Below, in pieces: positions 1 through 64,000 of a stretch of 64,000 bases of DNA. The stretch covers positions 695 through 64,694 of the forward strand of contig CALJUZ010000106.1 of NCBI GenBank assembly GCA_937975235.1, written 5' to 3'. The position numbers were made by a program, and so were the translations under genes. Within the stretch, counting starts at the first letter, position 1. The number at the start of each line of letters is the position of its first letter. The notes beneath the pieces are model-generated. The model did not search any database. It saw only the letters and a list, made by a program, of their open reading frames with translations, and was not told the DNA's origin. Origin of the DNA: an uncultured Bacillota bacterium. GTDB taxonomy: Bacteria; Bacillota; Limnochordia; Limnochordales; ZCTH02-B6.

Positions 1-793
1 TCGCGTGGCGGATATAGTCTTTCAGGTGTACGGCGCCGACGATGTTGTCCAGCGTTCCGTCGTAGACCGGCAGCCGGTTGAACGGGTTTTCGGCGAACAG
101 CGTGCTCAGCTCTTTGATGGTGGTCGTAATGGGAACGGCGACGACGTCGATGCGCGGCACCATGATTTCCTCCGCGGTCGTGTCGCTGAAGTCGAACACG
201 CTGCGGATCAGGCTGTGCTCGTACTCGTCCAGCACGCCCTCCTCCTGGCCCAGGCGGATCAGGGTGTGGATTTCCTGCTCGGTCAGCTGGGCTTCGCCGT
301 CGGCCTGGCCGCCCACCAGGCGGGCCGCCAGGCTGGCCAGCCCGTCGAACAACGCCGCGACGGGACCAAGGACGACGGTCAGTCCGTTGATCAGGGGCGC
401 GATGCGCAGCGCCAGCGGATCCGCAAAGCGGGCCGCCAACGACTTCGGGATGATCTCCCCGAAGGTGATGACGGTGACCGTCATGAAAGCCGTGGCGATG
501 CCCGCCCCCGGCGGACCCCACAAGCGAATGGCGATGACGGTGGCCAGCGCGGACGCGGAGATGTTGACGACGTTGTTTCCGATCAAAATGGTTGCGATAA
601 ACTTGTTCGGATTCTCAAGAAGATCGGACAGCATTTGGGCGCGCGCATCACCGTTGTCGGCCAGCGAGCGCAGACGCAACCGATTGACGGAAAGGAGAGC
701 GGTTTCAGAGGCGGAGAAAAACGCGGAGCCGAAGAGCAGCCCCAGCAGCACCCATAACTCCCAGGAACCCAATATGCTACTATCAGGATCCAT
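1..793 (-). CDS. HlyC/CorC (CNNM/DUF21 + CBS) membrane protein, 3' end outside window
   Basis: Manual minus-strand translation from ATG 793: MDPDSSILGSWELWVLLGLLFGSAFFSASETALLSVNRLRL...FIATILIGNNVVNI, the FSASETA and ILIGNN motifs of DUF21. In-frame ATG also at 820. No stop in window, so absent from the ORF track. Confidence 0.9.
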   Translation of the reverse strand, partial: MDPDSSILGSWELWVLLGLLFGSAFFSASETALLSVNRLRLRSLADNGDARAQMLSDLLENPNKFIATILIGNNVVNISASALATVIAIRLWGPPGAGIATAFMTVTVITFGEIIPKSLAARFADPLALRIAPLINGLTVVLGPVAALFDGLASLAARLVGGQADGEAQLTEQEIHTLIRLGQEEGVLDEYEHSLIRSVFDFSDTTAEEIMVPRIDVVAVPITTTIKELSTLFAENPFNRLPVYDGTLDNIVGAVHLKDYIRHA

Positions 794-856
794 TGAAGCC
801 AAATCATCCTTTCGGGCCATGCTTGCGAGATACAACCCGCAGGAATGGTTGCCATG

Positions 857-886
857 ATTATACCTAATCCGCCGCCCCGGGGACAA
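857..886 (-). promoter_or_regulatory. sigmaA-type promoter of the CNNM gene
   Basis: Minus strand TTGTCC-N18-TATAAT. Confidence 0.55.
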
Positions 887-1042
887 GATCCCCTCGGCGC
901 CGCGCCCGGGTCGGCAGCGGACCGCTCCCTTCGGGATCACGCTGGTTCGCCGGGCCGGTCCGCATTTCGACTTTCCTTCCGCGACCCGTCTGTGATAATG
1001 TGCATGATAAGCCGGACAATTTTCATCACGGGGGGCACAGCG

Positions 1043-1888
1043 GTGGAGAGCACGAAAGGCGTTGTCGCAGGACGGGCGGGAAGGGGTTTCCGGGGGCTGC
1101 CGGGCAGGATCTCGGCCGTGGTCCTGGCCGCGGCCATGCTGCTGCTGGGCGCGGCCGGCGTCGTCTCGGCCGACATGCGCATCGTCGAGGTGGCCGAGGG
1201 ACAGCGGACCGAAACGTACGTGAAAGACAACCGCGTTCTCGTGGTGACGCCGTTGACGGCCACGACCATGCTGCAGTGCACGACCCGGGAGATGACCATT
1301 GTGTCGCCCGTCTCCCGGACGTACTGGCAAGGTTCCTTCGAGGAGCTGCAGGCCGAGATGGAAGCCATGGTCGCCGCGTTCATGGAAGCTTTCGGAGGCC
1401 TCGCGGCGGCCGGCGGGTTCGAGGACGAGCCGGTGGACGTGCGGGTGACCCGCGTCGGCAGCGACAACGTGGCCGGCTACGCCGCCTATCATTATCTGGT
1501 CGAAACCGGCCGGGACGGCTCCTGGGAAGTGTTCGAAGAAATCTGGGTGTCGCCGGACTTGCTGGACGAGTTCAGCCGCGAGGCCGCGGACTGTGCGGAG
1601 CTCATCCGGGAGATGGACGTCGGCCTGGCCGACCAGCTGGGCGGCGGCTTCGGCACGGCCGAGATCAAAAGCGTCCTGAGCTCGCCCGAGTACCAGGCGC
1701 TCACCCGGGAAGGCTATCCGGTCCGGACCAAGACCGTCACCAATCTTTTCGGCATGGTGTTCGAGTCGGTGGTCGAAGTGACGGAAGTAAGCCGCGAGCC
1801 GGTTCCGGAGTCGCTTTTCGCCGTGTCCGCGGACTACACGCGGGTGGAGAGCTTCTTCGAAATCATGATGGACGTGGAAGAGTTCTGA
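1043..1888 (+). CDS. Secreted hypothetical protein, DUF4412-like
   Basis: GTG 1043 after GGGGG. Signal peptide (ISAVVLAAAMLLLGAAGVVSA/D), acidic mature part with 'VTRVGSDNVAGYAAYHYLV...EEIWVS' and 'VTEVSREPVPESLFAVSADY', resembling DUF4412 proteins. ORF-track start 845 is probably too long. Confidence 0.6.
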   Translation: MESTKGVVAGRAGRGFRGLPGRISAVVLAAAMLLLGAAGVVSADMRIVEVAEGQRTETYVKDNRVLVVTPLTATTMLQCTTREMTIVSPVSRTYWQGSFEELQAEMEAMVAAFMEAFGGLAAAGGFEDEPVDVRVTRVGSDNVAGYAAYHYLVETGRDGSWEVFEEIWVSPDLLDEFSREAADCAELIREMDVGLADQLGGGFGTAEIKSVLSSPEYQALTREGYPVRTKTVTNLFGMVFESVVEVTEVSREPVPESLFAVSADYTRVESFFEIMMDVEEF

Positions 1889-2008
1889 CCGAGCCGTGTC
1901 TGCCGGTCAGATTCCGTCCCGGGCGGGGAACGTCGCGGCCGCGACGCTCCCCGCCTTTTCGTGGGCGGCACAGCGTCTTTCCGCGCCGCGGACCGCAGGA
2001 GCCCGCTC

Positions 2009-2037
2009 TTGGCATGGCGGTCCCGGTTTGGTACGAT
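2009..2037 (+). promoter_or_regulatory. sigmaA promoter of yebC
   Basis: TTGGCA-N17-TACGAT with extended -10 TG. Confidence 0.65.
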
Positions 2038-2081
2038 CAGAGTGTCGCATTGGATGAATCTTGCAGCGAGGTGAGAGGCGA

Positions 2082-2834
2082 GTGGCCGGTCACTCGAAAT
2101 GGGCCAACATCAAACACAAGAAAGAGCGGGAAGACGCCCGGCGCGGCAAGCTGTTCACGAAGCTGTCGCGGCAGATTACGGTAGCGGTGCGCGAATCAGG
2201 ACCGGACCCCGCCATGAACAGCCGCCTGCGCCTTCTCATCGAACAGGCCCGCGCGGCCAACATGCCCATGGACAACATCGAGCGCGCCATCAAAAGGGGC
2301 ACGGGCGAACTCGAAGGCGTCTCGTACGAAGAACTCGTCTACGAAGGGTACGGGCCGGGCGGCGTCGCGATTTTGCTGGACATTATGACCGACAATCGCA
2401 ACCGGACGGCCAGCGAAATCCGCCACCTGTTCTCGCGCTACGGCGGCAGTCTGGGCGAGACGGGCAGCGTCGCGTGGATCTTTTCCCGAAAGGGCGTCAT
2501 GACCTTTGACCGCGCCGCGGTGGAGGACGAGGACGCTTTTATGCTGGAGGCGCTGGAAGCCGGCGCGGAAGACGTCATCGTGGAAGACGACTTTATCGAG
2601 GTGCACACCGAGCCCGGGGATTTGCACGACGTGCGGGAGAAACTGGCGGCGGCCGGCTTCGAGCCCACGGCCGCGGAGCCGCGGCGCATTCCGTCCACCC
2701 TGGTGCAGGTGGACGCCGACACCGCGGAAAAGCTGCTGAAGCTGCTGGACGCGCTGGAGGACCACGACGACGTGCAGTCCGTGTCGGCCAACTTCGACAT
2801 GTCCGAAGAGGTTATGCAGGCAATTCAAGCCTGA
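2082..2834 (+). CDS. yebC: YebC/PmpR family protein
   Basis: MAGHSKWANIKHKK N-terminus, YEGYGPGGVA, LEDHDDVQSV; usual ruv-linked position. Confidence 0.96.
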   Translation: MAGHSKWANIKHKKEREDARRGKLFTKLSRQITVAVRESGPDPAMNSRLRLLIEQARAANMPMDNIERAIKRGTGELEGVSYEELVYEGYGPGGVAILLDIMTDNRNRTASEIRHLFSRYGGSLGETGSVAWIFSRKGVMTFDRAAVEDEDAFMLEALEAGAEDVIVEDDFIEVHTEPGDLHDVREKLAAAGFEPTAAEPRRIPSTLVQVDADTAEKLLKLLDALEDHDDVQSVSANFDMSEEVMQAIQA

Positions 2835-2915
2835 TCGGACTGCAATCCCCCCGGACGGGCCACGATACAAACAGCCGGCCGGCTGGCAGCGGCCGGCATC
2901 CGGGGGGGATAAACC

Positions 2916-3278
2916 ATGTTGCGCCGCTATCGGTGGCTGCTTTTTGGAGCGGCGGCGGGCGCCTTCGCCGTCGGGTTCCTGCTGACGCTGGCCGCGCTGG
3001 CGCCCGTGCCGGGGGCGCCGGGGCAGGCGGCGGAGCCGGCGGCTCCCGCGGGCGACGATGCGCCGTGCAGCGACTACAGCGGCACCTTCGTGGGCGTGCA
3101 CGACGGCCGCGTCGCGGTGTTCGAAGGGGCGCCCGGCGGCTGCCGGCGGCTGGTGGAAACGCATCCGATCTCGGTTCAGGAGCTGCCCGCCTTTCAAGCC
3201 GCGGAGCTGGAGCGGGGCATCGAGTTTTCCGGCCACGACGAGCTGTTTCAAATTCTGGAGGGACTGACGGCCCCGTAA
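2916..3278 (+). CDS. bofC: BofC C-terminal domain protein
   Basis: Hydrophobic N-terminus then 'FVGVHDGRVAVFEG...ISVQELPAFQAAELERGIEFSGHDELFQILEGL'; sits upstream of ruv genes as bofC does in Bacillus. Confidence 0.7.
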   Translation: MLRRYRWLLFGAAAGAFAVGFLLTLAALAPVPGAPGQAAEPAAPAGDDAPCSDYSGTFVGVHDGRVAVFEGAPGGCRRLVETHPISVQELPAFQAAELERGIEFSGHDELFQILEGLTAP

Positions 3279-3303
3279 CAGCGGGCCGCGACGGCGGCGC
3301 GCG

Positions 3304-3330
3304 GCAGGAATGCCGGAACGGACAGCGAAT
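3304..3330 (+). promoter_or_regulatory. sigmaH-like promoter upstream of ruvC
   Basis: GCAGGAAT...GCGAAT (AGGA-N17-GAAT). Confidence 0.6.
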
Positions 3331-3365
3331 GGCCAACAAGGTACCGGCTGGGGGGACGTTCCGGT

Positions 3366-3863
3366 TTGAGAATACTCGGCGTCGACCCGGGGCTCGCGCT
3401 GACGGGCTTCGGCGTCATCGAAGGCTCCGCCCGTCCGACGGCCCTTCGCTTCGGCGAGGTGCGCACGTCGCCGCACACGCCCGAAGCGGAGCGGCTTCAC
3501 CGCATCCACGAAGAGATCAGCGCCATTATCCGCGCCTTTCGGCCCGACGTGGTGGCCGTCGAGCAGCTGTTTTTCAACAAGAACGCCCGGAGCGCCATGG
3601 CCGTGGGCCAGGCGCGCGGCGTCGTGCTGCTGGCCGCGGCCGAAGCGGGGCTGGAAATTCACGAGTTCACGCCGCTGGAAGTCAAGCTCGCGGTGACGGG
3701 GCAGGGCCGCGCGGCCAAAGAGCAGGTCGGCTACATGGTGAAGATGCTCCTGGGCCTGAAGGCCGTGCCGCAGCCCGACGACGTGGCCGACGCGCTGGCG
3801 GTGGCGCTGACGTGCGCGCACACCATGGCCACCCGGCGGCGCTGGGGGGACGCGTTCAAGTGA
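3366..3863 (+). CDS. ruvC: Holliday junction resolvase RuvC
   Basis: RILGVDPG, AVEQLFF, DDVADALAVA motifs. Confidence 0.97.
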   Translation: MRILGVDPGLALTGFGVIEGSARPTALRFGEVRTSPHTPEAERLHRIHEEISAIIRAFRPDVVAVEQLFFNKNARSAMAVGQARGVVLLAAAEAGLEIHEFTPLEVKLAVTGQGRAAKEQVGYMVKMLLGLKAVPQPDDVADALAVALTCAHTMATRRRWGDAFK

Positions 3864-4465
3864 TCGCGATGCTGAGGGGCCGGGTGCTGCGCCGGGGGCC
3901 GGACTGGGTCGTCGTCGACGTGGGCGGTGTGGGTTACCGGGTGGCGGTGCCCGCGTCCACGGCCGCGGCGCTGCCGGGCCCGGGTGAAGAGGTGACGCTG
4001 CACACCCACACCCACGTGCGCGAGGACACGCTGGCCTTGTATGGGTTCGCGTCGGAAGACGAGCTGCGCCTGTTCGAGGACTTGATGACCGTGTCCGGCA
4101 TGGGGCCCAGGCTCTCGCTGACCGCGCTGTCCACCCTGCGGCCCGCGGAATTCCGGCGGGCCATCGCCGAGGAGGACGTCGCGTCCTTGACCCGCATTTC
4201 GGGCGTGGGCCGCAAAACCGCGCAGCGCATGATTTTGGAGCTCAAAGGCAAGCTGACGCCGGGTCCGGAAGGCGACGCCGGACCGCAGGCCGCGGCGGCT
4301 TTCGATGCACCCGAGTCCGACGCGGTGGCGGCGCTGGTGGCATTGGGCTATGCCGAGGCCGACGCGGCCCGGGCGGTGCGGGCCGCCCGCGCCGCGAAAG
4401 GGGAAGCCGACACGGCCCGGCTGGTGCGGCTGGCCCTGCGGGAGCTGGCGCCTTTTGACGCGTAG
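3860..4465 (+). CDS. ruvA: Holliday junction branch migration protein RuvA
   Basis: GTG overlaps ruvC stop; MIAMLRG...DVGGVGY...[11 protein letters not shown]...[15 protein letters not shown]. Confidence 0.96.
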
Positions 4466-4503
4466 CGCCGGCAGGCCGCGGCGCGGCGAGGGAGGACAGT
4501 GCG

Positions 4504-5589
4504 GTGAACAGAGACGAGGAGCGCATCGTCACGGGCCGGCTGCGGCCGGAGGACGCGGAGATTGAGGCCGGCCTGCGCCCGCGACGGCTGGCCTCGTACA
4601 TCGGGCAGGACCAGATCAAAGAAAGCTTGTCGGTGTTTATCGAGGCGGCCCGCTCCCGCGCCGAGGCGCTGGACCACGTGCTCCTGAGCGGTCCGCCGGG
4701 GCTGGGCAAGACGACGCTGGCGGGCGTCATCGCCAACGAGCTGGGCGTCAACATGCGCACCACCTCGGGCCCGGCCATCGAGCGCCAGGGCGACCTGGTG
4801 GCCATCTTGACCAACCTGGAGCCCCGGGACGTGCTGTTCATCGACGAAATCCACCGCCTGAACCGCACGGTGGAGGAAGTGCTCTATCCGGCCATGGAAG
4901 ACTTCGCGGTGGACATCGTCATCGGCAAGGGGCCCAGTGCGCGGTCCTTGCGGCTGGATCTGCCGCCCTTCACGCTCATCGGGGCCACCACCCGGGCGGG
5001 CATGCTGACCTCGCCCCTGCGGGACCGCTTCGGCGTCTTGTTCCGGCTGGAGTACTACACCGAGCGGGACTTGATGCAAATCGTGACGCGGGCGGCTCAG
5101 GTGCTGGACGTAGACGTCACCGAGGAGGGGGCGCGAGAGATCGCCCGGCGGGCCCGGGGAACGCCCCGCATCGCCAACCGGCTGCTGAAGCGGGTGCGGG
5201 ACTTCGCCCAGGTGCGGGCCGACGGGCGGGTCACCGGCCCGGTGGCGCGCGAGGCCCTGGCCATGCTGGACGTGGACGAGCTGGGGCTGGACCGCGTCGA
5301 CCGGGCGCTGCTGCAGACCATCATCGACAAGTTCGGCGGCGGCCCGGTGGGCGTGGAGACGCTGGCCGCGGCGGCCGGCGAAGAGGTCGAAACCATCGAA
5401 GACGTCTACGAGCCGTACCTCATGCAAATCGGCTATCTGGAGCGGACGCCCCGGGGCCGGCGGGCCACGGCCCTGGCGTACCGGCATTTGAATCGGCCGC
5501 TGCCAAGGCGCGGCCAGGAGGAGGACGACCGGGCGCCGGCCCAAGCCCCGCCGGGCGTCGATCAGTCTACGTTGTTCGAGGAGGCGTGA
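4504..5589 (+). CDS. ruvB: Holliday junction helicase RuvB
   Basis: [36 protein letters not shown]. Confidence 0.98.
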
Positions 5590-5592
5590 GCG

Positions 5593-5808
5593 GTGCCGTT
5601 TTCGGGCGTCGGGCGAAGCCTCGTGGTGGCGGGCGTCGTGCTGCTGGTGATCGGCGTGCTGATTCTGCTGCTGGAGCGCGTCGGCATCCCGCGGCTGCCG
5701 GGCGACATCGTCATCCGCCGGGGCAACTGGACGATTTACATCCCCATCGCCACGTCCATCTTGCTCAGCCTCATCCTCACGCTGCTGTTCGCACTGTTCC
5801 GGCGCTGA
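5593..5808 (+). CDS. DUF2905 small membrane protein
   Basis: 'RLPGDIVIRRGNWTIYIPIATSILLSLILTLL', typically downstream of ruvB. Confidence 0.85.
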   Translation: MPFSGVGRSLVVAGVVLLVIGVLILLLERVGIPRLPGDIVIRRGNWTIYIPIATSILLSLILTLLFALFRR

Positions 5809-5839
5809 CGGCGGCGCCGCCCGAAGGAGACCCGGTTCG

Positions 5840-6591
5840 ATGGCTCTTTACAAGGCCGAGGCGGTGGTGCTGCGCTCCCGCAGCCTGGGCGAGGCGGACA
5901 AAATCGTCACGCTGTTCACGTATGAGCGGGGAAAAGTGGAGGCGGTGGCCCGGGGCGTGCGCCGTCCGCGCAGCCGGCTTCTGGGTGTGACGCAGCTGTT
6001 TACCCACGGCCGCTTCCTGCTGTACGAGCGCAAGTCGCTGGACACCATCAGCCAGGGCGAAATCGTGCGGTCTTTTTTGCCCCTGCGGGAGGACTTGCTG
6101 CGCATGGCCCATGCGGCCTACGTGGCGGAGCTCCTGGACCGCACGACGGAGCTGAACGATGGACATCCCCGCCTGTTTGCGCTATTATTGATGGTTATGG
6201 AGATGCTGGCCACGGGCCCGCGGCTGGCATTGACGACGCGGTACTTCGAGGTGCAGCTTATGCAGGAACTGGGCTTTCGGCCGCACCTGGACGACTGCGT
6301 GCGCTGCGGGGCGCAGGACGCGTCGTGGTTCAGCGTCGAGGCCGGAGGGCTCGTGTGCGGGCGCTGCCGCGGCGCGGACGCGACCAAACTGGACCACGAG
6401 TCATTGGAAGTGATGCGCTACATGGCCCGGGCCGAGCCGGCGCGGCTGGGCGTTCTGCGGCCGTCCCGGCGGGCTTTGCAAACGCTGGAGGACGTGCTGC
6501 CCAAATACTGCGCGGCCCGCATCGGCCGCTGGCTGCATTCCATGGATTTCCTGCTGTCTTTGGGCGCGGCGGAAACGCAGGGGGTTGAGCG

Positions 6592-6595
<4 letters not shown>
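5840..6595 (+). CDS. recO: DNA repair protein RecO
   Basis: [12 protein letters not shown]...GKVEAVARG; Zn finger CVRC...VCGRC. Confidence 0.95.
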
Positions 6596-7472
<877 letters not shown>

Positions 7473-7476
<4 letters not shown>

Positions 7477-9545
7477 AGCTGGACCTTTTGGTGGAAATCG
7501 GCACCGAGGAGCTGCCCGCCCGGTTCGTGGACGGGGCCTTGGGCCAAATGCAGGAAGCCGCGGAAAAGCAGCTGGCCGACTTGCGCCTGACCTATGACCG
7601 CCTGGAAGTCAAGGGCACGCCGCGGCGGCTGGCGCTGCTGGTGTTCGGGCTGGCGGCCCGTCAGGAGGATCTGGTGCGGGAAATGAAGGGTCCGTCGGCC
7701 CGGGTCGCCTTCGACGAGACGGGCGCGCCCACCAAGGCCGCGCTGGGCTTCGCCCGGGGCCAGGGCGTCAGCGTGGACGAGCTGGAGATTCGGGAGACGG
7801 AGCAAGGCCGGTACGTGTTCGCGATTACCCGCTCCGCGGGCCGGCCGGCGGCGGACGTGCTGGCCGAGTGGCTGCCGGGGTTCATCGCGGGCCTGCAGTT
7901 TCCCAAGTCGATGCGGTGGGGTGACGGAACGCTGCGCTTCGCCAGGCCGGTGCGCTGGCTCGTCGCGCTGCTGGACGGGCAGGTGCTGCCGGTGACGCTG
8001 GACGGCGTGGCCGCGGGCCGCATCAGCCGCGGCCACCGTTTCCTGGCCAAAGGCGACGTGGTGCTGGACGGCCCCGCCGACTATGTGGAACGCATGCGGG
8101 CCGCGTACGTGCTGGTGGATGGACCGGAGCGGACGCAGGCGGTGCGGGACGAAGTCCGCCGGGCCGCCGAAGCCCATGGCGCCTCGGTCCTGGAGGACGA
8201 AGACCTGGTGGCCGAGGTGGCCAACTTGGTGGAGTGGCCTGCGGCCGTGGTCGGATCGTTCGACGAGTCGTTCCTGCAGCTGCCGCGCGCCGCGCTGATC
8301 ACGCCCATGCGGGAGCACCAGCGCTACTTCCCGCTGGCCGACAAGGCGGGACGGCTGCTGCCGCTGTTCGTGGCCGTGGCCAACGGTCCGCGGGAGGACA
8401 TGGACGTCGTCCGCCGCGGCAACGAAAAGGTGCTGGCGGCCCGGCTCGCGGACGCCCGGTTCTTCTACGACGAAGACCGGAAGACGCCCCTGGCCGACTA
8501 CGTCCCCCGGCTGAAGGACGTGGTGTTCCAGGAGCGGCTGGGCACGGTGTACGAAAAGGTGGAGCGGGTGCGGGCCCTGGCGGCGTCCCTGGCCCGCATG
8601 GCCGGCGCGGACGAAGAGGTCGCGGCCGTGGTCGACCGGGCCGCCTACTTGGCCAAAGCCGACCTGGTCACGCAGATGGTGTACGAATTCCCCGAGCTGC
8701 AGGGCGTCATGGGCAGGGAATACGCGCTGCTGTCGGGCGAAGGGGAAGCGGTGGCCGACGCGGTGTTCGAGCATTACCTGCCCCGGTTCGCGGGCGACGA
8801 GCTGCCGCGGACATTGGCGGGCTCGATTCTAAGCGTGGCCGACAAGCTGGACACCATCGTAGGCTGCTTCGGCGTGGACTTGATTCCGACGGGCTCCCAG
8901 GATCCGTACGCGCTCCGGCGCCAGGCGCTGGGCGTCGTGCGCATCGTCAGCGGTTTCCCGCTGGAGATTCACCTCGGGGAAGCCCTCTCGGCGGCTCTGG
9001 CCGCCTTCGGCGGGCGGTTCGACGACGAAGCCGACGCGCTGCTGCAGCGGGTGATGGACTTCTTCGCGCAGCGGGTGCGGGGCATGCTGCTGGATCAAGG
9101 CGTGCGCCATGACTTGGTAGAAGCCGTCGTCGGCGCGGGCATCGACGATCTGGCCGGCGTGTTCGCCAAAGCCGACGCCCTGGCCCGCTTCAGCGGCACC
9201 GCCGAGTTCGAGGCGCTGGTGACGGCCTACGAGCGGGCGGCCAACCTGGCGGCCAAGGGGGATGCCGATGACGTCGACGCCGCGCTGTTCGAGACCGAAG
9301 CGGAGGCGGATCTGTTCAGCCAAGTGCAGCGGGTCGAGGAGCGGCTGGCGAGCCTGACGGAGGAAGGCCGCTGGGACGAGGCCCTGCGGGCGCTGGCGGG
9401 GCTGCGGCCCTTTGTCGACCGGCTGTTCGACGACGTCATGATCATGGCGCCCGACCCAGCCGTGCGCCGCAACCGCCTGGCGCTGCTGCGCCGCACGGTG
9501 CGGGCCTTTGCCGCGGTGGCCGATTTCGGCGCGGTGGTCGCGTAG
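7473..9545 (+). CDS. glyS: Glycine-tRNA ligase beta subunit
   Basis: GTG 7473: [47 protein letters not shown]. Confidence 0.97.
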
Positions 9546-9617
9546 CCGCGCGGGCGCCGCTGCGGGAGAGGAGCGGGCGGCCGGCGCCGAGAAGACCACT
9601 GCATGGAGGTGAGGGCG

Positions 9618-11456
9618 ATGGCGCTTCGATTCACGCCGGCGCTGATCGAAGAGATCAAGGCGCAGACGGACATCGTAGCGCTCGTTTCCGAGCATGTCGC
9701 CCTCCGCCGCGCCGGCAAGAACTTTGTCGGGCTTTGCCCGTTTCACCCGGAAAAGACGCCGTCGTTCACCGTCAGCCCGGACAAGCAGATGTTCCACTGT
9801 TTCGGCTGCCAGGCGGGCGGCGACGCGATTACGTTCATCATGCGGCTGACGGGCAGCGACTTTCCGACGGCCGTGGAGGAGCTGGCCCGGCGCGCGGGCG
9901 TCGACGTCAGCCGCTACGTGGCCTCGCCCGCGGAGCAGCGGCGCATGCAGCGCCGGCAGCGTCTCCTGGACGTGCAGCGGGAGGCGGCCGCGTTTTTCGC
10001 CCAGGTGCTGCGCAGCGCGTACGGGCGGCAGGCCCGGGCGTACCTGCATCGGCGAGGCATTGATCCCGACACGATGGAAACGTTTCAGCTGGGATACGCG
10101 CCGTCGCCCGAGCTGTTTCGGCGCTTTTTGTCCCGGCGGGGCATCGAGGACGAGCTCGCGCTGGAGGCCGGCCTGCTGATTCCCGGGCGGGCGGGCCGCC
10201 CGCCGTTTCCGCGCTTTCGCGACCGGCTCATGTTTCCGATTTGGGACCGGGGCGGACGGGTGGTCGGCTTTGGCGGCCGGCTTCTGGCCGACGGCGTCCG
10301 GGCGCCGAAGTACCTCAACTCGCCCGAGACGCCGCTGTTCAGCAAGCGCCGCGTCCTGTACGGCGCGCACCTGGCCGCGCAGGCGGCCAAAGACGCCGGG
10401 GCGGTCATCGTGGTGGAGGGCTATATGGACTGCATCAGCCTCCACCGCCACGGCGTGAAAAACGCGGTGGCCTCCCTCGGCACCGCCTTCACGGAGGAGC
10501 AGGCCCGGGAGCTGGCGCGCCTGGCGGAGCGGGCCGTCGTCGCGTTTGACGCGGACGCGGCCGGTGAAGCCGCGACGTTGCGCAGCCTGGACTTGCTGGC
10601 CGCCGCGGGCTTGCGGGTGGCAGTGCTGCAGCTGCCGCCGGGCCTGGATCCGGACGACTTCGTGCGCCGCCACGGCCCCGGGCCCTTTGCGCAGCTGGTC
10701 CGCACCGCGCTGCCGCTGACGGAATACAAGCTGAACAAGGTGTTCGCCGGCGCGGCGCTGGACACCGTGGAAGGACGGGCCCTGGCGGTGGAGCGGGCGG
10801 CGGCCGTCATCGCGGGGCTGGAGAGTGCGGTGGAGCGGGAAGGATATGTGCGGCTGATTGCCGAACGAAGCGGAGCGACGCCCGAGGCGGTGCGGGCGGA
10901 GCTGGCGCGCGTCCAGGCCCGTTCGAGCAAAAACGGCGCGTCCCGACATACGCGCGCGGAAATCCGCCATAATAATAAAGGTTTTCCAGGAACGAAGCAC
11001 GAACACACTCCGCACGGCCCAAGGGCCGGAGGAGATTTGCTGTCGTATGCCGAACAAGTGATCTTGAGGCACGTCCTGGCCGATGCCGGCCGGACCGACG
11101 ACTTGGCCGCCCTGGACGTTCCCGGCGCGTGGTCCGGGGAGGCGGTGGCCGGCGCCGTGGCGCTGCTGCGGCAGCGGCCGCCGGGAGTGCCCGCGGCGCA
11201 GTGGCTGGACGGCCTGCCCGACGGCGCGCCGGCAGCGCTGCTGCGTGCCGTTTGGGCTGACCGATCCATTCCGGACGTTCCGTGGGAGGACGCCCGGCGC
11301 GAGCTGGGGCGCCAGCGCGGACGCCGGGCACTGGCCATGCTGGAAGAGCGCCTGCAGGCGGCGGAAAACGAGTCAGACCTGACCGCGGCCCTCCGTATGA
11401 CGGCGAGGCTGCTGGTCGAGTATAAAAGGTTGAGGAGCTTGCCGGGTGAGCGGTAG
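9618..11456 (+). CDS. dnaG: DNA primase
   Basis: CHC2 finger [35 protein letters not shown]...FDAD. Confidence 0.97.
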
Positions 11457-11482
11457 CAGCATGTGGAAAGGGGGGAGCGGAC

Positions 11483-12613
11483 ATGACGGAAACCAACGGC
11501 AACACGCATCTGCCCGACCTGGAAAGCATTGAAGAGTTGATGCAGCGCGGGAAACGGCAAGGCTCGCTGACGTATCGGGAGATCATGGACGCGCTGCAGG
11601 ACGTGGAGCTCTCCCCGGAACAAATCGACGAGATTTACGATCGGTTGGCCCGCCAAGGCGTCGACATCATCGCGGACGGCGTGGACGTGGAGCGCGAGGA
11701 CGACGATGACGACGTCATCGACGAGAAGATCGACGTCAACGGTTCCGCCGACGAGGACATTGACTTGGATCTGCCCGCCGGCGTCGGTCTCGACGATCCG
11801 GTGCGGATGTACCTGAAGGAAATCGGGCGCGTGCCGCTGCTGACGGCCGAGGAAGAAGTGGAGCTGGCCAAGCGCATCGAGCAGGGCGATGAGGAGGCCC
11901 GCCGCAAGCTGGCCGAAGCCAACCTGCGCCTGGTGGTCAGCATCGCCAAGCGCTACGTGGGGCGCGGCATGCTGTTCCTGGACCTGATCCAGGAGGGGAA
12001 CCTGGGCCTGCTGAAAGCGGTGGAGAAGTTCGACTACCGCAAAGGCTTCAAGTTCAGCACGTACGCCACGTGGTGGATCCGGCAGGCCATCACCCGGGCC
12101 ATCGCGGATCAGGCCCGCACCATTCGCATTCCGGTGCACATGGTCGAAACCATCAACAAGCTGATCCGCGTGTCGCGCCAGCTCTTGCAGGAGCTGGGCC
12201 GGGAACCCACGCCCGCGGAGATCGCGGAGCGCATGGGCATGACGGAAGAGCGCGTGCGTGAGATTATGAAGATCGCGCAGGAGCCGGTCTCTCTGGAGAC
12301 GCCCATCGGCGAGGAAGAGGACAGCCACCTGGGTGACTTCATCGAGGATCAGGACGCGCCCGCGCCGGCCGAGGCGGCATCGTTTACCATGCTCAAAGAG
12401 CAGCTGGAGGACGTCCTGGACTCGCTGACGCCGCGGGAGGAGAAAGTGCTGCGGCTGCGCTTCGGGCTCGACGACGGCCGCGCCCGCACGCTGGAGGAAG
12501 TGGGGCAGGAGTTCGGCGTCACCCGGGAGCGGATTCGTCAGATCGAGGCCAAGGCCCTGCGCAAGCTGCGCCATCCGAGCCGCAGCAAGAAACTGAAAGA
12601 CTTTCTCGAGTAG
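11483..12613 (+). CDS. sigA: Primary sigma factor SigA/RpoD
   Basis: [66 protein letters not shown]. Confidence 0.98.
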
Positions 12614-12633
12614 GCGCGGCCGCACGGCCCTCG

Positions 12634-12662
12634 TTGACAGCGCGCCAGCATCGCACTATAAT
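12634..12662 (+). promoter_or_regulatory. Consensus sigmaA promoter for tRNA-Ile2
   Basis: TTGACA-N17-TATAAT. Confidence 0.9.
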
Positions 12663-12709
12663 CGAGGTGCGGGGCATGATCCGGCGTCACTGCCCCGCAT
12701 CGTCTTCTC

Positions 12710-12784
12710 GGGCCCGTAGCTCAGCGGTAGAGCAGTCGGCTCATAATCGATTGGTCGCTGGTTCGAATCCAGCCGGGCCCACCA
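12710..12784 (+). tRNA. tRNA with CAT anticodon, most likely tRNA-Ile2 (lysidine type)
   Basis: Cloverleaf GGGCCCG...CGGGCCC-A-CCA, loop CTCATAA; resembles Ile2 tRNAs (C4/C5 acceptor pairs) more than Met tRNAs. Confidence 0.85.
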
Positions 12785-12835
12785 TACCGCCCGGGCGCCG
12801 GCCGAAGGACGGCGGCGGGCCGTCGCCGGGCCTAT

Positions 12836-12864
12836 TTGACAAACCGGCCCCGGGGCGCTACAAT
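12836..12864 (+). promoter_or_regulatory. sigmaA promoter for tRNA-Glu
   Basis: TTGACA-N17-TACAAT. Confidence 0.85.
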
Positions 12865-12891
12865 GGACAAGGTCGGTTTTCACCGGGTCTT

Positions 12892-12967
12892 GGCCCCATC
12901 GTCTAGCGGCCTAGGACACCGCCCTTTCAAGGCGGCGGCACGGGTTCGAATCCCGTTGGGGCTACCA
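12892..12967 (+). tRNA. tRNA-Glu(TTC)
   Basis: GGCCCCATCGTCTAGCGGCCTAGGAC; anticodon arm CCGCC-CTTTCAA-GGCGG; GGTTCGAATCC; ends ACCA. Confidence 0.93.
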
Positions 12968-13036
12968 GCGGCGAGGCGGTCGTCTGTCCACTTTCGGACA
13001 CGGCGGCCGCTTCCGTTTTTTCGGGGGGGACTTGCG

Positions 13037-13954
13037 TTGGCGTCTCGCACTGCGGCGCCCGTGTCGGCCGGGCGCGGCTCGCTCCTGATTCTTCTAGCGG
13101 CCATGCTGTGGGGCACCACCGGCACGGCTCAGGCGCTGGCGCCCGTCGGCGCGACGCCGCTGGCGGTGGGCACGCTGCGGCTGGCCGTGGGCGGCGGGGC
13201 GCTGGTCCTCGTCTCGGCGCTGCGGGGCACGCTGCACGTCCGGCATTGGCGCCATCCGGCCGCCCTGCTGGCGGCCGCGGGCGTGGCGGGGTACCAGGCC
13301 AGCTTTTTCGGCGGCGTGGCCCGCACGGGCGTAGCCGTCGGCACGCTGGTGGCCATCGGCAGCGCTCCGGTCATCGCGGGCATCGTGGAAACGTTCCTGT
13401 CGGGCCGGCGGCCGGCGCCGCGCTGGTGGGCGGCCACGGGCACGGCCATCGCGGGCTCGGCCCTGCTTTTGGCCGGCGACGGAGGCTGGAACGCCGACGC
13501 CGCCGGCGTGCTGCTGGCGGTGACGGCGGGCGCGTCCTTCGCCGTCTACACCGTGGCCAGCAAGTCGCTGCTGCAGCGGCTGAGCCCTGACGCGGCCATC
13601 GCCACCACGTTCTTCACCGGCGCGCTGGTGCTCTCGCCGGTGCTTTTCACCGCGGACTTTCGCTGGGCGCTGGAGCCGCGGGGACTGGCCGTGGCCCTGC
13701 ACTTGGGATTGGTGGCCACCGCCCTCGCGTACGTGCTCTACGTGCGGGGCTTGACGGGCGTCACCGCGGCCGCCGCCGCGACGCTGACCCTGGCGGAGCC
13801 GATGACCGCGGGCCTGCTCAGCGCGCTGGTGCTGGGCGAGCGCCTGGCGCCGCTGTCCTACTTCGGAGCGGCCATGGTGCTGGTCGCGCTGGTCATGCTG
13901 TCCCTGCCGGACAGGGGCCAGCGGCGGGCGGACGTGCCCGCCGCGCGGTCATGA
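13037..13954 (+). CDS. EamA/DMT family transporter
   Basis: About 10 hydrophobic segments, 'AAMLWGTTG', 'TLAEPMTA..LS..VLGERL'. TTG 13037 follows a G-rich RBS. Confidence 0.9.
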   Translation: MASRTAAPVSAGRGSLLILLAAMLWGTTGTAQALAPVGATPLAVGTLRLAVGGGALVLVSALRGTLHVRHWRHPAALLAAAGVAGYQASFFGGVARTGVAVGTLVAIGSAPVIAGIVETFLSGRRPAPRWWAATGTAIAGSALLLAGDGGWNADAAGVLLAVTAGASFAVYTVASKSLLQRLSPDAAIATTFFTGALVLSPVLFTADFRWALEPRGLAVALHLGLVATALAYVLYVRGLTGVTAAAAATLTLAEPMTAGLLSALVLGERLAPLSYFGAAMVLVALVMLSLPDRGQRRADVPAARS

Positions 13955-14006
13955 CGGAGTCCCCGTCCGCGTGGGCGCCCTCGGGCCGGCGCCGGGCGTC
14001 GGGCCG

Positions 14007-14270
14007 TCAGACCATGGCCGGCGTCTTCGCCATGTCCTGCAGCTCCGGCAGCAGGCGCTGCACGTCTTCCTGACGCGCGGGGACGGGCGTGTACCAGCCG
14101 CGCTGCTCCATCAGCTTCGTCAGCTGCTCCTGCCGCCGGACCGCGGTCTGCGACATCTCCAGGAAGGCCTGTCTCACCTCAGGCGTGGAAGCCTCCACCG
14201 CGGAGCCGGCAAATCCTTTTGCGCACGCCTTCAACGCGTCGTTGCAGGCGGTGGCCACGATTTTGTCCAT
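14007..14270 (-). CDS. Coat F-like spore protein
   Basis: AAGGAGG RBS; 'AVEASTPEVRQAFLEMSQTAVRRQEQLTKLMEQRGWY' resembles Coat F domain (ExxTPELR...M..KGWY). Confidence 0.75.
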   Translation of the reverse strand: MDKIVATACNDALKACAKGFAGSAVEASTPEVRQAFLEMSQTAVRRQEQLTKLMEQRGWYTPVPARQEDVQRLLPELQDMAKTPAMV

Positions 14271-14361
14271 GCCGAATCCTCCTTGCCTCTTTGGTCCGGC
14301 GGGCCGCCCGATCGCGGGCCGGCGCCCGGGTTCCGCCCGGACCCGTGGTGCTGTCGGTGTG

Positions 14362-14553
14362 CTACGACTGCAGGAAGCCCATGAGGCGCTGCACGTTTTC
14401 CTCGGCCAGACGCCCTTGCTCCTCCACGAAGCGGCGCAGCTCCGGGTCCTGGCACTGCCGGGCCATGGAGCGCGCGTGGTGGGCGACGACGGCCTCGGAG
14501 CGCAGGTGCTCCTGGATGTGCAAGAACTCATGGGCTTTCAGCTTGTGCGACAC
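14362..14553 (-). CDS. Small helical spore-coat-associated protein (partner of Coat F gene)
   Basis: GGAGGAGG RBS, GTG start; 'KLKAHEFLHIQEHLRSE...QCQDPELRRFVEEQ...LMGFL'. Confidence 0.65.
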   Translation of the reverse strand: MSHKLKAHEFLHIQEHLRSEAVVAHHARSMARQCQDPELRRFVEEQGRLAEENVQRLMGFLQS

Positions 14554-14650
14554 GGGCAGCCTCCTCCCGAAAGCGATTCGCCGGGCGCGCCGGCGCGGCA
14601 CGGCGATCCGCCGGAGCGCCAAGGCCCCCCGTCCGGCCGCCGTCCCGCGG

Positions 14651-14679
14651 TTAGTTTGCCTTGTCCCCGAGGCGCTATG
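14651..14679 (-). promoter_or_regulatory. sigmaG-like promoter of the coat-F pair
   Basis: Minus strand ACATA-N17-CAAACTA versus consensus G(A/C/T)ATA-N17/18-CA(A/T)A(A/C)TA. Confidence 0.5.
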
Positions 14680-14756
14680 TGCGGCCGCCCTGACACATTT
14701 TGCCGCGGACGGGCGCCGCGGCGGGCGCGACAGGAATTCGGCGTCCCGTCTGGAAC

Positions 14757-16100
14757 ATGGGAGGCATGGGAAGATCACCTTGGGCATGGAACCCGCCGGG
14801 TCCGGTGGCCGTCGTGTCCCCGCCGCCGGGGCCGGTGGAAAGCCACATTCTGGTGCCCGGCTCCAAAAGCTTCACCAACCGCGCGCTGCTGGTCGCGGCC
14901 ATGGCCGACGGTCCGTCGGAGCTGACGGGCGTCCTGCGCAGCGACGACAGCTACTGGGCGGTGGAGACGTTGCGCGCCCTGGGCGTGGCGGTGGAGGTGG
15001 ACGGCACCACCGTGCGGGTGGAGGGCAGGGGCGCGGTGTGGCCCGTGGAGCAGGGACGCCTGTACGTCGGCTCCGCGGGCACGCTGGCCCGGTTTCTGCC
15101 CGGGGCTCTGGCCGCGGCCCCGCGGGGCCGGTGGGAAGTGGACGGCAGCCCGCAGCTCCGGGCGCGCCCCGTGGCGCCGCTGGTGGAAGCGCTGCGGACC
15201 CTGGGGGCCGACGTCCGCTACGCCACCCAGCGCCCCGGCCTGCCTCTTTTGGTGAGGGCCGGACTCCGCGGCGGGGCCGTCCGCATCCCCGGCAGCGTCT
15301 CCAGCCAGTTCACCAGCGGCGTGCTGCTGGCCGCGCCGTATGCCCGCGCGCCGGTATCGGTGGCGGTCACCGGCGGGCTGGTGCAGCCCGAATACGTGGG
15401 CATCACCATCGAGCTTATGCGCGCGTTCGGGGCGCAGGTGGAGCACGGGCCCGACTACACCGCCATCCAGGTGGCCCCGGGACGCTACCGGGGGCGCTCC
15501 TACGCGCTGGAGGCCGACGCGTCCACCGCCTGTTATTTCCTGACCCTGGCCGCCTTGACCCAAGGGCGCGTGCGGGTGGCCAACGTGGGCTACGACTCGC
15601 TGCAGCCCGACGCGCGCTTCGTGGACGTGCTGGAGCGCCTGGGCTGCCGCGTGCGGCGGGAGCCGGGGTTTCTTGAAGTGGAGGGCCCCGAGCGGCTGCG
15701 GGGCCACCTCACGGCGGACATGAGCCTCATGTCGGATCAGGCTCTGACGCTGGGCGTGGCGGCGGTATTTGCGGACGGTCCCGTGGAGGTGAGGGGCGTG
15801 CCCCATATCCGCCGGCACGAATCGGACCGCATCCGGGTCTTCTGCGCGCAAATGGCCCGCCTGGGCATCCGCGCGGAGGAGCGGGAGGACGGCTTCGTCG
15901 TCTACCCCGGCCGGCCCGTTCCCGGACCGGTTCTAGATCCTCACGACGACCATCGCCAAGCTATGGCCTTCGCGCTGCTGGGCGCCCGCGTGCCGGGCAT
16001 CCGCATCCAGGATCCCGGCTGCGTTTCCAAGACGTGTCCGCCGTACTTCGACATGCTGGCGCAGCTCGGCGTCCGCATCGATTACGAGCCGCTGCCTTAG
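14757..16100 (+). CDS. aroA: 3-phosphoshikimate 1-carboxyvinyltransferase (EPSP synthase)
   Basis: PGSKSFTNRAL, GSAGTLARF, SSQF, ESDRI, DDHRQAM, CVSKT. Start uncertain (14757 or 14766). Confidence 0.92.
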   Translation: MGGMGRSPWAWNPPGPVAVVSPPPGPVESHILVPGSKSFTNRALLVAAMADGPSELTGVLRSDDSYWAVETLRALGVAVEVDGTTVRVEGRGAVWPVEQGRLYVGSAGTLARFLPGALAAAPRGRWEVDGSPQLRARPVAPLVEALRTLGADVRYATQRPGLPLLVRAGLRGGAVRIPGSVSSQFTSGVLLAAPYARAPVSVAVTGGLVQPEYVGITIELMRAFGAQVEHGPDYTAIQVAPGRYRGRSYALEADASTACYFLTLAALTQGRVRVANVGYDSLQPDARFVDVLERLGCRVRREPGFLEVEGPERLRGHLTADMSLMSDQALTLGVAAVFADGPVEVRGVPHIRRHESDRIRVFCAQMARLGIRAEEREDGFVVYPGRPVPGPVLDPHDDHRQAMAFALLGARVPGIRIQDPGCVSKTCPPYFDMLAQLGVRIDYEPLP

Positions 16101-16139
16101 CGGCTTGCCAAGACTTTGCACGAAAGGCCGGTGACGTAG

Positions 16140-17960
16140 TTGTCGACGCTGAAAAAACCGTTGCCGCAAGTGTGGGAGCTGGAGCAGTTTTTTGCCGGCG
16201 GGAGCGAATCCGCCCAGCTGCAGGCGCACCTGGAGCAGCTGACGGCCGATATCGAGCGCTTCGCCGCGGACGTGCCCCATTTGGCCGTGCCCCGGACGGA
16301 GGCGGACATCGGGCCGCTGGCGGCGGTGGTGAACACGCTGCAAGACTTGGCGGACCGGCTGGGCCAGGCCTCGGCCTTCACCGGCTGCCTGGTCGCGCAG
16401 CACGTGGAGGACGCCCGGGCCCGCATCGCCGGGGCGCAGGTGCGGCGCCTGGCCGCCACGCTGGAAGCGGCCCTGACGGCGCTGGACGAGAAGCTGCTGG
16501 CCGTGCCGGAGCCGGTGTGGCAAGCGCTTCTGGCCCACGAAGCCGTGGCGCCCGTGGCCTTTGCGGTGGACGAGCGGCGGCGGCGCGCTCGGGAGCGCAT
16601 GGCGCCGGACAAGGAAGCGCTGGCCGTGGAGCTCAGCGTGGAAGGCTACCACGCGTGGAGCCAGATGTACCACCTGGTGTCGGGCAAAATCCGGGTTCCG
16701 GTGGAGGAAGACGGGAAAGAAGTGCTGCTGTCGGTGGGCCAGGCGGCCAATCGCTTGTCGGATCCCGACCGGGAGGTGCGCCGGCGGGTGTTCGAGGCGT
16801 ACGAGGCCGCGTGGGCCGAGCAGGCCGACATTTTTTCCACCACCCTCAACAACCTGGCCGGCTACCGCCTGACGCTGTACAAGTACCGGGGCTGGGATTC
16901 GGTCCTCAAGGAGCCGCTGGACGCCAACCGCATGACCGAGGCCACCTTGAACGCCATGTGGTCCGCGGTGGAAAAAGGGAAGGGCAAGCTGCTGGACTAC
17001 TTCGCCGCCAAGGCGGCCCTGCTGGGTCTGGACCGGCTCAGCTTCTACGACCTGAACGCGCCGGTGGGCCAAACGGACGCGGAAAAAATTCCGTACGACG
17101 ACGCGGCGCAGTTCATCGTCGAGCAGTTCGGCCGCTTCAGCCCGAGCCTGCGGGATTTGGCCGTCACCGCGTTCAACGAAGGCTGGATTGAGGCGGAGGA
17201 TCGCCCGGGCAAGAGCGCCGGCGGCTTCTGCACCAGCTTCCCGCTGAGCGGGCAGAGCCGCATCTTCATGACGTACGGCGGCCGGTCTTCGTCGGTGGAC
17301 ACGCTGGCCCACGAGCTGGGCCACGCGTACCATTTCCACGTGATGAGGGACCTGCCGCCTTTGGCCCGGGAGTACCCCATGAACCTGGCGGAAACCGCGT
17401 CCACGCTGGCGGAAATGGTGGTGGCCGACGGCGCGCTGGAGGCCGCGTCCGACCCGTCGCGCCGGCTGGCCCTGCTGGACAACCGTCTGGGCCGCGCCAC
17501 CGCCTTCCTGATGGATATCCACGCGCGCTTCTTGTTCGAGACCGAGTTTTACGAAGCCCGCCGGCGGGGCGCGCTGGGCGCCGACGAGCTGAACCAGCGG
17601 ATGGAGGCCGCGCAGCGCAGGGCGTTCCTGGACGGGCTGGCCCGCTACCACCCGCTGTTTTGGGCCAGCAAGCTGCATTTCCACATCACCTACGCGCCGT
17701 TTTACAACTTCCCGTATACGTTCGGGTACTTGTTCAGCGCGGGGATTTACGCCCGCCGGGAGCGCCTGGGGGCCGACTTCCCGCGGGTGGTGGACGCGCT
17801 GCTGCTGGACACCGGCCGCATGACGGCGGAAGACCTGGCGAAGAAGCACCTGGACGTGGATCTGACCACGGAGCGGTTTTGGGCCGAAGCGGTGGATCAC
17901 GTCCTCCGGGACGTGGACGAGTTCGTCCGGCTGGCCCGCGAGGAAACGGGCCGGCGCTAG
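16140..17960 (+). CDS. M3B oligoendopeptidase (PepF-like)
   Basis: RPGKSAGGFCT, TLAHELGHAYH (HExxH), AETASTLAE, PFYNFPYTFG. Confidence 0.93.
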   Translation: MSTLKKPLPQVWELEQFFAGGSESAQLQAHLEQLTADIERFAADVPHLAVPRTEADIGPLAAVVNTLQDLADRLGQASAFTGCLVAQHVEDARARIAGAQVRRLAATLEAALTALDEKLLAVPEPVWQALLAHEAVAPVAFAVDERRRRARERMAPDKEALAVELSVEGYHAWSQMYHLVSGKIRVPVEEDGKEVLLSVGQAANRLSDPDREVRRRVFEAYEAAWAEQADIFSTTLNNLAGYRLTLYKYRGWDSVLKEPLDANRMTEATLNAMWSAVEKGKGKLLDYFAAKAALLGLDRLSFYDLNAPVGQTDAEKIPYDDAAQFIVEQFGRFSPSLRDLAVTAFNEGWIEAEDRPGKSAGGFCTSFPLSGQSRIFMTYGGRSSSVDTLAHELGHAYHFHVMRDLPPLAREYPMNLAETASTLAEMVVADGALEAASDPSRRLALLDNRLGRATAFLMDIHARFLFETEFYEARRRGALGADELNQRMEAAQRRAFLDGLARYHPLFWASKLHFHITYAPFYNFPYTFGYLFSAGIYARRERLGADFPRVVDALLLDTGRMTAEDLAKKHLDVDLTTERFWAEAVDHVLRDVDEFVRLAREETGRR

Positions 17961-17996
17961 CCCGGCGCCGGCCCTCGCGTCGGCGCCCGGTGCAGA

Positions 17997-18006
17997 GGGC
18001 ATACTA
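17997..18006 (+). promoter_or_regulatory. Forespore (sigmaF/sigmaG)-type -10 element before the SASP gene
   Basis: GGGCATACTA; -35 poorly conserved. Confidence 0.5.
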
Positions 18007-18026
18007 GCCCTGGAGGTGCTGCATCC

Positions 18027-18227
18027 ATGGCTCGTCGCCGCGGCGTCATGTCGGACGCCCTCAAATACGAGCTGGCGCAGGAACTGGGCTTTGCCCACAA
18101 AGTCCGTCCCGGAGACTGGGGCGAGATCACGGCGCGCGAAGCCGGTTCCCTGGTGAGGGCGGCCATTGAGCGCGCGGAGCGGCAGCTGGCGCAGCAGCCC
18201 CGGCGGCTGCGGCACGGATGGCGCTGA
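18027..18227 (+). CDS. Small acid-soluble spore protein, alpha/beta type (SspF-like)
   Basis: GGAGGT RBS; 'MSDALKYELAQELGF...GDWGEITAREAGSLVRAAIERAE'. Confidence 0.88.
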   Translation: MARRRGVMSDALKYELAQELGFAHKVRPGDWGEITAREAGSLVRAAIERAERQLAQQPRRLRHGWR

Positions 18228-18233
18228 CCTCCG

Positions 18234-18259
18234 GCCCCCGGCGTTGCCGGGGGCTTTTT
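18234..18259 (+). terminator. Intrinsic terminator
   Basis: GCCCCCGGC-GTT-GCCGGGGGC followed by TTTTT. Confidence 0.85.
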
Positions 18260-18320
18260 CTTGTCTTCTCGGCCACCCCTTTCCGCCGGCGGCGCGGAAG
18301 AGGGCCCGGGGCTGCGTTCG

Positions 18321-18347
18321 GCAGGGAACCGGCCCTATTTGTCGAAC
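18321..18347 (+). promoter_or_regulatory. sigmaH-like promoter overlapping a perfect Spo0A box
   Basis: GCAGGGAA...GTCGAAC (AGGG-N17-GAAC); TGTCGAA at 18340-18346. Confidence 0.5.
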
Positions 18348-18415
18348 GTTTGCCACGTGGGCGGAATAGTCAGGGATATCTCCCCGATGCCGCGTCGAGA
18401 AGGCGGTGATGGCAT

Positions 18416-18598
18416 TTGGAACGGCTATGTGAAATTTGCGGAAAACCGATCTCGCGGGAACGGCTGCAGGCGCTGCCCGAGACGAGGCGGTGTGTCACGT
18501 GTGCGGAGCGCAACGGCTCGGACGTGACCGCGCCCCGGGTCGGGATCGGCATGGACATCGATACGTACAAAGACTTGCTGGGCGCCACCCGCAGCTGA
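18416..18598 (+). CDS. TraR/DksA C4-type zinc finger protein
   Basis: CEICGKPISRERLQALPETRRCVTC. Confidence 0.88.
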   Translation: MERLCEICGKPISRERLQALPETRRCVTCAERNGSDVTAPRVGIGMDIDTYKDLLGATRS

Positions 18599-18715
18599 CC
18601 GGCGGCGGGGAAAAGCGGGGGAGCGGAAGGTGCGCCGCCGCGGCGGCCGCAGCTTCGGCGCGGGGCGGCACGGCGCACCTGCCATGGCGCCCGCAGGCGG
18701 CGCGGGCCCGGCGGC

Positions 18716-19054
18716 TCAGTCCGCCGCCCGGCTCTCGGGACCTACCGAATCGGCCACCCACTGAATGTAGTCCGCGTTGCCCCCGACCACGTCAAAGGCC
18801 GTAACGCACGGCACGGAGTACGAGTGCAGTTCCCGCACCGCGGCGGTCAGTTCGGGCAGCATGTCGCGGGTGCTTTTCAGCAGCAACAGCGTCTCGCCGT
18901 CTTCGACGACTTTTCCTTCCCAGCGGTAGACGGAGTGAATGGCCGGCACGATGTTGGCGCAGGCGGCCAGCCGCTTCTCCACCAGCGCGCGGCCGATGCG
19001 GCGCGCTTCCTCCTCGCCGGCCGTGGTGACGTAGACGAGAATCGCGTCGCTCAT
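18716..19054 (-). CDS. cutA: CutA divalent-cation tolerance protein
   Basis: LVEKRLAACANI...SVYRWEGKV...ELHSYSVP. Confidence 0.95.
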   Translation of the reverse strand: MSDAILVYVTTAGEEEARRIGRALVEKRLAACANIVPAIHSVYRWEGKVVEDGETLLLLKSTRDMLPELTAAVRELHSYSVPCVTAFDVVGGNADYIQWVADSVGPESRAAD

Positions 19055-19135
19055 GCAAGCCGCCACCTCTCCTTAAGAAGATGCAAAAGCGGCGCCGCCC
19101 GGCGGACGGCGCCGCGAAAAGCACAACCGCTCTCC

Positions 19136-20257
19136 TCAGCGCTGATCGACAGGCACGAAGGTCTGGTCCCGCGGCCCGACGTACTCGGCCCGCGGCCGGA
19201 TGAGGCGGTTGTCGTCCAGCTGTTCGAGAATGTGGGCCGTCCAGCCCGACACGCGGCTGAAGGCGAAAATGGGCGTGAACAGCTCCATGGGAATGCCCAG
19301 CATGTAGTACGTGGACGCGGAGTAAAAGTCCACGTTGGGATACAGGCCTTTCTTCTCGTACATCAGCTGCTCCAGGCGGCGGGACATCTCGTACCACTTG
19401 GTCTCGCCCCGCTTTTCGCCCAGCTGCTGCGAGAACCGGCGCAAATAGTCGGCCCGCGGGTCGCCGGTCTTGTAGACGCGGTGGCCGAAGCCCATAATGC
19501 GCTCTTTGCGTTCCAGCGCCGCCTCCAGCCACTCGTCAACCCGGTCCGCTTCGCCGATGGCCAGCAACGTGCGCATAACCTGCTCGTTGGCGCCGCCGTG
19601 CAGGGGGCCTTTGAGCGCGCCGATGGCCGCGGTGACGGCCGAGTACACGTCAGACAGCGTCGACGTCACCACCCGCGCCGTAAACGTGGACGCGTTCAGC
19701 TCGTGGTCCGCGTGCAAAATCAGCGCGGCGTCGAAAATTTCCGCGTCCATCCGATCCGGTTCGCGGCCGTGCAGCATGTACAGGAAGTTGGCCGCCAGGC
19801 CCAGCTCCGGCTTGGGCGGCACCGGGTCCTTGCCCTCGCGCAGGCGGCCGTTGTAGGCCACGATGACGGGCACCTTGGCCAAAAGGCGCGCCGCCTTGCG
19901 TCGGTTGGCCTCGCGATCCTGCACCGACGTGTCCGGGTCGAACAGCCCCAGCGCCGACACCGCCGTGCGCAGCACCGCCATGGGCTCCGCGTCTTTCGGG
20001 CTGGCCTTGAGGAAGTCCACCAGCTGTTCGGGCAGGGCGGCTTCCGCCGCGAGCTGTTCCTTGAACCGCTCCAGCTCGGCGGCCGCCGGCAGCTGACCGT
20101 TCCAGAGCAAATACACGACTTCCTCGAAGGTCGCCTTGCCGACCAGCTCGCTTATGTCATAGCCGCGGTACACCAGCTGTCGCTTTTGACCGTCGATAAA
20201 GCAAATTTCCGAGCGCAGCGCGACAATGTCTTCAAGTCCGGCTTTAAAGGTCGACAT
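19136..20257 (-). CDS. citZ: Citrate synthase (Gram-positive CitZ/PrpC type)
   Basis: HADHELNASTF, GPLHGGANE, IMGFGHRVY, YPNVDFYS. Confidence 0.9.
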   Translation of the reverse strand: MSTFKAGLEDIVALRSEICFIDGQKRQLVYRGYDISELVGKATFEEVVYLLWNGQLPAAAELERFKEQLAAEAALPEQLVDFLKASPKDAEPMAVLRTAVSALGLFDPDTSVQDREANRRKAARLLAKVPVIVAYNGRLREGKDPVPPKPELGLAANFLYMLHGREPDRMDAEIFDAALILHADHELNASTFTARVVTSTLSDVYSAVTAAIGALKGPLHGGANEQVMRTLLAIGEADRVDEWLEAALERKERIMGFGHRVYKTGDPRADYLRRFSQQLGEKRGETKWYEMSRRLEQLMYEKKGLYPNVDFYSASTYYMLGIPMELFTPIFAFSRVSGWTAHILEQLDDNRLIRPRAEYVGPRDQTFVPVDQR

Positions 20258-20292
20258 TCCCCCAAACTCCTTTCCGAAGCCGACTCAGAAAT

Positions 20293-20306
20293 TGGTACCG
20301 CTCCCA
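20293..20306 (-). promoter_or_regulatory. cre-like (CcpA/LacI family) operator upstream of citZ
   Basis: TGGGAGCGGTACCA with central CG, inside a perfect AAATTGG-N8-CCAATTT inverted repeat (20289-20310). Confidence 0.65.
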
Positions 20307-20355
20307 ATTTTCTTTAAAGACGCGTCGTTTCCTGTTTCACCTCCTGGCGCACGGC

Positions 20356-20383
20356 AAAAAAAGGGCCGGACGAATGCCGGCCC
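20356..20383 (-). terminator. Intrinsic terminator after sufB
   Basis: GGGCCGG/CCGGCCC stem followed by 7 T on the minus strand. Confidence 0.8.
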
Positions 20384-20406
20384 CAGGTATGCTGCGGCGG
20401 GCGCCC

Positions 20407-21807
20407 TCAGCCCACCGATCCTTCCATTTCGAGCTGGATGAGGCGGTTCAGCTCCACCGCGTACTCCATGGGGAGCTCCTTGGTGAACGGTTCGAGGAAG
20501 CCCTGGACGACCATCATGGTCGCCTCGTCCTCGCTGAGACCGCGGCTCATCAGGTAGAACAGCTGGTCTTCCGCCACCTTGCTGATGGTGGCCTCGTGCT
20601 CCACGGCCACGTCCTCGTGCAGAATGTCCATGTACGGAATGGTTTCCGCCTTGGAACGGTCGTCGAACAGCAGCGCGTCGCAGTCCACCTTGCTGCGGGA
20701 GCCCTTGGCGTTGGGGTTGATCCGGATGAGCCCGCGGTAGGTGGTCGCGCCGCCGCCCTTGGAAATGGACTTCGACGTCACGATGGACGACGTGTTGGGC
20801 GCGTTGTGCACGATCTTCGCCCCGGCGTCCTGGTGCTGGCCTTTGCCCGCGAAGGCGATGGACAGCACTTCGCCGCGGGCGCCTTCGCCCATGAGGAAGA
20901 TGGCCGGATACTTCATCGTCGTCTTGCTGCCGATGTTGCCGTCCACCCATTCCATGGTCGCGCCTTCATAGGCCACGGCCCGCTTGGTCACCAGGTTGTA
21001 CACGTTGTTGGACCAGTTCTGGATGGTGGTGTAGCGGACGCGGCTGTTCTTCAGCGCGATGATTTCCACCACCGCCGCGTGCAAAGAGTCCGAGCTGTAA
21101 ATGGGCGCCGTGCAGCCTTCCACGTAGTGGACGAAGCTGCCTTCATCGGCGATGATGAGCGTGCGCTCGAACTGGCCCATGTTTTCCGCGTTGATGCGGA
21201 AGTAGGCCTGCAGCGGAATTTCCACCTTCACGCCCGGCGGCACGTAGATGAAGGAGCCGCCGCTCCACACCGCCGAGTTCAGCGCGGCGAACTTGTTGTC
21301 GCTGGGCGGCACCACGGTGCCGAAGTACTTTTTGACGATGTCCGGGTGCTCCTTGAGGCCCGAGTCCATGTCCAGGAAGATGACGCCCTGCTGGGCCAGA
21401 TCCTCCCGCATGCTGTGGTAGACCACTTCGGACTCGTACTGCGCCGACACGCCGGCGAGGAACTTTTGCTCGGCCTCCGGAATGCCCAGGCGGTCAAAGG
21501 TTTCCTTAATGTACTCCGGCACTTCGTCCCACGTGCGGCCCTTGCGCTCCGCGGGGCGCACGTAGTAGTGAATGTTGTCCAGGTCGACGCCGGACAAGTC
21601 CGCGCCCCAGGTGGGCATGGGCTTCTTGAAAAATGTCTCCAGAGCCTTCAGGCGAAAGTCCGTCATCCAGCCCGGTTCGCCCTTCATCTCGGAGATTTCG
21701 ACAACGAGTTCACGCGTCAGGCCTTTTCCGGATTTGAAAACGTACGCCTCCGGATCCTTAAACCCGTACTTATATTCCTGATCAATATCGATAACGGGCT
21801 TAGCCAC
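20407..21807 (-). CDS. sufB: Fe-S cluster assembly protein SufB
   Basis: [55 protein letters not shown] 21807 has a G-rich RBS; ATG 21837 is an alternative. Confidence 0.96.
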
Positions 21808-21958
21808 CGCTTGTTCCCCCCTCGTGAAGTCATCCATTCCTTATTATACCGTACGCCTGCGCCGGCGCAAGCAAAGGGCCGGTTTTTGGCGGCCGCCCGA
21901 AAAAAATGCGCTCGGGTGGGAGGAGTTGGGGAGTTTTCCCCGAACTAGCGCAGTACTG

Positions 21959-21994
21959 GTGGGGCAAAGTGGGTCAAAGTGGGGGAGACTGGGG
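21959..21994 (+). repeat. MraZ-binding repeats
   Basis: GTGGGG-N4-GTGGGT-N4-GTGGGG-N4-CTGGGG with 10-bp period directly before mraZ; two more copies at 21916 and 21926. Confidence 0.8.
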
Positions 21995-21996
21995 CC

Positions 21997-22428
21997 GTGT
22001 TCCTCGGCGAATTTCAGCACACGCTGGACGACAAAGGCCGCCTGACCATCCCCGCCAGGTTCCGGGAAGGGCTGGGCCAGCGGTTCATCGTCACCAGGGG
22101 ACTGGACAGCTGCCTGTTCGCGTACCCGCTGTCCGAGTGGCAAGTGCTGGAGTCGCGCCTGAAGCAGCTGCCCCTGACCAAGGCCGACGCCCGGGCGTTC
22201 GTGCGGTTTTTGTTTTCGGGCGCCGCCGAGGCGGAGCTGGACAAGCAGGGCCGGATCATGCTTCCCCAGACCCTGCGGGCCCACGCCCGGCTGGACAAAG
22301 ACGCGGTCGTCATCGGCGTCTCGAATCGTGTGGAAATTTGGGCCAAAGAAGTTTGGGACGGATACGTCCAGCAGGCCGAGGGCTCTTTCGAAGACATCGC
22401 GGAAAATCTGGAAGGGCTCGGCCTGTAG
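21997..22428 (+). CDS. mraZ: Division/cell-wall cluster repressor MraZ
   Basis: [20 protein letters not shown]...LDKQGRI...RVEIW. Confidence 0.97.
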
Positions 22429-22438
22429 GAGGAAACCG

Positions 22439-23401
22439 ATGGCAGAGTTCGAGCACGTCCCGGTCATGCTCCATGAAGTGCTGCGGCTTTTGGACCCGCA
22501 GCCCGGCCAGATTTTCGTCGACGGCACCGTGGGCGGCGGCGGCCACGCGCTCCGCATCGCCCGCGCCGTCACGCCGGGCGGGCGCCTCATCGCCATCGAC
22601 CGGGACGCGTCGGCCCTCGAACGAGCAAAATCGACATTGTCAGACTTCAGGGACGCGGTCACTTTCGTGCACGACGATTTCCGCCATTTGCGCCGCATTT
22701 TGGCGGATCTGGGCGTGAGCGGCGTGCACGGCGTGCTGCTGGACCTGGGCGTGTCGTCGTTCCAGCTGGACGAGCCTCGGCGCGGCTTCACGTACCGCTT
22801 CGACGCCCCGCTGGACATGCGCATGGACACGCGCTCCCGGGTGACGGCTGCTGATCTTGTCAATTCTCTGTCATTTGACGAGTTGACTCGCATTTTTCGA
22901 GAGTACGGCGAGGAACGCTGGGCCCGGCGCATCGCCCGCGAAATCGTGCGCCGCCGGGAGAGGGAGCCGTTCATCACCACCGGACAACTGGTGGAAGCGG
23001 TGAAAGACGCGATTCCCGCCCCGGCCCGGCGCCGGGGCCCGCACCCGGCCAAACGCACGTTTCAAGCGCTGCGCATCGCCGTCAACGACGAGCTGGCCGC
23101 CGTGCGGGAGGGGCTGGAGGCCGCGATCGACGCGCTGCTTCCCGGCGGGCGCGTCGCGGTCATCAGTTTTCATTCGCTGGAGGATCGCATCGTCAAGCAG
23201 ACGTTCGCCCGGCTGTCGCAAGGATGCCAATGCCCGCCCGACGTGCCCGTCTGCCGGTGCGGCAAAAAGCCCTTGCTGCGCATCCTGACCCGCAAGGCCG
23301 TGGTGCCGGGGGCCGCGGAGCTGGAGAAAAATCCACGGGCGCGCAGCGCCCGGCTCCGGGTCGCCGAGCGCACCGGTCTAGGCCGCGAGGGAGGAGAATA
23401 A
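22439..23401 (+). CDS. rsmH: 16S rRNA m4C1402 methyltransferase RsmH
   Basis: HVPVM, DGTVGGGGH, DLGVSSFQLD, SFHSLEDRIVK, NPRARSARLR. Confidence 0.97.
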   Translation: MAEFEHVPVMLHEVLRLLDPQPGQIFVDGTVGGGGHALRIARAVTPGGRLIAIDRDASALERAKSTLSDFRDAVTFVHDDFRHLRRILADLGVSGVHGVLLDLGVSSFQLDEPRRGFTYRFDAPLDMRMDTRSRVTAADLVNSLSFDELTRIFREYGEERWARRIAREIVRRREREPFITTGQLVEAVKDAIPAPARRRGPHPAKRTFQALRIAVNDELAAVREGLEAAIDALLPGGRVAVISFHSLEDRIVKQTFARLSQGCQCPPDVPVCRCGKKPLLRILTRKAVVPGAAELEKNPRARSARLRVAERTGLGREGGE

Positions 23402-23403
23402 CC

Positions 23404-23892
23404 TTGGTACCGGCTCTGAAATCCGACGTTTACGAAATGCCGCCGCTGAAGCCCCGGCCCGAAACCGTCACCGTGCGGGTGCGGCGGCCTTCCGTCAGCC
23501 CCTTTGTCGTGGTGCCGCTGGTGGGCCTGCTGCTGCTGGCCGCCGGCGCGGGATTCGTCGCGCTGCGGGTGCAGGTGATGGCCCTCGGCTACGAGCTGGC
23601 GGACGCCAAGCAGGAGCTGGCGCGGGTGCAGCAGGAGCACACCCGCCTGGCGGTGGCGGTGGCCCAAAGCCGCTCGCTGGAACGGGTGGAGCAGCTGGCC
23701 CGCACCCGCCTGGGGATGGTGGAGCCGGAGCCTGCCGCGGTGGTCGTCGTCGCATCCCCGGACGGGTGGACGGCGCCGCCGGCCGGCGGCGCCGCGGTGG
23801 CCGCCGCGTCGCCGCTGGCCGCCTTCGGCGAATGGCTGCACGCGCGCATCAGCAGCACCGCGGAAGCCGGCGGGAGGGACCCGGGGCGCTGA
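23404..23892 (+). CDS. ftsL: Cell division protein FtsL-like
   Basis: Single TM then coiled coil, 'SLERVEQLARTRLGMVEP'; canonical position after rsmH. Confidence 0.8.
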   Translation: MVPALKSDVYEMPPLKPRPETVTVRVRRPSVSPFVVVPLVGLLLLAAGAGFVALRVQVMALGYELADAKQELARVQQEHTRLAVAVAQSRSLERVEQLARTRLGMVEPEPAAVVVVASPDGWTAPPAGGAAVAAASPLAAFGEWLHARISSTAEAGGRDPGR

Positions 23893-23964
23893 CGGCCCGC
23901 AGCCGGGCCGGCTTTTCACCGGGCCGGCGGACGCGGGCTTCGGCGGCGCGGAGGAGGGAATCCT

Positions 23965-26076
23965 TTGGCCGGGCGCAGCCGGCTGCCCCACGCTTCGGTC
24001 CGGGCCCGCATCGCGGTGTTGTTCCTCCTGGCTGCGGCCGCCGCGGCGGGACTGGCCGGGCGGCTGGCTTATGTGCAGATCTTGCGGCACCATCACTTCT
24101 CGTCGCTGGCTATGGAGCAGCGGCTGCGGGGCGTCCCCGCGGACCCGCTGCGCGGCCCGATTTTTGACCGGAATATGAACGAGCTGGCCGTCAGCGTCAG
24201 CTCGGATGCGGTGTACGTGCGGCCGGCGGAAATCCCCGACGCGCGGGAGACCGCGGCGATTCTGGCCGCCATGCTGAGCCTGGACTACGACGACGTGCTG
24301 GAGCGGCTGCGCAGACCCCAGGCGGAGGTGTGGATCAAGCGCCGGGCCAGCGCGGACGAAGCCCGGGCCGTGCTGGAAGCGGGCTTGCCCGGCGTGTACC
24401 TGGCCCAGCGCACCGCCCGTCTGTATCCGTTCGACGGCCTGGCCGCCCACGTCTTGGGCATCGTGGGCGTCGACAACCAAGGGCTTGAAGGGCTGGAGCT
24501 GTACTACGACGACGTGCTGCGGGGCACGCCGGGACGGGTCGTGTCCGAGCGGGATGCGGCGGGCCGCGTCATTCCCATCGGGCGGACCGACTACGTGCCG
24601 CCGGTGGACGGGCGGGGCCTGGTCCTGACCATCGACGCGGCCATTCAGGCGGCGGCCGAGCGCGAGCTGGCCCGCGCGTGCATCGCGACGCTGTCGGAGT
24701 ACTGCGCGACCATCTGGATGGACCCGAGAAACGGGCACATCCTGGCCATGGCGCTGTATCCCGGGTTCAACCCCAACGTCCCCGGCGACTATCCCGCGTC
24801 GGTGCGGCGCAACCGCATCGTCACCGACCAGTTCGAGCCGGGCTCGACGTTCAAGATCGTCACCGCCGCCGCGGCGCTGGAAGAAGGCGTGGTCGCGCCC
24901 GACGAACACTTTTTCGACGCCGGCTACATCGAAATCGGCGGCGGGCGCGTGCACTGCTGGCGGGGCGGCGGCCACGGCAGCCTCACCTTCGCGGAGGCGG
25001 TAGCCCACTCGTGCAACCCCGTGTTCGCCGAGCTGGGCGGCCTGCGGCTGGGACCCGAGGGGTTTTACCCGTACGTGCGGGCGTTCGGCTTCGGCCAGCG
25101 CCTGGGCATCGACTACCCGGGCGAGGCCGGGGGCATCGTGCCCGTGCCGGGCCGGCTGGCCCACGGCGAGATCTTGCAGTGGGCCAACGTGGGCTTCGGC
25201 CAGGGCATCGCGGTGAGCCCGCTGCAGCTGGTGACGGCCCTGGCGGCCATCGCCAACGGGGGCGTGCGCATGCAGCCGCAGCTGGTGCAGGGCATCTTCG
25301 ACCCGGCCACGGGCCGCGTGACGCCGGTGCGCCCGCAGCCCGTGCACCGGGTGGTCAGCGAGGCCACGGCCCGCGTGTTTCTGGAGATGCTGCGGGAAGC
25401 GGTGGAGACGGGATCGGGAGCGGCCGCGGCCATTCCCGGCTACGCGGTCGGGGGCAAGACCGGCACGGCCCAAATCGCCGAAGGCGGCGTCTACACGGAA
25501 AAGCGCATCGCCTCCTTCTCCGGCGTCGTGCCGGTGGACGATCCGCGGCTGGTGGGGCTGGTGGTCCTCTACGACCTGAAGCCGCGCCCGGCCTACGGCG
25601 GCGTGCACGCGGCGCCGGTCTGGCGGGCCATCGCCGAAACGGCCCTGGAACGGCTGGGCGTGCCGCGCGGCGACTCCGTTCCCGATGAGGCGGAAACGGC
25701 GCTGGTGCGGGTGCCCAACGTGCAAAATCTGCCCGTGGCCGAGGCCGAGGCGGTGCTGCGGGCCGCGGGCCTGGTGCCCGCCTATGACGGGTCCGGCACG
25801 TACGTGCTGGACCAGACGCCGGTGCCCGGCGCGCGGGTGCCGGCCGGCACCGCGGTGGCCCTGGACTTTTGGGAGGTGCCCGACCACTGGCGCGGGCCCG
25901 CGACGGTGCCCGACGTCCGCGGCCTGACGCTGCGGCAGGCCGCGGAAACACTGGCCGACGCGGGGCTGGTGCTGGAGATCGACGGGGAAGGCCTGGCCGT
26001 GGACCAAAACCCGCCTCCGGGCGAAACGGTCATGCGCGGCAGCCGCGTGCGGGTGCGCTTTGCGCCGCCCGGGTGA
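23965..26076 (+). CDS. spoVD: Class B PBP with two PASTA domains (SpoVD/FtsI family)
   Basis: RGPIFDRN, EPGSTFK (SxxK), SCN (SxN), KTGT; C-terminal PASTA repeats. SpoVD versus FtsI not resolved from sequence alone. Confidence 0.8.
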   Translation: MAGRSRLPHASVRARIAVLFLLAAAAAAGLAGRLAYVQILRHHHFSSLAMEQRLRGVPADPLRGPIFDRNMNELAVSVSSDAVYVRPAEIPDARETAAILAAMLSLDYDDVLERLRRPQAEVWIKRRASADEARAVLEAGLPGVYLAQRTARLYPFDGLAAHVLGIVGVDNQGLEGLELYYDDVLRGTPGRVVSERDAAGRVIPIGRTDYVPPVDGRGLVLTIDAAIQAAAERELARACIATLSEYCATIWMDPRNGHILAMALYPGFNPNVPGDYPASVRRNRIVTDQFEPGSTFKIVTAAAALEEGVVAPDEHFFDAGYIEIGGGRVHCWRGGGHGSLTFAEAVAHSCNPVFAELGGLRLGPEGFYPYVRAFGFGQRLGIDYPGEAGGIVPVPGRLAHGEILQWANVGFGQGIAVSPLQLVTALAAIANGGVRMQPQLVQGIFDPATGRVTPVRPQPVHRVVSEATARVFLEMLREAVETGSGAAAAIPGYAVGGKTGTAQIAEGGVYTEKRIASFSGVVPVDDPRLVGLVVLYDLKPRPAYGGVHAAPVWRAIAETALERLGVPRGDSVPDEAETALVRVPNVQNLPVAEAEAVLRAAGLVPAYDGSGTYVLDQTPVPGARVPAGTAVALDFWEVPDHWRGPATVPDVRGLTLRQAAETLADAGLVLEIDGEGLAVDQNPPPGETVMRGSRVRVRFAPPG

Positions 26077-26148
26077 AAATAAAGGCGATCGCGGCAGGAA
26101 ACGCTGAGGACGGTGCCGTATTCGCGGAGGAGCGCACGGGAGGTTTCC

Positions 26149-27648
26149 ATGGATTTACACGAGTTGCTGCAGCACTTGCCTCGTTTTGAAATCGTGCGGC
26201 CGGCGGCCGCCGGGCCCGTAGCCGGGCTGGCGTACGACTCGCGCGAAGTGCAGCCCGGGGACGTCTTCGTCTGCTGGAAAGGGCTGCGGCACGACGGTCA
26301 CGACTACGTCGCGGAGGCGTACCGCCGCGGCGCCGTGGCCGCGGTGGCCGAGCGGCCCGTACCCGGCGAGGGCGGCCTTGTGGTCGTGCCCGACGGCCGC
26401 GAGGCGCTGGCCCTGTTGTCCGCGGCGTTTTACGGCTTCCCGTCCCGCCGCCTGCGCCTCATCGGCGTCACCGGCACCAACGGCAAGACGACGACGACGC
26501 ATCTCATTAAAGCCGTTCTGGAACAGGCCGGGCACAAAGTGGGCCTCATCGGTACCATCCACCACCTGATCGGCAACGAGGTGCTCCAGCCGCACCGCAC
26601 CACGCCGGAATCGCTGGATTTGCAGCGGCTGCTTTTTCAGATGGCCGAGCGCGGCATGGAGTACGCGGTGATGGAGGTGTCGTCCCACGCGGTGGTCCTT
26701 AAGCGCACGCTGGGCGCCGAGTTCGACGTGGGCGTCTTTACGAACTTGTCCCTGGACCACCTGGATTTCCACGGCAGCCTGGACAACTACGCCGAGGCCA
26801 AGGCCCGCTTCTTCGAGGCGCTGGGCGCGGACGCGACCAAGCCCAACAAGGCCGCGATCATCAACATGGACGACGCGCGGGCGCCCCTCATGCGCGACCG
26901 CTCGCGGGTGCCGGTCATCGGCTACGGCATCGACACCGAGACCGACTGGACCGCCCGCAGCGTGCAGGTGCGCCCCGAAGGCGTCTCCTACGAAGCGAAG
27001 ACGCCCGCGGGCGTGCTGTCGCTGCGGCTGCAGCTGACGGGCCGCTTCAACGTGTACAACTCCCTGGCCGCGGCCGCGGTGGGCCGGCACGAGGGCGTGC
27101 CGCTGCCCTTCATCCGCACCGCGTTGGAGCAGGTGCCGGGCATCCCGGGCCGGCTGGAACGCATCGACCGGGGCCAGCCCTTTACGGTGCTGGTGGACTA
27201 CGCCCACTCGCCGGACAGCCTGGAGAACGTGCTCAATACGTGCCGCTCCTTCGCCGCGGGCCGTGTCATCGTCGTCTTCGGCGCCGGAGGCGATCGGGAC
27301 AAGGAAAAGCGCCCGTTTATGGGCGAAGTCGCCGCGCGCCTCGCGGATGTGGTCATCATTACTTCGGACAACCCCCGCAGCGAACGGCCCGAGGACATCG
27401 CCCGGCAGATCGAGGCGGGCGTGCTGCGGGCCGGCCAGCGGCCGGGCGGCTACGAGATCGTCATCGAGCGGCGGGACGCCATCCGCCGCGCCATCGAGGC
27501 GGCGCGCCCGGGGGACATCGTCCTCATCGCCGGCAAGGGCCACGAAACGACACAGGAGTTTCACGACCGCACCATTCACTTCGACGACCGGGAAGAGGCC
27601 GCTCGCGCACTGAAGGAGCGGTTCGGCGATGGATCCGCGGACGCTTGA
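26149..27648 (+). CDS. murE: UDP-MurNAc-dipeptide:DAP ligase MurE
   Basis: GVTGTNGKTT, MEVSSH, DYAHSPD, DNPR (DAP-type), AGKGHE. Confidence 0.96.
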   Translation: MDLHELLQHLPRFEIVRPAAAGPVAGLAYDSREVQPGDVFVCWKGLRHDGHDYVAEAYRRGAVAAVAERPVPGEGGLVVVPDGREALALLSAAFYGFPSRRLRLIGVTGTNGKTTTTHLIKAVLEQAGHKVGLIGTIHHLIGNEVLQPHRTTPESLDLQRLLFQMAERGMEYAVMEVSSHAVVLKRTLGAEFDVGVFTNLSLDHLDFHGSLDNYAEAKARFFEALGADATKPNKAAIINMDDARAPLMRDRSRVPVIGYGIDTETDWTARSVQVRPEGVSYEAKTPAGVLSLRLQLTGRFNVYNSLAAAAVGRHEGVPLPFIRTALEQVPGIPGRLERIDRGQPFTVLVDYAHSPDSLENVLNTCRSFAAGRVIVVFGAGGDRDKEKRPFMGEVAARLADVVIITSDNPRSERPEDIARQIEAGVLRAGQRPGGYEIVIERRDAIRRAIEAARPGDIVLIAGKGHETTQEFHDRTIHFDDREEAARALKERFGDGSADA

Positions 27649-29062
27649 GCAGCTGGCCCAAGACGCGGCGGGCGTGCTGGCGCAGGGCCATCCGCACACG
27701 GTCATTCGCAGCGTTTCCACCGACAGCCGGACCATCGGACCGGACCAGCTGTTCATTCCGCTGGCGGGCCGGCGGTTCGACGGGCACGCCTTTCTTCCGG
27801 ACGCGGCCGCCCGGGGCGCCGCCGCGGCCTTGGTGCGGCGCGGCGCCGTCCCGCAGGAGGCGTGGCCGAAGGGCATGGGCGTCATCGTCGTCGATGACAC
27901 CCTGGCCGCGCTGCAGCGGCTGGCCGCGGCCCAAAGGAGCCGGCTGCAGGGCACCGTGACCGCGGTGACGGGGAGCGTCGGCAAGACGACGACCAAGGAC
28001 ATGCTGGCCGCCATCGGGCGGGTGCGGGCCCGGCTCGTCGCGACGAAGGGCAACTTCAACAACGAGATCGGCTTGCCGCTGACCGTGCTGGAAGCCGACG
28101 AAACGACGGAACTGCTGGTTCTGGAGATGGGCATGCGCGGCGCCGGAGAAATCCGCGCCCTCGCGCGCCTCGCCCGTCCCCACGCGGGGATCGTCACCAA
28201 CGTGGGCCCGGTGCACGTGGAACGGCTGGGCGGGCTGGAGGGCATCGCCGCGGCCAAGCGGGAACTGGTGGAGGAGCTGCCCGCGGACGGCGTCGCGGTG
28301 CTGAACGGCGACGACCCGCCGGTGCGGGGCATGGCGGACGGCGCGCCTTGCCGGGCCGTCTTCTTCGGGCTCTCCAAGGACAATGACGTGCGGGCCGCGG
28401 CGGTGGAAAGCTTCGGAGAGCGGGGCAGCCGCTTCGTTCTGCAATACGGCGGGCGAGAGCGGGCGGTGGCGCTGCCCGTGCCCGGGCGGCACCACGTCAT
28501 GAACGCGCTGGCGGCCGCGGCCGCGGCGCTGGCGATAGGATTCGACCTGGACGACGTGGTGCGCGGCCTGGCCGCGGCCCACGAGCAGCGCAGCGCGATG
28601 CGCACCGACGTGACGCTGACCGAAGGCGGGGTCCGGGTCGTCAACGACGCCTACAACGCGGGCCCCGCCTCCATGGCCGCCGCCCTGCAGCTGCTGAGCG
28701 AGCTTCAGGCGGACCGCCGGGTGGCCGTGCTGGGGGACATGCTGGAGCTCGGTCCCTTGGCCGAGCAGGCCCACGCCGAGGTGGGGAAGGAGGCGGCCCG
28801 GCTGGGCGTGGACGTGCTCATCGCGGTAGGCCGCTGGGGTCCGGTCATGGCCCGGTCCGCCGCGGCCGCGGGATTGCGGGATGAAAACGTCCACGTCTGC
28901 CGGGACGCGGCCGAGGCCGCGGCGCTGGCCCGCCGGCTGGTGCGGCCCGGCGACGCGGTGCTGGTCAAAGCGTCCCGGGGCGTGATGCTGGAGCAGGTCG
29001 CGGAGCGGCTGCTCCAAAGCTCCAGGGAAGTTCGTCACGGAGGGGGGGAGCCCGAGGGATGA
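27629..29062 (+). CDS. murF: MurF ligase
   Basis: VTGSVGKTTTK, NNEIGLP, DAYNAGP, LGDMLELG, VKASRG. Confidence 0.96.
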   Translation: MDPRTLEQLAQDAAGVLAQGHPHTVIRSVSTDSRTIGPDQLFIPLAGRRFDGHAFLPDAAARGAAAALVRRGAVPQEAWPKGMGVIVVDDTLAALQRLAAAQRSRLQGTVTAVTGSVGKTTTKDMLAAIGRVRARLVATKGNFNNEIGLPLTVLEADETTELLVLEMGMRGAGEIRALARLARPHAGIVTNVGPVHVERLGGLEGIAAAKRELVEELPADGVAVLNGDDPPVRGMADGAPCRAVFFGLSKDNDVRAAAVESFGERGSRFVLQYGGRERAVALPVPGRHHVMNALAAAAAALAIGFDLDDVVRGLAAAHEQRSAMRTDVTLTEGGVRVVNDAYNAGPASMAAALQLLSELQADRRVAVLGDMLELGPLAEQAHAEVGKEAARLGVDVLIAVGRWGPVMARSAAAAGLRDENVHVCRDAAEAAALARRLVRPGDAVLVKASRGVMLEQVAERLLQSSREVRHGGGEPEG

Positions 29063-30009
29063 CCGTCGTCATTTATCCGGCCGCACTGGCGTTTCTTGTC
29101 GCTGCGGTGCTGGGCCGCCCGCTGGTCGCTTGGCTGCGGCGCCTGAAGCTGGGCCAGGTGGTGCGCGCGGACGGACCCCGGACGCACTTGAAAAAGTCGG
29201 GCGTGCCTACCATGGGCGGCGTGCTCATCGTGGCCGCGGCGCTGGCGGGCACCGTGGCCTTCGTCGCGGACCTGAAAAGCGCGTGGCCGCTGCTGCTGGC
29301 GCTGCTGGGCTACAGTTTCATCGGCTTGTTCGACGACTTGTCCAAGCTGGTGGCCAACCGGTCTCTCGGGCTGAAGGCCCGCCATAAACTGATTTTGCAG
29401 GCCGCGGTGGCGCTGATCGTGGCCTTCGCGGCGCTGGGCCGCGTGGGCTCCGAGCTGCTGGTGCCTTTCTCCGGGTCCACGCTGGCGTTGCCGCCGTGGC
29501 TGTACCTGGGGCTGGCGGTGCTCACCATGGTGGCCGCCAGCAACGCCGTCAACCTGACCGACGGCGCCGACGGGCTGGCCGCGGGCGCGACCGCGGTCGC
29601 GTCGCTGACCATGGCCGCGGTGGCCGCCCTGCTGGGACACCCGGACGTGGCGGTGTTTTCCGCGGCCGTGGGCGGCGCGTGTTTGGGCTTTACGTGGTTC
29701 AACGCCCACCCCGCGGCGGTCATCATGGGCGATACGGGAAGTCTGGCTTTGGGCGGGGCGCTGGCGGCCACGGCGCTGTTTACCCGCGCGCCCCTGCTGC
29801 TGGTCATCGTGGGCGGCCTGTACGTCATCATCACCTTGTCCGTCATCCTGCAGGTGGCGTATTTCCGCCTGACCGGCGGACGGCGCTTGTTCAGGATGAG
29901 TCCGCTTCATCACCATTTCGAGCTCAGCGGGTGGTCCGAGCCGCAGGTCGTGACCCGGTTTTGGCTGCTGGCTCTGATGTTTTCCGCGCTGGGCCTGCTG
30001 GCGCTTTGA
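29059..30009 (+). CDS. mraY: Phospho-MurNAc-pentapeptide transferase MraY
   Basis: PTMGG, IGLFDD, NLTDGADGL, MGDTGSLALG, PLHHHFE. Confidence 0.97.
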   Translation: MTVVIYPAALAFLVAAVLGRPLVAWLRRLKLGQVVRADGPRTHLKKSGVPTMGGVLIVAAALAGTVAFVADLKSAWPLLLALLGYSFIGLFDDLSKLVANRSLGLKARHKLILQAAVALIVAFAALGRVGSELLVPFSGSTLALPPWLYLGLAVLTMVAASNAVNLTDGADGLAAGATAVASLTMAAVAALLGHPDVAVFSAAVGGACLGFTWFNAHPAAVIMGDTGSLALGGALAATALFTRAPLLLVIVGGLYVIITLSVILQVAYFRLTGGRRLFRMSPLHHHFELSGWSEPQVVTRFWLLALMFSALGLLAL

Positions 30010-30032
30010 GCGCCGGAGCGGAGGTGGGCGGC

Positions 30033-31130
30033 ATGAGATCCCGGGCGGGGCGTCCGGACGTGCTCATCGTCGCGACGGTATCAGCCCTTTTGGTGCTGGG
30101 CATCGTCGTCGTCATGAGCGCCGCGTCCGTCACCGATTTTATCGAGTACGGCGACCCGTACTACCACTTCAAGCGCCAGGTGGTGTGGGCCGTGGTGGGC
30201 GTGGCGGTCATGCTCGTATTGGCGCGCGTCGACTACCGCTTCCTGCGCCTCGTCACCGCGCCCGTGCTGGCCGCGGCCTTCCTGCTGCTGACGATGGTGC
30301 TGTTTTTCGGCACCCAGGTGGGCGGAGCCCGGCGCTGGCTGTCCCTGGGATTTTTCAACGTACAGCCTTCCGAAATTATGAAGCTAGCGCTTATTATGTA
30401 TTTGTCGGCCTACATCGCGGCCAAGCGCGGCCAGGTGCGGCGATTTTTCACGGGGCTGCTGCCGCCGCTGCTGGTGACCGGCCTGGCCGCGGGCTTGATT
30501 TTGCTGGAGCCTGATTTCGGCACCGCCTTTACGCTGCTGGTGACCGGGGCCCTGGTGCTGTTCGCCGGCGGCGCCAACCTATGGCACCTGGCGGGCGTGG
30601 GCCTGGCCGCAGCGCCCGTCGCGTGGTACCTCATCCGGTCGGAGCCGTACCGGCTGCGCCGCCTGATGGCCTTTTGGGACCCGTGGGCGGACCGGATGGA
30701 CTCGGGCTGGAACGTGGTGCAGTCGCTGCTGGCCATCGGCTCCGGCGGCTTGTTCGGCCTGGGGCTGGGTGAAGGACGGCAGAAGTACCTGTACGTGCCG
30801 GAGCAGCATACCGACTTCATCTTCGCGATCCTCGGCGAGGAGCTGGGCTTCGTCGGCACGACCGCGGTGCTGGTGCTGTTTTCCGTGTTCGCCTGGCGGG
30901 GCTTTCGCGCCGCGCTGCGGGCGCCGGACCTGTACGGCTGCATGATGGCGGTGGGCATCACCGGCATGATCGTCTTCCAGGCGCTGCTCAACATCGGCGT
31001 GGCCACCGGCTCGCTGCCGACGACGGGCATCACGCTGCCGTTCATCAGCGTGGGCGGCTCGTCGCTGGTGGTGACGCTGGCCGGCGTGGGCATTTTGCTC
31101 AACATCTCCAGCCACGAAACGAGGGCGTGA
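30033..31130 (+). CDS. ftsW: SEDS family glycosyltransferase FtsW/SpoVE
   Basis: GARRWL, QPSEIMK, EPDFGT, EQHTDFIFAILGEELG, LPFISVGGSS. Confidence 0.92.
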   Translation: MRSRAGRPDVLIVATVSALLVLGIVVVMSAASVTDFIEYGDPYYHFKRQVVWAVVGVAVMLVLARVDYRFLRLVTAPVLAAAFLLLTMVLFFGTQVGGARRWLSLGFFNVQPSEIMKLALIMYLSAYIAAKRGQVRRFFTGLLPPLLVTGLAAGLILLEPDFGTAFTLLVTGALVLFAGGANLWHLAGVGLAAAPVAWYLIRSEPYRLRRLMAFWDPWADRMDSGWNVVQSLLAIGSGGLFGLGLGEGRQKYLYVPEQHTDFIFAILGEELGFVGTTAVLVLFSVFAWRGFRAALRAPDLYGCMMAVGITGMIVFQALLNIGVATGSLPTTGITLPFISVGGSSLVVTLAGVGILLNISSHETRA

Positions 31131-31131
31131 C

Positions 31132-32259
31132 ATGAAGGTGCTGCTGGCCGCCGGCGGCACGGGCGGCCACATCTACCCGGGCATTACCATTGCGCAGACG
31201 CTGCTGGAGCGGATTCCGGACGCGGAAATTTTGTTCGTCGGCGCGAAAGGAGGCCTGGAGGCCGAACTGGTTCCCCGGGCGGGCTTCGCCTTCGAGGCCA
31301 TTCCGGCCCGCTATCTGCGCCGGCGCCTCTCGGCGGAGGCGCTGCTCACCGCGTGGACCGCGTGGCGGGGCTTCCGCGAGGCGTGGCGCATCGTCGGGCG
31401 CTTCAGGCCCGACGTGGCCGTCGGCACGGGCGGCTACGTGTCGGGTCCAGTGGTCTTGGCGGCCGCCTTGCGCCGGGTCCCGACGGTCATCCAGGAGCAG
31501 AACGCGTATCCGGGGCTGACCAGTCGCCTCTTGGCCAAGGCGGCCCGCCGCATCGCCCTGGGATCGGAGGCGGCCGCGCGGTACTTTCCGCGCACCGGCA
31601 AAGTGGTCGTGACGGGCAATCCTATACGGCGCGACATCCTGGTCCGCACCCGCGCCGAGGCCATCGCGTCCCTGGGACTGGATGCGGCGCGGAAAACGGT
31701 GCTGGTCTTCGGCGGCAGCCAAGGGGGGCGCTCCATCAACAACGCCGTCGTGGAGGCCGCGCCCGCGCTGCTGGCACGCGGAGACGTGCAAATCGTGCAC
31801 CAGACCGGCAAGATCCACTTCGCCGACGTGGCGGCCCGGGCCGGCGCCGCGCCGCGCCCGGCGGGGGACGGCGCGTCCGCAGGCCATTGGCACATCGTGC
31901 CGTTCATCCACGACATGCCGGCCGCGTACGCGGCGGCCGATCTGGTGGTATGCCGGGCCGGCGCGATTACGCTGGCCGAGATTGCGGCCCGCGGGCTGCC
32001 GGCCGTGCTGGTGCCGTATCCGTTTGCGGCCGAGCGCCATCAGGACGCCAACGCCGCGGAACTGGCGCGGGCGGGGGCCGCGGTGGTGGTGCCCGACGCC
32101 GAGCTGACCGGTCCGGCGCTGGCCCAAACGGTGTCCGGCCTTTTGGACGACGAGGAGCGCCGCACGCGCATGGCGGCCGCGGCCCGCCGGCTGGGCCGGC
32201 CCGACGCGGCGGGGCGCATCGCGGAGCTGGTGCTCGCGGCCGCGGGCCGCGGCCGATGA
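31132..32259 (+). CDS. murG: MurG glycosyltransferase
   Basis: GGTGGHIYP, GTGGYVS, GGSQG, HQDANA. Confidence 0.97.
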   Translation: MKVLLAAGGTGGHIYPGITIAQTLLERIPDAEILFVGAKGGLEAELVPRAGFAFEAIPARYLRRRLSAEALLTAWTAWRGFREAWRIVGRFRPDVAVGTGGYVSGPVVLAAALRRVPTVIQEQNAYPGLTSRLLAKAARRIALGSEAAARYFPRTGKVVVTGNPIRRDILVRTRAEAIASLGLDAARKTVLVFGGSQGGRSINNAVVEAAPALLARGDVQIVHQTGKIHFADVAARAGAAPRPAGDGASAGHWHIVPFIHDMPAAYAAADLVVCRAGAITLAEIAARGLPAVLVPYPFAAERHQDANAAELARAGAAVVVPDAELTGPALAQTVSGLLDDEERRTRMAAAARRLGRPDAAGRIAELVLAAAGRGR

Positions 32260-32275
32260 CGGCCAAGGGCGGCAA

Positions 32276-32304
32276 GAACAGGGGTTTTCCGGCATGCATA
32301 GAAT
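32276..32304 (+). promoter_or_regulatory. Internal dcw promoter before murC (sigmaE- or sigmaH-like)
   Basis: GAACA-N16-CATAGAAT fits sigmaE; AGGG-N17-GAAT fits sigmaH. Confidence 0.5.
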
Positions 32305-32361
32305 GTATAGCCGTGCGCCGTACTCCTGCACGTCGCCCTCGACGGGGAAGGGGACGAAGCC

Positions 32362-33789
32362 ATGTCGCAGCAGAAAACGCACTTCATCGGCATCGGGGGC
32401 GCAGGCATGAGCGGACTGGCCCACGTCATGCTGGAGCGGGGCGGCGCCGTTTCCGGGTCCGACCTGGCCGCCAGCGCCGCCACCTCGCGCCTGGAAGCCA
32501 TGGGCGCCCGCATCTACATCGGTCACGACGAGCGCCACGTCCGGCGGGAGCGGCCCGACATGGTGGTCGTCTCCAGCGCCGTGCCCGCCCACAACCCGGA
32601 GCTTGAATACGCCCGGCGGCACGGCATTCCGGTGCTGACCCGGGCCGAGATGCTGGCCCGGCTTATGGAAAACCGGTGCGGCATCGCCGTCGCGGGCACC
32701 CACGGCAAGACGACGGTGACGTCCATGATCGCGCTGGTGCTGGAGCAGGGCGGACTGGATCCCACCGTCGTCATCGGCGGCGAGCTGAACGACATCGGCA
32801 GCAACGCCAAAGTGGGCGAAGGGCCCCATTTCGTCGCGGAAGCCGACGAAAGCGACCGCTCGTTCTTGAGGCTGTCCCCTTCCATCGCCGTGGTCACCAA
32901 CGTGGAAGCCGAACACTTGGAAAACTATGCCGGCCTGGAAGACATCAAGGCGGCCTTCCGGGCGTTTCTGGCCAAACTTCCCAAAGACGGCCTGGCCGTC
33001 GTCTGCGGCGACGACGCCAACGCGCGCGCGGCCGCGCCGGACCATTGCCGGGTCGTCACGTACGGGCTGGGCGAAGGGCACGACTACACGGCGGCGGACG
33101 TGGAGCTTTTTCCCATGGGCAGCCGCGCCGTCGTGCGGGAGCAGGGCGCGCCTCTTGGGATTATGGTACTCCGGGTTCCGGGGCTGCATAACATAGCCAA
33201 CGCGCTGGCCGCCGTCGCGGTGGGCCGGGCGCTGAACCTGCCTTTCGGCGTCATCGCGCAGGCGCTGGGAGCCTTCCGTGGCGCCAAGCGGCGTCTCGAG
33301 GTGCTGGGGGAAGTGCGGGACGTCTTAATCATCGACGACTACGCCCACCACCCCACCGAGATCCGGGCCACGCTGGCCGCGCTGCGCAACATGGAGCGGC
33401 GGGTCGTGGCCGTATTCCAGCCCCACCGCTACACGCGCACGAAGCACTTGATGGACGAGCTGGCGGCCAGTTTCGAAGACGCCGACGCCGTGGTGCTGAC
33501 GGACATTTACGCCGCGCTGGAGGCTCCCATTCCCGGCGTCGACGTGGAGGTCCTGGCCCGGCGCGTGCGGGCCGCCTCGGGGAAGCCGGTGGCCGTCGTG
33601 CGGGATCTGGACGCCGTGCCCGGCTACCTGCTGGCGGCGGTGCGCCCGGGCGACCTGGTGGTGACGCTGGGCGCGGGCGACGTGCGGCGCGCGGGCGAGG
33701 GGCTCCTCTCGCTGCTGGCCGCCGCCCCGGCCATGGCCGCGCACCTGACGCCGCCGGACCGGACCGACCCGGGTCCGGTCCGGGACTGA
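32362..33789 (+). CDS. murC: MurC ligase
   Basis: HFIGIGGAGMSGLA, AGTHGKTT, EADESD, DDYAHHPTEI, FQPHRYTR. Confidence 0.97.
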   Translation: MSQQKTHFIGIGGAGMSGLAHVMLERGGAVSGSDLAASAATSRLEAMGARIYIGHDERHVRRERPDMVVVSSAVPAHNPELEYARRHGIPVLTRAEMLARLMENRCGIAVAGTHGKTTVTSMIALVLEQGGLDPTVVIGGELNDIGSNAKVGEGPHFVAEADESDRSFLRLSPSIAVVTNVEAEHLENYAGLEDIKAAFRAFLAKLPKDGLAVVCGDDANARAAAPDHCRVVTYGLGEGHDYTAADVELFPMGSRAVVREQGAPLGIMVLRVPGLHNIANALAAVAVGRALNLPFGVIAQALGAFRGAKRRLEVLGEVRDVLIIDDYAHHPTEIRATLAALRNMERRVVAVFQPHRYTRTKHLMDELAASFEDADAVVLTDIYAALEAPIPGVDVEVLARRVRAASGKPVAVVRDLDAVPGYLLAAVRPGDLVVTLGAGDVRRAGEGLLSLLAAAPAMAAHLTPPDRTDPGPVRD

Positions 33790-33803
33790 GGAGGGCGCAG
33801 CCG

Positions 33804-34712
33804 GTGAACGAGCTGGCGGCCCGCCTGCGGCGGGAAGTGCGCGGGAAAATCCTCTTGAATGAGCCGTTGAGCCCTTATACCAGCTGGCGGCTGGGCGGCC
33901 CCGCGGACGTGCTGGTGCTGCCCGCGTCGCTGGACGACGTCGCGGCCGTGCAGGAGCTGGCGCGGGAGAGGGGCGTGCCCGTGACGGTGCTGGGCGGCGG
34001 CAGCAACGTCCTTATCGCCGATTCCGGCCTGCGGGGCGTCGTGGTGCGCATCGGGCGCCCGCTGAGCGCCGTGCGCATCACCGACGACGTCGTCGAGGCC
34101 GAGTGCGGCGCGCCCTTTCCGCGGATCGGCCGGCTGACGGTGCAGCGCGGCCTGACGGGCCTGGAGTTTGCCGGCGGGGTGCCGGGCACCTTAGGCGGCG
34201 CCCTCGCGATGAACGCGGGCGCGCACGACCAGTCGACGGCCGCGGTGGTCCTCGAAGTGACGGCCGTGGACGCCCGGGGCCGGGTGGTCAGGTTGTCCCG
34301 GGAGGACATGGATTTCTCCTACCGCTCCAGCCGGCTCCAGAAGGAGCCCGGCCTCGTCGCCGTCAAGGCGAAGCTGCGCCTTAGGGAGGCTTCCCCCGCG
34401 GAAGTGCGCGAGCGCATGCGGGCCTTCATGGAGCGAAGGCGGCGGACTCAGCCCGTGGGCACGAAAAACGCCGGCAGCGTGTTCAAGAACCCGCCCGGCG
34501 ACTTTGCGGGGCGGCTGGTGGAGGCCGCGGGCTGCAAAGGCATGGCGGTAGGCGACGCGATGGTTTCTCCCATGCACGCCAACTTCATCATCAACCGGGG
34601 CGCGGCCACCGCCGACGACGTGCGGCGGCTCATCGAAAAGGTGCAGACGGCGGTGTTCGAGCGGTTCGGCGTGGAGCTCGCGCCGGAAGTGCGCATGCTC
34701 GGCTTCGCCTGA
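33804..34712 (+). CDS. murB: MurB reductase
   Basis: LGGGSNVLI, GTLGGALAMNAGA, NAGSVFKNP, HANFIIN. Confidence 0.97.
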   Translation: MNELAARLRREVRGKILLNEPLSPYTSWRLGGPADVLVLPASLDDVAAVQELARERGVPVTVLGGGSNVLIADSGLRGVVVRIGRPLSAVRITDDVVEAECGAPFPRIGRLTVQRGLTGLEFAGGVPGTLGGALAMNAGAHDQSTAAVVLEVTAVDARGRVVRLSREDMDFSYRSSRLQKEPGLVAVKAKLRLREASPAEVRERMRAFMERRRRTQPVGTKNAGSVFKNPPGDFAGRLVEAAGCKGMAVGDAMVSPMHANFIINRGAATADDVRRLIEKVQTAVFERFGVELAPEVRMLGFA

Positions 34713-34726
34713 ATAGAGGTGTTGAC

Positions 34727-36025
34727 ATGCAGGGGATGTGGATTCGGGGCGGGCGGCCGCTCCGGGGCGTGTGGCGGGTTTCCGGGGCGAAGAACGCGGC
34801 GCTGAAAATGATGGCCGCGGCGCTGATGGCCACGGAAAAGTGCGTCATCACCGACGTGCCCGCCATCAACGACGTGCGGACGATGATGGGCGTCATGCGG
34901 CATTTGGGTGCGGACGTGCAGCTGCATCCCAACGGCCGCCTGGACATCGTCCCGCCCGCCGTGGACGCCTGGGAGGCGCCGGAGCATCTGGTGCGGCAAA
35001 TGCGGGCGTCGGTCCTGGTCATGGGCCCGGTGCTGGCCAAGACCGGCCGCGTGCGCATCGCGCTGCCCGGCGGCTGCGCCATCGGCCCGCGGCCCATTGA
35101 CCTGCACCTGCGGGGCCTGCGTCTGATGGGCGCCCGCATCGTCGAGGAGCGAGGCTTCGTGGAGGCCCACGCGGCGCGGCTGCGGGGCGCGGAGATTCAG
35201 CTGGACTTTCCCAGCGTCGGGGCCACTGAAAACCTGATGATGGCCGCCACGCTGGCCACAGGCACCACCGTCATCCGCAACGCCGCCCGGGAGCCCGAAA
35301 TCATCGACCTGCAGACGTTTTTGAACAGTATGGGCGCGAAAGTGGTGGGCGCCGGGACGGACACCATCCGCGTCGTCGGCGTGGAGGGGCTGCGGGGGGC
35401 GCGGCACGCGGTCATGCCCGACCGCATCGAGGCCGGCACGGCCATGGTGGCCGCGGCCGTCACCGGCGGGGACATTGTGGTGCAAAACGTCATTCCCGAG
35501 CATCTGGAAGCGGTGACGGCCAAGCTGCGGGAGGCGGGCGTGGAGGTGGCGCCGGCCGGGCCCGGCGGGCTGCGGGTGCGGGGATCGGGCCGGCCGCGGT
35601 CCTTTTACGTGCGCACGCAGCCCCACCCGGGCTTTCCGACCGACATGCAGCCGCAGTTCATGGCGCTCGCGTCGGTGGCCGAAGGTTCCAGCATCATCAA
35701 GGAAACGGTGTACACCAGCCGCATGAAGCACGCGGACGAACTGCGGCGCATGGGCGCCGACATCGTGGTGGACGGGTCCGTCGCGGTGGTGCGGGGCGTG
35801 GAGCGGCTGACGGGCGCGGTGGTGGAGGCGCCCGACTTGCGGGCCGGCGCCGCGCTGGTGCTGGCGGGCCTGGCCGCCGACGGCGAAACCGTCGTCGAAG
35901 GGCTGGAGCACATCGACCGGGGCTACGAGCTCTTCGAGGAGAAGCTGCAGGCCGTCGGAGCGGAAGTGCGCCGCATGGCCGAGGACACGCCGGTGGCGGG
36001 CGGGCGCCCGCTGGTCAGCGTCTGA
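34727..36025 (+). CDS. murA: MurA enolpyruvyl transferase
   Basis: [17 protein letters not shown] (catalytic Cys present), [19 protein letters not shown]. Confidence 0.96.
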
Positions 36026-36708
36026 TGAACGCCCGCGCCCACGCACCCCGGTCGGCGGAAGAGCCCCGTGTCATCCTGGCGCTGCTGGGCCTGCTGGCGG
36101 CGGCGGGCTTGTACGCGTTTTTGCAGTCGCCGTTTTTCGCGCTGGCCGACGTCCGGGTCGAAGGCTGGCGCACGGTGCCGCCCGAAGAGGTGGTGGCGCT
36201 GAGCGGCGTCCGCTACGGGGACAACCTCCTGCGGGTGGACATGCCCAAGGCCGCCGCGGCGGTGGAGCGCCATCCCCGCATCGAGCGGGCCGCGGTGCGG
36301 CGCAGCCTGCCGGGCACCCTGGTCATCGGCGTGGTGGAGTACGAGCCGTTGCTGCTGGCGGTGTCCGACGAGGACGCGGCCGCGCTGGCCTACGACGGCA
36401 CGCGCATTCCGGTCACGGAGGAGGAAGCCGCGCGCCTTCCGGTGTTTTACGGCGAGCCCGATGCGGTGCCGCCGGAGCTCTTGCGCGTCGCCGGGCTGCT
36501 GCCGCCGGACATTCATCGGCGCGTCCTGGTGATGGAGGCCGAGGGCGGCCTGGTGCTGCGAACCCGCACGGGGGAGACGGTGCTGCTGGGCGACGGGGAG
36601 AACCTGTCCCGCAAGCTGGGCATCGCCGTGGACCTGCTGCGCCAGGACCGCTATGCCGTCATCGACGTCCGTTTTCCCGCCTCTCCCGCCGTGCGCCCGG
36701 CGCAATAA
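36025..36708 (+). CDS. ftsQ: FtsQ/DivIB
   Basis: Single TM, POTRA-like region, 'HPRIERAAVRRSLPGTLVIGVVE', C-terminal 'IDVRF'. Confidence 0.85.
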   Translation: MNARAHAPRSAEEPRVILALLGLLAAAGLYAFLQSPFFALADVRVEGWRTVPPEEVVALSGVRYGDNLLRVDMPKAAAAVERHPRIERAAVRRSLPGTLVIGVVEYEPLLLAVSDEDAAALAYDGTRIPVTEEEAARLPVFYGEPDAVPPELLRVAGLLPPDIHRRVLVMEAEGGLVLRTRTGETVLLGDGENLSRKLGIAVDLLRQDRYAVIDVRFPASPAVRPAQ

Positions 36709-36734
36709 AAACCGCCGGCCGCGCGCCGAGACTG

Positions 36735-36761
36735 CAAGGGATCTCCCTTGATCTGTGGAAT
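36735..36761 (+). promoter_or_regulatory. sigmaH-like promoter of ftsZ
   Basis: AAGGGAT...GTGGAAT (AGGG-N17-GAAT). Confidence 0.55.
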
Positions 36762-36829
36762 AAAGCAGGAACCGGAAGTCGGCGTCGCGTTCGTCGCACG
36801 GTACCGCCCTGCTTAGGAGGCTTGAGTCC

Positions 36830-37882
36830 ATGTTCGAGTTTGACGAAGTGCAAAGCCAGTTCGCCCGCATCAAGGTGGTCGGGGTAGGCGGCGGTGGTCA
36901 GAACGCGATCAATCGCATGATCGACGCCGGCCTGCAAGGGGTGGAGTTTGCGGCCCTGAACACGGACGCGCAGGCGCTCATGATGTCCAACGCGTCGGTG
37001 AAGCTGCGCATCGGCGAAAAGCTGACCCGCGGGCTGGGCGCCGGGTCCAATCCCGAGATCGGCCAGAAGGCCGCCGAAGAGAGCCGCGAAGAGATCCGGG
37101 CCTTGCTGGAAGGCGCGGACATGGTGTTCGTCACCGCGGGCATGGGCGGCGGCACGGGCACCGGCGGCGCGCCCATCGTCGCGGAGGTGGCCCGGGAAGT
37201 CAACGCGCTGACCGTCGGCGTCGTGACCAAGCCCTTCACTTTCGAGGGCCGCCGTCGCCAGCAGCAGGCCGAACAGGGCATCGAACGCCTGCGGGAGAAA
37301 GTGGACACGCTCATCGTCATTCCCAACGACCGGCTGCTGCAGGTGGCGGAAAAGCGGACGTCCATTCTGGACGCGTTCAAGCTGGCCGACGACGTGCTGC
37401 GCCAGGGCGTGCAAGGCATCTCGGACCTGATCACGGTTCCCGGCCTCATCAACCTCGACTTCGCCGACGTGCGCACCATCATGGACAACGCGGGCTCGGC
37501 GCTGATGGGCATCGGTGTCGCCTCGGGCGAGGACCGGGCGGTGAAAGCCGCCAAAGCCGCCGTGTCCAGCCCCTTGCTGGAGGCGTCCATCGAGGGCGCC
37601 AGGGGCATTTTGCTCAACATCACCGGCAGCTCCAACCTCGGGCTGTTCGAGGTCAACGACGCGGCCGAGATCATCGCCGAGGCGGCCGACCCCGAAGCCA
37701 ACATCATTTTCGGCGCCGTCATCGACGAAACGCTGCGGGACGAAGTGCGGGTCACGGTCATCGCCACGGGCTTCGACGGCGCGGGCAGCCGGCGCCGCAC
37801 GGGGCTGCGGGAGCTGGAGATTCCGACCTTCAACAACGACGATCTGGATATTCCGGCCTTTCTGCGCCGCCGCTCGTCGTGA
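36830..37882 (+). CDS. ftsZ: Cell division protein FtsZ
   Basis: [34 protein letters not shown]. Confidence 0.99.
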
Positions 37883-37901
37883 CGCGGCGGCGCACGGCCC
37901 T

Positions 37902-38639
37902 TTAGGCGCCTTCCATCCGCTGCATCTCGACCCGCAGCTTTTGCAGAATGCGCTTCTCCAGCCGGGAAATGTACGACTGAGAAATGCCCAGCAGGTCCGC
38001 CACTTCCTTCTGCGTCCTGGCGCGCCCGCCGTTGTGCAGGCCGAAGCGCAGCCTCACGATGCGGCGTTCCCTTTGCGTCAGTCGATCCAGCGCCATGCCC
38101 AGCAGGTCTTTGTCCACTTCCTCCTCCAGCCGCCGCAGGACGTCGCTCTCGACGCCGATGACGTCGGAGAGCAGCAGCTCGTTGCCGTCCCAGTCCGTGT
38201 TCAGCGGCTCGTCGAAGGACACCTCCGCCCGCGTTTTCGCGTTGCGCCGCAGGAACATCAGGATCTCGTTTTCGATGCAGCGCGAGGCGTACGTGGCCAG
38301 CTTGATATTCTTTCCCGGATCGAACGTATTAACCGCCTTGATGAGTCCGATGGTGCCGATGGAAACCAGATCCTCCACCGAAATGCCCGTGTTCTCGAAC
38401 TTGCGGGCGATGTAGACGACCAGCCGCAGGTTGCGCTCGATGAGCGGCGTGCGGGCCGAGCCGTCGCCGCGGCGCAGCCGGTCCATCAGCGCCGCTTCCT
38501 CCTCGCCGGTCAGCGGCGGCGGGAGCACCTCGGTGCTGCCGATGTACAGCACCGCCGGCGGCGGCATGATCCGGCGGGCCAGGCCCAGGGCCCACCAGCG
38601 CAGCAGCCAGCGTCGCTTAATAGTGCGAAGGGGCGTCAC
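37902..38639 (-). CDS. sigE: Pro-sigmaE
   Basis: Pro-sequence then [50 protein letters not shown]. Confidence 0.95.
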
Positions 38640-39615
38640 CGGTTCGCGGCCTCCTTGAGAAGTATTGGGCCGCCGGCTCCTCCCGGGCGTCCCCGGCCAG
38701 GACAGTCCGCAGCAAGTCGGGATGGACGAGGGCCCGGTACGAGCCGTCGGGATCCAACGGCCCTTTGCAGACGGCCAGGATGCAGTCGCCCGCGGGCGTC
38801 GGGCGGCCCTCCCAGACCAGCCGCACCGCGTCGGGGCGAAAGCCGATCAACAGCCCGTGCCGGCGCCCGATGGATGAAAACGGGATGACGCGAAAGCGGG
38901 CCGACCAGCGCTCCGAGGCCAGGAGCCGCTCCACCGCGCTCAAGTCGCCGCTCTCCATCCGTTCCACGGCGGGACGCACGTCGCCGGGCAGCAAGTCCGC
39001 CAGCGTTTCCTGTTCCACCACCACCACGGGCCGGCCCGTCAGCGGATCGCGCAGCCGGTTGCCCGTGTCCACCAATGCCATCATCCGGCGGCAGCGGCCG
39101 CCGAGCTCGATCTCCAGCGGCAGCTGGTACAGCTGCTGCCAAATGCGCCGCTGCAGCACGCCCCAGCCCAGCTCGGCCACGGCCAAAATCGCGCCGCCCG
39201 CCGCGAGGAAGCCCGCCACCGAATCGGGCGCGCCGCCGCTGCCGAACAGAAAGGAGGCGGCCGTGCCCGCGCCCGCGGCGACGAAGCCGATGCCGTAAAA
39301 GTGTGCCCCGATGGCCAGCAGCCGGCGGACGGGGCGGGCTCCGAAGGCGACGACTAGCATCGCGGCCGAAACGAGGAACACGACGGGCACCAGGCGCAGA
39401 TGGCCGTAGCCGGGCAAGACGCCCGCACCGGCCAGCGTGTGCGCCACGAAATAGCCCGCGCCCAGCAGCGCCGCGGCCGCCAGACGGCCCGCTGACGCGG
39501 GCGCGCGGGCCACTTCCGCGGTGGCCCAGAGCAGCATGTAGTCAAAGATCAGCGCGGCGACGGCCTGGAGCATCAGCGCATCCATCCAGATGACGGTTCC
39601 GGCGCCGCCGCCCAT
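38617..39615 (-). CDS. spoIIGA: Pro-sigmaE processing aspartic protease SpoIIGA
   Basis: Multi-TM N-terminus, '[18 protein letters not shown]', 'RVIPFSSIG...LLIGFRPD'; precedes sigE on the same strand. Confidence 0.93.
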
Positions 39616-39718
39616 GGGCATCGCCTCCTTTCACGCGCGGCTCGGACGGTTCGTCCGTGGCACAATCTTATTACCCCGTCCGGGGAGCGATTCCTGCGTC
39701 CGTTGTACACAGACTTCG

Positions 39719-39749
39719 GAATAGTCTGGACAAACCTGCGGCAATACTG
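39719..39749 (+). promoter_or_regulatory. sigmaF/sigmaG-type promoter of sigG
   Basis: GAATA-N16-GGCAATACTG. Confidence 0.65.
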
Positions 39750-39787
39750 ATGACAGCAGGCTGAAGCGACGAGGGGGCCCCGGGCGG

Positions 39788-40561
39788 ATGAACAAGGTGG
39801 AAATTTGCGGCGTCAACACGTCCAAGCTGCCGGTGCTCAGCAACCCGTACATGCGGGAGCTGCTGAAACGCGTGCGGCAAGGCGACAAGGACGCGCGCGC
39901 CGAGCTCATCCAAGGCAATCTGCGCCTGGTTCTCAGCGTCATTCAGCGGTTCAACAACCGCGGCGAAAACGTGGACGACCTGTTTCAGGTGGGCTGCATC
40001 GGCTTGATGAAAGCCATCGACAACTTTGACCTCAGCCAGAACGTAAAGTTTTCCACGTACGCCGTGCCCATGATCATCGGGGAAATCCGCCGCTACCTGC
40101 GGGACAACAACCCGATTCGGGTCAGCCGCAGCCTGCGCGACATCGCGTACAAGGCGCTGCAAGTGCGGGACAGCCTGGTCAGCCGCTACAACAGGGAGCC
40201 GACGCTGACACAGATCGCCGAGGAGATGGGGCTGCCGAGAGAGGAAGTCGTGTACGCGCTGGACGCGATTCAGGAGCCCATTTCGCTCTTCGAGCCCATC
40301 TACCACGACGGCGGCGACCCCATTTTCGTCATGGACCAAATCAGCGACGAGCGGTCCGAGGACTCCCGGTGGATCGACGGCATTTCCATCCGGGAAGCCA
40401 TGTCCCGCCTGGGCGAGCGGGAACGGCTCATCCTGACCAAGCGGTTTTTCCACGGCCGCACGCAGATGGAGGTGGCCGACGAGATCGGCATTTCCCAGGC
40501 GCAAGTGTCCAGGCTGGAGAAAGCGGCGCTGAAACACCTGCGGCGCTACATGTCCGGCTGA
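39788..40561 (+). CDS. sigG: Forespore sigma factor SigG
   Basis: MNKVEICGVNTSKLPVL, DDLFQVGCIGLMKAIDNFD, RRYLRDNNPIRVSRS. Confidence 0.97.
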   Translation: MNKVEICGVNTSKLPVLSNPYMRELLKRVRQGDKDARAELIQGNLRLVLSVIQRFNNRGENVDDLFQVGCIGLMKAIDNFDLSQNVKFSTYAVPMIIGEIRRYLRDNNPIRVSRSLRDIAYKALQVRDSLVSRYNREPTLTQIAEEMGLPREEVVYALDAIQEPISLFEPIYHDGGDPIFVMDQISDERSEDSRWIDGISIREAMSRLGERERLILTKRFFHGRTQMEVADEIGISQAQVSRLEKAALKHLRRYMSG

Positions 40562-40633
40562 CCCGCGCCGTACGCCGCCCGCAGCGTTCCGGCCCGGCGG
40601 CGGACACTGCACGGGAGAGGGGGTAGACCAACG

Positions 40634-41308
40634 GTGTCACAGGCGACGCGTGATCACTTCCGCGTGCCGGCCGCGGGCCGGATTTTCGCGGCTCTCATCA
40701 TTGCTCTAACGGTTCTCGCCGCGCTGGCGGCGTGGCGGGTCCTCGGGCCGGCCGCGACCGAGGCGTACGACGCGGCGCTGCCGGTGATGCGGCTGCACGT
40801 GGTGCCCCACGACAACACGCCCGAGTCGCAGACGCTGAAGCTGCACGTCCGCGACCGGGTTCTGCAGGCGGTCTACGAGCTGACCCGCGGCCTGGACGCG
40901 GAGGAGGCGGCGGCGCGCCTCGCCGCGGAAGCCGAGACTCTGCGGGCGGCCGCCGAACACGAGGTGCGGCGGCGGGGCGCCGCGCATCCGGTGCGCATCG
41001 TGCCGGAAGCCGGCGCCGACGGCCGGCCGGCGGCGCTGCGGGTCGTCATCGGCGCGGGAGCGGGGAACAACTGGTTCTGCGTGCTGGTGCCGCCGCTTTG
41101 CTTCTCGGACCTGGACGCGGTGGAAAAGCGGCCCGTGGACCCGGAGCGGCCCGCGGGCGTGCGGTTCGCGTGGCGCTGGCTGGACGGCTGGCTGAGCCGG
41201 CTGTCACGGTCCGGGGAAGGCGTCGGGCAGGTGCACGAGGATGACGTCGACGCCGATCTTGCGCACGCGGCCCCACGGGACGGCCACGTCCGGGCGGCGC
41301 CCGAATAA
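40634..41308 (+). CDS. spoIIR: Stage II sporulation protein R (divergent)
   Basis: 'RLHVVPHDNTPESQTLKLHVRD' and 'ALRVVIGAGAGNNWFCVLVPPLCF' match the two SpoIIR blocks. Confidence 0.85.
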   Translation: MSQATRDHFRVPAAGRIFAALIIALTVLAALAAWRVLGPAATEAYDAALPVMRLHVVPHDNTPESQTLKLHVRDRVLQAVYELTRGLDAEEAAARLAAEAETLRAAAEHEVRRRGAAHPVRIVPEAGADGRPAALRVVIGAGAGNNWFCVLVPPLCFSDLDAVEKRPVDPERPAGVRFAWRWLDGWLSRLSRSGEGVGQVHEDDVDADLAHAAPRDGHVRAAPE

Positions 41309-41464
41309 GGAGAACAGCCGCCGGCCGCCGTCGCCCGGCAGCAGCAGCGCGTGGATCGCGCCCGTGTCCGCGTCCACGTCCAAATCGTAGACGTAGCCCA
41401 GCTTGCGGCCGTCCACCAGGTTGACCACGTCCAGGAGCCGCAGCTCGGACGCCCGCACCAGCAC
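41204..41464 (-). CDS. ylmC: YlmC/YmxH PRC-barrel sporulation protein
   Basis: 'SELRLLDVVNLVDGRKLGYVYDLDVD..TGAIHALLLP...VPWGRVRKIGVDVILV'. Confidence 0.92.
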   Translation of the reverse strand: MLVRASELRLLDVVNLVDGRKLGYVYDLDVDADTGAIHALLLPGDGGRRLFSLFGRRPDVAVPWGRVRKIGVDVILVHLPDAFPGP

Positions 41465-41563
41465 CGCGCTCCCTCCCCGGAACTACCGTATTCACGCCTG
41501 CCGCCGCCGGTCCCACGCTTCTTCCCGCATACTCATGTATAATGTCGGCAGGAGGGATCGGTT

Positions 41564-42019
41564 ATGCGGTGTCCGTTCTGCCGGCACGACGAAACGAAAG
41601 TCCTCGACTCGCGCGCGACCGAAGAAGGCGCGTCCATCCGGCGCCGGCGCCTATGCGAAAACTGCGGCCGACGCTTTACGACCTACGAGCGCTGGGAGGA
41701 AACGCCGCTGTTGGTCGTGAAGAAGGACGGGCGGCGCGAGCCTTTCCAGCGGCAAAAGATCCTGGCCGGCCTGGTCACCGCGTGCGAAAAGCGGCCCGTC
41801 CCTCTGCGCGTCCTGGAAGAAATCGTGGACGACATCGAGCGCACCCTCCGCCAGGAAGGCGAATCGGAAGTCACCAGCCGTGCCATCGGCGAAGCCGTCA
41901 TGGAGCGCCTCCGCGAGGTGGACGAAGTCGCGTACGTGCGGTTCGCCTCGGTGTACCGGGAATTTCGCGACATCACCGCCCTGCTCGGCGAAGTGGAGAA
42001 GCTGGTCAAAAGGGAGTGA
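41564..42019 (+). CDS. nrdR: Transcriptional repressor NrdR
   Basis: MRCPFC..TKVLDSR..IRRRRLC..C..RFTTYE; [11 protein letters not shown]. Confidence 0.98.
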
Positions 42020-42024
42020 CCCCC

Positions 42025-42819
42025 GTGTTCGTGCGGCGTGACCGGGCCGGCATCGGCCTGTGGCAGGAGGAACGCTGGGCCGCGTGGGACGTGCTCCACG
42101 CCTTCTCCGATCGGTACGGCGGCGTCAGCCCGGCGCCGTTTTCCTCGCTGAACGTAGGGCTGCACGTGGGCGACGACGCGGCGGCGGTGCGGGAAAACCG
42201 GCGGCGCCTGTGCCGGGCCCTGGGAGTGGCCCCTGAGGCGCTGGTGGCCGGCGAGCAGGTGCACGGCACCCGCGTGGCGGTCGTGGGCGCCGAGGACCGG
42301 GGGCGGGGCGCGTTCGAGCTGCGCGACGCCGTCCCGGGCGCCGACGCCCTGGTCACCGATACGCCCGGCGTCATCCTGTTCGCCTTGTTCGCCGACTGCG
42401 TGCCCGTCTACCTCTACGACCCGAAACGCCGGGCCGTGGGGCTGGCCCACGCGGGCTGGAAGGGGACGGCCGGGGGCATCGCGCGCCGCACCGCCGAGAA
42501 GATGTCCGAGGCGTTCGGCAGCCGCCCGGAAGACCTCCACGCGGCCATCGGGCCGTCCATCGGCCCGTGCTGCTACGAGGTGGGCGAGGAAGTGGCGCGG
42601 GCGCTGGCCGGCGCGGGGCCCGGCATCGTCGTCGAGGACGCCCAAAGGCTGCGGGCGGACTTGTGGGCCGCCAACGCGGCGCAGCTGGCGGAAGCCGGCG
42701 TCCCGCGGGACAACATCGCCGTCGCGGGCCTGTGCACCCGGTGCCTGCGCGACACGTTTTTCTCTCATCGCGGCCACGGCGGACGCACGGGACGCATGGC
42801 CGCCGCCATCGGCCTGTAG
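42025..42819 (+). CDS. pgeF: PgeF/YfiH (YlmD) family protein
   Basis: SLNVGLHVGD, QVHG, ADALVT, ADCVPV, AHAGWKG, GPSIGPCCYEVG, FFSHR. Confidence 0.93.
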   Translation: MFVRRDRAGIGLWQEERWAAWDVLHAFSDRYGGVSPAPFSSLNVGLHVGDDAAAVRENRRRLCRALGVAPEALVAGEQVHGTRVAVVGAEDRGRGAFELRDAVPGADALVTDTPGVILFALFADCVPVYLYDPKRRAVGLAHAGWKGTAGGIARRTAEKMSEAFGSRPEDLHAAIGPSIGPCCYEVGEEVARALAGAGPGIVVEDAQRLRADLWAANAAQLAEAGVPRDNIAVAGLCTRCLRDTFFSHRGHGGRTGRMAAAIGL

Positions 42820-42852
42820 CGGCCTTGCGACGCCTTGTTGACGGGTTTTCGG

Positions 42853-42879
42853 GCAGGAGTTGCCGCTCCGGACACGAAC
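42853..42879 (+). promoter_or_regulatory. sigmaH-like promoter before ftsK/spoIIIE
   Basis: GCAGGAGTT...ACGAAC (AGGA-N17-GAAC). Confidence 0.45.
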
Positions 42880-42904
42880 TGTAACGGGCGGGAGGTGCGT
42901 GCCC

Positions 42905-45046
42905 GTGGCGCGCGGCCGGCAAATCGCGGCCATTTTGATGACAGCCTTCGGGCTTTTTAGTTTCTTCAGCCTGTTTTTCGACGCGACGGGGCAGATCGGC
43001 GCGCTGACGGCGGACTACCTGCGCCGGGCGGCCGGCTGGGTGGCCGCCGGCCCGGCGCTGATCGTGGTCTGGCTGGGCGTCCGCCTCTACCGTGGCCTGT
43101 GGGACGCGGCGGTGCTCCGGCGGCTTCTGGGCTTCACCCTGGTGCTTCTGGCAGCCTCCATCGGTCTTCATTTGTATTATCGTTTCGCCACCGACTGGCC
43201 GGCGGCGTGGAGCCCGCAGGAGGAGGCGGCGGCGGCCGGCGACGCGGCCGGCGGCATGGTGGGCGGCCTGTTGGCCGGCGCCTTCATGCGCCTGCTGGGC
43301 CCGCTGGGCACGGGACTCGCCGGCGCCGCGGCGGTGGCGGTGGCCGGCATGCTGCTGGTGGACCAGCCGGTGCGGGACGCCTGGGCGCGCCTGACGTCCA
43401 AAACCGCGGCCGCGGGCGACAACGCCCGGGAGGCGCGCGCAAAGCTTTCACGACGCCGGCGCACGCGGGACGAGTCCGCCGCGCCCGCGGCCGACGCTGC
43501 GGAACCGGCGGCCGAGGACGGACCCGGGTGGGAGCCGGCGCTCCCAAAAGAGGACCGGCCCCCGGCCGCGAACGGTGAGACGGCGGGCCGGGAGGCCTCC
43601 GGCGGGCGCAGCCGGCGCCGGCCCGCGCGCACGGGCGGCTCCTACACGATGCCGTCCACCGCGTTGCTGGAGCGGCCGCGGCCCGCGCCCAGAACCCGGC
43701 CCGAAGAAGACGATGAACGGGTGCGCCAGCTGGAGGAGACGCTGGCCAGCTTCGGCATCGACGCGCGCGTCGTCAGCGCCAGCCGCGGACCCACCGTGAC
43801 CCGCTACGAGGTGCAGCCGCCGCCGGGCATCAAAGTGAGCCGCATCGTGGGCCTGGCGGACGACATCGCCTTGAGCCTGGCCGCGTCGGGCGTGCGGGTG
43901 GAGGCGCCTGTGCCGGGCAAGTCCGTGGTCGGCATCGAGGTGCCCAACAAAGAGACCAGCAGCGTCGTGCTGCGGGAAATCCTGGAGTCCGAGGAGTTCC
44001 AGCGAATGTCCTCGCCCTTGGCGATGGCCCTGGGCCGGGACATTTCGGGACGGCCTTTGGTGGCGGATCTGACCAAGCTGCTGCACCTGCTCATCGCGGG
44101 CGCGACGGGCTCGGGCAAGAGCGTGTGCCTGAACAGCATCATCACCAGTTTCCTGTACAAGGCGACGCCGGACGAAGTGAAGCTGATGATGATCGATCCG
44201 AAGCGGGTGGAGCTGTCGGTGTACGACGGCATCCCGCACCTCATCGCGCCCGTCGTCACCGACCCCCGCCAGGCCGCGGGCGCGCTGCGGTGGGCGGTCA
44301 AGGAGATGGAGAGGCGCTACGAGCTGCTGTCGGCCGCCGGCGTGCGCAACGTGGACGGCTACAACCGCAGCAAGCGCAAGCCCAAAGACGGGGACGAGTT
44401 TTTGCCGTACCTGGTGGTCATCATCGACGAGCTGGCGGACCTGATGCTGGTCGCGGCGGGCGACGTGGAGGACAGCATCGTGCGGCTGGCGCAAATGGCC
44501 CGCGCCGCGGGGATTTACCTTATCATCGCCACGCAGCGGCCGTCGGTGGACGTCCTCACCGGGCTCATCAAAGCCAACATCCCGTCGCGGCTGGCCTTCG
44601 CCGTCAGCTCCCACGTGGATTCCCGCACGATTTTGGACATGGGCGGCGCGGAACGGCTGCTGGGCAAAGGCGACATGCTGTTCTACCCGCTGGGCGCCCC
44701 CAAGCCTCTTCGGGCCCAGGGCGCCTGGGTCTCGGACGCGGAAGTGGAGGCGGTGGCCGACGCCTGGCGGGCGCAGGCGGAGCCGGAATACATCGAGGAA
44801 GTGCTGACCACGCCCGCGTCGGACCCGGCCGAGGACGTGGACGCGGAGGACGAGCTGTTCGACGAAGCGGTGCAGCTGGTGCGGGAGGCGGGCCACGCCT
44901 CGGTGTCCATGCTGCAGCGGCGGTTCCGCATCGGCTATGCCCGCGCGGCGCGCCTCATCGACGTCATGGAACGCCGGGGCATCGTGGGGCCGTATCAGGG
45001 AAGCAAACCGCGAGAGGTGATCGGGGTCGATGACAAAGCAAGGTGA
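42905..45046 (+). CDS. ftsK: DNA translocase FtsK/SpoIIIE
   Basis: 4-TM N-terminus, [22 protein letters not shown], gamma domain [17 protein letters not shown]. Confidence 0.96.
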
Positions 45047-45944
45047 CGGCCGCACGAGCCGCGATCATATCGTGCACGCGACCATGGCGGGAGGCACCGT
45101 CCGGGCGCTGGCCGCGGTGACCACCGACACGGCGGCGGAAGCGCAGCTGAGGCACGGGCTGTATCCCACCGCGGCCGCGGCCCTGGGCCGCGTGCTGACG
45201 GTGACGGCCCTGCTGGGCGCGCAGCTGAAGCCGCCGCAGCAAGTGTTCGTGGACATTGTCGGCGACGGGCCCCTGGGCCACATCAAAGCCAATGCCGATG
45301 CCAACGGCAACGTCCGCGGCTACGTCAGCAATCCCCGCGTGCACCTGCCCCTAAACGACGGCGGCAAGCTGAACGTGGGGGCGGCGGTGGGGAAGGGGCA
45401 TCTGTACGTCACCCGCGACTTCGGGCTGAAGGAGTCGTACCGGGGCTACGTACCCCTGATCAGCGGCGAGATCGGCGAAGACTTCGCCTATTATTTCCTG
45501 CACTCGGAACAGCTGCCGTCGCTGGTGGCCTTGGGCGTGCTGGTAGAAAAAGACTATACCGTGCGCGCCGCGGGCGGCCTCATTGTCCAGCTGTTTCCCG
45601 AGGCCGACGAGGAAGTGGTCAGCCATTTGGAGGCGGTGGCCGCCCGGCTCCCCGCGGTGTCGTCCTCGGTAGACGCGGGCATGAACGCCGAGGACTTGAT
45701 TCGCCTGGCCGCGGACGGGCTGGACGTCACCGTGCTGCAGGAAAGTCCCGTCCGCTTCCACTGCGGCTGCTCCCGGACGCGCTTTGAGCGGGCCCTCATC
45801 GCGCTGGGCAAAGAGGAGCTGGAGGATATGCTGGCCGAGGACGGCGAGGCGGAGCTGGTGTGCCACTTCTGCTCGGCCAAGTACCACTTCGACGGCCCGC
45901 AGCTTCAGGCGCTGATCGAGGAAGCGGCCCGGCAGACCCAGTAG
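45030..45944 (+). CDS. hslO: Hsp33 redox chaperone
   Basis: [21 protein letters not shown], Zn motif CGC...CHFC. Confidence 0.96.
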
Positions 45945-46016
45945 GCCGCGCCAAGAACGAAACCGCGCCCGGCCCGTCCGGCGGGACGGTCGCGCTGGGG
46001 AAGGTGTCGAAGGCCA

Positions 46017-48791
46017 ATGGGCGGTGCACTGCGGACAATGGCAAGGGCCGGCGTGGCCGCGGCGGTGGTGCTGGTGGCCGCCGTGTTCGTGTCGGCCAAT
46101 TTTCTCACCGAGTACTGGTGGTTTGACGCCCTGGGACAGGCGGGTGTCTTCTGGCGCCTGTTCGCGTGGCCGTGGGGCGTGCGCCTGGCGGGAACGGTCC
46201 TGTTCGCCTCGTTCATCTACCTGAATCTGCGCCTGACGCAGCCGGCCGTGGCCCGGGCCGTGTTCCGCTTCCAGGAGCGGGTGCCGTCGTTCGTCAGCGG
46301 GGCCTTCGTCCGCAGGGCCTCCCTGGTCGTCAGCGTCGTCTTCGGCTTTCTCGCTTCGGAGGCGCTGGCGCAGCAGTGGCCCGTCATCGCGCGCTTCGCG
46401 CACCGCGAGCCCTTCGGCATCGCGGACCCGCTTTTCGGCCGGGACGTAGGCTTTTACATGTTTGAGCTGCCCTTCTGGCGCATGCTGCACGGGTCCGCGG
46501 CGGGCGTGGTGGCGCTGACGGCCGTGTTCGTGCTGGCCGTCTACATGCTGGCCCGGGCCGTGGAGTGGACCCGCTCGCGCCTGTTTCTCGACGACGGGCC
46601 CCGCCGGCACCTGCTGGCGCTGGCCGCGGCGGGCGCGCTGCTGAAAGCGCTGGACTACCGCCTGGCCTTGTTCGAACTGCTGTTCTCCCGCCAAAGCGAC
46701 ACCATATTCGGCGCCACCTACACCGACTGGTACGCCCGGGCCGCGGCGCTGCGGGCGCTGTTGGTGCTGGCAGTGCTGGCGGCGGTGCTGCTGGCGTACA
46801 ACATGTTCCGCACCCGCCTGCGGCCCCTGGCCGCGGCCGGGCTGCTCTGGCTCGTCGCGTCCGTCGTCCTGGGCGGGCTGTATCCGGCCCTCCTGCAGCG
46901 CTTCGTCGTGGAGCCCAACGAGCTGGAGCGGGAGCGGCCCTTCATCGAGCATCACATCGAGTTCACCCGGCTCGCGTACGGGCTGGACGCCATCGAGGAA
47001 ATCGACTTTCAGGTCGACAACGACCTGACGTGGGACCAGCTTCTCGCGGACTCGGCCGTGTTCGACAACGCGCGCCTGTGGGACTGGCGGCCGCTGCAGC
47101 GCACGTACGAGCAGCTGCAGTCCATCCGCTTCTACTACACGTTTCCCGACGTGGACGTGGACCGCTACGTCGTCAACGGCCGGCTGAAGCAAGTGATGCT
47201 GGCGGCGCGGGAGCTGGATTTGAGCCAGATCACCAATCCCACGTGGGTCAACCAGCACTTGCAGTACACCCATGGCTACGGCATCGTCATGAGCCCGGTC
47301 AGCGAAGTGACCGCGCAGGGGCTGCCGCGGTTTTTCCTGGCGGACATTCCGCCGCGGCCCCGCGACGCGGACCTGATGGTCGAGCGTCCGGAAATTTACT
47401 ACGGCGAGCTGACGAACCACTACGTCATCGTCGGCACCCGCACGCCGGACTTCGAGTTCAGCTACCCGTCCGGCGACGACAACGTGCGCACCACGTACCG
47501 GGGCACCGGCGGCGTGCCCATCAGCTCCTGGTTCAGGCGAGCGGCTTTCGCGGTCCGCACCGGCACCGTCAACCTGCTGCTCTCGGACCAGATCGGCGAG
47601 CACACCCGCATTTTGTTCCACCGCAACATCCGGGAACGCGTCAGCCGCCTCGCGCCGTTCCTGCGCTTCGACCGGGACCCCTATCCCGTCGTCGCGGACG
47701 GCCGCATCTTCTGGATTATTGACGCGTACACCACGTCGTCGGCGTTCCCGTACGCGATGCCCAGCGCCTCGTGGCGGGCCAACTACGTGCGCAACTCGGT
47801 GAAAGCCGTAGTGGACGCGTACCACGGCACCGTCGATTTCTACGTCTTCGACGAGGACGACCCGCTGGTGCGGACGTACGCGAAAACGTTTCCGGGCTTG
47901 TTCCGCCCGGCGGAGGAGATGCCCGCGGAGCTGCGGGCCCACGTGCGCTACCCCGAGGACCTGTTCCGGCTGCAGGCGGAGATGTACGCGCTGTACCACA
48001 TGCGCAACCCGACGATTTTCTACAACCGCGAAGACGTGTGGCGCTTCGCGCGGGAAGTGTACTCGACGGGCGAAACGACCCGCACGCGGGAAGAAGTCAT
48101 GGACCCGTACTACGTCATCGTGCGGCTGCCCGGAGAGCCGCATCCGGAAACGGTGCTGATGCTGCCCTTCACGCCGTCGGAGCGCAACAACATGATCGCG
48201 TGGCTCGGCGCCCGCATGGACGGCGACAACTACGGCCGGCTTTTGGCCTTCCGCTTCCCGAAGGACGAGCTGATCTACGGACCAATGCAGATCGAGGCCC
48301 GCATCGATCAGCATCCGGACATCGCGCAGCTCCTGACCCTCTGGGCGCAGCGGGGCTCCAGCGTCATCCGCGGCAACATGCTCGTGCTGCCCATCGAGCG
48401 CAGCCTGCTGTACCTGAAACCGATATACCTGCAGGCGGAAACGGGCGACCTGCCCGAACTGGTCCGCGTCATCGCCGCCTTCGGCGACCAGCTGGCCATG
48501 CACCCGACGCTGGAAGGCGCCCTGCGGGCCGTCATCGGCGGCGAGGCCGCCGGCCCGCGGGCGGAGTCCGTGGCCGACGGAGCGCCGCCCGGGGAGACGA
48601 CGCCTTCCTTACCGGGTGCGCGGCCTCCGGACGCGGCAGCCGACGCGCCGGCCGCGGAAGCGCTGGCCCTGTACGAGCAGGCCCGGGCCCGGCTGCAAGC
48701 CGGCGACTGGGCGGGCTTCGGCCAGGCCATCGACGAGCTGGAAGCCGTGCTGCGCCGCCTGGCCGGCGACAGCCCGCCGGATACCGAGTAG
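46017..48791 (+). CDS. UPF0182 family membrane protein
   Basis: 7-TM N-terminus, DPLFGRDVGFY, RLWD, YTHGYG, NYVRNSVK, IRGNMLVLP. Confidence 0.93.
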   Translation: MGGALRTMARAGVAAAVVLVAAVFVSANFLTEYWWFDALGQAGVFWRLFAWPWGVRLAGTVLFASFIYLNLRLTQPAVARAVFRFQERVPSFVSGAFVRRASLVVSVVFGFLASEALAQQWPVIARFAHREPFGIADPLFGRDVGFYMFELPFWRMLHGSAAGVVALTAVFVLAVYMLARAVEWTRSRLFLDDGPRRHLLALAAAGALLKALDYRLALFELLFSRQSDTIFGATYTDWYARAAALRALLVLAVLAAVLLAYNMFRTRLRPLAAAGLLWLVASVVLGGLYPALLQRFVVEPNELERERPFIEHHIEFTRLAYGLDAIEEIDFQVDNDLTWDQLLADSAVFDNARLWDWRPLQRTYEQLQSIRFYYTFPDVDVDRYVVNGRLKQVMLAARELDLSQITNPTWVNQHLQYTHGYGIVMSPVSEVTAQGLPRFFLADIPPRPRDADLMVERPEIYYGELTNHYVIVGTRTPDFEFSYPSGDDNVRTTYRGTGGVPISSWFRRAAFAVRTGTVNLLLSDQIGEHTRILFHRNIRERVSRLAPFLRFDRDPYPVVADGRIFWIIDAYTTSSAFPYAMPSASWRANYVRNSVKAVVDAYHGTVDFYVFDEDDPLVRTYAKTFPGLFRPAEEMPAELRAHVRYPEDLFRLQAEMYALYHMRNPTIFYNREDVWRFAREVYSTGETTRTREEVMDPYYVIVRLPGEPHPETVLMLPFTPSERNNMIAWLGARMDGDNYGRLLAFRFPKDELIYGPMQIEARIDQHPDIAQLLTLWAQRGSSVIRGNMLVLPIERSLLYLKPIYLQAETGDLPELVRVIAAFGDQLAMHPTLEGALRAVIGGEAAGPRAESVADGAPPGETTPSLPGARPPDAAADAPAAEALALYEQARARLQAGDWAGFGQAIDELEAVLRRLAGDSPPDTE

Positions 48792-48836
48792 TTCGGGGCG
48801 GCGGCAGCCGGGCCGGTCTCGTTTCCGCAACGTCCG

Positions 48837-48865
48837 GCATACGGCCCTTTCCCGGGACATACATT
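48837..48865 (+). promoter_or_regulatory. sigmaE promoter of spoIIP
   Basis: GCATA-N16-CATACATT, near consensus. Confidence 0.8.
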
Positions 48866-48888
48866 TGCTCCCGAAAGGGGAGATGGCC

Positions 48889-49728
48889 ATGCCGCGACGC
48901 TGGCAAAGACCTGCGGTCAACAGACTCCGCGGTCGCACGGAATCGGACGGGCCCGGCTTGCTGTTCATTTTGGTCGCTTTGGTGGCCGTGGCGGTGGCCG
49001 GGGCCCGTCTTTTGGGTTTCGCCCCGGGACTGGGCACCGAGCCGGTCCAGACCCGGGTGGTGCCGCCGCTTGAGACGAGCCGCCGCGAGCCCGAGCCGGA
49101 TCCGGCGCCCGCACCGGCCGAAGAGCGGCAGCCGGTGGCCACCGTGCTCGTCTACCACACCCACGCGACGGAAAACTACAGCCCGGCCGCCACCCACGCG
49201 CAAGGAGGCCGCGCCGGCCACGTCGTGGACGTGGGCCGCACCTTCGCCGCGTGGCTGGACGACCTCGGCGTGCGCGTCATCCACGACACCGCCGTCCACG
49301 ATCACCCGAGCTGGGCGGGCGCGTTCGACAACGCGGCGCGGGCCGTCAGCGCCGTACTGCACCAGCAGCCCGACGTCAGCGCGGTGTTCGACATCCACCG
49401 CGACGCCATCGAGGGCGACGTGGGCAAAGACTTCGCCACGGTGCAGATCGGCGGCCGCCCGGTGGCCCGTATCCTGCTGGTGGTGGGCGACCAGAACAAC
49501 CCGTACGCCCGGGAAAACGCCGAGTTCGCGGAGCTGGTCAAAGCCCGCATGGATGCCATGTACCCGGGCCTGTCGCGCGGCATCCGCATTCAGCGGGCCG
49601 ACTACAACGGCCGCCTGCACCCCAACGCGCTGCAAGTGTTCATCGGCGACTACCGCTACAACACAGTGGAGGAAGCCGAAGAGGCCGCGCGGCTGTTCGC
49701 CCACGTGGTGGCGGACCTGTTTCGCTGA
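48889..49728 (+). CDS. spoIIP: SpoIIP-family amidase/endopeptidase (catalytic Glu apparently substituted)
   Basis: TM anchor, VYHTHATENY, FDIHRD, YN..LHPNAL...NTVEEA. Confidence 0.85.
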   Translation: MPRRWQRPAVNRLRGRTESDGPGLLFILVALVAVAVAGARLLGFAPGLGTEPVQTRVVPPLETSRREPEPDPAPAPAEERQPVATVLVYHTHATENYSPAATHAQGGRAGHVVDVGRTFAAWLDDLGVRVIHDTAVHDHPSWAGAFDNAARAVSAVLHQQPDVSAVFDIHRDAIEGDVGKDFATVQIGGRPVARILLVVGDQNNPYARENAEFAELVKARMDAMYPGLSRGIRIQRADYNGRLHPNALQVFIGDYRYNTVEEAEEAARLFAHVVADLFR

Positions 49729-49849
49729 CGCCGCGCCGGTGCGGGCCGCAGGCTAGAGCGGGCGACAGGAAATCTTTTCCCCGTGCCGAACCCGTTGCCT
49801 GGAGCATACGAACCCGGCGCTGCCGGGCATGCATGGAAGGGGCGCGGGG

Positions 49850-50368
49850 ATGATCAGAGCATACGACGGACGCCGGCCCGTGCGGGGCGAGCGGGTGTTC
49901 ATCGCCGAAGGCGCGCACGTCATCGGCGACGTGCATCTGGCCGACGGCGTCAGCGTCTGGTTCGGCGCGGTGCTGCGCGGCGACATCGAGCCCATCCGGG
50001 TGGGCGAGGACAGCAACGTGCAGGACGGCGCCATTTTACACACGGACGAAGGGTATCCCGTGGACATCGGCCGCCGGGTGACCATCGGCCACGCGGCCGT
50101 CATCCACGGCGCGAAAATCGAGGACGACGCCCTCATCGGCATGGGCGCGACGCTGCTTTCCGGCTCCACCGTCGGCCGGGGCGCCGTCGTGGCCGCGGGC
50201 GCGCTGGTGCCCGAGGGCGCGACCATCCCGCCGGGCGTTTTGGCCATGGGCGTGCCGGCCCGGGTGGTCCGGCCGCTGACCGACGAGGAAAAGGCGCGCG
50301 TCACGCGCGGCACGGACAACTACTGCCGGCGGCGGGACAAATACATCGAGCAAGGCTTCGGCCAGTAG
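49850..50368 (+). CDS. Gamma-carbonic anhydrase family (hexapeptide repeat) protein
   Basis: [41 protein letters not shown]. Confidence 0.93.
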
Positions 50369-51174
50369 GCGGGCGCGTACAGAAGGGTGGCGGCGCGGGC
50401 CCGCACTTCGATGCGCGGCCGACTCAGCTCGTGCAGCTCGGCGATGCGCGCCCGCGCCAGTGCCACGGCCGCCCTGTCGGGCGGCCGCTCGGCCGTCGCC
50501 CGCTCCAGGTAGGCGTACAGCCGGTCCAGCTCCTCTTCAAGCCGCAGCAGCGCTTCCATGTACCACGACGGGTCCTCGTCGGCCAGCTGCCTGCACAGCG
50601 CGTCCACCGCCCTTTGGTGGGCGTCGCCCACGGACAGGCGCGGCCGCTCCGCGTCGGCCACGCCGTCGCCCATGGCTTCCAGCGGTTCGTCGAGCAGGGG
50701 AGGGCAAGGAAACGCCGCGCCGTCGACCAAGTCCACGGCCACCGGCTCCAGCCGCTCCCGCACGGAGCGGCCCACGCGGGCCACCACGAAGTGAAACACG
50801 AGAAACGGCCGCAGCGGGCCTCCCCGGCCCGACGCCGGGCGCAGGCGGGCCCCGCCCAGGGCGCACTCCCGCAGCGCCAGCCCGCACATCTGCTCCAGTC
50901 GCGGGCTGCCGGGCGCGAGGGGCTCGCCCGGATGGGCCGCCTCCGTCTGCGGATCTTCGAAGGCGAAGTAGAGCGTGGTCAGGCCGGCGTCCGCGCCGGC
51001 CCACAAGCCTAGCGTCCAAAGCGGGCGGTTTTCCAGCAGCGCCAGCTGCTCCCGGGTCAGCTCCACCCGCATGCCGCCGGGCAGGGGCTGCGTCCGCGCG
51101 CCCATCGCGGCGAAGAAGCGGTGGGTGAAGTCTGCCACGTCGGGTCCCGGCACGCGGCCTCGCGCCTCCGTCAC
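50320..51174 (-). CDS. yqhG: YqhG-like protein
   Basis: '[17 protein letters not shown]' and 'GSPRLEQM' resemble YqhG; overlaps the stop of the yqhH-like helicase. Confidence 0.7.
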
Positions 51175-52940
51175 GAAAGAATGCGCCGGCTTAGTTCCCG
51201 GGCGTGCTCCGCGGCCCGCAGCGCCTCCGCCCGCGCCGCCTCCACCCGCGCCGCGAGCTCGTCCAGGCGCCGCCGGACTTCAGCGCCGTCCCGGGCGTCC
51301 AGCACGATGTCGGCGATGGCCTGCTCAAAGGTCCTGTTCATGCGCAAGCGGGTCCACACGGCCTCCACGTCTCCCACCACCGCCCGGAACAGGTTCAGTT
51401 TGTCGTGCAGCAGCGCCACGATGTGCTCCTCGATAGTGTCCTTGGTCGCCATGTTGTAAATGTGCACGTCCCGCGTCTGGCCCAGCCGGTGCACCCGCCC
51501 GATGCGCTGCTCCAGCCGCATGGGGTTCCACGGCAGGTCGAAATTAACGACGCTGCGGCAAAACTGAAAGTTCAGCCCTTCGCCGCCGGATTCGGTGCTT
51601 ACCAGCACTTTGACGCCCGTGCGAAACAGCTGCCGCGTCCACTCCTTGCGCGAGGGCGACATGGAACCGTCGAAACCGAGGCTCGGGATTCCCGCCTGTT
51701 CCAGCCGCCAGCGGATGTAGCGCTGGGTCATGCGGTATTCGGTGAACACGATGAACTGCTCGTCGGGGGGGCTGTCTTCGATAAGCGCGATGAGGGCGTC
51801 GCACTTGCTGCTGGTGTCCACCACCTGGTTGCCCAGCGCCAAAAGCTCCGCCAGGCGCCGCCGCGCCTCCCGGTCCTCGGTCCGCTCGTACATCCGCTGC
51901 AGCGTGCTCATGGCCGCCGGCGCGCTGCTGCACAGCTCCCGCTGGAGGGTGACAAGGGGCAAAGCCCCGCTGGCCCTGGAGCCTGCCCGCCGGAACCCCT
52001 CGCGGACGAACTCGGTGACCGCGTCGTAAAACCGCCGCTCGGGCGGCGTCAGCCGCACCGGCACGGCGAACACGTGCCGCGGCGGAAACAGGACCGTGCC
52101 CGGCCCTCTCTCGGCGCGGACGACGTAGCGCCGCAGCTCCGCCCGCAGCGCGTCGACGCGGCGGGGCGTCCGCTTGTCGACCACGAACCGGGCCTGAAAC
52201 TGGCGCCAGGTGCCCAGGGCCCCGGGCGCCAGCAGCGTCACCAGGTTATACAGCTCTCGCAGGTCGTTTTGCACCGGCGTCGCGGTGAGAAGCAGGCAGT
52301 AGCGGCGGCGGATGCCGCTGACGAAGCGCCAGTTGTCGGAGCGCGCGTTTTTCAGCCGGTGGGCTTCGTCCACGATGAGCATGTCGCAGCCCAGCCGGAG
52401 CACCGCGTCGCGGTGAGGCGGCCGCTTGGCCGTGTCCAGGGACGCGACCAAGACGGGGCAGCCCTCCCAGTCGTGCAGGCCCCGCTGGCGCACCGCCGGG
52501 ATGCCGAACTTCTCCCGCAGCTCCAGCTGCCACTGCCACGTCAGGGACGCCGGCGCCAGCACCAGGGCCCGTCGCACCAGTCCCCGCAGCATGTACTCTT
52601 TCAGGATCATGCCCGCCTCGACGGTTTTCCCCAGGCCGACTTCGTCGGCCAGGATGGCCCGCCCGTCCATGTCCTCCACGACTCGCCGGCAGGTCTCGAG
52701 CTGGTACGGATAGGGCACCAGACCGGCCCTGCGCCAAAGCTCCCGGCAGTGCCGCCCGATGAGCAGACCGTCGCCCGGCTGCCGGAGCGACAAAGCCAGC
52801 GCCTCCAGAGCCAGCCGGTGCAGCTCGGGCGGGGAAAACCGCTGTTCCTGCACCCGCCGGGCGATGTCGCGCAGAGCCGTTTCCGACACGAGGACTTCGA
52901 CGGCGCCGGCCCGCCGCGGCGGCGCGAACCGTTCCTCCAT
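51171..52940 (-). CDS. yqhH: SNF2-family helicase YqhH-like
   Basis: ILADEVGLGKT, DEAH, LTATPVQN, STESGGEGLNFQ, LPWNPMRLEQRIGRVHRLGQ. Confidence 0.9.
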   Translation of the reverse strand: MEERFAPPRRAGAVEVLVSETALRDIARRVQEQRFSPPELHRLALEALALSLRQPGDGLLIGRHCRELWRRAGLVPYPYQLETCRRVVEDMDGRAILADEVGLGKTVEAGMILKEYMLRGLVRRALVLAPASLTWQWQLELREKFGIPAVRQRGLHDWEGCPVLVASLDTAKRPPHRDAVLRLGCDMLIVDEAHRLKNARSDNWRFVSGIRRRYCLLLTATPVQNDLRELYNLVTLLAPGALGTWRQFQARFVVDKRTPRRVDALRAELRRYVVRAERGPGTVLFPPRHVFAVPVRLTPPERRFYDAVTEFVREGFRRAGSRASGALPLVTLQRELCSSAPAAMSTLQRMYERTEDREARRRLAELLALGNQVVDTSSKCDALIALIEDSPPDEQFIVFTEYRMTQRYIRWRLEQAGIPSLGFDGSMSPSRKEWTRQLFRTGVKVLVSTESGGEGLNFQFCRSVVNFDLPWNPMRLEQRIGRVHRLGQTRDVHIYNMATKDTIEEHIVALLHDKLNLFRAVVGDVEAVWTRLRMNRTFEQAIADIVLDARDGAEVRRRLDELAARVEAARAEALRAAEHARELSRRILS

Positions 52941-52964
52941 GGGAGAACCTCCCGTTCACCCTGT

Positions 52965-52974
52965 TAGCATGCCC
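52965..52974 (-). promoter_or_regulatory. Forespore-type -10 element before yqhH
   Basis: GGGCATGCTA on the minus strand, one change from the element before the SASP gene. Confidence 0.45.
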
Positions 52975-53225
52975 GGGTCGACAATATTTTCACGAGATCG
53001 ACCTCCATAGACAGATGCAAGCAATTGACGATATTGCGGGAGGAAGATTATTGGTGGTATAGAAGTAACATGTCTGACTAATGCCCGGCCTTCGGGCAGG
53101 GGAGGAGGATGCCGGCGATCACGGACGCCCCTGCTGACGTAGGGACGGGGACAACCCCGGGGTGGATTTCTGCGCAGACGCAGGTCTATCGGCATGTGCA
53201 CCATGCAGAACAGGAGGGGTAAATC

Positions 53226-54923
53226 TTGAAGCGTTCACTCAGCTGGCTTATGGCTGCGGCCCTCGTCCTGGCGTTCGGACTGGGCGCGCTGGCGCAGCCG
53301 TACGTCATGGAGGCGGAGACCATCGGGCAGTACGGCGGGGAAATCCGCATCGCCACGCTGGGCGACCCGCGGACGTTCAACCCGTATCTGGCCAAGGAGA
53401 CGTCTTCCACGGACGTCATTATCGGCCACATCTTCGAGCCCTTGATCGGCCGCAACGGCGTGACCACGGCCCACGAGCCCCGCCTGGCCAAGGCGTGGGA
53501 GTTCAGCGAGGACGGCACCGTCTGGACGTTCTACCTGCGTGAAGGCGTCTACTGGCACGACGGCGTCGAGTTCACGGCCGACGACGTCATCTTCACGCTG
53601 GATATCATCTACGATCCCGAGATCCCGAACAACTACCGGGACGGCATGCTGTATCCGGACCCGATCCAGTACCGCAAGATTGACCGCTACACGGTGGAGT
53701 TCACGTTCCCGATGGCTTTGGCCACCGCCATGGACGACGTGTCCTTCCCCATCATCCCCAAGCACATCCTGGAGCAGCCCTGGAAGGAAGGGCGCTTCAA
53801 CGAGATGTGGGGCGTGGACACGCCGCCGTGGGAGATCATCGGCACCGGCCCGTTCCAGATGGTCGAGTACCGGCCCAGCGAGCGCATCGTCATGACCCGC
53901 AACCCCAACTACTGGCGGGTCGACGCGGAGGGCAACCCGCTGCCGTACATCACGCGCTTCGTCATGTACATCGCGGGGAACCAGGACGCCATGCGCCTGA
54001 TGTTCGACAACCGTGAAACGAACATCTACGGCGTGCGGGGCACGGAAGTGGACGAGATGCAGGACAACGCGGAGCGCGGCGGCTACACTATCTACGAGGG
54101 CGGCCCGACCTTCAGCACGCTGTTCGTCGTGTTCAACCAGAACGAGCTGTTCGTGCCGTCGCCCAAGGTGGAATGGTTCCAGAACAAGCTGTTCCGCCAG
54201 GCCGTGGCCCACGCGGTGGACAAGCAGTCGCTAATCGACATCGTCTTCGGCGGCCGCGCCGTGCCGCAGTGGAGCCCGGTCAGCGCGCCCAACCGCCAGT
54301 TCCTCAAGGAAGACGTAAAGACGTATCCGTACGACCTGGAGGAATCCCGCCGTCTGCTGGCCGAGGCCGGCTTCACGTGGGGTCCCGACGGCAGGCTGTA
54401 CGACTGGAACGGCAACCACGTGGAGTTCACGCTGTCCACCAACGAAGGCAACCTGCAGCGTGAAACGTTCATGACGCTGCTGGCCGAGGACCTGACCGAG
54501 CTGGGCATGACCGTCCACACCAACCCGATGGACTTCAACCTGCTGGTGAACCAGCTGACGTCGGGCGAGAACTGGGACGCCATCATCATCGGCCTGACCG
54601 GCGGCGTCGACCCGGACGGCGGCAGCAACGTGTGGCAGAGCAGCGGCGGCCTGCACATGTGGAACATCGGGCGCGACGAACCCCAGACCGAGTGGGAGGC
54701 CCGCGTGGACGAGATCTTCGAGATCGGCCGCACCATCCTCGATCCGGAAGAGCGGGTCAAGGTGTACTACGAGTGGCAGGACATCATCGCGGAAGAAGTG
54801 CCGCTCATTTACGCCGTGACCCCGCTGGTCTACGCGGCGGCGCGCAACGAGATCAAGAACATCGAGTACACCGCCTACGGCGGCTCGCTGCACAACATCC
54901 ACGTGCTGTGGATTGACAACTAA
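53226..54923 (+). CDS. Family-5 ABC substrate-binding protein (peptide/nickel class), canonical domain order
   Basis: Signal peptide ALA/Q with no lipobox Cys; GGEIR..PRTFNP, WHDG, GTGPF, NYW, RQAVAHAVD, YDLEESRRLL. Confidence 0.93.
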   Translation: MKRSLSWLMAAALVLAFGLGALAQPYVMEAETIGQYGGEIRIATLGDPRTFNPYLAKETSSTDVIIGHIFEPLIGRNGVTTAHEPRLAKAWEFSEDGTVWTFYLREGVYWHDGVEFTADDVIFTLDIIYDPEIPNNYRDGMLYPDPIQYRKIDRYTVEFTFPMALATAMDDVSFPIIPKHILEQPWKEGRFNEMWGVDTPPWEIIGTGPFQMVEYRPSERIVMTRNPNYWRVDAEGNPLPYITRFVMYIAGNQDAMRLMFDNRETNIYGVRGTEVDEMQDNAERGGYTIYEGGPTFSTLFVVFNQNELFVPSPKVEWFQNKLFRQAVAHAVDKQSLIDIVFGGRAVPQWSPVSAPNRQFLKEDVKTYPYDLEESRRLLAEAGFTWGPDGRLYDWNGNHVEFTLSTNEGNLQRETFMTLLAEDLTELGMTVHTNPMDFNLLVNQLTSGENWDAIIIGLTGGVDPDGGSNVWQSSGGLHMWNIGRDEPQTEWEARVDEIFEIGRTILDPEERVKVYYEWQDIIAEEVPLIYAVTPLVYAAARNEIKNIEYTAYGGSLHNIHVLWIDN

Positions 54924-55004
54924 GCGCAGCCCAGGCGGCAAACGGGGTCGGACGGGGACGCGCTCCCCGTCCGGCCTATCCTTCTCGACGGAAAGAGGAT
55001 TGCG

Positions 55005-55991
55005 GTGCACGCGTTCATACTCCGGCGTCTTCTCAACATGATTCCGCTCTTGATCGGCATTTCGTTTCTGAGCTTTTCCATTATGTACATGGCGCCCGGC
55101 GACTTTCTCGGGGAGCTGCGCCTCAACCCGCAGATCTCCGCGGAAACCATCGAGATGATGCGGGCCCAGTACGGACTGGACAAGCCGTTTATCGTGCAGT
55201 ACTGGCTCTGGTTCAAAGAAGCGTTTCCGATGCCGGGCAACTGGAAGATCAACCTAGGCCGCTCGTTCCAGTACCACACGCCGGTGACCACCTTGATCGG
55301 CTTTTACGCGTTCAACACGTTGCTGCTGTCGCTGACCTCGGCCGTGTTGTCGTGGCTCATCGCCATTCCCATCGGCATCTACGCGGCCCGCAAACAGTAC
55401 AGCTTCGGCGACAAAGTGCTGACGACGCTGGCCTTTATGGGCGTCTCCATCCCCAACTTTTTCCTGGCCCTCATTATTTTGTACTTCGTGGTGCGCTGGG
55501 AACTGCCGCTGCCCATCGGCGGCGCCACCAGCCTGGGCTATGACGAGCTGACCCTTTGGCAGAAAATCGTCGACCGCGCGCACCACCTGATCATCCCCAC
55601 GCTGGTGCTGACCACGGGCAGCACCGCGGGGCTCATGCGCTACATGCGCAGCAACCTGCTGGACACCCTGCGCCAGGACTACGTGCGCACGGCGCGCGCG
55701 AAAGGGCTGTCCGAGCGGGTGGTCGTGTACAAGCACGCGCTGCGCAACGCCATCAATCCGCTCATCACGTTCTTCGGCTTTGAGATTGCCTCGCTGCTGA
55801 GCGGCGCGACGCTGACCGAGTTCGTCACCAGCTACCCGGGCCTCGGGCGGCTCCTGTACGGCGGCTTGCGGGCCAACGACTATCACCTGGTCCTGGGCGG
55901 CCTGATGGTCGGGTCCGTCATGCTGATGCTCGGCAACCTCATCGCCGACATTATGCTGGCGTGGGCGGACCCCCGCATCCGCTATCAGTAA
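55005..55991 (+). CDS. OppB/DppB-type permease
   Basis: MAPGD, YGLDKP, DYVRTARAKGL, HALRNA. Confidence 0.94.
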   Translation: MHAFILRRLLNMIPLLIGISFLSFSIMYMAPGDFLGELRLNPQISAETIEMMRAQYGLDKPFIVQYWLWFKEAFPMPGNWKINLGRSFQYHTPVTTLIGFYAFNTLLLSLTSAVLSWLIAIPIGIYAARKQYSFGDKVLTTLAFMGVSIPNFFLALIILYFVVRWELPLPIGGATSLGYDELTLWQKIVDRAHHLIIPTLVLTTGSTAGLMRYMRSNLLDTLRQDYVRTARAKGLSERVVVYKHALRNAINPLITFFGFEIASLLSGATLTEFVTSYPGLGRLLYGGLRANDYHLVLGGLMVGSVMLMLGNLIADIMLAWADPRIRYQ

Positions 55992-56017
55992 CGGGAGAGA
56001 GAGGACTGGTTGCGTCG

Positions 56018-57166
56018 ATGGCAACGACACCGACTGCACCAAGCCCCGGCGCTCCTCCGGCTCCGGCGAAGGCGGCCGAGGAGTACCGCGGCTTTTCGCT
56101 GACGGCGCTGGCGTGGCGGCGTTTTCGGCGGCACAAGCTGGCCATGTACGCGTCCGTGGTGCTCATCATCTTGTACGCGGCCGCCATCTTTTCGCCGTTT
56201 CTGGCGCCGTATTCGGAGACGCGCTCCAATCGGCAGAAGTACTTCCACCCGCCGACGAAAATCCACTTTTTTGACGAGAACGGCCGCCTGACGCGTCCGT
56301 ACGTGTACAACTACCGGCTGGTGGACGTGGGCCGGCGCATTTACGAGCCCGTCACCACGACGAAGTATCCAATCAAGTTCTTCGTCAAAGGCGAGTCGTA
56401 CAAGCTGTTCGGCTTGATCGAGTGGGACGTGCACCTCTACGGCGTCGACTCGCCGGCGGTCATCTATCCCCTGGGCGCGGATCACCTGGGCCGCGACATC
56501 GTGTCGCGCATGCTGCACGGCTCCCGCAAGTCGCTGTTCATCGTGATTCCGCTCATCGTCATTACCGTTTCCATCGGCCTGATGTACGGCGGCATTTCGG
56601 GCTACTTCGGCGGCCGCACGGACAACATCATGATGCGCATCGGCGAAGTGGTCATGGCCGTTCCGAGCTTTTACCTGCTCATCGCCCTCGCGGGCGTCAT
56701 GCGCGACGTGCCCGCGCAGCAGCGCTTCGCCGCGGTCATCGCGATCCTGGGCTTGGTCTCGTGGGCGGGCTTCGCCCGGGTGATCCGCGGCATGGTGCTG
56801 AGCCTCCGGCAGCAAGAGTTCGTCGAGGGCGCGCTGGCCATCGGCAATTCGCACCTGCGCACCATCGTGCGCCACATTTTGCCCAACACCATCTCCTACG
56901 TCGTCGTGTCCATCACGCTGCAAGTGCCGGGCTTCATCATCGCCGAGTCCAGCCTGAGCTTCCTGGGGCTGGGCGTGCAGGAGCCTTTTTCCAGCTGGGG
57001 CAACATGCTCAGCAACGCGACGGATTTGACCAACCTGACGCGCTATCCGTGGATGCTGGCCCCCGGCTTTCTCATTTTCATCACGGTCCTGGCCTGGAAC
57101 TACGTGGGCGACGGCGTGCGGGACGCGCTGGACCCGCGGGCGGTGACCAGCGGGGAGCCCAGGTAA
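56018..57166 (+). CDS. OppC/DppC-type permease
   Basis: PLGADHLGRD, RQQEFVEGA, RHILPN, ESSLSFLGLG, GDGVRDALDP. Confidence 0.94.
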   Translation: MATTPTAPSPGAPPAPAKAAEEYRGFSLTALAWRRFRRHKLAMYASVVLIILYAAAIFSPFLAPYSETRSNRQKYFHPPTKIHFFDENGRLTRPYVYNYRLVDVGRRIYEPVTTTKYPIKFFVKGESYKLFGLIEWDVHLYGVDSPAVIYPLGADHLGRDIVSRMLHGSRKSLFIVIPLIVITVSIGLMYGGISGYFGGRTDNIMMRIGEVVMAVPSFYLLIALAGVMRDVPAQQRFAAVIAILGLVSWAGFARVIRGMVLSLRQQEFVEGALAIGNSHLRTIVRHILPNTISYVVVSITLQVPGFIIAESSLSFLGLGVQEPFSSWGNMLSNATDLTNLTRYPWMLAPGFLIFITVLAWNYVGDGVRDALDPRAVTSGEPR

Positions 57167-57245
57167 GCCGGCGGCGGGCGGCCGGCCGCGCCCGGGGCGC
57201 CAGGGGATGCGGGGCGGCGGCCGTCCAATTTTTTCGCCGGGCATC

Positions 57246-57274
57246 TGGACACAATCGACAGATGGTGTTATAAT
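57246..57274 (+). promoter_or_regulatory. sigmaA promoter for tRNA-Ala
   Basis: TGGACA-N17-TATAAT with extended -10 TG. Confidence 0.8.
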
Positions 57275-57325
57275 GCATGGTGTGCCGGGCAAGCTTTGGC
57301 GCCCGGACGGCGACAACGGCATCCC

Positions 57326-57401
57326 GGGCCGGTAGCTCAGCTGGGAGAGCGCTGCGTTCGCAACGCAGAGGTCGGCGGTTCGAGCCCGCTCCGGTCCACC
57401 A
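57326..57401 (+). tRNA. tRNA-Ala(CGC)
   Basis: Anticodon arm CTGCG-TTCGCAA-CGCAG; G3:U70 pair; CCA end. Confidence 0.95.
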
Positions 57402-57405
57402 CGAA

Positions 57406-57447
57406 AACGCCCTCTGGAAGCCGGTTTCCAGAGGGCGTTGCTTTTTT
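57406..57447 (+). terminator. Intrinsic terminator after tRNA-Ala
   Basis: 14-bp perfect stem AACGCCCTCTGGAA/TTCCAGAGGGCGTT then GCTTTTTT. Confidence 0.85.
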
Positions 57448-57449
57448 CG

Positions 57450-57491
57450 TGAGGACCAAACCTCGAAATGAGGACCATTTGAGGACCATTT
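57450..57491. repeat. Triple direct repeat TGAGGACCA
   Basis: Copies at 57450, 57469 and 57480; the last two form a GAGGACCATTT tandem. Confidence 0.85.
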
Positions 57492-57883
57492 GCCAAACCG
57501 CCGGGACCGAAATGACTTACATTATGTAACCCCCAGAACTTTTGACCCACCGACGTTTTTTCTGTCTATTCGCCTTCAAGTCAGAAGCAAATAACATTTG
57601 TTCTTGCGACTTGCAACGGCTCCCAAAATGATATCATGGAGCTAATACGCTATGACACTTTTTTCTTCCGTGTCAAAAGAGGAATCGTGTTACCTTCAGC
57701 GAAGATACTTTCCCCAAGGTAGGTTATGTTTGTCACCTGCCGCATCGGATCCGGCTGCAGCCGGACGGGGGAGGGATGCCGGAAGCGACGGAGGACGACA
57801 CATGGCGCGGGCCTCGGCGTTGAGGCCAGGAAACGCAGTTTCAGTCGCAGCGTGACACGGAAGGACAGAGGAGGTTGTACGTT

Positions 57884-59590
57884 TTGCGCAAGTTGCTGAC
57901 CTTGACCCTGGCGCTGGCCGTTCTGGTCGCGGGCAACGCGCTGGTCTTCGCCCAGGAGGCCGACTGGGGCGTCCGGGGTCCCTACGTGGACGAAATTTTG
58001 CTGCCGATTATCGCCGACGACGAAGCGCAGCTTCTGGCTCTGCTGCGGGGCGACATCCACGTGCTGCCGGGCCGGGCCAATCCCGCGCACCTGGCGCGCC
58101 TGGAGGCCGAGCCCAACGTGGACGTGACGGTGTCGCCGGGCTTCCACATGTTCTACCTGGCGTTCAACATGCGGAAGGATCCCCTGGATGACATCGTGGT
58201 CCGGCGGGCCCTCGCGCACGTCATCGACCGCGACGAAATCATCTTCTCGCTCTTCCAGGGCTACATGCTGCCCTTGGCGGAGTTCGTGCCGCCGGCCTCG
58301 CCGTTCTTCAACCCGGACGTGGACGTGGCGGAGTACGACCCCGAGCTGGCCGCGCAGATTCTGGACGACGCGGGCTACGTCATGGGGCCCAACGGCATCC
58401 GCATCAACCCGCGCACGGGCCAGGAGCTGCGGCCGCTGGAGCTGCTGACGCCCACGGCGGAAGAAGCGCCCACGTCGGCCGAACTGGGCGTCATCATCGC
58501 CGAGGCGGCCCAGGCCATCGGCCTGCCGGTGGTCGCGACGCCCATGGACTTCAACGTTATCGTCGACCGCATCAGCAATGAGACGGAAGACGGCGGCCGC
58601 AACTTCGACATGTACGTGCTGGCGTGGAGCCTGAGCCGCTTCCCGACGCACCTGTACTCGCTGTTCCACTCCGACTTCGACGTGGACGGCGGCAACAACA
58701 ACCCGGGCATGCGTGACCCGCAGTACGACGCGGCGGCGGAGCGGGTGTTCCGGCCGCGCGACCTGGATGAGGCCTTCGAGGCCGCGTACGAGGCCCAGGA
58801 GATCATCCAGTGGGTGCAGCCCTACATCCCGCTGTACTCCCGTCCGTACTTCGACGCGTTCCGCTCGGACATCGTGACGGGCTACGTGCCGCACCTGGGC
58901 TACGGCGCCGCGAGCAACGTGAGCTCCAGCATCTGGACGCCCCTGAACATCCGCCTGGTGGATCAGGAGCGCGGCGGCACCGTCCGCTTCCTGCTGGACG
59001 TGGAGCCGGGCAACCTGAACGTGCTGGTGGGCACGTCCGCCTACGACAGCCGCGTGTTCGGCCTCGTCTACGGTCCGGGCCTGATCACGGCCGAGCCGTA
59101 CGAGAACCAGGACTTCCCGTGGGAAGCCACGCACTGGGAAGTGGACACGTGGATTACGCCCGAGGGCAACGAGGGCAGCAAGATCACGTACTATCTGCGC
59201 GACGACGTCACGTGGCATGACGGCGTGCCCTTCACGGCCCACGACGTCAAGTTCACCATGGACTACCTGAAGGAGCAGCGGGTGCCGAAGTACCAGACGG
59301 CGTGGATTGACTACAGCCATGCCGAGGTCATCGACGACTACACGGTGACCGTGTACTTCAACACCGTCAGCTACTGGCACACGTACAACGTGGCCGGATT
59401 CCTGGCCAAGCACATCTGGGAAAACGTGCCGGTGTACGACGAGTTCGAGCCGTGGAAGGAGCCCCATCCGACCGTTGAAGGCTTGACGATGATGATCGGC
59501 ACCGGGCCCTTCGTCTTCAAGGAGTACGTGCCGGGCGAATACGTTCGCGTCGTGCGCTACGAAGACTTCTGGGCGGGCCTGGACAAGTAG
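57884..59590 (+). CDS. Family-5 ABC substrate-binding protein with permuted domain order
   Basis: TTG after GGAGG; signal peptide VFA/Q without Cys; PYVDEI, RRALAHVIDR, YDPELAAQILDDAG come first, GGTV, WHDG, GTGPF, DFW come last. Confidence 0.88.
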   Translation: MRKLLTLTLALAVLVAGNALVFAQEADWGVRGPYVDEILLPIIADDEAQLLALLRGDIHVLPGRANPAHLARLEAEPNVDVTVSPGFHMFYLAFNMRKDPLDDIVVRRALAHVIDRDEIIFSLFQGYMLPLAEFVPPASPFFNPDVDVAEYDPELAAQILDDAGYVMGPNGIRINPRTGQELRPLELLTPTAEEAPTSAELGVIIAEAAQAIGLPVVATPMDFNVIVDRISNETEDGGRNFDMYVLAWSLSRFPTHLYSLFHSDFDVDGGNNNPGMRDPQYDAAAERVFRPRDLDEAFEAAYEAQEIIQWVQPYIPLYSRPYFDAFRSDIVTGYVPHLGYGAASNVSSSIWTPLNIRLVDQERGGTVRFLLDVEPGNLNVLVGTSAYDSRVFGLVYGPGLITAEPYENQDFPWEATHWEVDTWITPEGNEGSKITYYLRDDVTWHDGVPFTAHDVKFTMDYLKEQRVPKYQTAWIDYSHAEVIDDYTVTVYFNTVSYWHTYNVAGFLAKHIWENVPVYDEFEPWKEPHPTVEGLTMMIGTGPFVFKEYVPGEYVRVVRYEDFWAGLDK

Positions 59591-59749
59591 GGAGGCCGAG
59601 TCCGGGCCCGGGGGTTTGACCGGCCGCCGGTCCCGGACGACGCTTGGAGGATGAAGCAACGTTCCTGCGGGCGCCGGCCGGACAGCGGCGCCCGCAGGAG
59701 TTGTTGCGTCTAAGCGGACCTACGTTTGCGCAGGAAAGGTCGTGTTTTT

Positions 59750-60715
59750 ATGTCGGGGACCTACATATGGCGTCGCATCGGCTACGGGCTGATTACATTG
59801 TTCATTATCGTGACGCTGAATTTCGTCATTTTCCGCATTATGCCCGGCGACCCCACGTCGCTGGTGCTCAGCCCCGACTTTACGCCGGAAATGCGGCAGC
59901 TGCTTCTGGAAAAGTACGGACTGGACCAGCCGCTGCCGACCCAGTACGTACTGTACCTGAAAAGCATGCTTACCTTTGACTTCGGCCGCTCCTTCTACAA
60001 TCGCCAGCCCGTCCTCGAGGAGCTCCTGGCCCGTCTGCCCAACACGCTGATGCTTTTGGGAACGGCCTTTGTTCTGAACGTCTTTATCGGCGTCACCCTG
60101 GGCCTGCGCATGGCCACCAAGCAAGGCACGCGCCTGGAGGCGGCCGTCACCGGCGTCTCGCTGTTTCTCAACGCCATGCCGGGCTTTTTCATCGGTTTGC
60201 TCCTTTTGTTGGCGTTCGCGTACTACTGGCCGATTTTCCCCATCCGCGGGACCATGAGCGTGCCGCCGCCCACGGAGTTTTGGGACATTGTTCTTGACCG
60301 GATTCACCACTTCATCCTGCCCGTGGCCGCGGTGACGCTGAGCGGCTACGGCTCGTGGTATTTGTACACGCGCAACAACGTTATCGGCGCGCTGAGTCAG
60401 GACTACGTGCTCACCGCCCGGGCCAAGGGCCTGCCCGAGCAGGTCGTCTTGTACCGGCACGCGTTTCGCAGCGTCCTGCCGCCCATCGTGACGCTGGTGT
60501 TTTTGTCCCTGCCCGGGCTGATTACGGGCGCGGTCATCACGGAGCAGATTTTCTCGCTGTACGGCGTCGGGCGGTACCTGATCGAAGCCACGACCCAGCA
60601 GGACTATCCGGTGGTGCAGGGCGCGTTCTACATCATCGCGCTGGCCGTTCTAATCAGCAACATGCTGGCCGACCTGGCGTACGGTCTGGTCGACCCGCGC
60701 ATTCGACTGAGGTGA
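59750..60715 (+). CDS. OppB/DppB-type permease
   Basis: IMPGDP, YGLDQP, DYVLTARAKGL, DYPVVQG. Confidence 0.94.
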   Translation: MSGTYIWRRIGYGLITLFIIVTLNFVIFRIMPGDPTSLVLSPDFTPEMRQLLLEKYGLDQPLPTQYVLYLKSMLTFDFGRSFYNRQPVLEELLARLPNTLMLLGTAFVLNVFIGVTLGLRMATKQGTRLEAAVTGVSLFLNAMPGFFIGLLLLLAFAYYWPIFPIRGTMSVPPPTEFWDIVLDRIHHFILPVAAVTLSGYGSWYLYTRNNVIGALSQDYVLTARAKGLPEQVVLYRHAFRSVLPPIVTLVFLSLPGLITGAVITEQIFSLYGVGRYLIEATTQQDYPVVQGAFYIIALAVLISNMLADLAYGLVDPRIRLR

Positions 60716-60722
60716 GGCAGCC

Positions 60723-62144
60723 ATGAGCACGAACACACGGAAGCGCAAGAGCGCCCTGCGCGAAGTGTGGGACGAATACAAGCGCTCTCCCCAGGGCATG
60801 TTCGGCCTGGTCTTGTTTTTGATCTTTCTTTTCATCGGCGTCGGGGCGCCGCTTCTGACCCCGTACGATCCGCTGGAGGACCGGGGTCTGGCCGACAGCA
60901 TGGCCCGTCCCGCGTGGATGCGGTTCTTTCCCAAGTACCGCAACGCCCCGGTGACGGTGGACGCGCTGTCTTTGCGGGACTGGAACGTGACGGTGGAGGA
61001 GAACGTGCGCCTGGAGTGGGGCCAGCGGGGCGAGGAGGAAGTGTTGTTCGTCTCACCCGCGGGCCCTGGTCCCGCCCGGTTCGTCATGGAGTACTCCTTC
61101 GACTACCACTCCGATCCGCCGGACACCTTCATTTTGCAGGTGCCCTATTCCTTTGAAGGCGACACGGGCGTGACGGGGCGGGCCGCCATCGTGCTGGTGG
61201 ATCCCAGCGGCGACGAGTACCGCATGTGGGAGTCGCGCGTCATGCGCAATCAGGTCCGCTGGACGACCCAGCGGGTGGACTCCCGGGATATGCAGCTGAA
61301 AACGCGGCTGGGCTTCCGGCCGCTGGCCAACTTGGCCCACGAGCTCATCGACGAGAAGGGCGAGTACCGCTTCCTGCTGCAGTTTGAAATCGACGGCGCG
61401 GACGACGAGAAGGGCGCGACGGTCACCGTGGGCCAGAGCCGCTTCCGCATCCCGGGCCGGCTGCACGGGCCTCTGGGCACCGACCACCTAGGCGCGGATC
61501 TGTGGGCGCAGTTCGTCTACGGAACCCGCACGTCGCTCACCATCGGCTTTATCGTCGCGGCGCTGGCGGTGGTGGTGGGCACGCTGGTGGGCATCGTCAG
61601 CGGCTACTTCGGCGGCTGGGTGGACGAGCTGCTCATGCGGCTGGTGGACGTGCTCATCGCGATTCCGTTCCTGCCCATATTGATCGTGTTCGTCGCGGTG
61701 GTGGGCAAGAGCATCAGCACCTTGGTGGTCTTGGTCGCGATCTTCTCCTGGATGAGCATTGCGCGGCTGGTGCGCTCGCAGACGCTGACGCTGCGGGAGC
61801 GCACGTTCGTGGAGGCGGCCCGGGCCGCGGGCGCGGGACCGCGCTACATCATGAAAACCCACATTTTGCCCAACGTCCTGGGCTTGGTCTTCGCCGCGCT
61901 GGTGCTGCTCATCCCCAGCGCCATCGTCACCGAGGCGACGCTGAGCTTCCTGGGCTTCGGCGACCCGCGGGTGCCCACGTGGGGCCGCATGCTGCAAAAC
62001 GCCAAGTCTTTCGGCGCGTTCACGGAGCTCGCGTGGTGGTGGATTTTGCCGCCGGGCCTGGCTCTCACCATTTTGGCCATGGCCTTCGTATTCATCGGCA
62101 ACACGCTGGACGACATCCTCAACCGTCGCAGCAGCGAGAGGTAG
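60723..62144 (+). CDS. OppC/DppC-type permease with large extracytoplasmic insertion
   Basis: 473 aa; TM1, a soluble region of about 200 aa, then PLGTDHLGAD, ERTFVEAA, HILPN, ATLSFLGFG. Confidence 0.92.
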   Translation: MSTNTRKRKSALREVWDEYKRSPQGMFGLVLFLIFLFIGVGAPLLTPYDPLEDRGLADSMARPAWMRFFPKYRNAPVTVDALSLRDWNVTVEENVRLEWGQRGEEEVLFVSPAGPGPARFVMEYSFDYHSDPPDTFILQVPYSFEGDTGVTGRAAIVLVDPSGDEYRMWESRVMRNQVRWTTQRVDSRDMQLKTRLGFRPLANLAHELIDEKGEYRFLLQFEIDGADDEKGATVTVGQSRFRIPGRLHGPLGTDHLGADLWAQFVYGTRTSLTIGFIVAALAVVVGTLVGIVSGYFGGWVDELLMRLVDVLIAIPFLPILIVFVAVVGKSISTLVVLVAIFSWMSIARLVRSQTLTLRERTFVEAARAAGAGPRYIMKTHILPNVLGLVFAALVLLIPSAIVTEATLSFLGFGDPRVPTWGRMLQNAKSFGAFTELAWWWILPPGLALTILAMAFVFIGNTLDDILNRRSSER

Positions 62145-62153
62145 GGTTGCGTC

Positions 62154-63146
62154 ATGGGACGACTGGTCGTCAGTGACCTGCAAATGCATTACAAGACGCG
62201 CAAAGGCAACGTGCGGGCCGTCGATAAGATCAGCTTCACGCTGGAGCCGGGAAGGGCTCTGGGCGTCGTGGGCGAGTCCGGCTGCGGCAAATCCAGCCTG
62301 GGCCTGACGCTGCTGCGGCTGCTTCCCAAAAACGGGGAAGTGGTGGGCGGCTCCATCCGGCTGGGCGATCAGGAGCTGCTTCAGCTCACCGACGAGGAGT
62401 TTCGCAAAAACGTCCGCTGGACGAAAATGTCCATGGTGTTTCAGGGCGCGATGAACGCCCTCAACCCGGTGCTCACCGTCGGCAGCCAAATCGCCGAAGC
62501 GATCGTGGCCCACGAGCAGACCAGCAAAGAGGAGGCCGCGGCCCGGGCCCGGCAGCTGCTGGAGATGGTGGGCATCAATCCCGATCGCTACCACCACTAT
62601 CCGCACCAGTTCAGCGGCGGCATGAAACAGCGGGCCGTCATCGCCATGGCGCTGGCGTGCAACCCGCAAATCGTCATCGCGGACGAGCCCACCACCGCCC
62701 TGGACGTGATGGTGCAGGCCCAGGTGCTCAAGGCCATGGCGGACCTGCGGGAGCGGCTGGGCCTGTCCATGATTCTCGTCAGCCACGACCTCTCGGTGGT
62801 GGCCCAGACGTGCGACGACGTGGCCGTCATGTACGCGGGCCGCATCGTCGAATACGGGCCGGTGGAAGAAGTGTTCACCAATCCTCTGCACCCGTACACG
62901 CAGGGGCTGACCCAGGCCTTTCCGGACATCGACGCGGAGCGGGCGCCCATCGTGTCCATCCCGGGGACGCCGCCCAACTTGATCAATCCGCCCGCCGGCT
63001 GCCGCTTCCATCCGCGCTGCCCCTTGGCCGACGAGGCGTGCAGGCGCATCGACCCGGAGCTGGCCGAAAAGGGCCGAGCCGGCCACAAAGTGGCCTGCCT
63101 GAAAGTGTCGGACGACGGGCAGGCGGCCGAGGTGAAGTTCGCATGA
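62154..63146 (+). CDS. OppD-type ABC ATPase
   Basis: GESGCGKS, FSGGMKQR, ADEPTTALD, C-terminal GCRFHPRC..C...VAC. Confidence 0.96.
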   Translation: MGRLVVSDLQMHYKTRKGNVRAVDKISFTLEPGRALGVVGESGCGKSSLGLTLLRLLPKNGEVVGGSIRLGDQELLQLTDEEFRKNVRWTKMSMVFQGAMNALNPVLTVGSQIAEAIVAHEQTSKEEAAARARQLLEMVGINPDRYHHYPHQFSGGMKQRAVIAMALACNPQIVIADEPTTALDVMVQAQVLKAMADLRERLGLSMILVSHDLSVVAQTCDDVAVMYAGRIVEYGPVEEVFTNPLHPYTQGLTQAFPDIDAERAPIVSIPGTPPNLINPPAGCRFHPRCPLADEACRRIDPELAEKGRAGHKVACLKVSDDGQAAEVKFA

Positions 63147-64000
63147 ACCAGCAAAACGACGTCCTTCTCGAAGTGCGCGGGCTCGTCAAGCACTTTCCGC
63201 TGCGGCGCAGCCTGAAGCAGGTGCTGCAGGGCCAGCGGCCGGCGGTGCGGGCCGTGGACGGCGTGGACTTTTTCGTGCGCCGGGGCGAGATTTTCGGGCT
63301 GGTGGGCGAGTCCGGATCGGGGAAGACCACGACGGGTCGGACGCTGCTGCGCCTGGACGAGCCCACCGCGGGACAGATCATCTTCGACGGGCAGGACATC
63401 GCCCGGCTGGACGCGGAGGGCATGCGGAAGCTCCGGCGGCGCATGCAGATCGTCTTCCAGGACCCGTACGACTCCATGAACCCCAATATGGACGTCTTCA
63501 GCATCGTGGCCGAGCCTTTGCGCATCCAGGGCCTGGACAAGGATCCGGAAGAGGTGGAGCGGCGGGTGGTGCAGGCCCTGGAGGACGTGGAGCTGACGCC
63601 GGCCGACGAGTACATGTACCGCTATCCCAAGGAGCTTTCCGGCGGCCAGCGGCAGCGCATCGCCATCGCCCGGGCGCTGGTGCTGGAGCCGGACTTCATC
63701 GTGGCCGACGAGCCGGTGTCCATGCTGGACGTGTCCATCCGCGGCGAGATCTTGAAGATCTTGATGCGCCTGGTGAAAGAGCGGGGGCTGTCGCTCCTCT
63801 TCATCACCCACGACCTGGCCTTGGCCCGGCATTTCTGCGACCGCGTGGCCGTCATGTACTTGGGCCAGATCGTCGAGTACAGCGACTCCAACAGCCTGGT
63901 GAAGCGGCCGCACCACCCGTACACGCAGGCGCTGATGCGGGCCGTGCTGTCCACGGATCCGCGGCGCAAGCACATCTATACCGGCCTCAAGGGGGAAATT
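63143..64000 (+). CDS. OppF-type ABC ATPase, 3' end outside window
   Basis: ATG 63143; AVDGVDF, GESGSGKTT, LSGGQRQR, VADEPVSMLD, HPYTQAL. Confidence 0.95.
   Translation, partial: MNQQNDVLLEVRGLVKHFPLRRSLKQVLQGQRPAVRAVDGVDFFVRRGEIFGLVGESGSGKTTTGRTLLRLDEPTAGQIIFDGQDIARLDAEGMRKLRRRMQIVFQDPYDSMNPNMDVFSIVAEPLRIQGLDKDPEEVERRVVQALEDVELTPADEYMYRYPKELSGGQRQRIAIARALVLEPDFIVADEPVSMLDVSIRGEILKILMRLVKERGLSLLFITHDLALARHFCDRVAVMYLGQIVEYSDSNSLVKRPHHPYTQALMRAVLSTDPRRKHIYTGLKGEI

Follow-up and report, generated by a model that had tools for sequence, protein, structure and literature searches.

The closest described systems are those of Bacillus subtilis and the Clostridia. In B. subtilis the spoIIG-sigG locus lies downstream of ftsAZ and all its genes point in the same direction. 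Transcription of spoIIG reads through into sigG, and a hairpin blocks translation of the message (PMC5942855). The clostridial spoIIGA-sigE-sigG genes are also co-directional and give tri-cistronic, bi-cistronic and sigG-only transcripts (PMC3789822). In Clostridium difficile and C. acetobutylicum a sigmaA promoter, GTGACA/TATAAT, has been mapped 5' of spoIIGA and is bound by Spo0A (PMC3789822).

We have studied the equivalent locus in a member of the class Limnochordia. The window is the whole stretch of 64,000 nt which was analysed. The order of its genes is ftsZ(+), sigE(-), spoIIGA(-), sigG(+), spoIIR(+), so that the canonical ftsZ > spoIIGA > sigE > sigG on one strand is not found here. 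An earlier reading, made from the letters alone, had described sigE and spoIIGA as inverted between ftsZ and sigG; our gene identities and strands agree with it.

A ftsQ/divIB-like gene (36025-36708, plus strand; PF08478 POTRA and PF03799 domains) is immediately followed by ftsZ (36830-37882, plus strand; TIGR00065, 450 bits). There is no ftsA between them, and a profile search found no ftsA match above cut-off anywhere in the genome. On the minus strand we find sigE (37902-38639; TIGR02835, 382 bits, cut-off 348.6), which has a GTG start codon and the Shine-Dalgarno sequence AAGGAGG. Its product is a pro-sigma-E: the model matches from residue 14 and about 25 residues precede region 2. The gene is placed directly 3' of spoIIGA, and its start overlaps the end of the latter by 23 nt. 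The protease gene spoIIGA (38617-39621, minus strand; PF03419, 217 bits) is present in a single copy in the genome. Its translation contains VDTGN, the DTG motif of aspartic proteases; it scores 167 bits with the NCBIfam equivalog, below the cut-off of 209.55. On the plus strand follow sigG (39788-40561; TIGR02850, 496 bits) and, 72 nt further 3', spoIIR (40634-41308; PF09551, 77.7 bits, cut-off 25), which has 82 bits with TIGR02837, under the cut-off of that model. The linkage of sigG and spoIIR is also found in many outgroups with canonical order. The 3' end of spoIIR is overlapped by ylmC/ymxH (41204-41464, minus strand; TIGR02888, 74 bits), and the conserved block ends with nrdR (41564-42019, plus strand; TIGR00244, 209 bits). 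No Rfam family matches the region 36600-41700 at E <= 1. The genome also contains sigH and spo0A. All the parts of the spoIIG module which we looked for are present: a SpoIIGA protease with DTG, a SigE with pro-sequence and a spoIIR gene in the genome.

The likeness to B. subtilis is considerable. The four genes are adjacent, spoIIGA is directly 5' of sigE, pro-sequence and DTG motif are conserved, sigG has its own forespore promoter of sigmaF/G type, and ylmC and nrdR are found nearby. The differences are the inverted cassette, which runs towards ftsZ and away from sigG, the position of spoIIR directly behind sigG (in B. subtilis it is near the origin), the lack of ftsA between ftsQ and ftsZ, and a spoIIG promoter without 0A boxes and without the long-spacer TTGACA-like/TATAAT pair. 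With the clostridial locus the window shares the gene content, a sigG promoter nearer to the sigmaF type and a sporulation gene set of clostridial form; it differs by the flipped order and by the absence of a sigmaA promoter of the GTGACA/TATAAT type.

The divergent spacer between spoIIGA and sigG has 166 nt and contains two conserved predicted promoters, placed back to back with their -35 boxes 20 nt apart. The one for sigG (39718-39749, plus strand) reads GGAATAG-N15-GGCAATACTG, with its boxes in 39718-39724 and 39740-39749. A sigmaF/G-type promoter had been proposed here, and conservation bears it out: the pattern GnATR-N16-19-CA(A)TAnT is found upstream of sigG in 38 of 40 Limnochordia relatives, when shuffled sequences lead us to expect 0.12. 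In the window it also lies within the 30-45 nt ahead of the start codon which our definition of such promoters includes.

The predicted spoIIG promoter is on the minus strand. It has a -35-like box GCAGGAAT (39690-39697), which is sigmaH-like, and a -10-like box GGTAATAAGAT (39665-39675); both are conserved. The two motifs named in the sequence-only reading, GCAGGAAT (39697-39690) and GGTAAT (39675-39670), are indeed found in these positions. In the class the -10 words are (G/C)TAATAT, GTAGTAT, GTAATAA and also GTATAAT. The combination AGGAAT-N16-TAATAT/TAATAA, searched as AGGA-N16-18-(G/C)TA, occurs in 58 of the 83 spacers, where 4.6 would be expected. Roughly one spacer in four has no box under this expression, and several of those without it come from families of the window's own order. 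Over the whole genome, the box has three matches in 2.3 Mb; the other two are upstream of a helicase-like and a gcvT-like gene and are uninformative. The same type of promoter, AGGAWWW-N14-GTA(G/A)(A/T)T (AGGA...GGTAGAT), precedes spoIIGA in Hydrogenispora and the nearest outgroups (L046-L048, L050, L129, L143, L146), which differ from the window by having the canonical orientation, ftsZ > spoIIGA > sigE. Therefore the promoter type predates the flip. A sigmaF-type reading of the -10 region (GGTAATAAGA, compared with GGnnAnAHTR) was considered and rejected, since it would stand 3 nt too close to the -35-like box and other families do not conserve the match.

The consensus of sigmaH promoters, which are known from early sporulation genes such as the spoIIAA operon and spo0A (Ps), is RNAGGAWWW-N11-12-RNNGAATWW. 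In the -35 region GCAGGAATC matches 8 of 9 positions (7 of the 8 specified), and the spacer of 12 nt falls in the range of 11-13 nt which we accepted. Two sigmaH-type promoters of this genome, those of spoIIAA (GCAGGATTA-N11-AGCGAATAT) and spo0A (CGAGGAATC-N11-GTAGAAAGA), share both this box and its offset of 21-22 nt to the -10 region. A scan with the sigmaH consensus is also enriched in the Limnochordia spacers (Fisher 6e-9), whereas a sigmaA scan is not. The -10 box is different. The sigmaH-type sites of these genomes have cGAA(A/T) there, and GAA is invariant in the spoIIAA sites of the class; the spoIIG promoter has GTAAT/TAATAA in the window and (G/C)TAATAT in the class, a difference which is itself conserved. 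Thus the description of this promoter as sigmaH-like holds for its -35 box and spacing; it fails at the -10 box, where TAATAA/TAATAT stands in place of cGAA. A weight matrix built on the spoIIAA sites of 15 relatives ranks spo0A first, spoIIAA 18th and spoIIG 424th among the 4.64 million positions of this genome.

Judged by its sequence, the promoter is not of the sigmaA type with 0A boxes and a 21-22-nt spacer: its -35 box and spacing are of sigmaH type and its -10 box looks sigmaA-like. Since the RRAGGAAT -35 and the spacing agree with those at spoIIAA and spo0A in this genome, sigmaH holoenzyme would transcribe spoIIGA-sigE before the cell divides; the chances of this appear about even. At similar odds, the unusual conserved TAATAT would leave the promoter weak or in need of a co-activator.

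A reading by sigmaA is a serious possibility, although we consider it somewhat improbable. In that case AGGAAT would be the site of an activator which replaces the -35 box, either Spo0A~P on a non-consensus site or another factor. TAATAT would serve sigmaA well as a -10 hexamer, and CTAATAT, GTAATAT, GTAGTAT and GTATAAT all retain T1, A2, A5 and T6 of TATAAT. The cGAA of the sigmaH-type sites in the same genomes and the low matrix rank of spoIIG point in the same direction, as does the dependence of spoIIG on sigmaA and Spo0A in B. subtilis and C. difficile (PMC3789822, PMC3485338). However, the coincidence of -35 box and 21-22-nt offset with spoIIAA and spo0A would have no explanation, and a TTGACA-like hexamer is missing both at 16-18 and at 20-23 nt. 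The 0A boxes are not enriched either. The spacer of the window contains none, even at one mismatch, which goes further than the lack of a perfect box noted before; in the Limnochordia spacers there are 10, none of them perfect, against 12.7 expected, compared with 71 against 38.3 in the outgroups. The Spo0A-activated sigmaA architecture (a TTGACA or 0A-like box, 21-22 nt, a TATAAT-like box, TGTCGAA boxes) is absent from the Limnochordia spacers. The same search worked in its positive controls, outgroup spoIIG and in-class spoIIE. In B. subtilis the spoIIG promoter has a spacer of 22 bp, and in 13 of 48 outgroups spoIIG has a TTGACA-like-N21/22-TATAAT promoter at p <= 0.05 (Fisher 4e-4), not sigmaH-like. 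In this genome and in the class, spoIIE has TCGACA/G-N21-TATAGT, a long-spacer sigmaA promoter of the Spo0A-box type. Recognisable 0A-box promoters are thus retained at spoIIE, and a Spo0A site at spoIIG should resemble one.

It is very improbable that (GG)AGGAAT is not a -35 box at all and owes its conservation to the complementary word on the sigG strand, ATTCCTCC, which resembles an anti-Shine-Dalgarno sequence and could mask the ribosome binding site of sigG in stray upstream transcripts. The predicted occlusion of the sigG Shine-Dalgarno in upstream-extended RNA is in fact stronger in Limnochordia, with a median unpaired probability of 0.21 vs 0.385 in canonical outgroups. However, the box and its -10 partner precede spoIIGA at a fixed spacing in the canonical near outgroups, where they are far from sigG; the box of the window, ATTCCTGC, is not complementary to the sigG Shine-Dalgarno GAGGGGG; and no promoter is known to feed sigG from that side.

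The inverted cassette is not peculiar to this genome. We have found it in all 88 Limnochordia genomes in which the locus could be read, out of 89 species genomes of the class which carry sigE. This census joins 30 loci from 13 families, 9 genomes of the same order and the 49 remaining sigE-bearing species genomes. In contrast, the 70 outgroup Firmicute loci with readable orientation, which include Thermaerobacter-like species, Hydrogenispora, Desulfotomaculia, Clostridia and Bacilli, are all co-directional. One of the 49 Limnochordia genomes just mentioned (G196), itself inverted, has an additional contig of 1.8 kb in canonical order, which looks like a bin contaminant. A tree built on the four proteins of the locus itself joins the 43 inverted rows in a single clade (SH-aLRT 100), and one change explains the arrangement; the tree comes from a quick search, and the branching of the near outgroups is insecure. 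Comparison with relatives thus confirms that the inversion is real and shows it to be the norm of the class. The sequence-only reading would have yielded to such a norm under standard Spo0A/sigmaA control; the norm was found, but not the standard promoter. The flip is an old trait fixed across the class; it marks the clade and is accompanied by a changed promoter.

It is hardly credible that the inversion arose recently, as a lineage-specific regulatory novelty of this organism or of its family. Local flips do happen here: a second, small one, that of ylmC, is specific to the family, being shared by the window and five family relatives; in other Limnochordia families ylmC is co-directional. 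However, the flip of spoIIGA-sigE is common to all the families of the class which carry sigE and maps to one branch, at its base. An artefact of assembly or binning, conceivable in a metagenome-assembled draft of 211 contigs, can be practically dismissed: mis-assembly is rejected because 88 independently assembled species genomes, single-contig complete ones (G009, G010, G013) among them, agree in order and flanking genes, and the window sits within a contig of 131 kb. We searched for inverted repeats flanking the cassette, which might betray how it was inverted, and found only GC-rich chance matches. Our literature search found no paper on the gene order of this locus in Limnochordia.

At the convergent side the stop codons of ftsZ and sigE are separated by 19 nt (37883-37901), the distance given previously. 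It is typical of the class, in which the gap has a median of 24 nt and a range of -4 to 142. A clear U-tailed terminator had been said to be missing, and a consensus scan finds none at the junction; but a strong hairpin is present. It is a GC-rich stem-loop of 11-13 pairs (37863-37894) whose loop contains the ftsZ stop codon, and it lacks a U-tract. No other candidate for a terminator or insulator is seen at this junction, where a 75-nt segment folds with z = -2.4 vs shuffles. Similar hairpins spanning the stop codon are found in high-GC relatives (L034, L035, L016, L137), and AT-richer relatives have textbook terminators with A-tract, hairpin and T-tract. High-GC members would close the convergent junction with a GC hairpin, AT-richer ones with bidirectional terminators of the classic kind. 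The same standard scan gave zero sigma-70-type promoters and two terminator-like sites, neither of them at the ftsZ/sigE or the spoIIGA/sigG junction.

Some consequences follow directly from the topology. As had been proposed, with the genes inverted transcription of spoIIGA-sigE cannot enter sigG, and ftsZ and the dcw cluster cannot give a sense sigE message. The read-through from spoIIG to sigG described in B. subtilis (PMC5942855) is therefore impossible here. Having no co-directional read-through, sigG relies wholly on the forespore promoter in front of it. What insulates the transcription units of spoIIG and sigG from each other is their orientation, not a translation-blocking hairpin of the B. 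subtilis type. A prediction that a structure blocking the ribosome binding site would be dispensable after the flip had to be abandoned: a crude folding test, with the occlusion values given above, came out opposite.

The genes of the sigma-E module are intact. We are quite confident that this is an ordinary sigma-E activation module (SpoIIGA, pro-sigma-E, SpoIIR, sigG) whose spoIIGA-sigE cassette was inverted once, together with its promoter, in the ancestor of Limnochordia and has been kept since. A wider reading, based on promoter sequences, is tentative and rather unlikely. In it Limnochordia and their nearest relatives would have released sigma-E synthesis from the Spo0A~P/sigmaA switch and put it under a promoter of sigmaH type, or under a hybrid with a sigmaH-like -35 and a sigmaA-like -10. 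The later inversion would have set this promoter back to back with the forespore promoter of sigG (-35 boxes about 20 nt apart), so that mutual exclusion might be possible, and orientation would replace the RNA hairpin which silences sigG in the mother cell of B. subtilis. The locus is a modest variant, in gene order and promoter, of a well-known system, with no new protein or mechanism.

The spoIIGA-sigE-sigG block is among the most conserved gene orders of endospore formers. As a rare genomic change, a flip fixed in a whole class is a clean marker, which sets Limnochordia apart from their Hydrogenispora-like and Thermaerobacter-like neighbours. It shows that read-through from spoIIG to sigG is dispensable for sporulation in the entire lineage. 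Limnochorda pilosa is a cultured spore former, which makes tests feasible. The spoIIG promoter lacks the Spo0A-box type, though spoIIE retains it, and this may be a case, open to test, in which the mother-cell programme has been rewired at its head.

The minus-strand genes sigE (37902-38639; TIGR02835, 382 bits against a cut-off of 348.6) and spoIIGA (38617-39621; PF03419, 217 bits) lie between two plus-strand genes, ftsZ (36830-37882; TIGR00065, 450 bits) and sigG (39788-40561; TIGR02850, 496 bits). The ORF list and the profile searches agree on these four genes and their strands, as they had been called from the sequence alone. SpoIIGA scores 167 bits with the NCBIfam equivalog, under its cut-off, and carries the VDTGN motif; pro-sigma-E retains its N-terminal extension. 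The start of sigE, a GTG codon with an AAGGAGG Shine-Dalgarno sequence, overlaps the 3' end of spoIIGA by 23 nt. There is one copy of spoIIGA in the 2.33-Mb, 211-contig genome. Past sigG come spoIIR (+), ylmC (-) and nrdR (+), which belong to the same block.

Neighbour strands in other genomes were read by tblastn with the window's proteins as queries. Forty relatives yielded 30 loci, in 13 families, and each of these has the order ftsZ (+), sigE (-), spoIIGA (-), sigG (+), as do nine more genomes from the window's own order. In a census of the class, sigE is present in 89 of 95 species genomes; the 49 of these that were newly examined are all inverted, and the class total is 88 of 88 readable genomes. 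One of the 49 (G196) has the inverted arrangement in a 13-kb contig, together with an extra contig of 1.8 kb (locus L264, G196:C137) with spoIIGA, sigE and sigG in canonical order, which duplicates a locus otherwise single-copy. Its SpoIIGA is just 33% identical, the outgroup level; for this reason, and given the inverted 13-kb contig, the small contig is probably a contaminant of the bin.

Outside the class the order is co-directional in all 70 outgroup loci with readable orientation. They include Thermaerobacter-like bacteria (72% G+C), Hydrogenispora, Desulfotomaculia, Syntrophaceticus, Clostridium, Oscillospiraceae, Tissierellia, Thermoactinomyces and Paenibacillus. In a quick maximum-likelihood tree of 106 rows, built from the locus's own four proteins (concatenated FtsZ, SigE, SigG and SpoIIGA), the 43 distinct inverted rows form a single clade (SH-aLRT 100), and one change suffices to account for the arrangement. 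The taxonomy of the collection gives support independent of the tree: all inverted genomes fall within one class and all canonical ones outside it. A mis-assembly is therefore excluded, and so is a recent strain-level event; the inversion is an ancient trait that marks the class Limnochordia. No flanking inverted repeats were found around the cassette and no Rfam matches at the locus.

In the same block, the gene ylmC/ymxH (41204-41464) is flipped with respect to sigG, spoIIR and nrdR, and overlaps the 3' end of spoIIR (40634-41308) by about 105 nt. Five other genomes of the window's family also have ylmC flipped and overlapping spoIIR; in other Limnochordia families and in the outgroups ylmC is co-directional, with the exception of one flipped outgroup locus (L127). 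It is a second, younger single-gene inversion within the block. SpoIIR has a conserved C-terminal tail, about 60 residues past the family model. Its adjacency to sigG (gap 40562-40633) is not peculiar to the Limnochordia clade, the pair being common in canonical lineages, among them Syntrophaceticus, Desulfothermobacter, Desulfotomaculum-like and Thermaerobacter-like (loci L041, L072, L069, L123, L125 and L126). At the other end ftsQ runs straight into ftsZ, with ftsA absent between them (36708-36830); no match over the NCBIfam cut-off for ftsA (175.85 bits) was found genome-wide, the best scoring 72.7 bits. Where a Limnochordia locus extends as far as ftsQ, the distance from there to ftsZ is too short for ftsA; in several outgroups a gap of about 1.4 kb has room for it. 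Four loci of the Hydrogenispora group (L046-L048, L052) have canonical ftsZ, spoIIGA and sigE with no sigG within 4 kb 3' of sigE: in this lineage sigG is relocated elsewhere.

At the convergent junction the stops of ftsZ and sigE are 19 nt apart, and a consensus scan found no U-tailed terminator there, both as first noted. A GC stem of 11-13 pairs (37863-37894) has the ftsZ stop codon inside its loop. It folds on either strand, since it is self-complementary, and on the ftsZ strand it is followed only by CCCUUUAGG. In 41 Limnochordia loci the median stop-to-stop distance is 24 nt, with extremes of -4 nt, where the stops overlap, and 142 nt; the distance does not exceed 20 nt in 16 of the loci, so that the window is typical of its class. 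On average the sequence around these junctions folds more stably than its shuffles (mean z = -2.0, with -2.4 for the window). In AT-richer members the junction holds textbook bidirectional terminators (A-tract, hairpin, T-tract), and in several high-GC members a stop-spanning GC hairpin like that of the window.

Upstream of spoIIGA, on its own strand, RRAGGAAT and TA(A/G)TA(T/A), separated by about 16 nt, are conserved some 45-60 nt 5' of the start codon. The pattern AGGA-N16-18-(G/C)TA is present in 58 of 83 distinct spacers, against 4.6 expected; the most frequent -10 words are CTAATAT, GTAATAT, GTAGTAT and GTAATAA. A sigmaH scan (RNAGGAWWW-N11-13-RNNGAATWW) was enriched over shuffles (p <= 0.05 in 12 of 40 spacers, Fisher 6e-9, the tests being phylogenetically non-independent); a sigmaA scan of the Limnochordia spacers gave no enrichment. 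The B. subtilis spoIIG promoter has a TTGACA- or TCGACA-like hexamer 21-22 nt 5' of TATAAT. Outgroup regions upstream of spoIIGA show this signature (p <= 0.05 in 13 of 48, Fisher 4e-4), as in Thermaerobacter (TCGACA-N21-TATAAT), with no sigmaH likeness. Allowing one mismatch, the outgroups have 71 0A boxes, including six perfect ones, where 38.3 are expected; the Limnochordia spacers have 10 against 12.7 and none perfect, which extends to the class the absence of a perfect box first seen in the window. In the class spoIIE retains TCGACA-N21-TATAGT, at times with a perfect TTCGACA; in this genome it has GTCGACG-N21-TATAGT. Thus the long-spacer Spo0A/sigmaA device exists in Limnochordia, just not before spoIIGA.

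This genome encodes sigH and spo0A. Its sigmaH-type promoters before spoIIAA (GCAGGATTA-N11-AGCGAATAT) and spo0A (CGAGGAATC-N11-GTAGAAAGA) have G-A-A at +21 to +23, counted from the A of AGGA, a pattern also found before spoIIAA in relatives. At the spoIIG site the -35 box and the offset are the same, but G-T-A replaces G-A-A and TAATAA follows. A PWM from the spoIIAA sites of 15 relatives, scanned over 4.64 million positions of this genome, puts the spo0A site 1st and that of spoIIAA 18th, with the spoIIG site at rank 424. The sequence-only reading of a sigmaH-like promoter thus stands for the -35 box and the spacing; it does not for the -10 box, which is sigmaA-like. As far as sequence comparison can tell, the spoIIG promoter is real, conserved and not of the Spo0A-box type. 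SigmaH would have a roughly even chance of being its sigma factor, sigmaA with an activator about one chance in three, and other solutions the remainder.

Two genes of the genome are Spo0A-like (C8:2983-3765 and C64:34842-35591). One reaches 281 bits, follows an rRNA-methyltransferase-like gene and is preceded by a strong sigmaH-type promoter. The other, at 202 bits, has the classical place directly after spoIVB. SpoIIE (contig C97, about 3445-5964) has an apparent start about 90 codons before its family-model match begins. Across the window's family it gives two separate model matches, under the equivalog cut-off, and is a divergent member.

On the other strand of the spacer, a sigmaF/G-type sigG promoter had been proposed from the sequence; its place at 39718-39749 is backed by the motif GnATR-N16-19-CA(A)TAnT, found 30-45 nt 5' of sigG in 38 of 40 Limnochordia (0.12 expected from shuffles) and in 24 of 55 outgroups too. 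The idea that masking of the ribosome binding site was relaxed after the flip failed in a crude test: the Shine-Dalgarno sequence of sigG is predicted to be more strongly occluded in upstream-extended RNA of Limnochordia, likely because GGAGGAAT has a complement similar to an anti-Shine-Dalgarno sequence.

The spoIIG promoter type is also found before spoIIGA in canonical near outgroups, as AGGAWWW-N14-GTA(G/A)(A/T)T: the Hydrogenispora group (L046-L048, L050), L129, L143 and L146. It is therefore older than the inversion, not its product, and the cassette was flipped along with its promoter. Two back-to-back promoters result, with -35 boxes 20 nt apart in the window. From topology alone, spoIIG transcription cannot run on into sigG, the two being divergent. 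Such read-through happens in B. subtilis, where a large hairpin neutralises it (PMC5942855); tri-cistronic transcripts have been observed in B. subtilis and C. acetobutylicum (PMC3789822). We found no description of the Limnochordia gene order in the literature searched, and a sporulation-gene survey which covers Limnochorda does not mention it. The observation is real: an old, class-wide variant in gene order and promoter of a very well-known module. Its interest is modest and lies chiefly in marking a clade and in offering a testable example of a rewired promoter.

Follow-up and report, generated by a model that had tools for sequence, protein, structure and literature searches.

The window, a stretch of 64,000 nucleotides analyzed as a whole, contains at 57884..59590 (+) a gene that an earlier note described as a clean circular permutation of a family-5 ABC substrate-binding protein. 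This raises the question of whether such a receptor really occurs with the two parts of its chain swapped, and if so, how the order arose and what system it serves. Our results confirm that the protein is a circularly permuted family-5 (cluster C) binding protein, and the permutation is both real and conserved.

The open reading frame (57875/57884-59590) is intact. Translation from the TTG at 57884, which has a GGAGG 10 nt upstream and is the start on record in the database copy (P0003), gives 568 aa, and the first in-frame TTG at 57875 gives a 571-aa form (P0001), whose residue numbering is used here. The N-terminus reads as a signal peptide of the SPase I type (57884..57952 (+)), with a cleavage site between ..NALVFA and QEAD and without a lipobox cysteine. 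In the AlphaFold model this region consists of a helix (residues 2-22) and then a disordered segment (residues 20-29, pLDDT < 50).

The canonical neighbor protein (P0002) encoded at 53226-54923 served as internal reference. While PF00496 matches the reference in a single stretch (residues 84-473 on profile positions 3-363), it matches the permuted protein (243.9 bits, cut-off 32.4, E 3.8e-72) in two partial stretches of reversed order, the best being residues 18-259 on positions 127-354 of 368. Compared by BLASTP, the two proteins likewise align in swapped order, with two HSPs: residues 36-354 against 240-562 of the reference (E 8e-18), and 367-566 against 37-230 (E 9e-16). The swapped motif order in the earlier note was read correctly. 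The best 60 PDB chains all (60/60) matched in two reversed stretches, with the single sequence and the family profile alike. When the last 216 residues (356-571) were placed before residues 29-355, each of the 46 PDB matches became one collinear stretch running across the artificial joint (e.g., 20-521 vs 36-516 for 4qfk and 24-516 vs 29-508 for 1vr5), and the DppA match went from E 1.5e-27 to 4.3e-30. The rotated chain is collinear with DppA, AppA, NikA and TM1223, which is the realignment to OppA/DppA/AppA-type proteins that the earlier note had proposed. The canonical collinear PF00496 order is absent from the native protein and present only after rotation.

Along the gene, the chain begins with the C-terminal ~60% of a canonical protein, here called the B part (residues 36-354; 57980..58936 (+)), which contains the lobe II motifs LAFN, RRALAHVIDR and YDPELAAQILDDAG. 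By the lobe boundaries of DppA (1DPP), the B part has one lobe-I strand and helix ahead of the first hinge crossing, then the entire lobe II and, past the second crossing, the final elements of lobe I; family profile positions 35-334 align to DppA 208-493. It is followed by the joint (residues 355-366, TPLNIRLVDQER; 58937..58972 (+)), which lies between the two HSPs and connects what was the C-terminus with what was the mature N-terminus. The family consensus here is W-T-x-LNIR-x-VD-xxx-GG, and the joint is modeled as ordered, since its pLDDT is ~90-94. The A part (residues 367-566; 58973..59572 (+)) covers what in a canonical protein is the N-terminal ~40% and carries GGTVRF.., TWHDGVPFTAHDVKFT and IGTGPFVFKEY..VRYEDFW, with the chain ending 5 residues further. 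phmmer aligned residues 431-567 of this part to DppA 57-206. The breakpoint falls in the (Y/F)W...PY linker, after ..YEDFW and before GPYVDE, and the total length is normal (568 vs 565 aa), both as previously claimed. Sequence, profile and fold searches found no PDB chain with the B-A order.

Such an order could also be produced by a chimeric assembly or a wrongly joined contig, or if two partial genes lying side by side were taken for a single one. The window does come from a metagenome-type assembly of 211 contigs, and Logan unitigs break inside the gene at 59247-59279. However, this break sits in the conserved WHDG..FT region, ~300 nt away from the junction at 58937-58972, and contigs from four runs in separate studies run across the junction without joints and with no more than 2 differences, one of them spanning the whole gene. 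The gene was found in at least 20 runs from at least 14 studies, and the contigs of four span 57600-59276 or 57831-59900. Moreover, more than 170 proteins of independent origin have the B-A order, and the gene is one uninterrupted frame in 22 related genomes. The independent contigs and intact orthologs rule out a chimera, and we consider the chance of an artefact to be practically nil. Neither a single collinear alignment of the native protein to canonical proteins nor read evidence of a chimera, the two outcomes that the earlier note had named as speaking against a permutation, was found.

The AlphaFold model (pLDDT 92.2, pTM 0.89) predicts an ordinary bilobed cluster-C fold whose chain begins near canonical position 235. 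From there it would pass through lobe II as far as the old C-terminus, reach the old mature N-terminus by way of the conserved 12-residue linker, and end after the ..GTGPF..Y(E/D)xFW hairpin. Foldseek with this model found AppA, NikA and DppA, with E-values of ~1e-22 to 1e-17 and 4e-22 as the lowest. The alignments cover only ~300-350 columns with TM-scores of 0.39-0.48 (query-normalised), which is expected because a sequential aligner was applied to a permutant. The chain would still cross the hinge twice, since the old termini both lie in lobe I and the new cut falls in a surface loop of the same lobe. Judging from the model and the DppA domain map, Venus-flytrap closure should therefore be unaffected.

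Intact orthologs, free of stops and 50-78% identical, occur in ~22 of 61 genomes of the same class. The B-A order is found in at least 80 of the best 150 clusters (50% identity), and the named ones include archaea; ~90 clusters are collinear over the full length, with identities of 38-100%. A scan of genome contigs was swamped by canonical proteins with the WHDG motif, and its informative loci were L001, L003, L006, L007 and L009 with the window's order (B1-B2-A) and L004 with a second order (B2-A-B1). The permuted form is an old conserved family of compost bacteria and archaea. The second order is likewise a circular permutant of PF00496 with the old C-terminus joined to the old N-terminus, but unlike the window's order it is cut inside lobe II, after the ..LL.EAGY hairpin.

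To follow the origin of the orders, a tree was built from de-permuted sequences, with 102 rows of B1-B2-A order and only those canonical rows nearest the query. Two changes are needed for the 102 rows, and well-supported branches force one. In the free tree P0218 is placed amid canonical rows. Forcing the order into a single clade improves on the free quick tree by 26.5 lnL (AU p 0.72). The tree is thus compatible with a single origin of B1-B2-A, which the AU test fails to reject. For B2-A-B1 (P0118, P0199, P0237 and others), a single clade is rejected (AU p 2.5e-5), and the phylogeny indicates that this order arose several times from canonical ancestors.

The duplication/deletion route suggested in the earlier note gains indirect support from three observations. 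Whole family-5 units are fused in tandem and in frame in P0170 (A-B1-B2-A-B1-B2) and P0232 (B1-B2-A twice), although such fusions are restricted to giant proteins among the relatives. The 12 residues of the P0001 joint are about as long as a canonical C-terminal tail plus a mature N-terminal head, and in the younger permutant/canonical pair P0199/P0187 (51-58% identity) the canonical C-end is joined directly to the mature N-end. Most likely, the window's order arose once, when two family-5 genes fused in tandem in frame and both ends were then trimmed, and it would since have been inherited in a clade of Limnochordia and several archaeal lineages. The homolog survey proposed earlier included archaeal members, which were found, and longer duplicated intermediates. 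P0094, P0095, P0087 and P0103 were rejected as half-trimmed intermediates, as they contain no second half-copy. They carry C-terminal Ig-like, coiled-coil or dockerin-like tails and membrane anchors.

The permuted gene is the first of five genes on the same strand. It is followed by an OppB/DppB-type permease (329 aa; 59726..60715 (+); PF19300, PF00528), an OppC/DppC-type permease (473 aa; 60723..62144 (+); PF12911 at residues 10-51, PF00528 at residues 286-470), an OppD-type ATPase (330 aa; 62154..63146 (+); PF00005, PF08352 oligo_HPY) and an OppF-type ATPase (63143..64000 (+), running ~192 nt beyond the window end; PF00005, PF08352). In the contig continuation (L080), the genes downstream of OppF lie on the opposite strand. 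Upstream, an intrinsic terminator (57406..57449 (+)) with a 15-pair stem and a T run follows tRNA-Ala (57326-57401) and divides the operon from a canonical SBP-permease-permease cluster. The SBP-OppB-OppC-OppD-OppF layout is also seen in relatives and, with OppB, OppC and two oligo_HPY ATPases, is of the Opp/Dpp type (PepT family). The flanks of the inspected operons hold tRNA, complex I, FeoAB, DNA polymerase and ribosomal genes, and no hydrolase genes.

The OppC partner differs from its canonical counterparts in a large extracytoplasmic insert (~residues 52-262; 60876..61508 (+)), which makes the gap between the N-terminal TM and the core 203 aa, compared to 19-52 aa in most canonical operons. 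Pfam has no match between PF12911 and PF00528 of this protein. AlphaFold predicts an all-beta jelly-roll sandwich (pLDDT 84, core > 90), and the best Foldseek matches are the carbohydrate-binding modules CBM61, CBM27, CBM11 and CBM22, with TM-scores of 0.4-0.56 (target-normalised). The insert alignment shows homology from Limnochordia to Bathyarchaeia and Thorarchaeota, and the insert HMM matches solely OppC genes that adjoin permuted binding proteins. All seven operons of the permuted clade that could be checked (the window, L001, L003, L006, L007, L081/82 and L083/84) have an OppC insert of 200-260 residues. About 45 canonical operons do not, and the HMM there touches only a flanking conserved motif. 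A word search returned homologs of at least 57% identity and no distant ones. The insert lies in the TM1-TM2 loop and would contact the docked receptor or its cargo.

Taken together, it is very likely that the gene encodes a secreted, permuted cluster-C receptor of a complete Opp/Dpp-type importer, with a probable single fusion origin of its order and an OppC insert that would contact receptor or cargo. The gene product would then serve SBP-OppB-OppC-OppD-OppF as a non-lipidated binding protein, and it most likely works as an ordinary Venus-flytrap receptor. A relic that is decaying or has been re-purposed outside transport, e.g., as a sensor partner, chaperone or structural envelope protein, is by comparison very improbable. 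Family-5 proteins are known to moonlight in signaling, and the relatives include giant surface proteins (P0162, 4308 aa; P0170, 3441 aa) and others with dockerin-like or Ig-like tails and C-terminal membrane anchors. However, in both Limnochordia and archaeal loci the gene opens or closes a full importer operon of five genes, its product carries a signal peptide, is of normal length and has a fold modeled with high confidence, and it is conserved at 50-78% identity across the class.

Within the transport reading, the permutation itself might be functional, i.e., the moved termini and the OppC jelly-roll could give a docking or cargo-capture geometry unlike that of DppABCDF or OppABCD. The OppC domain could, for example, grip the receptor, or bind a polymeric substrate (possibly a glycan) in advance. 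The suggestion in the earlier note that the permutation may alter permease docking finds circumstantial support here, as every inspected operon of the clade has the enlarged OppC that canonical operons lack. The insert has also been kept from bacteria to archaea, is confidently predicted to fold and resembles carbohydrate-binding modules, and in E. coli DppABCDF the receptor cleft is touched by the DppB scoop, a permease region on the periplasmic side between TM1 and TM2 (PMC12136057). On the other hand, the correlation comes from seven loci of one clade and may thus reflect shared descent and not a functional link. The jelly-roll fold is generic and the TM-scores reach only 0.3-0.56, no glycoside hydrolase or peptidase genes lie beside the inspected operons, and some canonical operons have shorter OppC inserts of ~90-130 aa. 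We therefore regard a functional permutation as possible but doubtful. We also think it unlikely, though conceivable, that family 5 is a rotatable fold whose rotation was fixed together with the OppC jelly-roll as a co-adapted pair. In-frame tandem fusions would then repeatedly yield new orders (B1-B2-A at least once, B2-A-B1 several times), and receptor and permease would form a docking or cargo-capture pair mechanistically unlike DppABCDF and OppABCD. Several archaeal lineages could have had such a pair as their ancestral Opp-type uptake system, and Limnochordia would have received it later by transfer.

For the preferred reading of an ordinary importer receptor, the substrate is probably not a DppA-style dipeptide. 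In DppA, Arg383 and Asp436 (E. coli precursor numbering) form a clamp that grips the peptide at its carboxyl and its amino end (PMC12136057). This clamp is not conserved in the permuted protein: Asp436 aligns to Ser254 of P0001 in a column with G 49, S 16, D 16 and T 8 over the 102 B1-B2-A rows, and Arg383 falls in an unaligned region. The alignment is gappy around the clamp, so this is a weak negative, and "peptide" is used as a family label only. Assigning a substrate from the clamp residues, or from neighboring genes, was likewise discarded, since the former are not conserved in a gappy region and the flanks lack hydrolases.

Compared to canonical cluster C proteins (DppA 1DPP/1DPE/8Z1Y, AppA 1XOC, NikA 1ZLQ, TM1223 4PFT/1VR5), the permuted protein shows full-length homology after rotation and the same partners (OppB, OppC and two oligo_HPY-tailed ATPases), and is predicted to share the bilobed fold with the extra subdomain, but has B before A. 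A natural parallel is Tp0684/TpMglB-2 of Treponema pallidum ("Type Ic / Cluster Bc"), a conserved permuted ABC binding protein that binds ligand and closes, and whose permutation defines a sub-class of its cluster and requires a fourth hinge crossing (PMC4990184). TpMglB-2 is a sugar-binding protein of type I/cluster B without sequence-level homology to the permuted protein, all matches of which are cluster C. Unlike TpMglB-2, the permuted cluster C protein would keep two crossings according to the model, and no enlarged permease partner is reported for TpMglB-2. The two proteins are analogous in evolutionary mechanism only. For the OppC insert, a parallel may be seen in E. coli MalFGK2-MalE, where the P2 loop of MalF is a large extracytoplasmic domain in a periplasmic loop that binds the docked receptor. 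Both are large extracytoplasmic domains in one permease of a type I importer, but MalF belongs to a different permease family and P2 is a different loop, and the likeness would be one of working principle only.

The literature searched describes engineered permutants and TpMglB-2 but no permuted cluster C subfamily, and no NCBIfam model scores above cut-off for the protein. Because the chain order is swapped, domain-based annotation splits such proteins or calls them hypothetical. Cluster C binding proteins, often used as scaffolds for biosensors, belong to the best-studied ABC receptors, and their solved structures all show a single chain order. A large natural permuted clade marks where the fold accepts new termini, which may aid sensor and fusion design. 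The strictly co-occurring OppC jelly-roll provides a testable hypothesis on docking remodeling in type I importers, and the canonical forms, tandem fusions and two rotations form a natural series in which the origins of circular permutation can be studied.

The binding protein encoded at 57875/57884-59590 on the forward strand (P0001, numbered from the TTG at 57875) is a genuine circular permutant of a familiar fold, and this permuted form is old and conserved. Its gene is one of two in the window that encode family-5 binding proteins. The other, P0002 (53226-54923), is canonical and matches PF00496 in a single stretch (protein 84-473 on profile 3-363), while the PF00496 match of P0001 (E 3.8e-72) is split into two. 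BLASTP between them gives two HSPs in swapped order, with P0001 36-354 aligning to P0002 240-562 (E 8e-18) and P0001 367-566 to P0002 37-230 (E 9e-16). The earlier note had claimed that the halves are swapped relative to canonical family 5, and both results bear this out; its coordinates, motifs, breakpoint and length comparison were all correct. Translation is recorded as starting from the TTG at 57884, which GGAGG precedes by 10 nt. All 60 best PDB chains also match in two reversed-order stretches, whether P0001 is used as a single sequence or as a profile of 43 family members. The proposed re-ordering check was run by moving residues 356-571 ahead of 29-355, which restored collinearity: all 46 PDB matches form one stretch across the artificial joint, e.g., 20-521 to 36-516 (4qfk), 85-510 to 85-488 (1xoc) and 24-516 to 29-508/20-499 (1vr5/4pft). 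The E-value for DppA moved from 1.5e-27 to 4.3e-30.

An assembly chimera of two halves is ruled out by junction-spanning contigs from four studies and by about 22 intact orthologs. Near-verbatim copies of the gene occur in 20 or more public runs, drawn from at least 14 metagenome studies of compost, sludge, manure and fertilizer. Four of these runs, each from a different study, supply contigs that span 57600-59276 or 57831-59900, without any joint and with no more than two differences. A full-length collinear ortholog occurs in about 22 of 61 same-class genomes (50-78% identity, no internal stops), and the window's own genome has a single permuted copy alongside several canonical paralogs. The sole unitig break, at 59247-59279 in the conserved WHDG..FT region, is some 300 nt away from the junction (58937-58972). 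At this TWHDG..FT motif the Logan unitigs of several metagenomes all stop, with raised depth in that bin; these words are probably shared by paralogs or co-occurring strains.

The AlphaFold2 model of P0001, built with the family alignment, has a pLDDT of 92.2 (about 90 at the joint) and a pTM of 0.89. Foldseek against the PDB retrieves AppA, NikA, DppA, OppA and TM1223 (E 4e-22 to 1e-17), and no solved chain sharing the P0001 order was found in this search. Only about 300-350 columns are covered, with TM-scores of 0.39-0.48 normalised to the query, as expected of a sequential aligner on a permutant. The domain boundaries of DppA, as reported for 1DPP, were carried over through the PDB alignments and place lobe I at about 36-87, lobe II at about 88-319, and lobe I with the extra subdomain at 320-571. 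This layout, from lobe I to lobe II and back, would give two hinge crossings, the same as in the canonical protein. In contrast, TpMglB-2, the one naturally permuted ABC binding protein met in the literature searches, requires a fourth crossing (PMC4990184). Apart from TpMglB-2, the full-text searches turned up engineered permutants; none described a family-5 or cluster C protein permuted in nature. NCBIfam has no model for the permuted clade that scores above its cut-off.

A word-indexed search with P0001 returned about 90 full-length collinear clusters (38-100% identity), all in the B-then-A order relative to P0002. They are mostly labelled as Limnochordia, Limnochordales or Bacillota MAGs and annotated just as "ABC transporter substrate-binding protein" or "hypothetical protein". 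An exhaustive phmmer search over 1.84 billion representatives gave 394 matches at E 1e-30 or better, and the best 150 of these were read for the order of segments A (P0001 363-571), B1 (28-182) and B2 (183-358). The P0001 order, B1-B2-A, was found in 80 of the 150 (28-51% identity, 549-4308 aa), the canonical A-B1-B2 in 23 and a second rotation, B2-A-B1, in 10; a few are in-frame tandem fusions, including P0170 (A-B1-B2-A-B1-B2) and P0232 (B1-B2-A twice). Relatives with B2-A-B1 are P0118, P0150, P0174, P0191, P0199, P0213, P0228, P0229, P0237 and P0264, together with a Geothermarchaeota locus (L004); in this rotation the cut follows the ..LL.EAGY hairpin, within lobe II. The named P0001-order members beyond Limnochordia are archaea, such as Geothermarchaeales P0123 (44% identity) and Thorarchaeota, and the archaeal loci L003, L006, L007 and L009 belong to Bathyarchaeia, Thorarchaeota and Promethearchaeota. 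In many of the archaeal proteins the C-terminus is extended by an Ig-like, coiled-coil or dockerin-like tail with a membrane anchor; these tails are anchoring modules, and a reading of them as remnants of a second half-copy was rejected.

The origin of the permuted order was approached with a tree of 144 non-redundant rows, in which the three segments of each protein were rejoined in canonical order. The 102 P0001-order rows need two state changes on the free tree, and the well-supported branches force just one. The best tree holding these rows together beats the quick free one by 26.5 log-likelihood units (AU p 0.72), and a single origin of B1-B2-A is compatible with the data. B2-A-B1 as one clade is rejected (AU p 2.5e-5); its rows are spread over three or more positions within the canonical ones, and this order arose several times from canonical ancestors. 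In P0199, a B2-A-B1 protein with 51-58% identity to canonical P0187, the canonical C-end is joined directly to the mature N-end. A conserved linker of 12 residues (W-T-P-LNIR-LVD-QER-GG) forms the P0001 joint; its length is about that of the C-terminal tail plus the mature N-terminal head in canonical proteins. At both new ends, the canonical YWG motif survives as an (F/D)WG/A-like remnant. The P0001 order would have arisen in the classical way, by duplication and fusion followed by trimming. The end remnants and the natural tandem fusions fit this route, as they do the duplication/deletion intermediate suggested in the earlier note, although the route itself is one we infer. Two or more family-5 units, fused in frame or arranged in tandem, occur in giant surface proteins and adjacent genes, namely P0170 (3441 aa), P0232 (2427 aa), P0171, P0162 (4308 aa), P0227 and locus L009 (6079-9456). 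P0170 is further extended by long stretches of Ig-like and beta-helix-like character and is anchored at its C-terminus. Fused forms of this kind are intermediates that trimming can turn into permutants.

The permuted-SBP operon lies downstream of tRNA-Ala and a strong terminator and is assigned by operon type to the Opp/Dpp family. The SBP gene (57884-59590) is followed by OppB (59726-60715, 329 aa), OppC (60723-62144, 473 aa, insert present), OppD (62154-63146, 330 aa) and OppF (63143 to about 192 nt beyond the window end), the last two with an oligo_HPY tail. A citrate-type transporter and complex I lie 3' of OppF on the opposite strand. The 135-nt SBP-oppB spacer (59591-59725) is G+C-rich, with inverted repeats (..CCGGGGGTTTGACCGGCCGCCGGTCCCGG..) and no T-run terminator. 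Internal terminators are described as setting the receptor:permease ratio in clostridial ABC operons (PMC9045158), and by analogy the spacer could tune this ratio.

The OppC insert (60876-61508, OppC ~52-262), a predicted extracytoplasmic, CBM-like jelly-roll domain, lies between TM1 and TM2 and is also present at L001, L003, L006, L007, L081 and L083. From the first membrane helix to the permease core, the window OppC has 203 residues, and the gap is 248 aa in L001, 262 aa in L006 (Thorarchaeota), 229 aa in L007 (Bathyarchaeia), 251 aa in L081/82 and 232 aa in L083/84. For OppC adjoining canonical SBPs at about 45 other loci the gap is 19-52 residues, with a few near 90-130. The inserts (200-260 residues) align from Limnochordia to Bathyarchaeia and Thorarchaeota, with F136, G163, D189 and R195 invariant. 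An insert HMM matches just the OppC genes of permuted-SBP operons and a truncated OppC in the Bathyarchaeia locus L003; in the canonical operons (about 45 loci) it matches the flanking motif only, and the domain was not found. In the operons compared, the insert is confined to those with a permuted SBP, and permuted receptor and enlarged OppC are thus inherited as a pair. The insert is modelled as an all-beta sandwich (pLDDT 84, core >90), and its best PDB matches are CBM61, CBM27, CBM11, CBM22, CBM16 and other jelly-rolls (E 8e-7 to 1e-4, TM-score 0.4-0.56 normalised to the target), with no ABC permease structures among them. This co-inherited domain is previously unremarked. It may be functionally linked to the permuted receptor; the DppB scoop motif offers a precedent, as a permease loop that touches the receptor cleft (PMC12136057).

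The most probable role of P0001 is that of an ordinary receptor. Its SPase I signal peptide without a lipobox points to a free receptor. Neither SBP has a lipobox cysteine at its SPase I signal peptide (57884-57952, ALVFA|QE; 53226-53300, LGALA|QP), and non-lipidated SBPs are consistent with this Bacillota-affiliated lineage having a periplasm and a diderm envelope. The DppA clamp residue Asp436 aligns with Ser254 of P0001, with Asp there in only 16 of the 102 P0001-order rows, and Arg383 of DppA lies in a stretch without alignment to P0001. No hydrolase or peptidase hinting at the substrate was found in the gene neighbourhoods of the inspected operons. Some thermophile Opp-type systems take up oligosaccharides, and the CBM-like OppC domain together with the numerous conserved tryptophans of the P0001 family hints weakly at oligosaccharides as putative substrates.

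Just upstream, on the opposite strand, a 589-aa SNF2/DEAD-like helicase ORF (51171-52940) shows DEAH and helicase C motifs in translation and has no relation to the transporter. The upstream canonical cluster (53226-57166) comprises SBP, OppB and OppC, the last bearing an insert of ~91 residues, lacks ATPase genes of its own and terminates at the tRNA-Ala and terminator; it may borrow OppD/OppF of the permuted-SBP operon or use ATPases encoded elsewhere.
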